NCBI GenBank assembly: GCA_965113315.1
Contig: OZ220364.1
Origin: Podarcis vaucheri
Taxonomy: Eukaryota
Reading direction: 5' to 3' (one strand)
Length of the DNA stretch: 64,000 nt
How positions within the stretch are numbered: the first letter of the stretch is position 1; every line of letters begins with the position of its first letter. Below are positions 1 through 64,000 of the stretch, piece by piece. The notes beneath the pieces were generated by a model. That model did not search any database, was not told where the DNA came from, and saw only the letters and a program-made list of their open reading frames with translations. Made by a program: the position numbers and the translations under genes.

Positions 1-1149
1 CAGTGGATTTCAGCCCTTTTAGGTTATAGGAAACAAACCTTTTTTTTTTTTTTTGTACCGTGGCCCTTTCTCCCTGCCCCTGACATTCACCCTACAAAGT
101 AAAAACAGGTAATGCATTGTAAAATGTTGAAAGACCCAAGCATCCGGTGGAACCCTGGTTGGAAAAGGTGCAGTCTAGAAGGCAGCAAGCACATAGGTGG
201 GTGTCTGCCTATAAGGCACACCGTTTTTCAATGCCTGGAACCCAGTGTAAGGGGTCACCCAAGGGGTGCATTTGGCTACAGAAGAAATCCTGTCATTTAA
301 GTTATAGCGGCTCATACCCTTTGAGATACTGTAAATCCCTCAAAAGAAACATAATGGCTGGGGATACTGTATTTTAGTTGTATTGCCTTCACTCTGAACT
401 ATCACCTTAAGTTTTAAGTACAAAATTCTGAAGGCTTGCCAAAAGTAGTATATTACTCTCTGGGCACTAGGTTCATAAATGATAAATCTGTCTCCCTTCC
501 GTAGGAGCCTTGAGTGTAATCTCAAATCAAGGCTAGGCCAGGAGAAGACAATCTCAGTGACATCATTCTTACTGAAAACATTGCAAAAAGTGCATACCCT
601 TTCAAGAAATAGTGTGGCTAACAAATACAAATGAACAGGAGGGAATAAATTTGAATTTGCACACCATAACCGAGCTAATGGCAAATATGATGACCTGCAG
701 TGGAACAGATAAGTGTGTGTGCTGCCCAGAGCCTGCTGGTAACCATTTTTAAAAATCCAACATAAAATCTTTTCTAGAAGTCTTACTTTCCCGCCCTCAA
801 CTTTGCTCCCGGCATTTGAAAGCAAGCCCAAATAATAGCTATTTTGGGATTGGGTTAGGAAAATCTAGGGGAATGGGCTGCCATTGCAATGGAGCAGCCT
901 TTTTCTCCATGCTCTTGCTGTTCTAAACTAGGTGCACAGGTGGCACAGTTGAGATACCCTGTTTCAAAGTGGTGTCAAATTTTGGAGTTTGTGCTGTTTG
1001 CTGAACCTCTTACTTCCACAAGTCCAAATGGTTGCTATGCCAGTGAATATGTTAAGAACTGGCTGCCTTTCATTCTAGGTCTGCAGTCCTACATAGGAGC
1101 TTGTTCACCGTAGGTATGTCCCAGTTTGGTCACTTCCAGAGTCATAATA

Positions 1150-1290
1150 TCATAAAACTGTAGAGTTGGAAGGGACAAGGGTCATCTAGTCCAACCCCCT
1201 GCAGTGCGGGAATCTTTTCTCAATGGGGGGCGGGGCTTGAACCCATGATCTTTGAGGCCGAGTCTCATGCTCTACCGACTGAGCTATCCT
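1150..1290 (-). mobile_element. tRNA-derived SINE with CR1-like tail
   Basis: tRNA-like head on the minus strand (ggatagctcagtcggtagagcatgagact) and a tail matching the CR1 3' end seen at 31370-31430. Confidence 0.7.
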
Positions 1291-2095
1291 GTTTCAAGTG
1301 ACAGTTAACCTGGTTTTCTCAAGCTGCCAAATCTAGTTTATAACAATACTGTCCTTCCTTTGCCCATGTTCTAATCTCTTGCTCATGCCAGTAAAAAGCA
1401 TAGTTCTTCTGTGTATTCCAGTTACCAAGGAAACTGACCACAGTAGCTTATCGTGTTTCCGCTAATTGTCTTAAGAGCAAATTCCTTGTAGTACTGCAGC
1501 AGGACAAAGTTTTTTAAAATTAACAAATTCACTTGGCTCTTATGCAACGAGGTGATAGTTGGTGTTTCCCAGTCCAGGCACTCGTGAATAAACTGAGCCG
1601 TAAACTTTGTTTTGAACGGTGGTCCTGCAGAATAGTGGGTTGCTGGCAAAATGAGAACTGTTTGTAAGCAAGGCAAAAGGTCCTATTGGGTGTCACTCTG
1701 GACTGTGTTGAAAAGAATTCTTTGGATTGCAGTGCAGAACTAACCCAGCTAGTAAATGCCAGTAATAAACCTGAATAACTGTTCTTCTTTTTAGTAAATA
1801 TTTAACGCTGGCCCCCAGGATCTGACTAATTCCCAGGGCTGCAAGTACATACTTGCGAGATTGCTCATTTTAGTATTGATCACTCATGTGAGGTTCACAA
1901 TGGACTGTAAGTAGGAGAAGGGGCAGAATGTTACTACTGTTTTGAACGTGTCCCAGGTTTTAAAATGCATGGGTGACAACCAAAGATGTATTTGGAACAA
2001 ATTACAGCAATTTCTGAAGAACTAGCATCTGAAAGTGAGAAGGCCACCAGCTAAATACTTAAACGATTCACTGTTGGAAAAACAGAAAAGAACTA

Positions 2096-2307
2096 CAGTG
2101 GTACCTCGGGTTACAGATGCTTCAGGTTACAGACTCTGCTAACCCAGAAATAGTACCTCAGGTTAAGAACTTTGCTTCAGGATGAGAACAGAAATCGTGC
2201 GGCAGCGGGAGATCCCATTAGCTAAAGTGGTACCTCAGGTTAAGAACAGTTTCAGGTTAAGAACGGACCTCCGGAACGAATTAAGTTCTTAACCTGAGGT
2301 GCCACTA
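2096..2307. mobile_element. Tc1/mariner-type MITE
   Basis: TA-flanked TIR CAGTGGTACCTC...GAGGTGCCACTA; same family at 4492 and 31976. Confidence 0.85.
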
Positions 2308-2416
2308 TATGCTAAATTTGTCTTCTCTAGCATACAGTCGGCTGATCGGTGGAGATGTCTTGTCGCTATTTTATTTTGGATTGTTTTATTTGCTGTTTTA
2401 ATGTGCTTTAAACTGC

Positions 2417-3066
2417 TGTTATAATAATTTTAAGGTCTTAGATAGATAATAAATGTTCATAAATGTACCAAGCAAACACGTACATAAATATATATATAAA
2501 CCACATGTCTGAAGCAGCACAGGAAGACAGTCCTGAAACCATTTTAACTCCCAAACTGACGAAATGTTTCTCTGCAAGGAGGGAGAAAATGAAAAAAACA
2601 CACCTTCCCATTGTCCCAGGAATTAAGTAATTACTATCTCAAAAGGAATGGCTACCAGACTACCAGAAAAGGCAATCAGATAAGGCATTACCAGATAACC
2701 TGGCAGACAGGAAAAACAACAACCTTCAAATTTCTGTTGTAGACCACCTTTTCTGTGATGTGGGGGGTGGTCTTGGGCTACACCCCTTCTGTGATATATG
2801 TATAGAGGGGTGGTCTGGAGCTCCAGGGCAGGGAATTTCAAAATGGATATATAAGGCCTTGTGCGCCATTTTTCGAGGTCGTCCTCTCTCCTGTGTGTAG
2901 GGGAGCACCCTGTTGCAACAGTCAATAAAGATCAGGCTTACTAGCTGCTTTGCTTCTCAATATTCTCTGGTTGGTCTCTGTTATTTTCTCCTACCGATAG
3001 AGAACCTACAAAAGGACTCTTGGGTACCCCATAAGGGGAAAGGAGCAGTTTTTAAAACTTATATCA
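2417..3066 (+). mobile_element. Solo LTR (ERV/Gypsy-like, 650 bp)
   Basis: TGTTATAA...TTATATCA ends, 4-bp TSD CTGC (2413-2416 / 3067-3070), TATATAA 2848-2854, AATAAA 2924-2929. Confidence 0.8.
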
Positions 3067-3109
3067 CTGCATAAAATGATATAGAAATGAAACGAATAAT
3101 GATGATTAA

Positions 3110-3944
3110 CAGTGGCGTAGCGTGGGTTGTCAGCACCCGGGGCAAGGCAAGTAATTTGCGCCCCCTAACCCGTGGATTTTAGCACTCGAGTCTCTTCCAC
3201 TAGATTAGTTAAAGAAACCCTTACCCCCTAAGCACATGTATTGTTTGTTATGAAAATACTGATGTAATTAAAGTAAAATGCATCTAAAGACAAGTTTATT
3301 TTCAAACACTTTATTGAGTGCGAACATGCATTACACATTCTCCACATTTTCAGCAGGTCTATGAATACAAATTTACAAATGTAGTAACCTGGCATGGGCC
3401 ATGCTATTATATGTCGTCTCACAACCATCGTAAACGACAAAAAATATCAAGAACAAAAACTAAACATCAAAATGGAACCATACCCTGGAGATGATCCAAG
3501 ACTGGGCTAGATGGAGCCAACTTCCTCAATCCTGTACCTCTAATTGTAATTCTTTAATAGAAGTGCAAGATATCAATCTTCAATCCATCTGGTCAGCTCA
3601 ACATGCAGAATGACCAGTGTGCCCCCTTTCAATGCAGAGAGACTTACCTGCAGCGGTGGCTTCTACTCAGTTCCCCGCGTCTCCTTGAGTCCTCCCGCCT
3701 CCTGCTCGGCAGCTCAGCCAATTGCATGCATTCGCCTTTTGGCCAATGAGGAAGTGGATCCCACTTCCTGATTGGCTAGGAGGAGGATCCGTGTGACAAT
3801 AGCGAAATTTTTGCGAAATCTGTGACAGCGCTGAGAGAGAGTGAGTGAGCCAGGTAGGGGCAGAGAGCTGTGAGTGCGAGCGCCCCCCCCAGATGTTGCG
3901 CCCGGTGCGGCCGGCCCCCCCTGCACCCCCACGCTACGCCACTG
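3110..3944. mobile_element. Non-autonomous hAT DNA transposon (835 bp)
   Basis: Perfect 17-bp TIR CAGTGGCGTAGCGTGGG and perfect 8-bp TSD ATGATTAA (3102-3109 / 3945-3952). Confidence 0.9.
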
Positions 3945-4491
3945 ATGATTAAATCCCCACTCCCAAAAGGTAACTAGACAGTCTTGTTGTTATGACCGTA
4001 ACCTAGGTTGAAGGTGCCATTTGGCAATGAGCTTATATATGAGCTTCTAACACAGCTCTGGATGTTGTTGGACCATAACTCCCATCTGTGACCATTGGCT
4101 TTGCTCACTGGGGCTGATGGTAGTTCAGTAACACATGCAGGGCCACAAGTTATCTGCCTATGCTCTAGTCGTCACCACACAAGATCATATGAAGGTCTCC
4201 CCATTGTTTCTATAGACGCAGTTGCAGCCTTAAATTTGGAGCACTTTTGACCTGCGGTGCCTGTATCCCTATGGAAGCCTGCTTCTGCCTGAACCGTTTT
4301 TCTTCAGTGATGCTTGTAAATCTTTCCCTGTGGCTAATGGCTCTAAGCAACTCAATTCATTACATTATAGCTCTATCCCTCTGCAGCTAATGTAGGACCT
4401 GCCCTAATATGACTGCATATTATCTAAAATACAATGACTCAGTTAGGAAATGCGCAGGTAAAAATTTGGTGCCTGCTACCCAAAGACATTA

Positions 4492-4717
4492 CAGTGGTAC
4501 CTTGGGTTACATACGCTTCAGGTTACAGACTCTGCTAACCCAGAAATATTGCTTCAGGTTAAGAACTTTGATTCAGGATGAGAACAAAAATCATGCTCCA
4601 GCGGTGCGGCAGCAGCAGGAGGCCCCATTAGCTAAAGTGGTGCTTCAGGTAAAGAACAGTTTCGGGTTAAGTACGGACCTCTGGAACGAATTAAGTACTT
4701 AACCTGAGGTACCACTG
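4492..4717. mobile_element. Tc1/mariner-type MITE
   Basis: TA|CAGTGGTACCT...AGGTACCACTG|TA; homologous to 2096-2307. Confidence 0.88.
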
Positions 4718-5258
4718 TACTAGTTCTTGAGTAGAAATGTTTTCCACATAAGGAGGAAATGTCCAATTGGTGCAAAATGAGTTCCTACACTTTGTGCAAC
4801 TTTTGGTTCACTGGTGGAATTACTTTAGGCTACTGTTTTCTTGCAAGCCCTTGCAGATGTGAGAAGAGGCGATTGCACACCCCTTTAAATCTTGTGTGCA
4901 TATTGTAGCTGTATACTGAATTGAGCAATGACCCTCTGGAATCCGACAAATCTCAGACTTCACATGTTAAAAGACCAGTATGCAGCCACAAAGCTAACTT
5001 ATCTTCAGCAGTTGATCTGCCCTGCAAACCTGGCTTGTGTGAGTCTACAGCTTAAATGTTGCAATATAACTAAACACTGTTCCTCAGGCCATGTACCTTA
5101 ATAACCTCCAGACTGAAGCTGTATTGCTTAAACAGTTTTAAGATGCAATTAACAAATGACAGTGGCTAGATAGAAATTCCACTGTTAATTGCTCATGAAA
5201 TATATTTGTGCTTGGGGCCAGAAACATTACAATAGAGTTTTGCAATGGAGAGAGTTGT

Positions 5259-5316
5259 GTTGAGCAGTTCCTCATCATAGTCTGAGAGTTGAGCAGTTCC
5301 TCATCATGGTCTGTGA
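5259..5316. repeat. 29-bp tandem duplication
   Basis: GTTGAGCAGTTCCTCATCATAGTCTGAGA followed by a near-identical copy. Confidence 0.85.
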
Positions 5317-6600
5317 GTCCTGGTCTAGTTCAAACAGACCTGGCAAACAGGGCTTGATGTGAGTCCTGAAAATATTTGGATAAGAGTTCCCAGGAAGGAC
5401 TTGTTTTCGTAACTATGAATCTTTAAATTTCCCTGGTGTGATTTTGGTTTTACTACTGGCCAGAGTGGTGGTACACTGCAAACCGCTTCATAAGTTTTCT
5501 AGCCGCAGTATCACTTATGCAAGGACTCATTTTAAGTTTATTTCTAGATCTCTTTGGTACCCAGTCACAAATAGCTGTTGTAAGAGTCAATATAGAAATG
5601 AACTTTTGCTTATTATACATCTGAGCCAGGTAGTAGGGAAGCTTGCTTTCCAAGTCCAGTTTTGTCGGCATGATGCCATTTTAGAAGCACATTCATCTAT
5701 TTGGCTTTCTAGTTTCATCAACATACTGATGTGTCCCGGGCAAATGTTGACTAGGGTACTAAGGAATTTCTAGCTTGGTAGAAAGTCTGCTACTAATAGT
5801 TGAGTGATAAGGAGGGGAAATACTTGGACTAAAAATAACATTTTCATATTGATGTGAATAAGCTATAGCCAAATATGCAACAGGATAGAAATCTAGCTGT
5901 GTAAATGCTCCTTTTGTTCTCTAAATTCTAAATGACTGATGCAGATTGGTTCAATCTTGTCTTTGTATATCTTATTCACCATGTAATGTAGCTTTCTACA
6001 AGAAAGGTTTGTGTTGTAGAAATAGCTCATGGTTTCCACCCCCATTTTTAAACTCAAGGTCTGTTGCTGCCAATCTGCTTAATTTTGCAATTATGCAGAT
6101 TCTGTAAGAAGCTGAGTAAAACATTAATCTTAAATCATGGTTGATTCACTCTTGAAGAGAAACCAGAGCAAAGGATTTCTACCCTTTTGGGATATCCACC
6201 AGTTAGTATGATTGGCTTACTGCCACTTACTATGGATGTACATAATGAAAGTTATAAACCGTGTTTATGCTCTCCTTCAGGGCAAGGTCTTAGATTGAGG
6301 ACAATAAGCTGGTTGTCCTAGTTCCCAAGTTCACATTATTATGATCTGTCTGTTGACAGTAGATAGCTGAACTAATGGCTTGAGAAGAAACTTGGAGGAA
6401 GCTACTCCAACCATGAATCAAGTAAAGTATGTGTAAAAAGATCTCAACAGAGACCTAGGTAGATAAAAAGAACCAATGTGTCTGCGTGGTTAGATTGATG
6501 GCTCAAAGCAAATGCCTTTAAGTGGATTTGTTACCTTTCAGCTTGACTTGATGCCTAATGGTGGTTTTAGTAGTAATTCTGTGTTTTTTCTTCTTTTCAG

Positions 6601-6849
6601 ATAGTAAAGCTATTGTTGATGGGAACTTGAAGCTAATCCTAGGGTTAGTATGGACCCTTATCCTCCATTACTCAATCTCTATGCCAGTGTGGGAAGATGA
6701 AGGAGATGACGATGCCAAGAAACAGACTCCCAAACAGAGACTCTTGGGATGGATTCAGAACAAAATCCCTTATTTGCCAATAACAAACTTCAACCAAAAC
6801 TGGCAAGATGGCAAAGCATTAGGTGCCCTCGTTGATAGCTGTGCTCCAG
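6601..6849 (+). CDS. FLNB: FLNB exon 2 (249 nt, CH1-CH2)
   Basis: ttttcag|ATAGT...CCAG|gtaag; [24 protein letters not shown]...DSCAP. Confidence 0.97.
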
Positions 6850-9800
6850 GTAAGCCACCTGTGACCTTTCCATTTTCTCACCCTATGTCAGTAGCAGTTG
6901 ATTTATCTTTACCTTAATGTAAATAAGATTCCCTTGCTTTGAGAAGTCCTGTACTTGACTAGAAGTCACACCTATGAAAACAAGCTCTAAATGTCTGTAT
7001 AAAGGTCAGGAACCCTTAATGAAGGTTTCACAACTTTTAGGCATTGCTTTAAGTTTGCAATGCATCTTAAAAAAAACTTGGTACATATTTTATGGATTCC
7101 AAAATGACCAATCATAGTTCAGCACGTTTTTAGCTTCATGAAGTATTGCACGGATTCTGAAATCTTTTCTACAGTTGTTTTTTTAACAAAATATTTTGGA
7201 TGTAAATGCAGCAGTAGAGCTGTTTTGTCATGTTTAGGAGCTGTTACCTTTGCTGCACCCAACTCTCAAGTGAATGAGAAGACTATTGGCTATGTTAACC
7301 TTCTTGTGGTCCAGGAGTAGCCAGTAGCCTTATAGATGTTGGCACCTGTTTCTGAGCTAAGAAAAGAAGGATGTTGGTGGACTAAACCTGCTGTCACCCC
7401 TGGCCCCTGGCATGGGCTGGTGAGAGTGTGGCAGAAGACCATTTTGGCTACTCCTGCTGTTGTCAATAGGATTCTTTAGCATCTTATTTGTTCCTCCTTC
7501 TGGCGAAACAACAATTTTCTGAAAATTCAGCACTGCAGAACAACTTGATAAATGTTGCATCCAGAATTTCAGGATAATCCTTAGTTATTGCATATTGTAA
7601 ATTAGAGAGCAGTTTGTCAGAATCATAGAATTTGACAAGACTGGCATCATGGATTACTGGAAAAGCCAATCAGTGGTTCAGCAGTCAGTGTTGCTCAGTG
7701 GATAGTTGGCAGTTCCAATCCGTTAGATCTCAAGTTGGCATTGAATCTCTTTCCTCACAAATGGGAGTGGAGGCCAAACAATACAAACAGGATTTATCTC
7801 ACATATCCCGATTTTGCAGTCTGAAAACCTTGGCTACCAGGCTATAATCTCCACTTCCTACTCTGTGCAATGCAAGTGCACTTCTGTGGGTAGACCTTGA
7901 CTGTTACTAGCTAAAATTAAAATGGATTTATGCTAAGTGTAAATGCTTCTGGATGTTCATAGTATTTTAAACGTTATAATTCTTGCTTCGCTAGGTCTCT
8001 GCCCAGACTGGGAAACCTGGGACCCAAAGAAGCCTGTTGATAATGCCCGTGAAGCCATGCAGCAAGCAGATGACTGGCTGGGTGTCCCTCAGGTATGGAG
8101 AAGAGAAATGACATTTGAGCTTCAGCATATCCAGGTGGCAGGATATGAACAGAAATAATTTTACTTGTAGCATCTGATGGTCCCTGTCCCACAAATTCAG
8201 CTGTGCTTAAAAATACCTGCTGTGGTATGAAATGTCACCGTCTCAAATGATTAAAAACAGTGGGTCCTCCACACAGAATGCGTTTGTTGAGACTGCTTCC
8301 TTGAAAGCTGCCTCTTGAGTGTACAGTAAGCCCGTAACTTATGCATGGGTTACATTCTGGGAATCGTGCCTAAATCCAAAGTTCTGTGTAGTCAGTAGAC
8401 ATTGGGTTCAATGGTAGGTGGAATTGGCAGTTGCTACCTGGATGCCCTCACACCCCTTTTATTTTTATTTGCCAAGCCTGTAAAGCTGAATGCACACAAA
8501 TTAAAAGTGCGTAAATCACAAACTTACAATATTGAAAAACTCGCGTTTCCCCTCTCATTTTTACAAGGATAGAAGCCCCCCTTCCCCCTTCCTTTGAAGG
8601 TTGGGCTGGATCCTATCCCTGCTAGAAACACTTCTATAGTTTCCTCTGCCTTTATTGAAATGACTCATGTTATGCCCATTATTTGCTCCAGTAAAAGAAA
8701 GCACTTACGACTTACTGTGCCAGTGCCAGTTCAATAAATCTGCCTAGCTGCCCTCAGTGTTTCTCTATGATTAAGACCCTTGTCTGCTGTTATGTACTTT
8801 TGAATTGGTCCTACTGAAGTATTTATTTGACAGGTCTAAAAAAGTTTGTACATAGAACCTAGGCAGTGTTTAGGGGGACCAGTCAAACACTCAGTGCAAC
8901 TTCAAGCGATTGGCTGTTGGGAGGAAGGTGGCATCATAACTTTTTGACTGGCAGTAGTAACTCAACTGCAAATGACCCAGCTACAAAGCTATGTGTGCAA
9001 ATAAAGTGCACTTATTCTATGTGTTGCAATTACATGGCGTAATCTTTCAAAAGGCTTCTTGCTCTTAGGAATGCTACTGGTTAACTATATTTCCAAACTT
9101 TGGGAATTATTGGACGGGCAGTGATTTGGATGTGTAGGAATGTATGAGGGGAACTCTGATTCACATGTTGTAATCCTAATGAAAATATGTCCTTATTTAC
9201 CAGGTCATCGCTCCCGAAGAAATCATACACCCTGATGTGGATGAACACTCTGTAATGACCTACTTGTCACAGTTTCCCAAAGCAAAGCTGAAACCTGGTG
9301 CTCCTTTGAAGCCTAAGCTTAATCCAAAAAAGGCAAGGGCGTATGGCAGAGGTGAGGTCTAAAATGCTTTTCTTATAACTTATGTGTATTGTTACTTATA
9401 TCTTGTTACATACATTCAAAACTATTGTGCTTTAAAAGACCAGTTGGTTCTTGCTCTATTTAAATCATGTTTGTAGACTTCCAAGTTGTATTGTATTCGT
9501 TTAGTGCAGTGCTGAGATTCAGAAAAATGTGGAAATAATCCAAAAGCCACTCCTACTTTCACATGAAAATTCCCACTTTGAGAACCAGTTTAGCAAGGCT
9601 ATTGTCTTGTTCTAAGCTGTAAACCTAAACTTCATCACTGTCAGTGGGAGGGGACCAGTTGCTTCGTGTAAGGCAGTGGTTCCCAAACATTTTTCCATCA
9701 TGGACCACCTGGAAAGTTGCAGAGGGTCCAGTCCACTTAATGGTATTTCTGCCTGTTGTAGCAATTGTAATGCACTATGCTGTATGGTTTTTAATTGTAT

Positions 9801-12800
9801 TTTGATTGCTGCTTTTATTTTGCACAAATTGCATCAGTTTGTTTTCAAATAATACAGCAAAATACAATATATCTTAGTGTATAATAAGATGGTAAGAATG
9901 TTGTTACACTGCAGTTTGCATGACTGCCCAGGCAGAGGGTTAGCAGGAAGGCATGCTAGGCAGGTGGGTGAATGGTTGGCCCAGGTGAGTGTTGTCAGTG
10001 GTGGCTGGTCTGGGCAAGTTATAGAGGAACATGCAGGGTTCCCCAGCAAACATCCTGCTGTTCTCCCTGTGAACCTCAGCAGCTTAGGTGACCTCACTAT
10101 GAGGCGTGTCTGCTGAGGAGCTTCCCTAACCTATTCCTCCATAGCTGACTTGGGCTGCCATTTGGCCAAGCTGTAAGGGGGGCATGGCTTGGGTGGGTGA
10201 GTGACTAGAGGTGGATGGAGGCAGGCTGGTGAGTGGGGTTGGAATGAGAGGGGATGGGATGAGAACCTGGAGAGGAACAGAAGTTCTACCGAAGGAAAAC
10301 AAGCAGGGATCCTGTGAAGACCATGAAAAACTAATGCACATGTATATTCACAAAGCCACCAAAATCTAGGGTATCAATGTTGTCAACGCTAGATTTTTTC
10401 TTTTTTAAGCAACACTAAGAATTTTAAAGCAAACTCCTAATTCACACACACAGATGAATACACAGTTCTTTTGGATTCTGCACACCTCCAAATTTTGAAA
10501 TACAACTCGCTACTCAAAACCTGTGCATTAGGATAAAATTCATTTGGAAATGTGTACATTGAGAAGTATGTATTTACATTTATTTTAAAAATGCAGTTTA
10601 ATATGACGGTAGCTAAGACCAGCTTCATCACCTTGTCTGTCAGTGGCAATTAACCACGTTAGCCACAAATTGAACTTCTCATATTTTGTGGCAGTGTTTC
10701 TTTTCTTCACCATTATGTCCTGATGCTACATTAAGAGCAAGGATAGCTACAAATTGGTGCTGATAATTCTCGGAAATAATGTACTTGCATCACAGTTTAG
10801 CAAGTAAAAACTTTCTGCATGTCGTCTTTACAGCCAGCTAAGCACAGCCTTTTATTCCTGCAGGAATTGAACCACATGGAAATATGGTGAAACAGCCTGC
10901 CAAATTCAGTGTAGACACCATCAGTGCTGGCCAAGGCGAGGTATTGGTTTTTGTAGAAGATCCAGAAGGAAACAGAGAAGAGGTATGCATATTGAGAGGT
11001 CTTGGGCCTGGGAAGGGAAATGGGTTGACCACTTGCTACTATCTTACACTATGGTAAAGGAATCCTCTTCAAGTATGTTGGCATTTGAGTGAGCTTCATG
11101 AATCATGAGGATGGACCATAGTTAAGGGGTACAGGCCATATAGAAGGTCCTAATTTTAGTCCCTGGCATTTTATTTATTTGATTATTTGTACTCTTAGCC
11201 CGCCTTTTACAAAAGGCTCTCCAGTGCAGGCTACAAAAATGTCTCTCTAAAAATAGGCACAATGTGTAGAATTAAAATTCTAAAATGACCACAGCAGCCA
11301 ATATGATACCCAGTGAAAAAGATTGAGAGACTTAAGCATGACTGAGTTGCCTAATGCCTTCCTCTTTCTTAGGCCCTGGTGACTCCTGACAACGATAAGA
11401 ACAAGACTTACGCTGTTCAGTACCTCCCAAAGGTTACAGGACCTCACAAGGTAAGAATGTCTGAAGATTCTGGAGGGAGAGGTGAGTTTTAGCTGCCAAG
11501 TACATTTTGCTCAGGACAATCTTGTTGTAATACTATCTCAAAACAAGTTGGTCTAGTTTTGTAGCTGTAGTTGAGAGCGACAACGTTCTCCCCCCCCTCC
11601 CCAGCTTAAAGTACTGATTGGCTGGTCTAACAATTGTTCAGGTAAAAGAGGAGGTGGAGGCAACACTGGTAGTCAGATTTATTTTAGAGTAGGTAAGCTG
11701 CCTTTTTTATCCTGCCTTCTCTTTTGGTGAGAAAGTGAACTATATGGTTGGTTGACGTTCAATGCCCTATTAAAATATGTTTTGCCTGTAAAAATGTGCA
11801 TAATTCATCTGGATATGGTAGCTGGCATACCACATTCAATGTTGGGCCTGCAGACACTTCTCCAGAAGCTTTGTGGTTTTTTTTAAATTGGCTTTTAAAA
11901 GCTTGTGAATTTAGAACTCCTCTGGATCTGCTATTGAGTGAATGCAAACTGGCTCCTGCAGTGGTGCATATCTAACTTGAATACTGTTACTACACTTCCA
12001 GGTTACAGTTCTGTTTGCTGGCCAGCACATTGCAAAGAGCCCGTTTGAAGTAAATGTTGATAAAGCCCAGGGAGATGCCAGCAAAGTGACCGCAAAAGGA
12101 CCAGGCTTGGAAGTAACAGGAAATATAGCCAATAAACCTACTTACTTTGAAATTTACACAGCAGGTAAGATGGGCTGAATAGATTCCTTCCTTTGTGACA
12201 TGGAGCTGTGAGCAGGCTTGCCTTCTCTTCGTATGGGCCATGATGTTGCTTCTCCCTACAGTGTCCACACAGGATAGGGACCCTGGGGCTCTGCAGATGT
12301 TTTTGGGCACTGAATCTCACCTTTCCAGACGTCAGGAGTGATGGGAATTGGATGCATAGCCAGAGACTCCTCCCCTGACACAGAGCACATGTGAGGGTGG
12401 AAGGAATGCACAGTGCTCCATGGATTGGGCATTTACTTTTATTAAAATTTTATTATTTGTGGTGTTTTGAAAGGGTTGTCTTTATTTCTGTTTTTAATTA
12501 ATATCATGCCACTTTATATAAACCACTGACATATTTTTTATGAAGTGGTATATGAATCTTGCTAGCTAGAATAAATACAAATAAATGGGTTAAGGATGCT
12601 CAAGATGCATTTGAAGCTTCAGGGTTCAATTTGAAATTCTTGGCCACAGTACTTAATAACACCTAGTTTGGACATGAAGGGGTGTATATCTGCTTTACAT
12701 CTCTTTGGTGTCCAGTACAGAAGCCTGCCTCATACCAACACTTACTAGTCTTCCAACATCTGGCCATGTAGCTTCGCTATTGTTTCTTCAGAAGTCACTT

Positions 12801-15800
12801 AAGACGAACTTAGTGAGTACTAGACTTAGGAGTTTATAGCGCTTGAATTTTGCAGTAGTAACTTAAACAAAAAGGTGACTGCGAATTGAGTATAACGAGG
12901 CTTTTCCCAACTGGGTGTGTGAGTCTTGTTGGGCTATATTGCAGAACTAAAGCTGCTTTTAAATCCTTCCAAATAGGAAAACTATTTAGACATAAGTCTA
13001 AATAAATCTAGCAGCGTTTTCTGCAAAACAAGCAGGACCTTGGTATAAAGATAAGGAGAATTCTGGCTGCAAATGTCAAGGGTGTATTATCAGGCATTTC
13101 GCAACTCATTTCCTGAGGCTGCAAACCTTGAGGTCCTCCTGCCCTTTGTTATGGATCATTATCGTACTCAATAGCTTATGGGTTCTTTTTGGAAAAGCTA
13201 AACTGGAAATTATTGACAAAACAATGTGTTCTTGAGGGGAGATGGTCTCCGTGTCCCATTTCCCAACACCCCAACTTGCCTTTATAGAATGTGCATTTCC
13301 TTGGCCCTCTTTCCACTGGTATGGCTACTGGCCAATATAAGAAACCGGGAGACTTCCCTAACTGTAGAAATAATTTTTGAGCTCCTATTTTGTATCTTGT
13401 AGGGGCTGGTGTTGGTGATATAGGTGTAGAAGTTGAAGATCCTCAAGGGAAGAACCCCGTGGAAGTTGCAATAGAAGACAAAGGGAATCAAGTCTATCGT
13501 TGCGTGTACAAACCTCTTCAAGCTGGTCCCCATACCATTAAAGTGGCGTTTGCTGGAGAGCAAATTCCCAAAAGCCCTTGGGGTATTCATGTTGGTGAAG
13601 GTATGTGTTTAGGGCAAACGTATAACTATTTAACCATATTACTGGATACATGTGCACATTAAGTGCAGTATCTATGAGACTCTCTAAATGTGGGAATTTA
13701 GTCTTTTGGCTTGGATAAAGCAGTTCAATTCTTGCATGAGTCATTTCCCCCCCCCCAAAAAAAAGGAATTTTAAATGTTAGTATCTTACCACGTTTAACT
13801 AACTGGGTTTTATCAGTCTTGTCATCCTAAATGACCGCATTGCTCTTTCTTACACTTTTAGAATTGAGCTTTCTTGCTGTGTCTCTTTAAAACCAACTAT
13901 ATTCACTTTATTTTGTATCACAACTCTCTTCCTTCTTGAACTGACACTTGGCTTTCTATTCCATCCTTGCCTGCTCCTGTGCTTTCAGACCTCTGCTCAC
14001 CTCTCCTGAGCTACTTTCAATTTGTGAGATGTTGGACTTCACTGCTATTGGCTTCATAGTTGGGCAAGCTCTGTCGGTAAGAGGGTGTGCAGGGTGCACT
14101 TGTGTTGCTGCGTTTTTTCTGAACACCTAGTCAGCAGGTTTGCAGCCCTAAGCAGAAGTGGCTGGGTTGTATGAAAATGTTGCAAGCAGCAGGTCAGGCT
14201 TCAAGCAGTCTCGCAAGAAGTCAAACGGCTTAACCACAAACTGCCAGACTTTGTTGCAAGGAGCTTGAAACTGAACTTCGGCTTGCTGCTACATCCCTGG
14301 TTTGTTGCATCTGCAGATGGATGTAGAACTAGTCAATGGAGATTGGCTGGGGATCAGAATTCCCTGCATGCTTGCAGCAGGACAGCTTTTTGTGGGATGA
14401 ATTGGTTTTCCCTCCAAGGAAATGGTTGCCAACTCCAGAAGGAAAGGCATGGAGTTGAGCTGTTGGGAGCCCAAGCCTGCATGCCTCGCGGTCCAATTTC
14501 ACGGCTAGGCCAAATACTGACAACTGTGAGCCTTCTTATCTCCCATAAATCATCATTCTGTATGTGGTCTTTTTCACACTGTGTATCCAGTGGTTTCTGC
14601 ATACAGACCTGCTTTCCCTAATGGTGACGGTGTTCAGCGAAGCATGTTTAAACTCTTGCGTGAGAATTATATTTCCCCACCTCCATGGTATTGTTCATTT
14701 CAGGCACATCTGCATGGGGCTTCCTCTGGCGATTAAATTTGCTAATTTAGGGGCAGTAGCAGGATCAGCATAGCAACACTGTCTCAACAATGCAAGGTGC
14801 AACATCTCTATGAGATGCTCCCTGTCTCATGCTATGTTTCACTTCTTGCCCTCTTCTTCACCCCCCACCCCTTGAAACCTGAGACTTCACTGGGGGAAAA
14901 AAAGTCTGGTTCAAACTGGAAGGTTTCATCTGCATGCATGCCCTAAGTAAGGCAATATGCCATCCTAAGTTTGAAACATTGAAAATGAGGATACTTTGCT
15001 CCTTTTACCTAAAACACTTTCCTTTTTAAAAAAACAACAACAAGTTTCTGCATTCCCCCCCCCCCCCGGTCTCTCACGCTGATGTAAGTTTGTTAGGAGT
15101 TTAGTTCATTTAAATGAGACTTGTGTTTGTACATAGTGAAGCACGTGAAGCAAAAAAACTGCAACCCCCAGTTTTATGTTAATATAATGTGCATTGACAG
15201 CCTCAGTCTTGCCTCCTTAAGACTGCAAAATGGTGTTCAGGTTTTACATTTCATAAACTTAAAATCTCATCCATCTTAAAGCAAGCTGAGAGAAACCGTT
15301 CCAGAGTAGCTTGGCTAAGTTAAATATCTCTAGGAATCAAAGGCTGTATTGATGTCTGTCTGCAATTCGCTTGCAGCGTGCAATCCAAATGCCTGCCGTG
15401 CCAGTGGTAGAGGCCTCCAACCTAAAGGAGTTCGGATCAGAGAAACCGCAGACTTCAAGGTTGATACTAAAGCCGCAGGGAGTGGAGATATCCATGTGGC
15501 AATAAAGGGACCAAGTAAGTGCTCGGCTTCTTAGCATTGCTGGGGCTTTGGGGTGGGGCCAGGGAAGTTTGCAAAGGGCTTAAAAGTGTAATCCATCGGC
15601 TTGTGATTCTGGTATCTGTATGTTGACTTTATCCCCTGGGGAAACTCCAGAAGTGAAATGGAGCCGTTCTTTTCTCTCTCTCATATCTAATTGCACAAGA
15701 CGAGACTAGGTAAACATGGCTGGAAATTTGAAATGACTGGTTCTTTGGGTGTGATAACCGCCTTGTTTACCTGTTTATACAGAAGTAATCTGAGCTGTGC

Positions 15801-18800
15801 AACTGCTTTAGTGGGTTTGGAAAGGCTTGAACTTCTACTTCACTATCTATGGTGCAAAGCTCTTGGACAAAAGGGGGTGTGTATGTAGCAAAAAACGTTC
15901 AGTAATAATGTTTCATGACAACATTGCTCAAGAAATGTGAAGCAAACATGCAAAAGGGGAAGAAAGGTTAGGCCAAACTAGACAGGATGGTATCAGGTGC
16001 TTGCGTTTCTTTGCTTATCTTCCTGAATGGAATATAAATAAGAGGCTGTGTGTGTGTCAAACTGATAACCAAATGAGATGTGTGGCTGAGGAGTTCCCCT
16101 CTGTTTCAGAAGTGGTTTACCTGGGGAAGTGTAAATACTGGAAACTAATGGAACTTGTATTAATTGTTTGAAATACTCCTCAGCTGCTTGAGGTAACTTG
16201 GACATGATTTGTCAATTTTTATGCAACTTAACTTGACTGTTTCAGGATTTCAGACCGTCATTCTTTTCCTTGTCTCAGACTTGGTAAAAAAATAAGTGAA
16301 ACTTGGCAGTTCAGGATACTACATTTTACACATTTTTGGGAGTTCTGACCTTAAAGATGGATACTCAAAACTGAACTCTAGGATCATTTCCCCTCTGCTT
16401 TGCTTTAGCAAGTTAATGCTTCTGTCATAATGGACAGAAAGTCCCCCGCTGGCTTGCTGATCATATGGCAGACACCTTTTTCTACTCTTGGATCACAGTA
16501 CGGCTTGAAATAGATGCAGGGATTTGTTACCTTCTGGCCCCAGATCAAAATGAATGGCAATCCTTTTCAGCCTTGTACAAATTGGGGATTCTGGTGGGCC
16601 TCTTGCGAGCTGTAATGTGCTTAAAGCGTTGGCTACGGCAGGGTTGCCAACTGTGCACTGTTAAAGACAATAGTCTTGTATCAACAAACTTCGGCATATT
16701 TAGACTGTTACAGGAAAATTAAATCAAGTAGGCATTCCCCAAATACTTGTGGTCATGAGGTCTGATGAAGCTTAAGCTTCCCTTGTTTTAACATGACACA
16801 CATAATTCTTTAGACTAAGGAATAACATAAGGGAATGAGTTAAGCGAGGTAACGTAACACTTTCATTCATCGATCTCTTCTGGAAATATTTATGCCATCT
16901 TTCTTGCATGACAACTTAGAGGCCATTTCTCCTCCTTGCAAACTATTTCTGGTTGGGGGGGGGGCGGGCGGAATGACTTCATTCTTAGCAAATTTTCTTA
17001 AAATACTGGAAAGGGGCAAAATTGCCTGTAACCAGAGGATTGAGGCTGTAACTATGGAAGGCTAATGCTAGATTGATGATATTTCTGCAGAAGGTCTGGA
17101 GGAACTTGTGAAACAAAAGGAGTATGTGGATGGCGTGTATGCCTTTGAATACTATCCAGTAACCCCAGGAAAATACATTGTGACAATCTCATGGGGAGGC
17201 CACAACATCCCTAAAAGGTGAGTTAGAACATCCATTTCAGGTTTGTTTGTTTTTAGCAATAGATGTGTATTCCCTACCAAACACGTTGGAACTGCTTAAG
17301 TTTCCACAGCTGCCAAGAGCAAATTAACTGATGGTAGTACCGTTGTTTGGTCCCAGATCCTGCCTGCCCACCTAGCACTACCTATTTATCTACTTGGACG
17401 TCAAGTGCAAGTAAATAAATAGGTACCGCTTCTGGTTCGCCAGAAGTGGCTTAGTCATGCTGGCAGCATGGCCTAGAAGCTGTCTGTGGACAAACGCCGG
17501 CTCCCTTGGCCTATAGAGCGAGGTGAGCACGCAACGCCAGAGTCTTCCGTGACTGGACTTAATGCTTAGGGGTACCTTTACCTTTTAGTGTCTAGTACAA
17601 GGGTACTACCCTGTTTGGACAAATTGTATATTTCAATTTCTGAAGCGGTGGACTTGTGTCTGCTGCATTAAACCAAATCCCGTGGCACCTTAAAGGCCAA
17701 CAAACTATTGTGGCACAAGCTTTCATCTGTATTTCTAGGTATTGGATTACTATTTGGTAGCACCAAGATTATTCAGATTTTATTTAAAGAGTGGAATTTT
17801 AATGTAGGCAACCTTTGGAATACCTGCCGTATTTTAACTTTCATTGGTCCCTATCTGTTTTCCAAGTGATGCACCACGTAGAGGTTAGGCTCCCACTTCA
17901 TCTATCTGTAGCTCTCGGTCTTTTAGCTGGACAGAGGTGATTGCACAGTAAGCTCTGCCTTGTTCTGGATTCAGGCTGTAACTGGAATCGTTGACAGTGT
18001 AGGGAAGGATAGTGGTGACCATTGCTGCTTTTAGTCCCAAGCTTCTTCTAGAGTCCCAGGTGCATCATATCCTTCCTCAATCTATCTCATCTGATTCCAG
18101 TGGCAGAAATGGAAAAGAAAGGAAGAGGTATTTTGAAGTCTGGATCCAATCCAGGAGGCGCTTACAAAAATGCAGGAGGACAATGTTTCTGGTTAGCTAC
18201 ATCTCTGTAGCTCTACCTGAGCCCATCTTTAGTATCTGATATTAATTGCTCCTAATCCTGCTTTCTGGTGTTTCTGTCATAGCCCATTTGAAGTTCAAGT
18301 AGGCCCTGAACCTGGTCCTCAGAAAGTAAGAGCCTGGGGGCCCGGCCTTCATGAAGGCGTTGTTGGTAAATCTGCCGACTTTGTGGTAGAATCCATTGGC
18401 CCAGAAGTTGGATCCTTAGGTAAGAACTTGCCTGGCATGCCCTGCTTTGCTATATGGTTATTGCATTTATGTGATGCCTAGCTAACTTCACATGGAGAAA
18501 GTCTCTCAACATCACATTGCAGTGGGTGTGGAATCACATCCAATTGGATTTAAAAGAAATTGGTTTGTATAACACTTCTGACAAGAACAATGATGACACT
18601 GTCCTCCACCCAGTTTTAGCATGACAGGCAGTAAATGTTGGCTGATGCCTTTGATTCTCATGATTTTGTGACGGTTACGATGTCTCTGGTAACTTCATTA
18701 TTGACCCTGCCTTTTAGCAGGCTCCAGTGCTATAACACCAAGGGGAAGGACTTTTAAAATTAATTAGTACATTTATAAGCCATTTTTTCCTCCTAGAAGC

Positions 18801-21800
18801 TCAAGTTGGCACACATTAGTCTTCTTTGTCCCACTTTCACCCCACTCTAACTTCACAACAACCCTGTGAGGCTGAGAGACTGTGACTAGCCCCAAGGCCA
18901 CCCAGTCCAGCCCTCTAACCGCAACACTAAACTGGCTTCTGACATAAGTAATGAGAAATTCAGCACACGGCCCCTGAAGCGCAGTAACTGCAGTGAGTTT
19001 TCTGGTTTGCTTTGCAATAGATGGTTTCAGTTCACATAAGGGTTACCTCAAACAAAACCTGCTTAACAGGCTTTAATGCTGTGGATTTAAAAAATGGTTT
19101 TGAACAGGCAGCCCAAGGTCTTTGAGTCCTACTTGCTAAAGCATGGCACCTCTTAACAGCACTACTAACATGTTTGCTTCTTTTAGGTTTTGCCATTGAA
19201 GGCCCATCTCAAGCCAAAATTGAATGTGATGATCAGAACGATGGCTCGTGCGATGTGAAATACTGGCCCAAAGAGCCTGGCGAATATGCCGTTCACATCA
19301 TGTGCGATGACGAAGATATCAAAGACAGCCCCTACATGGCGTTCATCCAGCCTGCTTCTCCAGGCTTCAACTCTGACAAGGCAAGTATCTGAGGAGCTGC
19401 CTCTCTCTCTCAAAAAAGCTGTTAATCTGTCAGCCTTCTGTATAAACTGTGCTAGATGGTATTCAGGGTCAGGATTTAGCCCCAATTTAAAGGAAACTCA
19501 CGGCAACACCAGATATGAGTCTGTCCCAGGTTAGAAGTTCATTACAGGAGAAACTCCTTCCATTGAGGACTGTTGTAAATTTAGGCACTAGTGCATGTAT
19601 GCTTTGCATTGTGAGATGTTCCCAAGAACATCAAGTGGAAAACTATTTATTTTAGCAGTGACATGCAAGGTATATCCAGGTATCTCACTCAAACAAACTT
19701 CGGGCATTGTAGTCTGAGCTATTAACAACCTGTAAAGGTATGTTGACATATTCTCTTATGTTTCTGCTGATCTTTCTTAGGTAAAAGCTTATGGTCCAGG
19801 GCTGGAGCGGACTGGCTGCATTGTGAACAACCCTGCAGAGTTTACAGTTGACACAAAGGAAGCTGGGAGTGCCCCTCTGAGGATCTATGCACAGGTAAGG
19901 TCCAGAGTTCCAGGCTGGAAATACTTAAGATGCCATATGGCCACAGGCATCACAGGATGCTGGACTTGATGGGCAATTAGCCTAGTCCTGGCACTTGCCA
20001 TATTGGCGAGTGTGAGTATGCCCTGAGCCCAAGTCCTTATAAGATACAGGGTCAAGTTTATTCCTTGATAGGAAAGAATTGCACTATTGGTCATGTCAGC
20101 TTGTCCATGTTACCCAGGTGGTTGCTGGTACGTGGTTCTAGCAACACTTGTTAGTGTGAATTTGGTCCTAAGTGGGAGTGGCTGATATTACAATCTGCCC
20201 TGCTCTGTGAAATCTAGCTATAGCCTATAGGATTAAAGTGGAGCAAGTTTTATGGCTCTTTACATGGCGGCAGTGAAGAGAAAGCAGGAAGGGCTTCCAA
20301 TACTGTAGATAAGAAGGTAAACAAAACACTTCTTCGTCCTCTATACCTCTGTTGTGTTCTTGCCTACAAAAGGTTTATACATTCTATGTACCGTTAGAAC
20401 ATACGGTGCCACAAGGTATTGAAAGATGTTCTGCATGGAAGTCTTAAATGCTGACCAGTAAGTTCACACTAAAGACTCTTGACTCGTCATCATTTGTGGT
20501 AAACCAGCAGTGATAGGATTCCAAAACCATGTCGGTCTGTATGTCGCCCCTCTTAAGAGGATCTCTAATCTTCCTTTTTTTTTTTTTTTAACAGGATGCA
20601 GAAGGGAATCCCATTGACATCCAAATGAAAAGCAAGCCGGATGGTATCTATGCCTGCTCTTACAATCCAACAAAACCAATCAAGCACACACTTGCTCTTA
20701 CTTGGGGAGGAGCTAATGTGCCCAATAGTCCTTACAGGGTAAGTTTTAAAAGCGGCTAAATAGCTGCAGCTCTTTATCCTCCAGTTGTAGCATGTCTTAC
20801 CATGTATTATGCACAAACCCTTGCTTATGTTAATTGGCGTTTAGATGGTAGTATTACACTAAGCCCAGAGGTGAAAAACTGTATCCATCTGGCAGGCTGG
20901 ATCTTTATCTCCCTCACCTGCTTGCAGGCCAAGTTTGACAAGTGGGTGGTGCCACCCGCCCGTCAGTCAACTGATACCAGGTGACCAGTTTCTTTAAAAG
21001 AAAAACATGCTTGCAAGACCCAACAGAGTTTTGCTGCTGCTGCTGAGCAGTGCCTGAAAATTCTGTTTCAGCCCTATACCCCGAGCACCCTTGACATCAT
21101 ACGAGGCTGTAGGGCAGGTCTGTGTGGTTTAGGCCAAAATGGTCTTGTAGGACAAATGGAGAAGCCTGGTGGGTCTGATTTGGGTGTTCTCCACTGCTGC
21201 TGTAACCAAAAGTTCAGTCGCTTTGTGCCATTGTTGCACATCTTTATGTGCCACGCAAAAATATTCCCCTTTACTGAGGCCTTTGGCCATTAAACAATCT
21301 ATGGCCTGTTAAAGCTTGGGTGGGGAAAACTGTTCTGACTATTTTATTATTATGCTGTTTGTCATTACGCTTTTTATTAAGTTTTTATAATTATGCTCTG
21401 TAAAATGTGTTGTTAATGTTGTGCACCCTCCTAGGATCTTTTGATAAAGGGTGGTATATAAATAGAAATAATAATAATTAATAATGCACCATTAAAGATG
21501 TAAATGAGATTAGGAAAAGTTATGACCATAAAATAAAGCAGATTCAAAAATACTCATGTTTTCTGGTCCTCTCAGTTCTTAAATCCATTTTTAACTTTGC
21601 CTCAGGTTTTGTTATTTTGTATTTAGTTCCCTGTTCATGATTTTATTTTGTCTCCACATTGTCGAATACTTACTGTAAGCCTTCCCTTTTATGGAGTGGC
21701 ATACAAATGTTGTAATCAAAGTGGCTCCTCCTTTAATTTGATGAAATGTTCCCCCCTAGGTCCAGATTGGGCAAGGCAGTCATCCCCAGAAGGTGAAAGT

Positions 21801-24800
21801 TATTGGACCCGGGGTGGAGAGAACTGGTCTGAAAGCCAATGAACCTACTCACTTCACAGTAGACTGCACAGAGGCAGGAGAAGGTAACACCAGAATCACT
21901 AACACTGTTAACCTAAGCTCTATTTGCTGCTGTTCCAGTGGAACTGTTCTAGAAAGAAATGTGCTAATGGAAGTGGCTGACAAAGCTGTTAAGTCTGTGT
22001 AGATGTGTTAAGGAGGAGTAGAGAGCCTTGGGCTCTCAGGAGTTGCATTTTAGCAACATCTTATCAGCTTTAGCAAACATGACCAATGGTCAGGGGTAGT
22101 TGGTAGTTCAACAACATCTGGAGGGCGTAGGGTTCTCCATACTGGGCGTCAAGCCACAACTACTGATACGAGGGAGCAATTGTGAAGTCATTTTACTAAC
22201 ACATTGATACTTTTGTTTTCTTCCTAGGTGATGTCAGTGTGGGCATTAAATGTGATGCTCACGTATTGGGTGAAGAAGAGCAGGACATAGACTTTGGCAT
22301 CATACATAATGCTAATGATACATTCACAGTTAAATACACACCCCCTGCAGCTGGGCGCTACACTGTCAAAGTGCTGTTTGCTGGAGAGGTATGTAGTTAA
22401 GATGGTGGAGGGGGGAGTTGAGAGGCCATTTTATATTGCTCTCTGGTTAGCTGAAGCTTCTGTATGGATGACATTATCGTATGACTGATTTATTTTTAAG
22501 CTCTGTTTCACGTCTCACAAGGGTTCACACCTGAAGGTCCTCAGGGTGGTTTATGACAAAGAACAGCAATTATAAAAACGTATCTGATAATATATAGAGA
22601 TGGTTGCAGCAGATAAAAAACCACTTAATGGGCTCTTGATTTCATGTTCTGCAGTTGTTTCTGACTCCCTTGCAGTTGTCACTAATATTTGAAGAGCAAA
22701 ATGAATTTCAGTGTTTGCTCTTTAGAAATGAAACTTGTTTAATACACAGATAATACAAAAACGGATAAAAAATTTGATGTTCTCTTGCTCTGTGGCCAAG
22801 GACTGATTGTAGTCGGAACTGATTTAGCATCAGTTAAATAAAAATTTAGGGCACTTCTAAAAGGCACACACCAAGAAATAGGAATGCTCATTAAACCAAT
22901 GGCAGAAAAGGTACCATGCAAAGCATCACTTCCTCTCTGTATGGCACTGTGACATTTGCTTGAATGACCACTTGAAATGTTCCATGATATGTGCAGGAAC
23001 AGCATTTGCCTTTTGACCTTCTGGAGCAGAAGATTAGATTAATATTGGGGTTTCCGGAGTACACACAAAGAGTTGATTACTTAAGGTGGTCTCTGCCACA
23101 AAAAGTTGATTTTATTTTGGTATTCTTTGTAAATAAAAGGAAATCAATAGCTACATAGTCTGGTGTATGTTTGAAGATATACATTTTGGAAAGATGCCCC
23201 GGGTGTCTCGTGAGCTAGTACTTTTGTATTTTCTTACTTGAAAAGAAGACTTACATTGCAACAAAGCTTCTTTTTTTTTGTCTTGAAGGAAATCCCTACA
23301 AGCCCTTTCAGAGTGAAAGTGGAACCATCACATGATGCAAGCAAGGTGAAGGCTGAAGGGCCTGGACTAAGTAAAACAGGTGAGAGTTCACCTTAACTTG
23401 GTGAGTGTGGAAGTTTGGGGGGCTGTCATGATAGCTGTTTGCTTGTTTCTTTTGTCTTCATATTAAAACAGAGCAATACCCAGATTGCGCATACTCCTTG
23501 TGCAATGGACTCCCACTTAAGCAGAAGGGAATTCCTTTCCCTCTCCTCCTTCGCAGCTCCCTGCATGTGTCCAAATCCAAAATGTGTTCTTTAGCCTTAG
23601 GGGACTGCAGTGGGAAGGAGAAGGAAGGGGAAATCCACTAGAACACTGTTGGATCTCACCTGTACAATTCTGGATTTAGGAGAGATCAGTCCATTGATAC
23701 AAAAAAACCCCACAACGTAATCATGAAGAGTTCAGTTTGGTATTAGCCTGGCGTCTTCATTCTGTTAAAAGAAAAAGAAAGCATGGCACACCTTCTTTCT
23801 GAATATGCCTTAAGGGGTGATGATAAATTCTACTTTTTCTCCCACTTAGGTGTGGAAAATGGGAAGCCAACACATTTCACTGTGTTCACAAAAGGTGCTG
23901 GCAAAGCCCCTCTGGATGTTCAGTTCAGTGGACCGATGGCAGGAGATGCTGTCAAAGATTTGGACATAATTGACAACTATGATTATTCACACACCGTAAG
24001 ATACACTCCAGTACAGCAGGTAGGATTTCCTATAAGGGTTATTAATGTGATCTCTTCTGTCTCATGGCTTAGCCCCAGGCAGCATGATAGCAGGAGGACC
24101 AGAGGAGGAGACCATGATCTCCTCTCCCAGGGATGGTTTGGCTGAACTATCACTTTATGTTCAAAATTATGTTACCAGCTGCAACTTTCATTTTTGCCCC
24201 TAGTAGTTTAAGTATAGTGACTGCTATGTGCTTCTGGTGAGTGGCGTTTCTGTTGGTCCTTGTACATCTCCTTCAGGCAAGCAGTAAAACAAAACTGAAA
24301 AACCCATCAGGTCATTCTGGATTGGATCTTTAACATCCTTATATGACTCTTGTAATCCTTAGCAGAGCAGACACTGGTTTCTTCACTGCCAGGCATCTGT
24401 ATTGGTCCATTGATACAGATGGTCTTTCATCTAAGCCATGTTCATTTTCATGCCGAGATGATCTTTTGGGTATTTTGTGCAACTTTTAGGTGTCCATAAT
24501 TTGGAGTAGCTGGGTTCTATAGGCTTTTGTTTTAGTTGGATCTTGGTAGCAGAGACATCAATGCCAGCTTTCTCTTTGGCATGCCGCTCGTGACACTGGC
24601 TGGTGTAAATAGAACTGGAGTTTATGACTTCGGAAAACAGTGGTGCTGTGTACTATGCTCCAGCAACTTGCAGCAAGCTTGCAAGTGGTGGGGTGCATTT
24701 GAGGGACTGTCTTCAAAATATGGCTGACGCTTGTTGAATGTGTTCTTTGGAGGCCAGTTAACTGTTCCTGGCTTGCTTACACCTCAGAAAGAACTATTTT

Positions 24801-27800
24801 TTTCCTATGCTTACCAAATCCAAGATACACACGGATGACAGCTAAGCCATTTTACGCTTGAATCCTTACAGAATTGTAGAATTGTGGTTTCTACCCATTT
24901 GCATAGAGCCTTGTTTGTAAATGCTTCTTTGCATAAAAAGTTCACTGCATGTCCCAAGAACATCCCTGCTGGTTCAGGCCAAAGGCCCGTTTCGTCCAAC
25001 ATCCTGTTCTCACAGTGGCTGCAAATGGGACTTGAGTACAACAGCACTTTCCACAATTCAAATTTCTAGCAACTGGTATTCAGAAGCAAGATGACTTTGA
25101 CAGTGTAGGCAGTACCTAGCCATTGCGGCTAGCGGCCAAGAATAGCCTCATCGTCCTTTAAAGTTATCCATGTTGTGTGTCATAAACTAGCACATTTAGG
25201 AGAAGACTACACTGGGCCTTAACTCACAGATGATGCTGAATTATTTTGTGCAGGGAACCTCTTCTGAATGGAGAGCATTCAAAAATGCGACCCGCTTTCT
25301 GGGTACAGTGTAGAATATTTGGCCCATGGGCTCCCAGCTTAGATAAAGGAAGCGGAGATAAACTCAGGAAACTGAGTGCTGGCATTCTGCCAGCATTCTG
25401 TCAGGGGTTGAAAATTATAGTAGGTGGTGGCACTGTTGAGAAATACTGCCTTATTTGAACACTGCACCATATGTACATTGCATTTTTGAAGCAAACGTTG
25501 ATAGAGGTTCTGGAGGGGGAAGGGGAGAGTGAGCTGGTGAAAGTGAATAAGGGGTGGAGTAAGCAAACATTGCAGTCTGCTCTTTTGCTCTGTCAGTCTG
25601 TAAACATAGCAGTGACAAATACTACTTATCAAACATTAAACTGCTCCGGGCTCTGTGAAAATGTAACTTCCATTCCCAAATGCCTTATCCAAGGGATTAA
25701 TTTCCAGAACTGCCGCATTATATGCACCTTAGTCACAGGGAGTTAACATGCTATGCTTTGCTGGCCCGTGCCCAACTAGCTTAACTGAAAAATCTGAATT
25801 TCAAAGTCTCTTCTGTATAGCCAGCTCTGTTCCTTCAAATTTATTAGTGTTCTACAGCAAATGAACAAAGGGAGGCTGAAGATTCTGGATGCATTAATCT
25901 TGTGCCCATATGGGAACATTGCAGATGAATGCATGGCAGTTTCTAGGCAGCAAATGCTTCGTTTCTTGGCACCTAATTTGGCTGTTTTACAGAATCAAAA
26001 GTGAAGCTGACCGTCTGTCTTGTGGTGATAATAGGTGCAGCTCAGACTGTAACGGACGAATGGGATACTGGGAAAGCAGGTTGCAGCCAACGTATGGGTG
26101 GCCTGTTTTGATGTTGGAAATACCTTAGATACATAATGTTGGGATTTGAATGGGCTTGGTCTGTTAGGTTTAAACTATTGGAGTTGATATATAAAACCAC
26201 CCTTTGCCATACACAAAGGTTTTATCAACTGAAGATTTCTTACATTTTCATTAGTGGGGTTTTTTTTTTTTTGGCCCTTCCTGTATCTCTTATTTGTAGA
26301 TTATAAATTTGATAGTTACGGACTTGGGAGTATACATATCCACATTATACACAGTGTAGACATCCATGTAGAGGTCAGGAGGGTGGCAACACAAGAATGG
26401 GCCTTCTCTGCAGTGGCTTCTTGTCTGTGTAATGCTCTCCCCAGGGAAGTTCGCCAGGCGCCTTCACTATACACCTTTAGGCACCAGGCAAAAATATTCC
26501 TCTTCAACCAGGCCTTTGCCTGACCTGACATCCTATACCCTTTTTAATATGCTGGCTCTTTCCCCCGGGGGTGGGGTGGGATCTGGTTTTTGTTTTTATT
26601 TTATGTAAGTGATTTTTAATGTGAACCGCCCTGAGACCTTCAGGTATAGGGCAGTATAAAAAGGCAAAGGATCCCTGACAGTTAAGTCCAGTTGCGAACG
26701 ACTCTGGGGTTGCAGCACTCATTTCGCTTTACTGGCCGAGGGAGCAGACGTTTGTCCGCAGACAGTTTTTCCGGGTTGTGTGGCCAGCATGACTAAGCCT
26801 CTTCTGGCAAAACCAGAGCAGCGCACGGAAACACCGTTTACCTTCCCGCTGGAACGGTACCTATTTATCTACTTGCACTTTGACGTGCTTTCAAATGGCT
26901 AGGTTGGCAGGAGCTGGGACCGAACAATGGCAGCTCACCCCGTTGTGGGGATTCAAACCGCCAATCTTCCGATTGACAAGCCCTAGGCTCAGTGGTTTAG
27001 ACCACAGCGCCACCTGTGTCCTTATAGGGTGGTATAGACATAAAATAAAACTGCAGAGGACCCCAACAGTATTTTTACACATCTATAAGAAGGGTAAAAC
27101 AGCAAACCTTAACCTGCAGAGTAGTCGTCGTGTTATTTCTGATGTTTTGCCTAGTGCTTGTATTAAGCCCTTGCAGATTAACTGTAGTTAACTGATTTAC
27201 AGTATCCTTGGTTCAAAAACTTGTATTTTGCTGAAATTTGTAGAAAATAGATTAGTTGGAAACACAGTGGGCTTAAGAGTGAAGCTAGCAAAATACGGGT
27301 CCTTATAGGGCATGACTGGGCACAGGCTTTCATCTATAACAGGGTGGAGCATCTTGGTATCCTAGTAAAAACATAGTATTTTAGCCTTTAAATGCAGAAC
27401 TTCTAAAAGCTTCATGCCAAGACTGCATCTGCACAAAACTTGCTTCCGTTACCAATTGGGATTTCTCCTACCAGTTATTTACTTGCCTCTACAACTTTGC
27501 TTGTATAGACTGCCGAACAATTTTAAGCAGAACTCTGGAGGTTTGGGATAAGCTTTTGCTTCCTGGTGTCTGAAGATATGCATGATAAAGTATTAGGGGG
27601 CAGTTGTATGTCAGACTCTGCTGCTGTAGTTTCTGGCTTGTAGCAAATACTGAAATCAGAAACAACGTTTTCCAATCTCTCTAGGGTAGCATGAATGTTC
27701 AAGTGAGCTATGGTGGTGATCCCATCCCCAGGAGTCCTTTCACTGTAGGTGTTGCCGCTCCACTTGACCTAAGCAAAATTAAAGTTAATGGCCTGGAAAA

Positions 27801-30800
27801 CAGTAAGTAACTTAAGTAACGCGAGCTTTTTTTTAAAAAAACTCATGTACAGAATAAACTTATCTGGACTGGAGGTCAAGATGCCAGTAGACACCTGAAT
27901 TGACAGATATCACTGTTTTGTGTGTTGTTTGAACTTCTGAGTTTGTTCAAACCTGAGAATTTAGGGTGGAGAAGGGTGTATGTATATGTTCTCGCTGTTA
28001 AACTGAAATTTGGCCGTTCTCTGCTTTGGAAAGAGCAGCCCATTTAAGGCAAGTACTTGAAGCGAGACTTCTGCCTGTATTGGCAATAAAAGAAGTTGCG
28101 AGCTTAAAGGTCAGCATTGACCCTAGGACTTTCCTTGGATAAGTCCCGTTCAATACCCAAAATGTGGGGTAAGGAAAAAAAAAAGGAAGGCGTTGAAGAT
28201 TTCCTGAGTTCCGCCCATTAACCATGGGGAAGCAGGAATCCTTCTGGTTCTAAACCCTTCACCAAACCTTCCTGTATGATGTTTGCTCTTGCTAAAAAGT
28301 TGGTTGGATACACTGAGATTGTTTGGAAGGTAGTTCCCATTTTCATCTGCTCCCCATCTGCAGTCTCTCTATGCTACATCCTGCAGTGTTTCCTTGGAAT
28401 TGGGGTTCCAGGAGTAAAGTGGAGAGGCAGGACAATAGGAAACAGCATTCCATGAACAGAGGGCTGCTCATGGATTGGATCCAAAGCATGCTTTATTTTT
28501 TAAAATGGATACACTGAGGGTCATGCAGAATTTTAGGTTGGCGATCATGTAGCACTCCAGATCCCATTTGATGACTTCCTGGAACATAGATGTGGAGATG
28601 ATACGTTTTGCTCTACTACAGACATAGGCAAACTCGGCCCGCCAGATGTTTTGGGACTACATCTCCCATCATCCCTGACCACTGGTCCTGCTAGCTAGGG
28701 ATGATGGGAGTTGTAGTCCCAAAACATCTGGAGGGCAGTTTGCCTATGCCTGCTCTACCACTTTTCCAAGCCATTACTTGAGTTGATTGGCTTTTAAAGA
28801 AGGTGCGTTTGAATTTTAAGAACTTGAAAGACCTGCAGGCTCCTGAAGGGAGTGTTCTACTATGAAATACATTGAGCTACAGTGAAGAGTTTTGCATCAG
28901 TGAGCACTGGACCTTCAGTTAACCAAACGTTAAACTGCCTTCTCCATTCTAGACTTTATGGTGAGGCAATGTGAAAATGGCCTATATAAAAAACGAGTAC
29001 CTTTAAAAAAAGTTCTCACCCTGTATGTTGTGTTATGTGACTGTTTTAAACACCTATTGCTCTCTGTTGATTCCCTCCCCCCCAAAAAATCACACCTTTC
29101 ATGGCAATATTGGTACAGAGCAAAATCCTGAATGTGTTTCAAAATGAATGTGTTCCAGTGAGCTGCAGGGGCAATTCTCCGTTCTACTGAGTTTGAGCAT
29201 TAACTCTGGGGTTGGCTTGTAAAATGAAATAGTAACTCAACATATTTTGGAATGTACAGTCTCCCTATGTCGTTGTATTGATAGCCGGTATGAATTTTGT
29301 TCTGAATATGACCTATGGTCAGTGTAGAGAAAGAGAACATGCCATAACTGAGTCTCCTTTCCTTTCTGAAGGAGTCGAAGTAGGGAAGGATCAAGAATTT
29401 CTAATTGATTCAAAAGGCGCTGGTGGACAGGGCAAACTTGATGTGAACATCTTCAGCCCCAGCAAGCAAGCCGTGCCATGTCTTGTGGAGCCTGTAGTAG
29501 GCAAAGAGTGCAGCACTGCAAAGTATATCCCACGGGAGGAGGGCCTTTATCTAGTTGATGTAAATTATGATGGGAATCCAGTCCCAGGAAGCCCTTACGC
29601 TGTGGAAGCCACTCTGCCACCAGATCCTTCCAAGGTAAGCTGTTACTAACCCTTGCTCCATGGGTGGGTGAGATTTGGATGCTTCCATTGCTTGGCAAGT
29701 TGTGATGTATGTGCATTACACTGTTGAAAAGTGTGACAAGTGTTATCTTTTAGCAGAAGCCCTTAGACGCAAATTTGGGGCATGGGCCCACAGACATAGA
29801 TGTGCATTTGCTAACCTTACATGAGTTTGAATTCAAATTTCACAGAAACTTAAACTTACTAACCACCCAAATTATTTAATTTGCACCCTCTCAGATCACC
29901 CCAGAGCACTTCCTCTTCAGTTAATTTGACCCAGTTTCCTAGCAGATCCTCCTTCAAATCAAATTGCCCCATTCATTACTCATTCAAATAGTCTATTGAT
30001 ATTTATCCCCCACCATTCAATTTCCCTCAAATTCATTATGGACTTAGAAATGTTCCAAAAGAGGTATAGTAATAGCCATGGATCTTAATTGTTTTCTCTT
30101 TTGGCGTTCTCATATATTACATATTGGTAAATTTGTTAGATTGTGCAATGAGTTGATATAAGACATTACAATTTACTCAGAATTATTTTGGATCATCTGT
30201 GATTACGCATTAATGTCAGGCGTTTTGGTAACGATCTAAGCTTCTACGTTATTTTAATGCATGTTGAGCCTTGTAATAGCTGGCAGGGTTAAAAGGCCTA
30301 TTTCTTTCGTAGTTCCTGTTGAAGAAATGTTGGCAATTTCTGAAGAAGTTAATGATAAATCACATGGGACCGTTTTAGCTCTTGTTTTCCTTTGTGCTGA
30401 TTGGGTCAACTCTCTTGCTTTCAAAACAGATTAGATTAATGAGAATCAAATTGGCGGCAATATGCTAATTAGGCCAACTGTTGTGCAATGTCGCTATGTT
30501 TTCAAAATCGAAGAAAAAAATGTTGAGCTTGAAATCTTGCTGACTTGTGATAACGATAACTTGTGATAGTGATGATAACAGTACCTTTGAGCTACTGCTC
30601 AACAGAAATACTGTTTGGTTCTTATACATTTATTTAGTGACTGCAGACCACTAACATAAGAGAACTCTAGAACTGGCTCCGATCCCTTCCTAGTTAAATA
30701 CTTAATTCAGCACTTTCCTGTCCTTCCCAGGTGAGAGCCTATGGTCCAGGTCTTCAAGGAGGCCTTGTTGGAAAGCCTGCTGAATTCACAATAGACACCA

Positions 30801-33800
30801 AAGGAGCTGGAACTGGTGGTCTGGGGTTGACAGTCGAAGGCCCGTGCGAAGCCAAGATAGAATGTTCCGATAATGGGGATGGCACTTGCTCAGTCTCTTA
30901 CCTGCCTACGAAACCTGGCGAATACCTTGTGAACATCCTCTTTGAAGATGTCCATATTCCTGGCTCACCTTTCAGAGCAGATGTTGAAATGCCGTTTGAC
31001 GCTTCTAAAGTAGTCGCCACAGGCCCTGGGCTTGAACGTGGCAAAGTGGGGGAAGCGGGCTTGCTGCACGTAGACTGCTCAGAAGCTGGGCCTGGGACTC
31101 TGGATATGGAAGCTGTGTCTGATTCTGGCTCCAAGGCAGATGTCGAGGTTCAGGATAACAAGGATGGAACCTACGCAGTTACATACGTCCCCCTTTCTGC
31201 CGGGATGTACACACTCAAGATGAAGTACGGCGGAGAACCAGTGCCAAACTTCCCTGCGCGGGTCAAAGTTGATCCGGCTGTGGACACAAGTCAAGTCAAA
31301 GTGTTTGGGCCAGGAATTGAAGGAAAAGGTATGCCTTCCTTAGTTTCTCTTTAGGTTTGTAGCACTTGTAGAATCTAGTTGGAAGGTACCCAAGAGTCAT
31401 CTAGTCCAACCCCCTGCAATGCAGAAATCTCAGAGCATCCATGACAGATGACCATCCAACCTCTGTTTAAAAACCTCCAAGGACAGAGAGTCCACCACCT
31501 CCTGAGGGAGTCCGTTCCACTGCCGAACAGCTCTTACTGTAAGAAAGTTTTTCTGAATGTTTAGTCGGAATCTCCTTTCTTGTAACTTGAAGCCATTGAT
31601 TTGAGTCCTACCCTCCAGAGCAGGAGAAAACAAGCATGCTCCCTCCTCCATGTGACGGCCCTTAAGATATTTGAAGATGGCTATCATATCTCCTCTAAAC
31701 ATACTCAGCTCCTTCAAGCTCTCCTCATAAGTCTTAGTTTCCAGACCCTTGATCATCTTGGTTGCCCTCCTCTGCACATGTTCCAGCTTGTCAACATCCT
31801 TCTTAAATTGTGGTGCCCAGAATTGCACACAAAATTCCAAGTGTGATCTGTCTAAGGCAGACTAGAGTGGTACTACTACTTTCCTTGATATGTATAAAAA
31901 AATTGTCCAGTGGCACCTTAGAGACCAACAAAGTTTGTTCTTGGTATAAGCTTTTGTGTGCATGCACACACTATACAGTGGTACCTCGGGTTAAGAACTT
32001 TGCCCCAGGATGAGAACAGAAATTGCGCGCTGGCGGCACGGTGGCAGCAGGAGTCCCCATTAGCTAAAGTGGTACCTCAGATTAAGAACGGGCCTCTGGA
32101 ACGAACTAAGTTCGTAACCAGAGGTACCACTGTACTTTTGTTGTCACTCGCATGACTCTTAGCCTGCATATCCCAGTACATGCTTAGATGTGCCCCTGGC
32201 AGTTCACAGTGCTTTCCAGGAAAGCACCCTTCCCGCTACCAAATCGCATGGCTCACTTCCTCATTTCTGTGGGTTGATAGTGACTCATGAGACTGTAGGA
32301 AAGCACCCTGGCAAAATATGGCTTAGGTGAGCAGGTTTGCCGGAAACTGCTTGGTTGGGATCATTCTTGCACGATACCATTTGGGTCTCTTGAGTACCAT
32401 TGCTGTCTCAGAGTGGCTGAACCTATTTCCATGCAGAAGCATGGAATTCTTGGACATGGTTCTGCCCAAAACAAAGCTGTTTCCCACCTTTATTTCATAG
32501 ATGTTTTCCGTGAAGCCACCACCGATTTCACCGTAGATGCTAGACCCTTGACCAAGACTGGCGGAGACCATATCAAAGCTCAGATTGCAAATCCCTCTGG
32601 AGCTTCCACAGACTGCCTCATCAAAGACAATGCCGATGGGACATATGCTGTAGAGTTCACGCCCTATGAAAGAGGTAAAGTCTGCTAGTTGCTACTGACT
32701 TTGGAAGAATAAGGGAGGAAATAGATTGTACTAAGCGGCACCATTCTATATTTTAACACACGTCGAAGGGCAGGCTTGCTCCAGGACAAGGGTAGCCAAC
32801 TTGATGACCTCCAGATGCTGCTAGACTAAAACACCCATCTTCCCTGACCATAGGCAATGCTAGCTGGCAGAGCCATAGCTAGGTGATCTTGCGCCCCTGG
32901 CAGAACCACCCATATTGTGCCCCCTAGCCATGGACAAATTAGCGCTTCTTTCTGCCTCTCCACCAACCCACCACCTTCCACCTATTTAATTCACCATAAA
33001 TTCGAAACCATTTCTTATGAGGCAATAATCAATATTTATACTTATGGACATATTTTTAGCCAATTTTTCACACACACCCCATTGCCTGCACCCCTGGTGG
33101 GGGCCCACCTCACCAACCCCTAGCTACGGTCCTGCTGGCTGGTGCTCATGGGAGTTGTAGTTGAACAACATGGGGAAGGCACTACATGTTCTAGAGCAGG
33201 CACCCCCAAACTCTGCCCTCTAGCTGTTTTGGGACTACAACTCCCATCATCCCTAGGTAACACAACCAGTGATCAGGGATGATGGGAACTGTAGTCTCAA
33301 AACATCTAGAGGGCCGAGTTTGGGATGCCGATCTAGAGTAAACTCTCTTGCATTCTGAAAATAGTTAATTCAAATAAGGTGGAGACTAATTGTCAAACAC
33401 CTGTGATGTAACTTTTGCAGGGCTTCAGAGACTTCCCCAGTAAACGTTCATCTTCTGCTTGCAGGTCCTCACACTGTTGAAGTAACCTATGATGACGTTC
33501 CTGTACCAAACAGCCCTTTCAGGGTTGATGTTACAGAAGGATGCCATCCTTCTCGGGTGGTGGCCCAAGGAGCTGGGCTACAAGAAGCCTTCACAAATAA
33601 ACCAAACCCATTCACTGTTGTCACTCGGTAAGTATGATGGACTGTATTCTGATACGTTAATGTGGGCAGAGTAAGCTGCGTATTTATAAAATAAAGTTGG
33701 AAGATCTGACTGTAGATGCATGAAGTAGAATTGCGGGTGTCCTTGCCTCTCCTCCCAAAGTAGGTGATTGACAGGGACATGCCATGGGCTAGGTACAAAT

Positions 33801-36800
33801 AGCAAGAAGCAACTTAGAGATCTTGACATTACCACAGGCTTAAACATTGTCATCTTCCTTACAAACCCGCCCACACACCTTCAACTCGCTGCTTTGATTC
33901 TTGATGACTTTCCCCAGACTGTCTTTGTGTGATTCACACGCCTGCCAAGTAATGTCCTCACCAATGACTTCAGAATTCCCCAGGCTAAATTGGACTTTAA
34001 ACTGAAGAAACCATTAATCAATCAACATGTAGACCTACCTGCATTACAGGTTCTTATTCTTCTCAACTGTCTAGTAGGCTACTGTCATTCTGAGAGAATG
34101 CAGCAGAGAACAATTAGTTGCAGTCATGCAAAGCAAAGTGGGCTCTTGACTTTAAAATGCTGTAACATGTTTCTGTTAACTGTTCCCCTCCCCTTTTCTT
34201 AAATGCTTGCAGAGGGGCTGGAATTGGCGGCCTTGGAATAACTGTTGAAGGACCCTCAGAATCCAAAATAAGTTGTAAAGATAACAAGGATGGCAGCTGC
34301 AGTGCAGAATATATTCCTTACGTTCCAGGAGACTATGATGTCAACATAACTTATGGGGGCGAACACATCCCTGGTAAGACACTTGCATCCTGAGGTTGGA
34401 TTCAAAGTAAAAGCCTGTGAACTCACTTTCATATTGGAGAACACTTCTTTTTTTTAAGGATGTTGTAATGTATAATGAAGGGTGGCGCTGTAGGTTAAAC
34501 CACAGAGCCTAGGGCTTGCTGATCAAAAGGTCGGTGGTTCGAATCCCTGTGACGGGGTGAGCTCCTGTTGCTCGGTCCCTGCTCCTGCCAACCTAGCAGT
34601 TCGAAAGCACGTCAAAGTGCAAGTAGATAAACAGGTGCCGCTCCGGCGGGAAGGTAAACGGCATTTCCGTGTGCTGCTGTGGTTCGCCAGAAGCGGCTTA
34701 GTCATGTTGGCCACATGACCCAGAAGCTGTCTGCGGACAAACGCCGGCTCCCTCGGCCTATAGAGCAAGATGAGCGCGCAACCCCAGAGTCGGTCACGAC
34801 TGGACCCAATGGTCAGGGGTCCCTTTACCTTTAATGTATAATAAATAATGTGCATTGCATTTGAAAAAGTCAACACATCATGCTTTTGCAAGAACATTCC
34901 CAGTGGGGACCAGGGTCTCATAGCAGAGCCTTTAGATTTTTGGGAATACAAAGCAAATAGCCATATTGACCTATAATACAATAGTAGTATATTTTTCTGC
35001 TATTTGACCGCTACATAAGAATTTGTCCACCTAGCTCAGTGTTGTCTACACTAACCAGCAGCAGCTCCCCAAGTTTTGAGTTTGGGGGTATCTGCCAGCC
35101 CTACCTGGATTGTCCGGAGTTTGAGAATCTGGGATTTCCTGCATGCGAAGCTGATGCTCTGCCACTGAGCCACTGCTCTACCCCAAATGTATCTAAAGAT
35201 TTTGTGGTGGGTGCTAGAACCAACTTTCAGTGCCCCAAAACCTATTTTTCTCACCTCATTAGAGCATCAAGTTCACATTGCATACAGTCCCATTTCAATT
35301 AAAAATTAATCCTTATCCATCTAAAATAGCCAGTATAAATCTGATTTAAGTTGCCCTTTTTATCAGGATAGTCATCAGTAGGGGACCAAGAGAGCAGTGT
35401 GAGAGGAGCTGGGCTGCTTAGGGATGGCTGTTGACGCACCTTTACACAAGTTGCTACATTCCCCTTTGTACTGAGCTAGCACTTGCTTCATTGGCAGGCA
35501 GTCCATTTAAGGTTCCTGTAAAAGATGTCGTTGACCCCTACAAGGTGAAAGTCTCTGGACCAGGCCTGGGAACAGCAGTCCGTGCCGGAATTCCCCAGTC
35601 GTTTACTGTAGATACAAGTAAAGCTGGGGTAGCACCACTTGAGGTTACAGTAACAGCGCCCAGAGGTAACGTGTTCCACTGCAATCGCTTGATATTTCTT
35701 TTAAATGAGTTGTATGATTAGCAGAAGTCATCACTTGGAAGCACTTGAATGGTAACTGGTAGGAGTTGAGTTGGAAGTACTAAGAAAAAGTAGCGTCGTG
35801 TACAGTTCTGAAGTACAAAGTTTTGGGTACTGCTGATATAGCTATTACTCTGTAGTGCTTCAGAAAGTTGGGAGCTTCAGTAATCAAGCTGCTCCTTTAT
35901 AACTCAGTTGGGAGTCTTCAAAGCAAGTCTAGTGTTTAAACAGACATAGGAGGACAGCAGTTTGAGTACAGTTGTACCTTGGAAGCTGAACGGAATACAT
36001 TCCGGAAGGCCGTTCGACTTCCAAAACGTTCGAAAACCAAATTGCAGCTTCTGATTGGCTGCAGGAAGTTCCTGCAGCCATTCAGAAGCTGCGGAAGCAC
36101 CATCAGATGTTCGGGTTCCAAAAGAACATTTGCAAACCGGAACAATCACTTCTGGGTTTGCGGTGTTCAGGAGCCAAAACGTACGAGTTCCAGGGCGTTT
36201 GACAACCAAGGTACGACTGTACATGAAACTTGGAGTGGAGCATATCTGGTCATTGAACAAACTTCTTGCACTAAGACAATATGCTTTTCAACCAACAATC
36301 CCGCTAACAAGTCATTGTAATCAAATCTTGCATAGAAAGCGGCAGACAGGAGTATTAATATTTGATTGTTTTCATGATATATTGATTTGCATTTTTGTTC
36401 TGTTCTGAGCCGCTATGAGAACATAAATTTAAATAATAAAAGCAAATGGTACATGCTGATCCAAATATATTAATGTTGGGGTTTTGTTTTTTAAAAAATC
36501 AAGGTAGCTCAGGTAAAAATAGTACTATATACTCTTAGGGTGGTGAGAAATGGCCTAGGATCACCTGACAGCTGAACGGGGGTAATCTGCGTTTTGAAAC
36601 ACTTCTTGGCTACCTTGAAGGGCCGCTTACAACCTGTTAAAGATACACCACCGCTTACTCTGTATTTGTGAATGTACTAGAAAATGTTAAGGTGGTTATC
36701 TCTTTGGCAACAAGTTCATTGAGCTGCCCTTGGTCCTATCCACTCCTGTGAGACGTAAGTGTCTGGCTGCCTTCTCTGTGAAGTGCCCTGATCCTTGATA

Positions 36801-39800
36801 AGAGCATGTAGAAAGACTGAGGGAGGAAAGGGGACAGAGGTGAAGGCTTGAGGAAAGCGCTGTGACAGGGTGGCTAGGAAACAAGGGTTGGAAGAAGGAA
36901 CAGCCTGGTGGGATGAGGGCTAGTGGAAGAAGCCCAAAGCAATTCTGATGTTACTAGATGCTAAGCACTCTTGCGTGTCAACTATCTAATATTGCCAGAT
37001 ATAGAATGCGAATTCATTGAACGTCAGATGAATGAAGCCCCTGCCCCCAAATTGTAGTTGGGTCCCCTCTCTTACCTCATTCTTCCAGTTACTGAAGACC
37101 TAACAGGCTTTTATTTAATGTGTTCTGAGTACTGCAGACTTATGCAAGAATACTTGAGTATGTAAAATACTTCTTGGAGCAAGTACATTTCAGCTGTTGG
37201 CAGATCTAATTCAGCTTCATCTTAAGAAGTCTTTCTTCGCTGAAGTTGTGAAACTCAGCCCAAGGGCCAGGGGAGGCAATGGCATTTGGAATTGAATTGC
37301 ATGTGCACTGCACACCGTGAACCTATGCTGAACGGGATGCACTTGGTCTAACGTAGCCGATGCATGAATAACCACCTTTTGTGTAATTGGTTTTAAGGCA
37401 AACATGTCTCAAGGGACAACTGACAGAGCTCTGATTTTGTATTACTAAGTTAATAGCTTTTTAATTCTAGCTGATGAGCCGGATACCCAGTCATGGCGCA
37501 GTCCGCTGAAAGCAATTTCAGAGTTCTTTAAAGGTGACCCACAGGGTGAATCTAATGAGACAGGTTTGAACTTTTACTAACTAATTACCTGTGCCTCCAG
37601 CAAATCCTCTAAACTGTATAAAGTGCTGCTGTGAATGAGCTTAATTGAACTTCTGTGCTTAACTGCTGCTGTACTATTAATTCTCCACTGAGTTATCCTT
37701 TTTACTAAACAATTCCTTGTTTGATTTATATGCACACTTACTTTGGTCCTTGATCTAAATTGTAACTGCAGGCAGTTCTAATCACGTTTGCAACTAATCT
37801 TGTGAAATAGCTGCATGTGCCAATCCACATATCTTGATTTTCTGGGAATAGGTCCTTGGAGCTCTTCTTACCTTGAACTAGCCGATCATAACACTTGTTT
37901 GACAGCACCAAATTTTGTTGACTGCGCTCAACTTGTCAATGTCATACTGAGGCGTAGAGCCTAAAGAAGGCAGGGTATTTTTTCCCCATTCTGTGCCAGT
38001 TTTCATATGTTTATTCATATGTCAGTTTGATCCCATTTCTACATTAATCTGCATTTTTTATATAAAAAGCATGAGCATTGTATTCAAATACATATTGTCA
38101 TAATAAATACTTTAAAATGCATATCTTATCAGTTTCTCAACCTTTTAAATGCTAAAATATGCAGTTTAATTTTTTACACATTTTGCTGTTTTTGAGAAGT
38201 GTTTTGCTGCAAAATTTGGAGAGCTGTTCTGATCTTTGTATTAATCTGGGAGGTGCAAATTGATTTGGTTTGCTCATTGATGCAGACCAAATAAATCTCT
38301 CCTCCATCCCTGGGTTATAACGAAAGTTACTAACTATTCCAGACTAACACGCAGTACTGAATTGGATGTTGAGCCTAATCAGTAGTAGTGTTTAAATAAA
38401 AAAAGTCTTCCTTTTTCTGGAAGCTTATATTTAAATGTGCCCGATAACTGACCTAACCAGCTGTATAATTTTGGAACAATAAATCACTCCAACCCCTATT
38501 TGATGGGGGTTTCTTAGCTTACAGCCATTGGAGTTGAGCCAGCCAAGGAACTGCTAGTGATTTCACCTCTCTCTAATTGATGAGGTCACAGACTGGGAAT
38601 GATAGGAATAAATTGCCTTATCTGAACAGACCACAAAGCAGATGTCTCTGCAGATTTCTTGCAAAGCTTTAAATCAGCATTGTGTGCGTGTGTCGGTGCT
38701 CAAAGCGGCAAAAATTGCTTGTGTGTCATTGAGGCCTTTGATGAGAAGGTGGCCAAAGGAATTGAAATGTGGTCTTTTTACTATTTAGGCTTGGCAGAAC
38801 CCGTAAATATAGTTGACAATGGTGATGGCACCCATACAGTAGCCTACACACCTACGAAAGAAGGTCCCTACACAGTTGCAGTAAAATATGCAGATGAAGA
38901 GATTCCTCGCAGGTAAGAGTGGGGTGCAGGAAACAAAGCTTATTGTGCAAACTGCAGTGCTGTTGGCTGGCCTCCAAATTTGAGGTGGGTTGCATTGTTG
39001 TTCATGAGCTTAGTCTTTGCACTTAGTTTTGGCAAAGAGGCTTCAAAGAAATGCTTCTACAGCAAGGACTTGGTTCCTCCTGGTGGTTGTCAGAGAGGGG
39101 GAAGAGGCTACAAAGTGCTGTGCATTTCCTTGAACTGTAGAATCTAGCAAACATTCTGTAACTAGCCCAGTGTTTGCTTCTGCCAAGGACCAGCTTGTTT
39201 ATTTATGTGCTGCTATTATTGCTTGAATGCCAAAATAGGCTTCCGAGAAGATTTACAAACCACCAAAACGAGTTACACAAGCATTAAAATGCAAGTGCCC
39301 ATCGCTGAAAGGCACAACGAAACAACACAGCAATTAAAAACAGGGGTCAAAAAATCTCTAGGGAATGCCTGCGTAAACAGGTATGTCTGTCCCACTCTCT
39401 TCCCCAAATGTCTAGTAGGTTTGTACGTATAGTAATGAGTGGTTCCCTAACTCCTACATCAAAAAGGTTCAGTGACTAATCCAGTGTCTGGCCTTCGACA
39501 GTAATCTCGTACCTTTGTTTAACCTTCAGAAATACTTTCTTCATGCCGGTGAGGCATCTGCTTACATGATCTTCATTGCTGAAATATGTCGCTCTGTTCT
39601 TTCAACAGCCCATTCAAAGTTAAGGTGCTTCCAACATACGATGCCAGTAAAGTGACGGCGAGTGGGCCAGGGCTAAGCTCCCATGGGGTTCCTGCCAGCA
39701 TGCCCACCGAGTTTGCTGTTGATGCTAGAGATGCAGGCCAAGGACTTCTCTCAGTGCATGTGACTGTAAGATACAATTTCTTCCTACTGTTGACCATTTA

Positions 39801-42800
39801 ACACAGGAGCTGAATCTTCACACGCTGAACTCAAAGACCCCTGGTATTTTGAGTAGGAGAACTAGAATGTTTCCTTCTGATGCACTGCTGAGCATTACTG
39901 GGGTTTCAACAGGGCAGGCCTCCATTCAGCAGTGCCCTTAAAGCTTTCCTTTAAAAGTATCAGTGGGCAAACTTTGCTCTCTTTATATATCACCCAAATT
40001 TAGCAAGGCTACTGTGTGCTGACTATTTCTAGGCAAAGCTTTTGGCTCCTAATAGATAGAGGATGTCCTGGACATAGTACAGTGCTTTTTGGTGTGAACT
40101 ATTCCTAGCCTTTTCAGATCCCCATAAACTAGGCCAGTCTGCAGTTTTCACCATGAATGAACATAGACAAGGTTTTGTGGAAGGGCCAGTACATACTTCA
40201 GAGGTAATCATAGCTGTTCTGGGCTCTGTTTCAAGGCAGCTTTGTCATGAGCATTTGCAAAGACAAACCTTGGTTTCGAGGGATGCTAGTTAACCCCCAC
40301 AGTCCATTAAAGCAAACAAGTATGTATTAGCCAGAATAATGCATGGTGTCCCACTCCCCTAATAAGCAGTGCTATGAAAACTTGTTATAAAAATATAATG
40401 GAAGAGTAGAGCTTGCATTTTACCCAGAGGACCTTTGACTTGCAGCTATTAGTCAAAAACTGCACAGATACAACACCTAAAAGCTGTCTGGTGACATGAT
40501 ATGCAATAGTCTTGCATTTAGACTCCTGTTTCAGTATAAACCTAGATCATTCTTAATGAAGCAGAAACAGGTTAACAAAAATGACTGCTTCCAGTGTAAC
40601 ATGGAAAGTGTTTGCATTACCCACAGAAGAAAGCCAATTGTACATTGCTTATCCAAAGCCTGTGATATTTCTTGCAGGATCCAGGCAATGTGGATATTTA
40701 CTGCCAAATCTTGTCCTAAGGATTTTTTCTTGTCACAAGATTGGCTTTTACAGGCAGCAACAAATCACATTTGTTTGAACTTCCATGTCAACCTCAAACT
40801 GCCCTTTGATTGCTTAAATACCAGGTCCCCTTGAAAATAAAAAACAGCATGTTATAGAAACTGTCAATTTCAGGGTAAACCTGAAGTTCAGATGTAAACC
40901 TGAACGTCTGCTGTTTTTAGAGCTTACGCTCTGCGTCTTCTTTGTGATTGCGGCTTTCTTGCTGATTGTGGCTTCGCTTCTGGCATTCAGGACCAAGAAG
41001 GCAAACCAAAGAGGGTTGATGTCCAAGACAACCAAGATGGCACTTATGCAGTGACTTACCTCCCTGACAAGACTGGTCGCTACTCAGTTGGCATTAAATA
41101 CGGTGGGGACGATATCCCCCTTTCTCCATACCGAATCCGTGTGTCGCCAGCAGGAGATGCTAGCAAGTGTCAGGCAACAGGTAAATTCGTTCTGTTTTCT
41201 CACTGTAAGCAAGTGTTTTATAAGAGTCAGGCAAGCTATGCAAACTGCTCTCCTAAAAGCCTATGCACAGATACATTGAAGTGAAATGGGCTACCTGCCC
41301 TATATGATCAGCACACATACTTAAACAGTAACTTTTAAAATCCGCATTTGTACCAAGATAGCATTTTGATGTGCAGCCTTTAAACAAACAAAATGCCTTG
41401 CACTAGGTCTGACTTTTGGTTAATCTGGCTTAGTTTTGCCTTAAACTGACTGACAGTGGTTTCATGTAAAGGGCCTTCTCAGCCCTACCTGGAGATGCCA
41501 GGGATTGAACCTGAGCCCTTCTGCATGCAAAACAGATGCTCTACCACTGAGCTGCACCCCTTCACCATGCACAGTGATTCCCCTTGGTGATTGCAGCTTG
41601 ATGCAAGAATAAGTTGAGCCCAAAAGTCTGCTGCAGAACTAGTTCAAAGTGGAGCCTGTGGCCAGATGCCAACTGTGGGCCCCCAATAGGCATCTATCAA
41701 GCACAAAGAATGTGGAAGTGTTGGTAAGCATGCCAGCCTCTTAGGAAAGCATCCATTACAGCCTGCAGCAAAGCTCTAATGCTAGAGCCTAGGGTTGACT
41801 GCAGGGAAAGACCATGTTTGCACCAAAGGAGTGACTGCATTGTTGCCTTAATCCACAGCGTTCTGTTTCTGGTAGGGTGTATGTTGTGACATCTTCTGGT
41901 TGTTTAAAGGCATTAAGGGGGCACAGTGGGCTTCAAGGGAAAGAGCAGCTGTCTCTGCTGTGATAACCACCTACTTCTTTTCACACTCCCCACCTTACAA
42001 CCAGCAACCTGTCGTTTGAAAGCTGACACAAGGGCTCCTTTAAAGTTAAGCCAAACTACTTTAGTGTTCACAAACGTACAGACCTCTCCTTATCAAAGTA
42101 TGCTGTGGTACCCTGATAAAAATTCTCATCTGTAAAACATTGCTGTCTTGTGTGAAAAATGCTTTTGATGTGTTACGAGTGCCAGATAAAGGAGAAATGG
42201 ATCTGAAGGTGCAAATGAATCTCTTCCCCACTTCATCCACCTCCACACGCACCCAGGGGAGCCTTGCGCAACAGCTGGGCTGGTTTGCAAAGGTTTCATG
42301 ACAAAAGCCTGGTTTAGGCTTGTTTGTCTGCAGAAGTTTGGAATAGCTTGCTGTGTGTTTCATAATGCAGGTGTCCAAAAGGAAACTGCACAGGACTTTC
42401 TTGGCATAAGATATGAGAATCTGCTCTGATGCTCACCATACCATTTATCTCGTAGGTCCTGGCATTGCAGACACAGTGAAGTCAGGAGAGGAAGTTGGCT
42501 TTGTGGTTGATGCTAAATCTGCAGGCAAGGGCAAAGTGACGTGCACTGTCCTGACACCAGAGGGTACAGAAGTCGAAGCAGAGGTCATTGAAAACGAGGA
42601 TGGAACATACGACATCTATTATACAGCTGCCAAACCAGGAACCTATGTAATTCATGTCCGCTTCGGTGGAGTGGACATTCCAAACAGCCCCTTCACTGTC
42701 ATGGTAAGATGCCTGGCTTTTGGTTTTGAAACCCTTTGCGTGAACTTAAGAGTAGACTGATAAGTAGTGAGCACGTTAGCTTTAATAAGTCACATGAAGT

Positions 42801-45800
42801 TTGACACACAGTTGTTTGCAGCCTGTTAGTCCAAACCTTATCAAGAGTAATGAGAAGAAAGTTCTGTTGAGTTCAGTAGGACAAACTCACAGGTAAGTGG
42901 CGCTAGGATTGCAGCCTAAATTAGCATTTGGCGTGAGCTGAGTGTTTTGCCTATGTGGTTCTTGTGGACAAAGCAGTGTTTTTTCCGGCTATGAGAAATA
43001 CTACCTCACAAAACCCTAGTGTCGGATGCCATTCTTCTGTTCAGATGTTCTGTTGTACCACTTTCCCCCTTGTTCAGGGCTCTTCGCCGTTGTGGTCCCA
43101 GCTAGTTGGGAACTGTGAGCAAGAAGTCAGCCCAACACAGAGTGCTTGCGCAAGAATGGAGTTCCGTCCCAAAGGGCTTTGGGGCACATTCTCGTTTCAT
43201 GTGGAAGAGAGGGAAGGTGGCTAGCTTGGAAGTGCCATGGAACCCTTGCATTCTGCTTCTGGTGTAGCTGCTTTCATATGTACCTCTTAAGTTGTGATGT
43301 TTTTTATAAGCTCTATGAATGAAGAGGGTTTTTAAAACTATACCTTGCCTTTTGCCACTAACTAGGCTACAGATGCAGATGAAGTTGCAGTGTTGTCTCA
43401 GGAGCCACTAAATGCAGCATGTCCCCCTGGATTCCATCCCTGGGTACCTAGTTTTGTTTTTTTACACTGTCTTCCGTGTTCCATGCAAGAGTTGACATCC
43501 TGCCTCTTGGGTCTGTTTAAGCTTGCTTTCTTGTCATATCTTACTGGTGATCAAAAAGCTACTTTGGGGCAACTTGGGTTTGATTCAGAACCTTCCTTCA
43601 AATATATATATATATTTAACAACTCTTAACATCATAATCATTTTAAACGCTGCATCTGTGGTACTTTGTCCTTAGGGAGCTATTTTCTTCTTGACTTCAG
43701 ATGGTGAACGGCTTCTTCCTAGAGTATTGTCACTGACCATGTTGCTCTGGCTTTATGTTTTGGTTTCTCTTCTGCTCTAAAAAAACCACAACTTTCTTCC
43801 AGACCATAGCCAGCTTCAGTGTTCCTTTGGACGGAGCTATCCTTGCATCTTTTACTCTTCCATTTTGTATGTTTTTAAAACTCTCTTCTGAATGTTTTTC
43901 GCATTAAACAATGAATGGGAGCAAAGCTTTGTGTGGTGGTCAACAGTCGGCAGTTGAGTGGTGTCTTCATTCTGGATGCAACTGTCTGGACTGACCAAAA
44001 ATAGCTAAGCAAACTGTTTTGTGCTAGAACTCCTAAAATGACAATAACTTTTTCTCCACAATAGGTCACAGAAGAAGCTTATGTTCCTGATGGTGACATG
44101 AATGGTCTTGGGTTTAAGCCCTTTGATATGGTCATTCCTTTCGCAGTAAGAAAAGGAGAAATAACTGGTAAACAAGCTTTCAGCACACAGTTGATGACTC
44201 TCTTTAAAGCAGTGATGCGGACCCTGTGGCCCGCCAGATGTTGGGCTCTTAACTCCCACAGTCCCTGACTGCTGGTTGGGGCTGATGTGGGTTAGAGGCA
44301 ACATCTGGAGAGCTACAGAGTCTCCATCCCTTAGTTAATGTCAAGGAAAATGCCTTGCCCCCACCTGTCTTTTGGGTGCCCCTTGCATGGCTCAGTAGTT
44401 TAGCTTTGTAATACATTGTAATAGAAGCATAGATTTCACCCTGCAATATAATCCTTCAAAAAGATTGCGCTATTGTTTGGCCTTAGCAGAGCTGGGAGGA
44501 GATAAAAATGAAGCTCTCCTAGAGTAGCCGTGATTGTCCTGTCCTTGTTCCCCGCTGCGCAAGTCTATTTAATCTGCTCTTAAGCATCATCCAGCTCTTC
44601 ATTGGGGCCTTCGATTATTATTTCTTATTATTATTTATTGAATTTCTATATTGCCCTTCATCTGAGGATCATGGAGCGCTTCACAATATAAAAACCCAAA
44701 AATACATAACATAACAATTATCATTATTGTTATTTATTGAATCTGTATACCACCCTTCATCCATAGATCTCAGGGCTGTTCACAACAAAAACAAGAAAAA
44801 GCCTTGCACAAAATGCTAAAACCAAAGCGCCTGAAAATAATATCCCACCCCTGCACTGTTAAAAAGGCCATAGATTGTTTAATTTGCCAAAGGTCTGGTT
44901 GAAGAGGAACATTTTTGCCTGGTGCCTAAAGGTGTTACAATGAAGGTACCAGGCGAACCTCCCTGGGGAGAGCATTCCACCAAGTGGGAAGCCACTGCAG
45001 AAAAGACCTTTCTCATGTTCTCCAGATCTCTTATGGAGGAGACACACAGAGGAGGGCCTTTGATCATGATTGCAAGGTCCGGGTAGGTTCATATGGGGAA
45101 AGGCTGTCCTTGAGGTATTGCGGTTCTGAGCTTGAAAACAGTCAGCTTTGGCAGGCCATGGCAAACTCTATAGAGAGTTGTAGATGCCACCATGGCAAAC
45201 TCTATAGAGAGTTGTAGATGCCACCTGATGGCTTTATGGATTTTGTCTGTCTAAGCCAACCTTCAAGGACACGACTTGGGTTAAAGAATATTAGTGTGTT
45301 ATACTCTGGTCATTATAAGAAGAATAAATGGATCTCCAAACCTTAATGCAGGAGAATTTTTGGAATGCTTTCAAAGAAATGCAGGGAAACCTTTGCACCT
45401 TTGTATAAACGCCCCCCCCCCCCCCGTTTATATGAGTGAAAGGGGGGGGCAATACCGTGTGGATTTGAGTTTGAAAACATCAAAACACATGGCTTTGCTT
45501 TTTGAAGTATTTTGCAGTTTGAATTCAGTTTGAGCCTTGTGTTTTCAGGGGAAGTTCACATGCCCTCGGGGAAGACTGCACCAGCAGATATTGTTGATAA
45601 CAAGGATGGCACTGTAACCGTCAGCTATGCCCCTGTTGAGGTTGGATTGCATGAAATGCATATCAAATACATGGGCAGTCATATTCCAGGTGAGTGCCAG
45701 CTGATCTCAAATCAGCGCTACGTTATAAGAACTCAGCTGTTGTTGATTTGCTGCATTTGCCGTTGTTGAGGGCTTCATTTATTCACACTTTTTCTTCAAT

Positions 45801-48800
45801 TGTGGACACTTCAGTCCTATGAGTTGCCTTGGTCTAGGGTTGTATTGCATGCCTCGTATGGCGATGGCAGCTGAGTGAAGGCAGGAGGAATTCTTAGTGG
45901 GTTTACAGCCTGTGCCAGACTTAAAACAGATTTGGCTTTTGTGGACAGAGTTTTGTGGCCTTACTTTTGCAGTTAGCTTGGAACTTATAATTAACTTATT
46001 TTAGTGAGGAGGTACTACAACTAGATTTGAGAAAAAGTTTTGAAATGCATGTGTAAAATATTAGGCCTCCTTTGCTTAAACTATAATCTGTGGAAAGGAT
46101 CAAGCTATAAAGAGCTCAGCCCAATTTCCTAGTGAAGTACTTATGCTGCCAGTTTTGACTGCCTGCGCCACTTTTGCTGGCTGACTCGCATGCATGGTCT
46201 TCATTGAGAAGTTGTAAAAATGAAATCTGAATACAATCCATCTGGCCTCCCCCCTCCCCCGCCTCCTCTCTTAAGCCAACACTATTAGCTAGCTTAAGGT
46301 TTACTACTTGGCAAGAATTTTCAATTAATTTTATCTGGGAAAATGGACAAATCCCTGGTAGTTCAGCTTTTGCATACATATTCTCCTGGCTTACTGGTAT
46401 TGATACAACCAAGAATTCTGCATGGATATTTTTCCTCTTTGGCATGCTGGTGCTTCGGGGATCACACTCGGTGCCTTTCCGCACCTGTAGTGCCGCTGCT
46501 CAAATAATTTCTATTACATCACTTAGAGTTTTGTGACTAAGCAGCTTTCTAAATACATAAAACAGAAAGAGGTGGATGTCCTGTTCCATGCTACCTGTGT
46601 GTACAGCTCCCTATCTACTCTTGGAAGCGGCATTGCAGGTTTCTGCCCATGTCAAAAGGGGCTTTTTGTTCCTTGAACTGGGGCACATCCAGACAAACTG
46701 GAGCCGGCTCATAGCTTTTGGGGACAGGGACATGTTCAGCTATTTCAGCTTTGAAGCCTGTGGCAGAGCTAGAAATAGAAGCGCCAGTTAAGTCCCAGCC
46801 ACAAGAACAGTCTCTGCATAAATCTGGACTTTTTTTATTATATAAAAAAATAGCATTGGCTTTTTTATGTGCTCCGTGATGACTGGCTTAGTGAACCTCT
46901 GGCAAACTCAAACTTCACTGGCAGCAACCAGTTGATAAATTTGTAAGGAATAGGATCCTTTACATGGGCATGACTGAGGACCTGCTTTTTGCTTGCTGGT
47001 AGAAAGCAACTGCACGGGACGGTTGGAGTCCCTGCTGTGTGGATGTATAAGCTGGGAGACTTTGATGGAGGGCTGGGTGCTGCATATGTTCATTATTTGC
47101 AGTAGTAGGCTTTCTAGAGTGCTCTAGTACACTTTGGGGCAGTGAATAAATGTGAAACCTAAATGGAAACTAGTGAAACACTGAAATCAGAGGAGGATAA
47201 AGTTACTGGAACTGAGCAGAAGGCTCGAAAAACTTTCCTAAATGCTCATGATTGACAGTGGATCTTGCATTTAATTTCTTGCAAGGCTCTCCAGCATCAG
47301 AGGCATCATGCCTCCATATATGAATGGCTGGACAGCTGCAGCACAAGAGAGCGATTGCCCCCATGTCCTCCTGCTTGTGGGTTTCCTAGATAAGCATCTG
47401 GTTAGCCACTGTGGCCAATGGATGCTGGAGTAGATAGATCTTGGTCTTATATAGCAGGGGCCTTAATACGTAGCATTCTCTGTCATACGGAAGGGAATAT
47501 AGGGAGGGACTGAAAATAAATACTGTGTGTGCAAGCTTAAGACGTATTAAATTGCTGAGTAAACACACAAATTTATATTCGTTCTCTTTGGAGAGATGTA
47601 CAAAAAGATGTTGAAATAATTTAAACATCCTATCTCAAGTGTGTTTATGCATAGTTTTTCAACCTTTGCAGAGAGCCCTCTACAGTTCTACGTGAATTAT
47701 CCCAACAGTGGAAATGTAACTGCTTATGGACCTGGCCTTGTCTATGGTGTAGCAAACAAGCCAGCAACCTTTACCATAGTCACAGAAGATGCTGGTGAGG
47801 GTAAGTGGTCTGTTCCGTAGTCTCGGAAGAATTTACTTGACATGAATCCTGTCTGATTTTTGGTGGAATATTTAACTTCCATGTAAGCATGCCCCAAAAT
47901 TTAAATCCCGAGGCGGATGCTATAATCAGACTTCATAGAGGTTGAATAGAAATAATTCATCATTTTCTTCATTTCCCCAGTAACTTTAGGGATCCATAAA
48001 ATATACCAGTGCATGGTTCAACATAGCATCACTAACAGATTGTACTTCTGAAGCATTTTGCAGATTACATGATGTGTTACAACTGTCCCATCTAACATTA
48101 TGGTGACCCTAATGATGGGTTAGGCTGAGAGCTACCCAAAGCCACGAAGTGAGCTTTATGGCTGAGCTTGGATGTGTACCTGCAAGTCCAAATACAATTC
48201 TGGACACTGAACCCTCCTTTAGGAGAAACGTAGATGTTTCTGTATAGAGCCATAGACTTGGGACACAGGGTCTTTCTGCCCTTGCAGTCCAACCGCTTGT
48301 TTGCAGCTGAAATTCAGAGCTGATTACAGTCAGTTTGACACAGACTTAATTCCCTTAATTCAAAGTTGCTTGCTTTCACTCCCCATAAAACATTTTTGAA
48401 ACTTGTATATGACAAATGAGATCTTCAGAGGGCTAGCCATGATGCTCAGTTCAAGCAGGGCCCCCCACATCTGGAACTGAAACTTGGTTCTTAATTGAAG
48501 TTCACTGATTTTTATTTCAGACAATGTCTTGAAAAATGTAAGTTTGAGAATTCTTGTGGCACTTTTTTCTCCAACGTGACAGGTGGCTTGGACCTAGCAA
48601 TTGAAGGTCCCTCCAAGGCAGAGATCAGTTGTATTGATAACAAGGATGGCACTTGCACCGTGACTTACTTGCCAACTCTTCCAGGAAACTACAGTATATT
48701 AGTCAAATACAATGACAAACACATCCCAGGAAGCCCATTCACTGCCAAAATCACAGGTACGAGGAGCACTTGAAACAGCTACGATGGGCCTAAAAGCTTT

Positions 48801-51800
48801 GTGTTTGCAGTCCATTGCATTTAGTATAAATGTACATAAAGAAAAGACTTGCCTTTAACACTCATACTCTACACAGACTGCAAACGGAGAACTGACAACT
48901 TGTTTTTAACCATGTGATGAAGTCATGTTGTGTTTAGCTGGCTTTTGCCCAGTAATTTAGTATGAACTGCAGAAACAAAAGGTTCCCTGCAATAACTTCT
49001 GAGCTGTCAAGTGTTGTCCAGTTACTGTCCACTAGAGTCCTGGTTTCGTGGAGCATAAATTTGCATTTGTAAGCAGCATGCATGTCTTCTGATTCTCATC
49101 GATGTTTTCTCTGTAAATTTAAGTGGAAAGGCATTTGGATGGTTTGCCCAGAATGTTAAGATCCAGTAATGTTAATATCTAGTGGTGTTTTAATCCAAAG
49201 TCCTAATGGGGAATTTTCCTTCTTAAAGATGACAATAGGAAGCAATCTCAAGTTAAACTGGGCTCTGCTGCTGACTTCCTGTTAGACATTAATGAGACTG
49301 ATCTTAGCCTCTTGACAGCCAGTATTAAAGCCCCATCTGGCCGAGATGAACCTTGTCTTCTGAAAAGGCTACCCAATAACCACATTGGTAAGTCTTAATC
49401 ACCTTCTAGGGAGGCTGGTGTATTGGTTGTGTGGTGCTGGCAGGGTGGTCTTGGGGAAGCTTGTGAGCCTGCGCCACAATTGGAAACGAATAATACTTTT
49501 AATTTGTGGGTAGAGTGGGATTTTGATGCCACAAATAATATTTAATGCCAGCTATCTTCCAGGGACGCGGGTGGCACTGTGGGTTAAACCACAGAGCCTA
49601 GGACTTGCCGATCAGAAGGTCGGTGGTTCGAATCCCCGTGATGGGGTGAGCTCCCGCTGCTCGGTTCCTTCTCCTGCCAACCTAGCAGTTCGAAAGCACG
49701 TCAAAGTGCAAGTAGATAAATAGGTACCGCTCCGGCGGGAAGGTAAACGGTGTTTCCATGCTCTGCTCTGGTTCGCCAGAAGCAGCTTAGTCATGCTGGC
49801 CACATGACCCGGAAGCTGTACGCCGGCTCCCTCGGCCAATAAAGCGAGATGAGCACCGCAACCCCAGAGTCGGCCACGACTGGACCTAATGGTCAGGGGT
49901 CCCTTTACCTTTACCTGTCTTCCAGTTCTGTATTGTGATTTGACAGTGTGTGTGGAGGGAGGGGGGCAAAAAGATAAAGTGGGAAGTTACAAATTTGTCT
50001 CGCTGCTAACCTCTGTCTGGCAGGTATCTCATTCATTCCACGGGAGGTGGGAGAGCACCTGGTCAGTATTATGAAGAATGGGAGCCATGTCCCCAACAGT
50101 CCGGTGTCCATTATGGTGGTCCAGTCTGAGATTGGTGATGCGAGCAGAGCAAGGGTTTCTGGACGTGGCTTAGTCGAAGGACGCACGTTTGAAATGTGTG
50201 ACTTCATTGTAGATACAAGAGATGCAGGTCAGTACTGGGATTCCTGGGCTGCCAGAGGGTATTGAAGGGATGCCTGTGGGCCGCGGGTTGCCCACCTGTG
50301 ATGTGGTTGATCTGTTGTTGTTCTGAGTCTCAGTTGTCCGACCATCACAGCAACTGAGCAGAGCAAAATTGTAAATTGTGGTTGCCATGATGTAGAACAG
50401 GTTTGTATGCTCTGTCAATTTGCTAATTTATATAGGTTAAAACTCACAGCTCTATACCACAAGCAGCATATCAAGCAAAATCCCATATGTGACCATGAGT
50501 TGAAACAGCTGGCTCACTTGTAATGGTTAATATACAATTGATATACTGCAAAAGACTGCAATCCATAAAGCCGTCCATCAAGATTTAGGCAGTGCTCATT
50601 GGAGCTCTTTACAACCGCTTGCACTCATCCCAGCTGCTTTCTTTTCTAGGTTATGGTGGGATATCGTTGGCAGTTGAAGGACCTAGCAAAGTAGATATCC
50701 AGACAGAAGATCTAGAGGATGGAACTTGCAGAGTTTCATACTTTCCAACTGTACCTGGTGTCTACATAGTATCTACTAAGTTTGCTGATGAGCACATCCC
50801 AGGTAAGAGAAAAGGAGCCTACGTAAGCGAGCCATTGCTGGTCCACTTCCCCATCAGCGCTGACCTCTTGTAATAAGTGCAGAGTCTATAGGACACTATC
50901 TAGGCTTCCCACCAGGGCTTTCATGTTCTGAAAATGCCTGAAGAAGCTTGACTGCTAAATTTTGGAAGGCAGGATAATAAACCTCTTGCGCACCTTGAAG
51001 GTGTTTTTGTTTGAGGGGTTGTCTCCTGCTGCAGTGTAACACTTATCTCTTCGTTACTCAAACTAGAATATTGGTTTGGTACAGGTGACTGTCAGCGTAC
51101 ATGGGGGTTGCATTCTAGGGTGTAGCTTGCAAAGCCAAAATCACATATAGTCAAAATACATTGGGGTCATAGGTGGGTGGGATTGCCAAAGCCTTTTTCT
51201 CCCTGGACACCTGCCCCGCCTTTAATTTGTTTAAAATTCGCAAAGCATGTAAAGCTGAATGTGTGTAAATAGCAAGTTAATCTGTGTAGGAAGATGGGGC
51301 TTCCTTGATGGTCATCACTGATAAGTCTCATGCTTAATGTGCTTAGTTAACAATGCAGTGGTCCAGCCTTCCTCCTGGGAAAGAATTCTAAGTGGAAATA
51401 ACTATTAGTAGATGATATGTTACTTTATTGCCTGTGAAAGTCTTTATGCTTCCTGTACTGATAGATGGAACTCAATGTTGTTTGTCTCTACTAACTACAG
51501 GGAGCCCATTTACTGTGAAAATCAGTGGTGAAGGAAGGGTGAAGGAAAGCATTACACGTACTCGGCGGGCTCCTTCTGTGGCCACGGTTGGAAGCTTGTG
51601 TGATCTTAACTTAAAAATTCCAGGTAAGTTAGTTCTACTAATACATTTACTGTTTTGGAAACCATAAACCAATAAGTCATTGAATCTTCTGGGCATTCTT
51701 TGCAATCAGATTTAAAAATGGAATGTTATCCAACTAATCTGTTTCTTCTGTTATCCTGATCTTCTAGAGATCAGGGAAGCATTCTTATTTAGATTGGGGC

Positions 51801-54800
51801 TTTGCATGGTAGGACTCACACCCATTTCTTCCTAGGCCCCATGAAGCGGCAGTGGCATTTAAATTTTGCTTTCCAGCACATCACCCACTGACTCAGTTCT
51901 CATAACAAGTGACCTGGTTCACATGTAATGCTAAGCCAAACCTGGACTTAAGGTGAATGCACAGGCTATTCAAAATGATATCATTATTTTTGCCTCTTAG
52001 ACCTTCTTCCTGCTGCTATTCTACCCGAGTCTAAGCCACAATTTGACTTAGCACATGGCTGAACCCAGATTTGTTTTATTAACCAAGGTTTTTTCCTGGT
52101 TTCACAGCTTATGGTTTGTCTAGAGGAAACAAACCATGAGCTTGAGTTTAGGCTACATGTTAAGCCAAACCATGGCTTAACTTACTGTAGCACAGCAGTA
52201 CTCGATGAAGAACAATACGCCCAAAATTTCTGTTCTGGGAATTCATGCTATGTGTGAAGTACGGGTGTTAGGATGATCTCAGAAGGTTGTACTTGAGTCA
52301 CTGTAATGCTTGAGTTACCTTCAGCCGTGTTTTTGGAAGGGTAGGAGCGCAGTTGCTGCTATAGAGATCTGTATCATGTGGATCTAACTGGGGGAGACAC
52401 ATAAAATAATTGGCTGGTTAAAGAATAACTGCTATCCTGCTCATAGAATGCACTAATATACAGAATATATTCAGCATGCCGCTTCAGTTTAATATGTATT
52501 CTGACGTCTGTTTCTGTCTCTTTCTCTGCTGCTCTAATCAATCTTGGTCTTCCTGTCTTCTGTTCCTTTCTTTCCCCCTATTGCCTTCTCATAGTTACAT
52601 GGTTCCAAATGGCTATATGTCTGGAGAGATTGTCCCGTGTTTCACACCAGTTCATTCCCACTTTCCTGTGTGTTGAGCAGAAGGAAAACTGCCAGACTCA
52701 ATTGAGGGAATCTTGGTGTCCTAGTTTCACAAAAAAATCAGCCAACATCAGACAACAATGTTTCCAATCAGTCCTTCTATGGGATCTACAGATGTATTAC
52801 ATACCTGGCTCCTTAGGGGTAGTGGGTACGTTGTAGTACTGAGGTTGTTCTATAACTGTATTACATACTTCAATAAAATTTGCTTTAAGGCGCAATGCAT
52901 GGCAAGTAAGCAGCAAAAGTATTTGTTACGAAGACCTGTAACAAACCCTCAGTCAGTAATGGAGTTTGTGCCCCTCCAGATATTGTTGAATTCCAATTCC
53001 TACCAGTTCTCAGAATGGGTGATGTTCACTGCACTAAACCCAACTCTGTTCCCAAATAAAATTAGTTTCTTTCTTGCTTCCTTTCTCCTTTCCTTTCCTT
53101 TCCTTTCCTTTCTGAGAACTTCAAAGAACTTCAAAGCACAACCCCTCCTGGACATATTTGTCTGTAACTTGGTAGATTTGATCTGCTCTGTTGTGGGGGG
53201 AGTCTATTATGCCTGCAAATTCTGTCCTCTTCTGTCAACAGGAAAAGGTCGGGGTTTTTTTTACTTCCCAGTAGTTATTGGCATGGGGGATGAAGTGGAC
53301 TTAAGTTGGGTGATTCAATTCTTGATTCATTTGTCAAGTGCTTCAGAAAGCGGCAGACTGCTTTCTGAATTGAGAGATTCTCTTGTTTGAGAGATTCTAT
53401 AGCTTCAAAAATGGATGGTGGGGACTCAAAGAGCAATGTATTGATTTCTCATTACCAGCTGCAAGCTCTCTTAACTCTGCTTTCTGCAGTCTGGAGACAC
53501 CATGACTTGCTTGTCAAGGGTGGTGGGTGACAAAATAATTGGATTTGTGAAGATTCTTGGTTTTTGAGCTGAACTGATAAGTATGTGCTCGTCCCTTATA
53601 TATATCTGACACTCTGCATGCACAGGTGAATGCTTGGTATGCACTCACTTAATTGTCAGTTATGATTTGCTGGTTGCAGTTCTGGGAAGTTGAGTTCCAT
53701 CAGGTTCCCAGCAAATGTCTGCAGGTAAAAATGTTTTGGTGTATGATCTGTAGATGAATGTGCACTCAAGGGCCACTTTGCATGTAATGTTTGAGGGCAT
53801 TTCAAACATCTGAAAGCAGCTGCCTTTGGAACTTCCAATAGACCCCAAGAACCTCAGTTGTATAGTCAACTAAACTTGGTGACTGGGTTTCCTATGGGGA
53901 AGGTTTCAAAACAACTGAAATACTGGGGAGCTCTGCCCTCGTACACTGGGCATTGTGTGACAGAGTAAGATGTTTAGAAACCGGATCTACCTGCTCCCCA
54001 TTAATGGTCAGCTCCTTTCCCTTTTTTTTAGAAATCGACATTGGTGACATGTCAGCTCGGGTTACTAGTCCATCTGGGAGAATGACAGATGCAGAAATAG
54101 TAGAGCATGATAAAAACACATACTGTGTCCGCTTTGTACCACAAGAAATGGGGGTCCATAATGTTGATGTGAAATACAGAGGACAGCATGTGCCAGGCAG
54201 TCCATTCCAGTTTACCGTTGGGCCGCTTGGTGAAGGAGGGGCCAATAAGGTTAGAGCTGGCGGTCCAGGACTTGAAAGAGCAGAGGCAGGCATCCCAGGT
54301 AAGACCTTCACTAAATTTCATCTGAATACATGGGCATGGGTCTAAGGGCCTTGCAGTGAGAGGGGACTATAGCTGTAATCTTGGAACAGGGTGCTTACAC
54401 CTTGTAACACTAGAGCACATTTCTGGAAGCCTAGTGACCCTGCCTTGTGTTGCAGAGCCCCATATCACAAAGGGATTGGAGGGTCACTTGCCTGCTTCTA
54501 ATTCCTGCATGGTTGTTGTTGTTAACAGCTGAGTTCAGCATCTGGACAAGGGAAGCTGGAGCTGGAGGTCTTTCCATTGCAGTAGAAGGACCAAGTAAGG
54601 CAGAAATTGCTTTTGAAGACCATAAAGATGGATCGTGTGGTGTATTATACACTGCTCAAGAGCCTGGTATGGATATCTTAAGCATTAGCAAGTTGAAATG
54701 AAGCAAAACACCACAAAAACAATTCCTCCTTGCTTAGCAAAGTTCTTATTTCTTCCAGGTAACTACGAGGTGTCCATCAAATTCAACGATGAGCATATTC

Positions 54801-57800
54801 CGGAAAGCCCTTACCTGGTTCCTGTGATTGCTCCTTCCGATGATGCTCGTAGGCTCACTGTTATGAGCCTTCAGGTGAGACATAAGGAAGCATCTCCCAT
54901 AGCCTACCACAAGCTGATACCATCCTTGTGCTCAAGCTCCTTAAAATTATTACTTGCTCACTAGCTACACTTCTTCAGAGGAAATCCCTTGGCAAGCATG
55001 TAGGCCTTCCAAGTTAGGAAACAGCATCTGAAAAGGGGTGACTCTTTCCTAGTACTATTCAGCTAAGGAACAACTATGGCCTCCATTCTCCCCGCACAGT
55101 GGCACTAAGCAGTTCTATAAACCTTGCTGTTAATTTTCTCACAAGGTTTGTCTGTGTGACAGCGTTCAGCAATGAAGCAATGCTAAGTGGGGTAAGTTGG
55201 CTTGCATGATGGCATGCTGACAAGGCAGTTAGGCTAACATGCAACATTTCTGCTTGGCGTATGCTCCCAGAATGCACATGGTTGAACAAATGAGGCTCTG
55301 GGGTGAGCACAGAGCAGTAATTCACACATGTGCAGATGTTGCAAAACCACAAGCTTGTACTTTAAAGGATTCTTAAACAGCAGCCAAAGTCTGAGTGGAT
55401 TCCAGACTTCTAGTGGCTTGAGTTTGTACATAGTCCTGACTTTTTCGTGGTGTGCATCTAGCAACATTTTTAAGTGACTGTCTTTAATCTAAAATAAGAA
55501 GCCTGGAAGTTTCAGATTGAGCGTCATGCAGCCCATGATGTGTAGATTTGCTGCAGCTTGAGGCAGCAGTATTGGTTAAATTGCACTGCTTTTCAGAACT
55601 ATGGTTTTATAGACTGACATTTGGTGTAACTTTCTAGCCAGAGCTGAACTTTAAAACAAGGAGTTACAAGGACGGTAATTAGCTGCTGTGGTACTGATGT
55701 TTTTCTTGTGTTTCATTTAAAGACTCTTGACAGAATGTGTGGTGTCAGCTGACTTAAACCCTGAAGAGGGAAATACAACTGATATTATTATTATTTTTTT
55801 GGGGGGGGAGGAGTAATCTTTTTACAAAAGATTCTTTTGGCACTCCATAAAAAACTTCCTTGGTGTATTTTAGCTGCCTGTTTCAGTTTATTTCTCTCTT
55901 GAGGATAAAACTGTTAAGTTGACATTAAGGTAAGCTCTGCACTGAAAGCAAAAGCGCAGCATTCCAGCGACCCTCCCCCCCGATGGAACTTCAATTTTCC
56001 AGTGGCTGGGGGCGGGAATCACACATGCATAACACCAGGAGAATGTTTTTTTTGTATGCGTGGTGACCGCTACTGGGGAGCAGGTGTGCATTGATATATA
56101 CTTTTGGTCCCACCTTTGCTGGCATGTTAACAGAAATCTCCAAAACGTTGTATTTGTTGGCATGGGGTGGAACATGCTTTGCTTAATCAGAAAGCTCCAG
56201 GCTTAATTGTCGGTGCAATATGGAAATTTGTTTTTGGCAGCATATTAATGAGTTAGCTACACAATTAGGAAAAGAGATTTCAAGTGATTTTGGGAGTATG
56301 GCAAAGCAAATTCAGCCCAGACAACCATAAAGATTTGGGCAGCGCAAGCATTTTGTTTTAAAGCTAATGCATTTGATGATTTTGGGGCTGGCATCCTACA
56401 TTTGTAGCAAAATGATGACCTTGCATACTTATAGTCAGACCAGAAAAAAGTGTGTGGGTAGACAAACTTAACCAAGCCCACACTTTGGGAATGCATTGTA
56501 CTGCTGTTGAGGAATATAATTATTTGTTAATAATAAATAATAATAATATAATTTTATTTATACCCTGCTCTCCCTGGCCAGAACCGGGATCAGGGCGGCT
56601 AACACCAATCAAAATTACAATAAAACATAATGGGGGGGGGACAGTTAATTAAAATACGGGTTAAAATACCATTTAAAATGCTGCCTCATTTTAGTAGTAG
56701 CCCATAAATCAAAACTATAAGGGGAGGGACACATAAGGGTCAGACTGAGTCCAAACCAAAGGCCAGGCGGAACAGCTCTGTCTTGCAGGCCCTGCGGAAA
56801 GATGTCAAGTCCCGCAGGGCTCTAGTCTCTTGTGACAGAGCGTTCCACCAAGTCGGGGCCAGTACTGAAAAGGCCCTGGCCCAAGTTGAGACCAATCTAA
56901 CCACCTTGCAGCTCAGGACCTCTAAAGTGTTGTTATTTGTGGACCTTAAGGTCCTCTGCGGGGCATACCAGGAGAAAAGATCGCATCACTTAGTGGTATC
57001 TGGAACCCTCAGAACTAGGAAGTTAAAAATAAAAAATATTCCTAGTTTTAAGACATGAGAATACCCAGTTGAGAAGAGCATAACATATAGCAGGGTTAGG
57101 GGTGCTTGTGTCCTTGTCAGACACATTTTTGTAAATAGTGAGACTGATAACGTTTTTCCACGGCCATAACTTCTGTGATGCAATAACTTTACATTTGCAA
57201 ATGTGGTACAGGGCTACCACGTGTCAAATATTGGTTCTGTGTTAGACAAAATATGCAAAGCTGCTGCTATATTTCGGAGACAGTAAAGGACCGAACTGTT
57301 ATATATTCCTTGCAAGCCAAATGTCAATATGTATGTGAGGATCTTACTATTGCGTTGTTAGGAGTCTGGGTTGAAGGTTAACCAGCCAGCATCCTTCGCT
57401 ATAAGGCTTAACGGGGCAAAGGGCAAGATTGACGCTAAAGTGCATAGCCCAATTGGAGCTGTAGAAGAATGCCATGTTTCTGAACTGGAGCAAGGTAAGG
57501 ATGTGTCGTAAACTTGGTACTCAAAACTGCTTTAAATATGTAAACAGTCAAAATGGTTGTAAGAATTAAACAGGAGGTGGCCATTTCAGTTCATGCCAGT
57601 ATAGAAACATGTTCAACAGTGCTTGGATGCTTATTGTACAAAGGACTGTGTTCCACAAAGGAGTTTAGTACTACTTCCTTGGTGGTAAAAGGAAAAAAGG
57701 AAGTACTGAACAAAATACTTCCGCATAACCCATTTTAAGGCTAATTGGCATGTGCACTTTACCACAACCCCAGTTGTTGTTTGTTTGTGCAGAGAGGAAG

Positions 57801-60800
57801 TCCTCCTGTGAACAGAGGTGTGCATGAGGTTGCAAGTGCTAATAGCTCAGTTGAATGGCTGCATGTGCATCTTTCTGCATAGTAGAGAGATTGCTTCACA
57901 ACTTTTAGCCGAATTGTGGACCAAGGAAAAGTTATAATCCTACATAGGGCAGGTACATGTAGATCAGGCTTCCTCAGCCTCGGCCCTCCAGATGTTTTGA
58001 GACTACAGTTCCCATCATCCTTGACCACTGGTCCTGTTAGCTAGGGATCATGGGAGTTGTAGGCCAAAAAACATCTGGAGGGCCGAGGTTGAGAAAGCCT
58101 GCTGTAGATATTCCAACTCTAGCTACCTGAAATGGCTCCTGTCTTTCCATCCTGCCCTATACATTTTCGTTAACTCTTTCTCCCTTCATCCTTCACTTTT
58201 GAAAATACACAGCATACCCGTAGGCTGATTCCAACAGGGTCTCATCTGATGCTGGTGCCAATTTGTTTAAATTGGCCTTACATTTTTGATAGCCATTTCT
58301 AGCTACTTTTAACCATGCAGATCTACCATTCTAGTATTCTATGTTTCCCAGACAGTTTTCAGACTAGCCACTGATGAAAAGGAACAAGCTATACTCAATT
58401 GTGCTATAATTATAATATTTGCTGTAGAATAAAGAATTGCAGTTTTCTACCAGTGCAAGCGGATAACCATTTTGCAGCATGCTGGTGGTTAAAGCAATAA
58501 GAACGGATTTTAAAGTGACAGCTCCAACTCCTGTGCATGTTCTCCACATGAGGATTGCATTTCACAGGCTTTGCTTCTCCTCAGGCATGTTCCATGTGCC
58601 ACCTTCCCATGGCCCAGGCATGGCAGTCATAGAAATAGTTTTAGATGCTGTGTGCTCTGCTTTTTAACATCAAGTTCTCAACCTACATTTATGATGATTT
58701 GCCTGTATATGTATTGCAGATAAATACGCTGTTCGGTTCATCCCTCGTGAAAACGGCATTCATTCTATTGATGTGAAGTTCAACGGTAGCCATGTGGTAG
58801 GCAGTCCTTTTAAAGTTAGAGTCGGTGAACCAGGTCAAGCAGATAGCCCAGCTCTTGTCACCGCCTACGGGCCAGGCCTTGAGAGTGGCGTAACAGGTGA
58901 GAGGTTTCCTCTTTCTGCGTTAGAATTCTGAAAAATAGGGTGGTCTTGACCCAGAGATTGCCTTTGTCTCATTAGCTAACACTCTTCTCTCCGATGTGCA
59001 CAGTAGGGCTATACCTTTCATAGGCTCAGCCAATATGTTTCAAAATGGGTGGTGGTCTCGGTTCATTTCAGTTAAACAGGGAAAAGCTAATATTCAAGAA
59101 AATGCAGAAATGGATGCTGAACTGATTTGAACAATTCAGTTTAGCAGTTTATCACACCGTCGCATCTTTCCTGACCATTGGTCATGTTGGCTGGGGTTGT
59201 CGGGAGTTCCACAACATCAGTTGGGGGGGGGGACACACAGGCTCTCCATCTCTGGCCTGTGTAGTTTTCAGTGGGTCACATGGGAGTAGTGCCTGTTTAT
59301 ATCTCCTGAGGCCCTTGAAGGGAGAAATTAAGTGAAATTCGATAGACGAGTTCGATGAAATTCGACAGAGGAGTACCAGTAACATACCCATTCGGCAGCG
59401 TTGATGCTTAACATTTTGGGTTGGGTCCTTGCTATTGATCAAGCCGTAATGGATTCCACACAGCCAAACATTACTTACTGATGGTCTGGCTGCACTTAGG
59501 ACTCAGCTATACAACTGCAAATAAAACATTTTAAGTGTAACACTAGATGGTAATGGTGACCCTTTTGGAAAATTAAATGTATTTTAAAAAACGCTTTAAA
59601 GGAAAGCATTTTCAGAACGTTTTATATGCGTGTAGATTCCACCTTAGAAGAAGCATTCATCAGGGTTTTGTTTTGCTTTTTGCTTGTCTTCGCACACTTG
59701 CCCAGGCATCCCCAACCTTTGGCCCTCCAAGTGTTTTGGACTACAATTCCCATCATCCCTGACCACTGGTCCTGTTAGCTAGGGATCATGGGAGTTGTAG
59801 GCCAAAACATCTGGAGGGCCGCAGGTTGGGGGTACCTGCACTTGCCTGTGCAGCAGCATGGGAAAGTGTGAAATTTGTGATCGCAAGGCATCAAAGAAAG
59901 GGCTGCTTTTATTAGGAGGTGGGACAAGTTTTTTCTAAATCTTTTGGAGTATTTGCTTTTTTGATGGATTAGTGGTCGTGACTCACTTTGGGTATTTCTT
60001 GAGAAAGTGGTCTTTTTATTATTATTAAAAATAATACACAATTTGCAATGGCAGATTGTTGCAGGATGGGAGGCTGTATCCATGACATATACTTGGCAAA
60101 CAAGATTGCTGCATGAAAGTGTGACGTGACAAATGGTTAGTCTTGGAACCCATGCTTCCTATTTCTCCTTTGCTTTCCAGGGTTACAATCGGCATTTACC
60201 ATAGACACCACCAAAGCAGGCCCTGGAACCCTTGCTGTTACAATCGAGGGGCCGTCAAAGGTGAAAATGGATTGTCAAGAAGCTCTGGAGGGCTACCATG
60301 TAATGTACACACCTATGGCCCCAGGGAACTACTTAATTGGAATTAAATACGGAGGGCCCAATCACATAGCCGGCAGCCCTTTCAAAGCAAAAGTGACAGG
60401 TAAGACTTATGAGCCAGTATTACCTACCTGGTTGTGTTCTCAGCGGGAGGGTGGGTGCAGAGAGATGGACTTTCCCAAGGTGGCACAGTGTCTTTGACTT
60501 GACTGGCATCTAGTTGACGGTAGCCATTGAGCTCTTTCACTTAGCAGCAGGGGTACTGCCACACTGTTTAAACTGTGCTCTGGTTATCTTGCTCTGTAGG
60601 CCAGCGGCTGGTTAGCCCAGGTGTGTCCAATGAAACATCCTCCATCATGGTGGAATCTGTGACCAGGTCAACAACGGATACCTGCTATAGTGCCATTCCC
60701 AGATCGTCATCTGATGCAAGCAGAGTGATCTCCACGGGAGCAGGGCTCTCTAGAGCTTTCGTGGGCCAGAAAAACACATTTTCTGTCGACTGCAGCAAAG

Positions 60801-61748
60801 CTGGTAACTTCCTTTTTAAAATAAATAAATAAATGTGGGTTTCTATTACTGGTCCAGTGACCAAAGACCTGAGCTTCTCCACCTTCTAAGTGTCCACTAA
60901 ATCTTTAGTGCTGCTTTCACCCCAGAGAAAAGTATTCAGTTGCCATTGGCAGTGGAATGTTGGATCTCCCGCCGCTTTACAAAGCATTTAAGAGCATCTA
61001 AAGCAGGCTTTCCCAAACTTGAGTCTCCCGTCTGTTTTTGGACTACAACTCCCATCTTCCCTAGCTAGCAGGTCAGGGACGGTGGGATTTGTAGTCCAAA
61101 AACAGCTGGAGAGGCAAGTTTGGGAAAGCCTGATCTAAAGATGAACTGCTAAGAAAAGAACTAGAATTCTTTGTCTTGCACAGGAGTCAGCAAGGTTTAC
61201 TTGATAATTTTTGCCCAGTGCTTTTTCTCTGCAGAAATACCTTGCCCTGCAAATAGCATTATCCTCCATGAGCAGCATGCTGTTAAAGACTACTGACCGT
61301 AATGGCTGTGTTCCACTGTGGGAGGCAGTATGTCTCTGGACCCAAGTATGGGACTCTCAAATGGGGACAGTGCTGTGAATTCAGATTCTGCATCCCAACT
61401 TCCCATAGGCACCTGTTTGGCAAAAACAGGGCGCTGGATTAAGTGAGCCTTTGGACTGATCTAGCAAGGCTCTTAACTTTGCGTCTGATTGGTAAAGTAA
61501 AGCTTGATTGGAGCTGTTTGAATTTGGGGTGTGGTAGTAATGCTCTTCATTCTGCCTTAGGTTCAAATATGTTGTTAGTTGGTGTCCATGGACCTACAAC
61601 TCCTTGTGAAGAAGTATCTGTGAAACACCTTGGGAACCAACAGTACGGTGTAAAGTACGTCGTCAAGGAGAAGGGTGACTATATTCTAGCTGTGAAGTGG
61701 GGTGAAGAACACATTCCTGGAAGCCCCTTCCACGTTACAGTTCCCTAA
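6601..61748 (+). CDS. FLNB: Filamin-B, spliced CDS, exons 2-46 (5' partial, exon 1 outside window)
   Basis: 45 exons with AG/GT ends (one GC donor) whose phases chain into one ORF: CH domains, Ig-like repeats, two hinges, and C-terminus [19 protein letters not shown]-diagnostic peptides include [40 protein letters not shown] and VESVTRS. Confidence 0.97.
7995..8092 (+). CDS. FLNB: FLNB exon 3 (98 nt)
   Basis: ctag|GTCTC...TCAG|gtatg; [33 protein letters not shown]. Confidence 0.97.
8325..8530. mobile_element. Old mariner/Tigger-like MITE remnant
   Basis: TA-CAG start; internal similarity to the copy at about 51083-51290. Confidence 0.5.
9204..9351 (+). CDS. FLNB: FLNB exon 4 (148 nt)
   Basis: ccag|GTCAT...AGAG|gtgag; [49 protein letters not shown]. 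Confidence 0.97.
10864..10982 (+). CDS. FLNB: FLNB exon 5 (119 nt)
   Basis: gcag|GAATT...AGAG|gtatg; [40 protein letters not shown]. Confidence 0.96.
11373..11450 (+). CDS. FLNB: FLNB exon 6 (78 nt)
   Basis: ttag|GCCCT...CAAG|gtaag; [26 protein letters not shown]. Confidence 0.96.
12002..12164 (+). CDS. FLNB: FLNB exon 7 (163 nt)
   Basis: ccag|GTTAC...GCAG|gtaag; [37 protein letters not shown]. Confidence 0.96.
13403..13600 (+). CDS. FLNB: FLNB exon 8 (198 nt)
   Basis: gtag|GGGCT...GAAG|gtatg; [18 protein letters not shown]...HVGE. Confidence 0.96.
13989..14076 (+). other. Candidate poison (NMD) cassette exon in FLNB intron 8 (88 nt)
   Basis: Long CU-rich tract (about 13921-13988) with CTGAC branch-like motif, tttcag acceptor, TCG|gtaaga donor, and in-frame TAG at 14057-14059 when joined to exon 8. 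Confidence 0.6.
15377..15514 (+). CDS. FLNB: FLNB exon 9 (138 nt)
   Basis: gcag|CGTGC...CCAA|gtaag; [38 protein letters not shown]. Confidence 0.96.
17091..17217 (+). CDS. FLNB: FLNB exon 10 (127 nt)
   Basis: gcag|AAGGT...AAAG|gtgag; [42 protein letters not shown]. Confidence 0.95.
17355..17585 (+). mobile_element. Sauria SINE, truncated copy
   Basis: gtcaagtgcaagtaaataaataggtaccgct...tttaccttt tail, similar to the 34480 and 49562 copies. Confidence 0.8.
18283..18419 (+). CDS. FLNB: FLNB exon 11 (137 nt)
   Basis: atag|CCCAT...TTAG|gtaag; [40 protein letters not shown]. Confidence 0.96.
19187..19380 (+). CDS. FLNB: FLNB exon 12 (194 nt, GC donor)
   Basis: ttag|GTTTT...CAAG|gcaagt; [52 protein letters not shown]. 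Confidence 0.94.
19781..19894 (+). CDS. FLNB: FLNB exon 13 (114 nt)
   Basis: ttag|GTAAA...ACAG|gtaag; [38 protein letters not shown]. Confidence 0.96.
20595..20738 (+). CDS. FLNB: FLNB exon 14 (144 nt)
   Basis: acag|GATGC...CAGG|gtaag; [32 protein letters not shown]...NSPYR. Confidence 0.96.
21265..21480 (+). mobile_element. L2-like LINE 3' remnant
   Basis: Degenerate 3' end (aggcctttggcc...gggtggtatataaat) similar to 26370-26658 and 44630-45130. Confidence 0.5.
21760..21883 (+). CDS. FLNB: FLNB exon 15 (124 nt)
   Basis: ctag|GTCCA...GAAG|gtaac; [41 protein letters not shown]. Confidence 0.96.
22228..22388 (+). CDS. FLNB: FLNB exon 16 (161 nt)
   Basis: ctag|GTGAT...AGAG|gtatg; [45 protein letters not shown]. 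Confidence 0.96.
23289..23379 (+). CDS. FLNB: FLNB exon 17 (91 nt)
   Basis: tgaag|GAAAT...ACAG|gtgag; [30 protein letters not shown]. Confidence 0.95.
23850..24019 (+). CDS. FLNB: FLNB exon 18 (170 nt)
   Basis: ttag|GTGTG...GCAG|gtagg; [26 protein letters not shown]...YTPVQQ. Confidence 0.96.
26370..26658 (+). mobile_element. L2-like LINE 3' fragment
   Basis: Encodes degenerate RT tail [40 protein letters not shown]. Confidence 0.75.
26659..27022 (-). mobile_element. Sauria SINE nested in L2 tail
   Basis: Reverse complement of the 49562 copy; 14-bp TSD TATAGGGCAGTATA / TATAGGGTGGTATA. Confidence 0.9.
27685..27802 (+). CDS. FLNB: FLNB exon 19 (118 nt)
   Basis: ctag|GGTAG...AACA|gtaag; [39 protein letters not shown]. 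Confidence 0.96.
28619..28752. mobile_element. Palindromic hAT MITE
   Basis: Fold-back element, 8-bp TSD CTCTACTA / CTCTACCA. Confidence 0.88.
29372..29634 (+). CDS. FLNB: FLNB exon 20 (263 nt)
   Basis: tgaag|GAGTC...CAAG|gtaag; [25 protein letters not shown]...LPPDPSK. Confidence 0.95.
30731..31328 (+). CDS. FLNB: FLNB exon 21 (598 nt)
   Basis: ccag|GTGAG...AAAG|gtatg; [51 protein letters not shown]...GPGIEGK. Confidence 0.97.
31368..31885 (-). mobile_element. CR1 LINE 3' fragment
   Basis: Minus-strand ORF 31430-31840 [30 protein letters not shown]...RLDGHL is the CR1 ORF2 C-terminus. Confidence 0.92.
31976..32132. mobile_element. Tc1/mariner-type MITE (internally deleted)
   Basis: TA|CAGTGGTACCTC...GAGGTACCACTG|TA. 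Confidence 0.88.
32501..32674 (+). CDS. FLNB: FLNB exon 22 (174 nt)
   Basis: atag|ATGTT...AGAG|gtaaa; [27 protein letters not shown]. Confidence 0.96.
33197..33330. mobile_element. Palindromic hAT MITE
   Basis: Fold-back element, TSD TTCTAGAG / ATCTAGAG. Confidence 0.85.
33465..33627 (+). CDS. FLNB: FLNB exon 23 (163 nt)
   Basis: gcag|GTCCT...CTCG|gtaag; [32 protein letters not shown]. Confidence 0.96.
34213..34373 (+). CDS. FLNB: FLNB exon 24 (161 nt)
   Basis: gcag|AGGGG...CCTG|gtaag; [35 protein letters not shown]. Confidence 0.96.
34480..34831 (+). mobile_element. Sauria SINE
   Basis: tRNA-like head, ACCTTT tail, 11-bp TSD TAATGTATAAT (34466-34476 / 34832-34842). Confidence 0.92.
35030..35185 (-). 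mobile_element. Old tRNA-derived SINE
   Basis: Minus-strand head agtggctcagtggcagagcatcagct; similar heads at about 41480-41560 (-) and 63690-63830 (+). Confidence 0.6.
35498..35665 (+). CDS. FLNB: FLNB exon 25 (168 nt)
   Basis: gcag|GCAGT...AGAG|gtaac; [25 protein letters not shown]...TAPR. Confidence 0.96.
35969..36219. mobile_element. Mariner/Tigger-type MITE (second family)
   Basis: TA|CAGTTGTACCTTGG...CCAAGGTACGACTG|TA. Confidence 0.85.
37471..37563 (+). CDS. FLNB: FLNB alternative cassette exon (93 nt, 31 aa) between exons 25 and 26
   Basis: ttctag|CTGAT...ACAG|gtttga, phase 1/1; [31 protein letters not shown], resembling the recalled 31-aa insertion of the long human FLNB isoform. 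Confidence 0.9.
38789..38912 (+). CDS. FLNB: FLNB exon 26 (124 nt)
   Basis: ttag|GCTTG...GCAG|gtaag; [41 protein letters not shown]. Confidence 0.96.
39609..39765 (+). CDS. FLNB: FLNB exon 27 (157 nt)
   Basis: acag|CCCAT...GACT|gtaag; [25 protein letters not shown]. Confidence 0.96.
40991..41180 (+). CDS. FLNB: FLNB exon 28 (190 nt)
   Basis: tcag|GACCA...ACAG|gtaaa; [31 protein letters not shown]. Confidence 0.96.
42456..42703 (+). CDS. FLNB: FLNB exon 29 (248 nt)
   Basis: gtag|GTCCT...CATG|gtaag; [30 protein letters not shown]...NSPFTVM. Confidence 0.96.
43366..43443 (+). CDS. FLNB: FLNB exon 30, hinge-1 (H1) cassette exon (78 nt, 26 aa)
   Basis: ctag|GCTAC...CTGG|gtacc, phase 0/0; [26 protein letters not shown]. 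Confidence 0.92.
44065..44167 (+). CDS. FLNB: FLNB exon 31 (103 nt)
   Basis: atag|GTCAC...ACTG|gtaaa; [34 protein letters not shown]. Confidence 0.96.
44630..45130 (-). mobile_element. L2-like LINE 3' fragment
   Basis: Minus-strand [15 protein letters not shown], homologous to 26370-26658; duplicated AT-rich tail. Confidence 0.72.
45157..45224. repeat. Perfect 34-bp tandem duplication
   Basis: CATGGCAAACTCTATAGAGAGTTGTAGATGCCAC x2. Confidence 0.95.
45549..45689 (+). CDS. FLNB: FLNB exon 32 (141 nt)
   Basis: tcag|GGGAA...CCAG|gtgag; [25 protein letters not shown]...YMGSHIP. Confidence 0.96.
47672..47800 (+). CDS. FLNB: FLNB exon 33 (129 nt)
   Basis: gcag|AGAGC...GAGG|gtaag; [43 protein letters not shown]. 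Confidence 0.96.
48583..48756 (+). CDS. FLNB: FLNB exon 34 (174 nt)
   Basis: acag|GTGGC...ACAG|gtacg; [35 protein letters not shown]. Confidence 0.96.
49229..49387 (+). CDS. FLNB: FLNB exon 35 (159 nt)
   Basis: taaag|ATGAC...ATTG|gtaag; [53 protein letters not shown]. Confidence 0.95.
49562..49915 (+). mobile_element. Sauria SINE, full length
   Basis: gggacgcgggtggcactgtggg head with B-box ggttcgaatcc, ACCTTT tail, flanking tcttcca repeat. Confidence 0.93.
50024..50227 (+). CDS. FLNB: FLNB exon 36 (204 nt)
   Basis: gcag|GTATC...GCAG|gtcag; [20 protein letters not shown]...FIVDTRDA. Confidence 0.96.
50650..50802 (+). CDS. FLNB: FLNB exon 37 (153 nt)
   Basis: ctag|GTTAT...CCAG|gtaag; [51 protein letters not shown]. 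Confidence 0.96.
51501..51623 (+). CDS. FLNB: FLNB exon 38 (123 nt, 41 aa; segment skipped in filamin var-1; carries RRAPS phospho-motif)
   Basis: acag|GGAGC...CCAG|gtaag; [41 protein letters not shown]. Confidence 0.96.
52595..52825 (+). other. Candidate FLNC-like Ig20 insertion exon in FLNB intron 38 (231 nt, 77 aa, in frame)
   Basis: About 90-nt pyrimidine tract, catag acceptor, TGG|gtacgt donor, phase 1/1, no internal stop; [15 protein letters not shown]... resembles recalled FLNC [15 protein letters not shown]... Confidence 0.7.
54032..54298 (+). CDS. FLNB: FLNB exon 39 (267 nt)
   Basis: ttag|AAATC...CCAG|gtaag; [24 protein letters not shown]...[12 protein letters not shown]. Confidence 0.96.
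54529..54666 (+). CDS. FLNB: FLNB exon 40 (138 nt)
   Basis: acag|CTGAG...CCTG|gtatg; [39 protein letters not shown]. Confidence 0.96.
54759..54874 (+). CDS. FLNB: FLNB exon 41 (116 nt, ends in the ADAR recoding region)
   Basis: ccag|GTAAC...TCAG|gtgag; [39 protein letters not shown]. Confidence 0.96.
55291..55316 (+). promoter_or_regulatory. Candidate editing-complementary sequence (ECS) for FLNB exon 41
   Basis: TGAGGCTCTGGGGTGAGCACAGAGCA can pair with exon 54844-54873 TGCTCGTAGGCTCACTGTTATGAGCCTTCA in three ordered helices. Confidence 0.65.
56545..56980 (-). mobile_element. L2-like LINE 3' fragment
   Basis: AT-rich tail followed by degenerate L2 RT 3' sequence on the minus strand. Confidence 0.65.
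57362..57494 (+). CDS. FLNB: FLNB exon 42 (133 nt)
   Basis: ttag|GAGTC...CAAG|gtaag; [44 protein letters not shown]. Confidence 0.96.
57965..58101. mobile_element. Palindromic hAT MITE
   Basis: TSD ATGTAGAT / CTGTAGAT, CAGG...CCTG ends. Confidence 0.88.
58720..58896 (+). CDS. FLNB: FLNB exon 43 (177 nt)
   Basis: gcag|ATAAA...ACAG|gtgag; [41 protein letters not shown]. Confidence 0.96.
59703..59838. mobile_element. Palindromic hAT MITE
   Basis: Perfect 8-bp TSD CACTTGCC. Confidence 0.9.
60181..60399 (+). CDS. FLNB: FLNB exon 44 (219 nt)
   Basis: ccag|GGTTA...ACAG|gtaag; [34 protein letters not shown]...SPFKAKVT. Confidence 0.96.
60600..60803 (+). CDS. FLNB: FLNB exon 45 (204 nt, hinge 2)
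   Basis: gtag|GCCAG...GCTG|gtaac; [24 protein letters not shown]...VDCSKA. Confidence 0.96.
61004..61132. mobile_element. Palindromic hAT MITE
   Basis: Perfect 8-bp TSD ATCTAAAG. Confidence 0.9.
61561..61748 (+). CDS. FLNB: FLNB exon 46 coding part (dimerisation repeat 24, TAA stop)
   Basis: ttag|GTTCA...CCC TAA; [23 protein letters not shown]...[12 protein letters not shown]. Confidence 0.97.
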
Positions 61749-63210
61749 GTTCGTATTGTTTCAAAACATTCAGCTCTGTTCAAGTGAAATCCGAACAATT
61801 CAGTACTGTGAGCATTCCTGTGAGAAATAGAGTATACCTTCATGTATACAGAACACATTTTTTAATGCACCCCCAACTTAAATTCTGCAACTTTTTAAAA
61901 GTGTTCTATTTGTCTTAAGCGTCCCTCCTATACAAATGTAAACCAATGTACCTTTCGGATCGATATGCAATCATGTAACAAGGTCACTATCCTTTTTGTG
62001 GATTTTAGAATTTACATGTTAAACTGGAATTTGTGTTTGATAATTGGGTAGCTTAAACTACTGACTTTTGATGGACATTTTTTAGACTGGAAACTTTTTA
62101 AATTTAGCTGTAGAAAATCACTTTGGCTATTGCCAGTTAAAGTTCTTCTGTAAAGAAAATGAGGTAAAACTGGTACTTACTGTGCCTTTTGTATACTTGA
62201 TTTTTTTTTTAAAAAAACGTAACATTGAAAACTCTCAAGCGTTACAGCTAAACACTAAAACACCATAACAGAAAGCTTGGCTGTTTACATTAGCAGAAAA
62301 TGAAAACTGCAAGGGGTATCAAACTGTTCCTGGAAGTCTTTGCCTCTTTTGCTGTGTACAGTTACGATGCTAGCTTACTTTAACCATGATTGTTGTGATT
62401 GACAGGATGCCAAATCAGCTGATATTCTGCCACAGGTGCATTTTGCTGACACACAGTAGGTGCAACATGCAGGAACTCAGTTTCTCCCAAGCTTGTTTCT
62501 GCACTCAGTGTAAAATTCATGCTTGTGCAACTCACACGTTGGCTATGCTAGAAAGACGTTTATCTCCAGCACACGAGGCTCTTAGTTGAGTAACAAAAAG
62601 TAGCTTCTGACTTGCTCATCGTGTCCCTGATCATGATGATGTGAAAACTAGCCTAGTCAGCCAGTCAATATTAAGTGTACCTCTGAATGTTTCTGCTAAT
62701 GGTGCGAGTTTATTGAGCCTGTTCATGCACAAAGTGTTTATCCCCTTCATTGTTTTGGGATAAGGGAATGAGCACATGGCCGTTCCAGATTTCAAAAGAC
62801 ATTCCAGGTATGCAACTAATGGTTACTACAAAACTCCTGTGGCTTTTAGCAGATTCTCTCTTTCTCAAAGAGCTTTAAATGTGCCTAATGGAAGAAGAGA
62901 CTTGATGGAAATTTGTTCCCTCTGTTTAGAGAAAGATTTCTACTTGGTCAGCTTTATTTTTGTAGTAGTATATCAGTGCACTAAGTCCGAGCACAGATTC
63001 TTGGAGGTGGAGCTAGAGTAACAAGACATCCCTTTTTCTTTTCTTTTTTTACTGTGCTGTGTGCCTTAATGTGAAATGCTCACTACATTGTAAACTATAA
63101 GGAAAAGCAGAATAAACTGGAATAATTGCAAGATTGTAATATTGTATCCCATAACTTATTAAAAACCATGAATGTTGGCTTCATGAAATAAAATGTGCAT
63201 GTTAAAAACA
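61749..63210 (+). other. FLNB: FLNB 3' UTR (end approximate)
   Basis: AT-rich stretch with no recognisable repeats after the stop, ending in a cluster of poly(A) hexamers followed by a U-rich tract. Confidence 0.7.
63111..63192 (+). terminator. Polyadenylation signal cluster
   Basis: AATAAA 63111-63116, ATTAAA 63158-63163, AATAAA 63187-63192, downstream T-run at about 63233-63246. Confidence 0.7.
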
Positions 63211-64000
63211 AACTCAGGTGGGCTGCTAAGTATTTTTTTTTTTTTTGGTTTTGCCATGACTCATGTCTGTCTAAATGGACTAACTTGTATCATACCGGCA
63301 TCAAATGTCATTCCTGCTGGTGGTCGAAATAGCATAAGGCAACAAAGTGCCTTACAATAGTACGGAGATCTTGAACATGGACCATAATTGGCAATGGTAA
63401 AAGCAGATGTGCTCTTTAGTTCATCATGCATGATTTTAAACACACAGGCTCCCTAGCTCTTAAGACTGTCTCTGTGGCTGAGTTAGGTATGCTCTGTCTT
63501 TTCCACAGATTTTTACACTAAATATTCTAGGTCTTGTGCTGTGAAAACAAGCTAGCCCTTGGTCAAGTATTTAGCTCTTAAGCCTCCTACTTGTTTGCAT
63601 GGCTCTGCCCGAAGTCTACCCCAATCCCTAAAATCATTTGGTTCTTGCCATGCCATTGAAAGGCACTCTGAAGATCTGAATTTTGGGGAGGGGTTGTAGT
63701 TCAGTGGTAGAGTATACACTTTACATTCAGAGGAACCCAGGTTCAACTCCTGGCTTCTCCAGATAAAGACCACGTAGCAAATTATGTAAAATGTTTTTGT
63801 TTTTTTCCAGAGCTGCTGTCAGTTGACCGTAGCCAGCTTTCCCCTAACCCAGTGCCTTCCTGTTTTTTTGGACTACCAACTCATATGCACCCCATTTATC
63901 ATGGCCAATGGTTGGGATGGTGGGAGCTGGTAATCCAAAACATTGGGAGGGCACCAGGTTGAAAAAGTCTGAGCTGTGTTGACATGGAAGCAGCTCATCA

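Follow-up and report, generated by a model that had tools for sequence, protein, structure and literature searches.

A probable reptile counterpart of the mammalian filamin B poison exon in Podarcis vaucheri

Poison exon N of filamin A (FLNA), presumably the exon also labelled 9N, is said to have been reported by Zhang et al. 2016. The available parts of several reviews describe the FLNA exon as PTBP1-repressed, included in neurons and a trigger of nonsense-mediated decay (NMD) (PMC13542418, PMC5816070, PMC8652244, PMC13751310), and the available tables of PMC13078869 give it a length of 57 nt and flanking exons of 201 and 138 nt. Filamin B (FLNB) has an NMD exon of its own. In the same tables the human exon (chr3:58099637-58099735) is 98 nt long with flanks of 198 and 138 nt, is dynamic in brain development, is flagged as conserved in mouse, and has a dPSI of +0.137 with cycloheximide (PMC13078869). 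The mouse Flnb exon (mm10 chr14:7886025-7886123, also 98 nt) has a dPSI of +0.158 upon Ptbp1/2 knockdown and +0.81 with siPtbp1; CTCTCC is listed within its upstream 100 nt, and the available tables list no PTBP CLIP peak in the exon or in the upstream 100 nt, and one in the upstream intron (PMC13078869). Its PSI is 0.84 with cycloheximide versus 0.16, its flank has a PhastCons value of 0.42, and the portion of the source available predicts inhibition by PTBP1, with no PubMed record of that regulation (PMC11188260). One review, in its available text, states that PTBP1 represses the Flna and Flnb poison exons in neural progenitors (PMC12652946). For human FLNC the available table holds one event, and it is not an NMD one (PMC13078869).

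The window analyzed here is a 64,000-nt stretch of the Podarcis vaucheri contig OZ220364.1. Its + strand carries a filamin gene, covered from exon 2 (6601) through to the stop codon at 61748, and 44 joined filamin exons make a single open frame 2480 codons long. The peptide of exon 2 matches human filamin-B chains at 81 of 81 residues and scores 180 bits against filamin-B versus 151 bits against filamin-A, which identifies the host gene, on peptide likeness, as FLNB. Exon numbering follows what we take to be the human scheme, and the numbers 8 and 9 presuppose that a single coding exon precedes the window; the part of the window ahead of 6600 shows no exon-1 motif. Exon 8 is the only 198-nt exon in the window and is followed directly by a GT at 13601. 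Intron 8 makes up 1776 of the 47,703 intronic nt in the window (3.7%). Elsewhere in the gene, the intron after exon 12 is of the GC-AG type, starting with GC at 19381, and is required for the open frame. An interspersed repeat at 49562-49915 is presumably Sauria-SINE-like.

The original prediction had proposed a poison exon of 88 nt in intron 8, and the CU-rich tract, the CTGAC, the acceptor, the exon and the donor TCG/GTAAGA are all present where it placed them (Table 1). Read from exon 8 in phase 1, the exon encodes the 23 residues predicted, followed by the TAG. The tract was described as long and CU-rich; it is so, and at 118 nt without an AG it is longer than described. It includes TCTCTT (13925-13930) and CTTCTT (13932-13937). 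As judged from the DNA, the proposed anatomy of a PTB-repressed poison exon, with a CU-rich tract at the 3' splice site and a premature stop, is present. The prediction that this intron of FLNB is paralogous to the one that houses the FLNA poison exon also agrees with the flanks, which are 198 and 138 nt for the lizard and mammalian FLNB exons and 201 and 138 nt for the FLNA exon, so that all three exons share an intron position, the match between FLNA and FLNB being judged by flanking exon lengths.

Table 1. Features of the candidate poison exon and its neighboring exons in the window.
Feature	Position	Strand	Basis and remarks
FLNB exon 8, 198 nt, ends in phase 1	13403..13600	+	Open frame; length equals human upstream exon; ends agree with RNA contig X1
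AG-free pyrimidine-rich tract, clustered TCTT/CTCT, predicted PTBP1 silencer	13869..13986	+	Motif content; putative binding
Predicted branch point CTGAC (A at -45)	13941..13945	+	Sole YTRAY match in 13801-14120
Acceptor AG	13987..13988	+	7.5 bits; 15/44 real acceptors lower; 53/2967 intronic AGs as high
Candidate poison exon, 88 nt (3n+1)	13989..14076	+	Sequence; position matches mammalian 98-nt NMD exon
Stretch most like mammalian exon, frame other than exon-8 frame	14032..14061	+	6/10 residues equal to dolphin insert
Premature TAG, exon-8 frame	14057..14059	+	17 nt ahead of the 88-nt exon's own 3' junction
Donor GTAAGA (TCG/GTAAGA)	14077..14082	+	7.9 bits; 12/43 real donors lower
Four TGCATG motifs, possible RBFOX enhancers	14365, 14478, 14711, 14931 (14365..14936)	+	Putative role
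FLNB exon 9, 138 nt	15377..15514	+	13600-15377 joint in X1 and X23; length equals human downstream exon

Upon inclusion, the TAG would lie 155 nt before the exon 9/10 junction and 6221 nt before the last junction, with 37 exon junctions downstream of it. NMD is usually elicited when more than 50-55 nt separate a premature stop from a junction further downstream, and decay is therefore predicted. Any donor 3' of 14059 retains the stop. Splicing at the GT after 14086 would give a lizard exon of 98 nt, a candidate rejected for its donor score of -7.7 bits. Downstream of the 88-nt exon TGCATG, which we take to be the RBFOX motif, occurs four times versus 1.0 expected (Poisson p about 0.02). Over the introns at 6850-60803 the motif is found 41 times on the sense strand and 19 times on the antisense strand. 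RNA folding of 13860-14110 gave nothing unusual (z +1.14).

The 88-nt stretch might also be a pseudo-exon, that is, chance splice sites behind a pyrimidine-rich patch without meaningful splicing, or the decayed relic of an ancestral exon, and the strength of the sites is compatible with this. They sum to 15.4 bits on a matrix trained on the same gene's own sites, with 12 of the 43 real exons scoring lower, and the same sum is reached by 24 of the 2280 pseudo-exons on the antisense strand of 47.7 kb; the two splice sites by themselves are within chance. The tract upstream of them is beyond chance. The 148 nt upstream of the acceptor are 70.9% pyrimidine and hold 16 overlapping CU 4-mers, and the acceptor ranks first among 1354 intronic YAG sites both for AG-free length and for pyrimidine content. 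Among the 44 real acceptors these two measures go no higher than 72 nt and 62.8%, and none of 1436 antisense sites reaches both values of the candidate (AG-free length alone, 1; pyrimidine content alone, 4). This ranking is partly post hoc, because the site was first picked for its tract. Independent of that choice is the place of the top-ranked tract, which falls in the very intron (3.7% of the intronic sequence) that houses the mammalian poison exon, and this speaks against a pseudo-exon, a reading that we consider unlikely. According to the available text of PMC1431707, AG-free zones of at least 100 nt occur in 838 of 67,334 human exons and such exons are enriched for cassette exons; the small number of distant-branch-point exons assayed proved to be PTB-regulated. 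The predicted branch point of the 88-nt exon is not very distant.

A second long AG-free acceptor without a known exon, at 52595, is a further point for the pseudo-exon explanation. This runner-up (region 52490-52825) has an AG-free length of 105 nt, 68.9% pyrimidine and 17 CU motifs. A stop-free phase-1 frame of 231 nt follows it as far as a weak donor, the GT at 52826; spliced there, it would be an in-frame cassette. The frame starts with W-F-Q-M, then E-R-L, a start that in our assumption resembles the muscle-specific insert in filamin C repeat 20, at what looks like the same position; a PDB search with the frame gave 0 matches. It is possibly a relic or a live paralogue, in FLNB, of the filamin C repeat 20 insert.

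Mammalian FLNB proteins include copies with the exon in translated form. A protein search with exon 8 returned 44 relatives. One of these, P0028, has an insert of 33 codons (1+98 nt) after the exon 8 peptide, followed by exon 9 out of frame, as does P0049; the cluster of P0028 includes a longer member with an identical tail as well as the dolphin model P0046. P0028 has no stop in the mammalian exon itself and terminates 42 codons into the frameshifted exon 9. In P0046 the same insert, identical at 28 of 33 residues, continues into intron sequence. The tail of the lizard-type exon is in none of the 44 exon-8 relatives, reptile proteins included, and the intron read-through tails among these relatives stop short of the 88-nt exon.

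Translated mammalian copies were the only reference for comparing the lizard exon with mammals, so the homology tests have low power. A tblastn search with the mammalian insert leaves the 88-nt exon outside the top 8 matches, and in a column-wise scan 322-469 of 1144 blocks score as high as the exon. A codon-aware scan places the best ungapped intron-8 match inside the 88-nt exon, by a margin of 0.1-0.7 bits, and that score is equalled in 45-53 of 72 intron-sized chunks. In a splice-anchored alignment the exon stands about 2.7 SD above length-matched pseudo-exons, with its score reached by 1-2 of 788 antisense and 9 of 831 sense pseudo-exons (itself included) and by 0-1 of 500 base shuffles; four of the top five among 205 candidates in intron 8 begin at 13989. 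Stricter nulls make the anchored score less exceptional, with 31-59 of 1000 dinucleotide shuffles attaining it, and 15-36 of 1000 profile shuffles. Overall, against these translated copies, p is about 0.002-0.06 in the anchored tests, and the unanchored tests are not significant. The score of the 10-residue stretch of Table 1 against the dolphin insert, with its six identities, is reached in 18 of 2000 shuffles, with three frames tried, and its score against the P0028 insert in 75 of 2000. The anchored likeness appears to add weak support to that from position and architecture. It is borderline, as a pseudo-exon would allow, but it also ranks in about the top 1% of pseudo-exons.

A region search with the mammalian insert returned P0028 only (1 of 12 candidates). 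Among 1.84 billion representatives, the 39-residue frame over the 88-nt exon matches two, which are repetitive and were taken to be unrelated. The 70-residue insert of the opossum model P0025 has no significant likeness to the mammalian or the lizard exon: 210-262 of 2000 shuffles score as high against mammals and 478-1258 of 2000 against the lizard frames. A metagenome scan with 136 pattern matches came down to one locus, a filamin at 40% identity, which is uninformative.

A weak likeness, together with a length, frame class and stop place that all differ from those of the mammalian exon, may also be read as convergence, with a real reptile poison exon of separate origin in the same intron. 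The dolphin and lizard exons have in common a D-L start and the central stretch, along with a compatible donor (V-R on read-through in both), and a second birth in the same one of 43 window introns seems improbable, which makes convergence a very unlikely account.

RNA reads were examined for 4 of 24 listed runs, from one close relative and of unspecified tissue; in introns, the contigs of X1 diverge from the window by about 3%. The joint between exons 8 and 9 (13600-15377) is the only one listed, with a contig depth of 161.5 in X1 and 3 reads in X23. Inclusion joints of the 88-nt exon are found in none of the four runs, and no raw read falls on the exon, at 7-9 raw reads per raw run; joints are listed only from 3 reads up, and contigs drop rare forms. 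In X1 the exon is present just on an unspliced contig that crosses both splice sites, at a depth of 2.6, and thus skipping is the main form in X1. Skipping is as expected for a repressed, degraded exon, and the lack of inclusion at this low raw depth would also suit a pseudo-exon. Against a pseudo-exon, the relative's contig over 13807-14083 has 3 differences in 278 positions versus 34 in 1084 across four further pieces of intron (Fisher p 0.038), a count that leaves out a 19-nt repeat match and coding pieces and in which one intron piece is not displayed; one of the two substitutions of the exon-spanning contig has no listed place. The relative's contigs in coding exons have 2 differences in 338.

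We favor the reading, at a probability of about 0.8, that the 88-nt stretch is orthologous, in a reptile, to the poison exon already known from intron 8 of mammalian FLNB. Its flanks place it in the intron that holds the 98-nt NMD exon in human, P0028, P0049 and the dolphin model P0046 carry their insert directly after the exon 8 peptide, and the most extreme AG-free, pyrimidine-rich acceptor of the gene sits in this intron. The anchored alignment is rare among pseudo-exons, divergence is lower in the relative's contig, and the stop is kept with every downstream donor. Pointing the other way are the lack of an inclusion joint, the weak likeness to mammals, the length of 88 rather than 98 nt, the lack of a reptile protein with the tail, and the mouse PTBP CLIP peak, which is just in the upstream intron.

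The exon would presumably act in the same manner as its mammalian counterpart. PTBP1 would bind the CU-rich tract around the branch point and block the acceptor, so that the exon is skipped in progenitors and non-neural cells. Where PTBP1 falls, probably in neurons, the 88-nt exon would be included, perhaps with the help of RBFOX downstream, and the premature TAG would send the mRNA to NMD. Any protein that escapes would stop at about 470 residues if exon 1 is of human size, and would lack the C-terminal repeats. The direct basis for the exon is its anatomy, stop and position, and the exon 8-9 skipping in the close relative. A response to cycloheximide and to PTBP1 loss would be carried over by analogy from the mouse and human tables.

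The exon had been put forward as looking unannotated. The idea is not new for FLNB, since an NMD exon of 98 nt is catalogued in the same intron of the human and mouse genes. For that reason the closest counterpart is FLNB's own exon and not the FLNA exon named originally, for which the paralogous intron position holds. The literature search found no paper on a reptile copy of the FLNB poison exon among the matches listed. In their available parts, PMC3176834, PMC5062968 and PMC8187152 make no mention of filamin, and that of PMC9978375 treats filamins for RNA editing only. This is probably an extension of a known mechanism to reptiles rather than a new mechanism, and since mammals have already yielded a description of the mechanism, what is gained is modest and concerns evolution. 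If the exon is real, the shut-off of filamin B through PTBP1 and NMD dates at least to the common ancestor of reptiles and mammals, and a poison exon has been preserved by its architecture while its sequence drifted near the detection limit; alignment-based scans would miss exons kept in this way. The off-switch may be older still and predate the FLNA/FLNB duplications. In that case a single PTB-repressed poison exon, present in this intron of the ancestral gene, would have come down to both paralogues and, for FLNB, to reptiles and mammals alike; length, sequence and place of the stop would have changed along the way, with only position, pyrimidine tract and the disruption of the frame retained. 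We give this even odds; common descent of the FLNA and FLNB exons is favored because, by the mammalian coordinates, they occupy the same one of about 45 introns.

Compared with the mammalian FLNB exon, the lizard exon shares the gene, the intron, the phase-1 entry, a frame-breaking length and an upstream CU motif. It differs in length, 88 versus 98 nt, and in its distance from exon 8, which is 388 nt versus 729 in human and 1278 in mouse. The 98-nt length is a trait of the mammalian copies that we do not treat as defining, and an indel would explain the 88 nt. The lizard exon (3n+1) has its stop inside the exon, whereas that of the mammalian exon (3n+2) lies in the frameshifted exon 9, as in P0028, so it seems to be frame disruption that is kept, not the peptide. 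Regulation has been measured in mouse and human FLNB, and the lizard exon is known here from its sequence.

Other exons of the gene have counterparts among human FLNB cassettes as well. An in-frame 93-nt cassette (37471-37563), between exons of 168 and 124 nt, matches a human FLNB alternative exon in position and, unlike the 88- and 98-nt pair, also in length. An in-frame 78-nt exon (43366-43443), between exons of 248 and 103 nt, is the counterpart of the human 72-nt cassette, which we take to be hinge 1; an internal AG at 43402 would shorten it to 42 nt.

The FLNA poison exon N belongs to another gene, its 57 nt are a multiple of three, and the lizard FLNB exon, in the paralogous intron, is likened to it by position only. 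The PTBP1-repressed NMD cassettes of the non-neuronal genes Fmnl3, Iqgap1, Ripk1 and Bak1, as given in the available part of PMC11188260, share with the lizard exon pyrimidine motifs at the exon, a stop on inclusion and an actin-cytoskeleton gene. Those exons are backed by RT-PCR or minigene assays and the lizard exon by the DNA, and Flnb is also in that list (PMC11188260).
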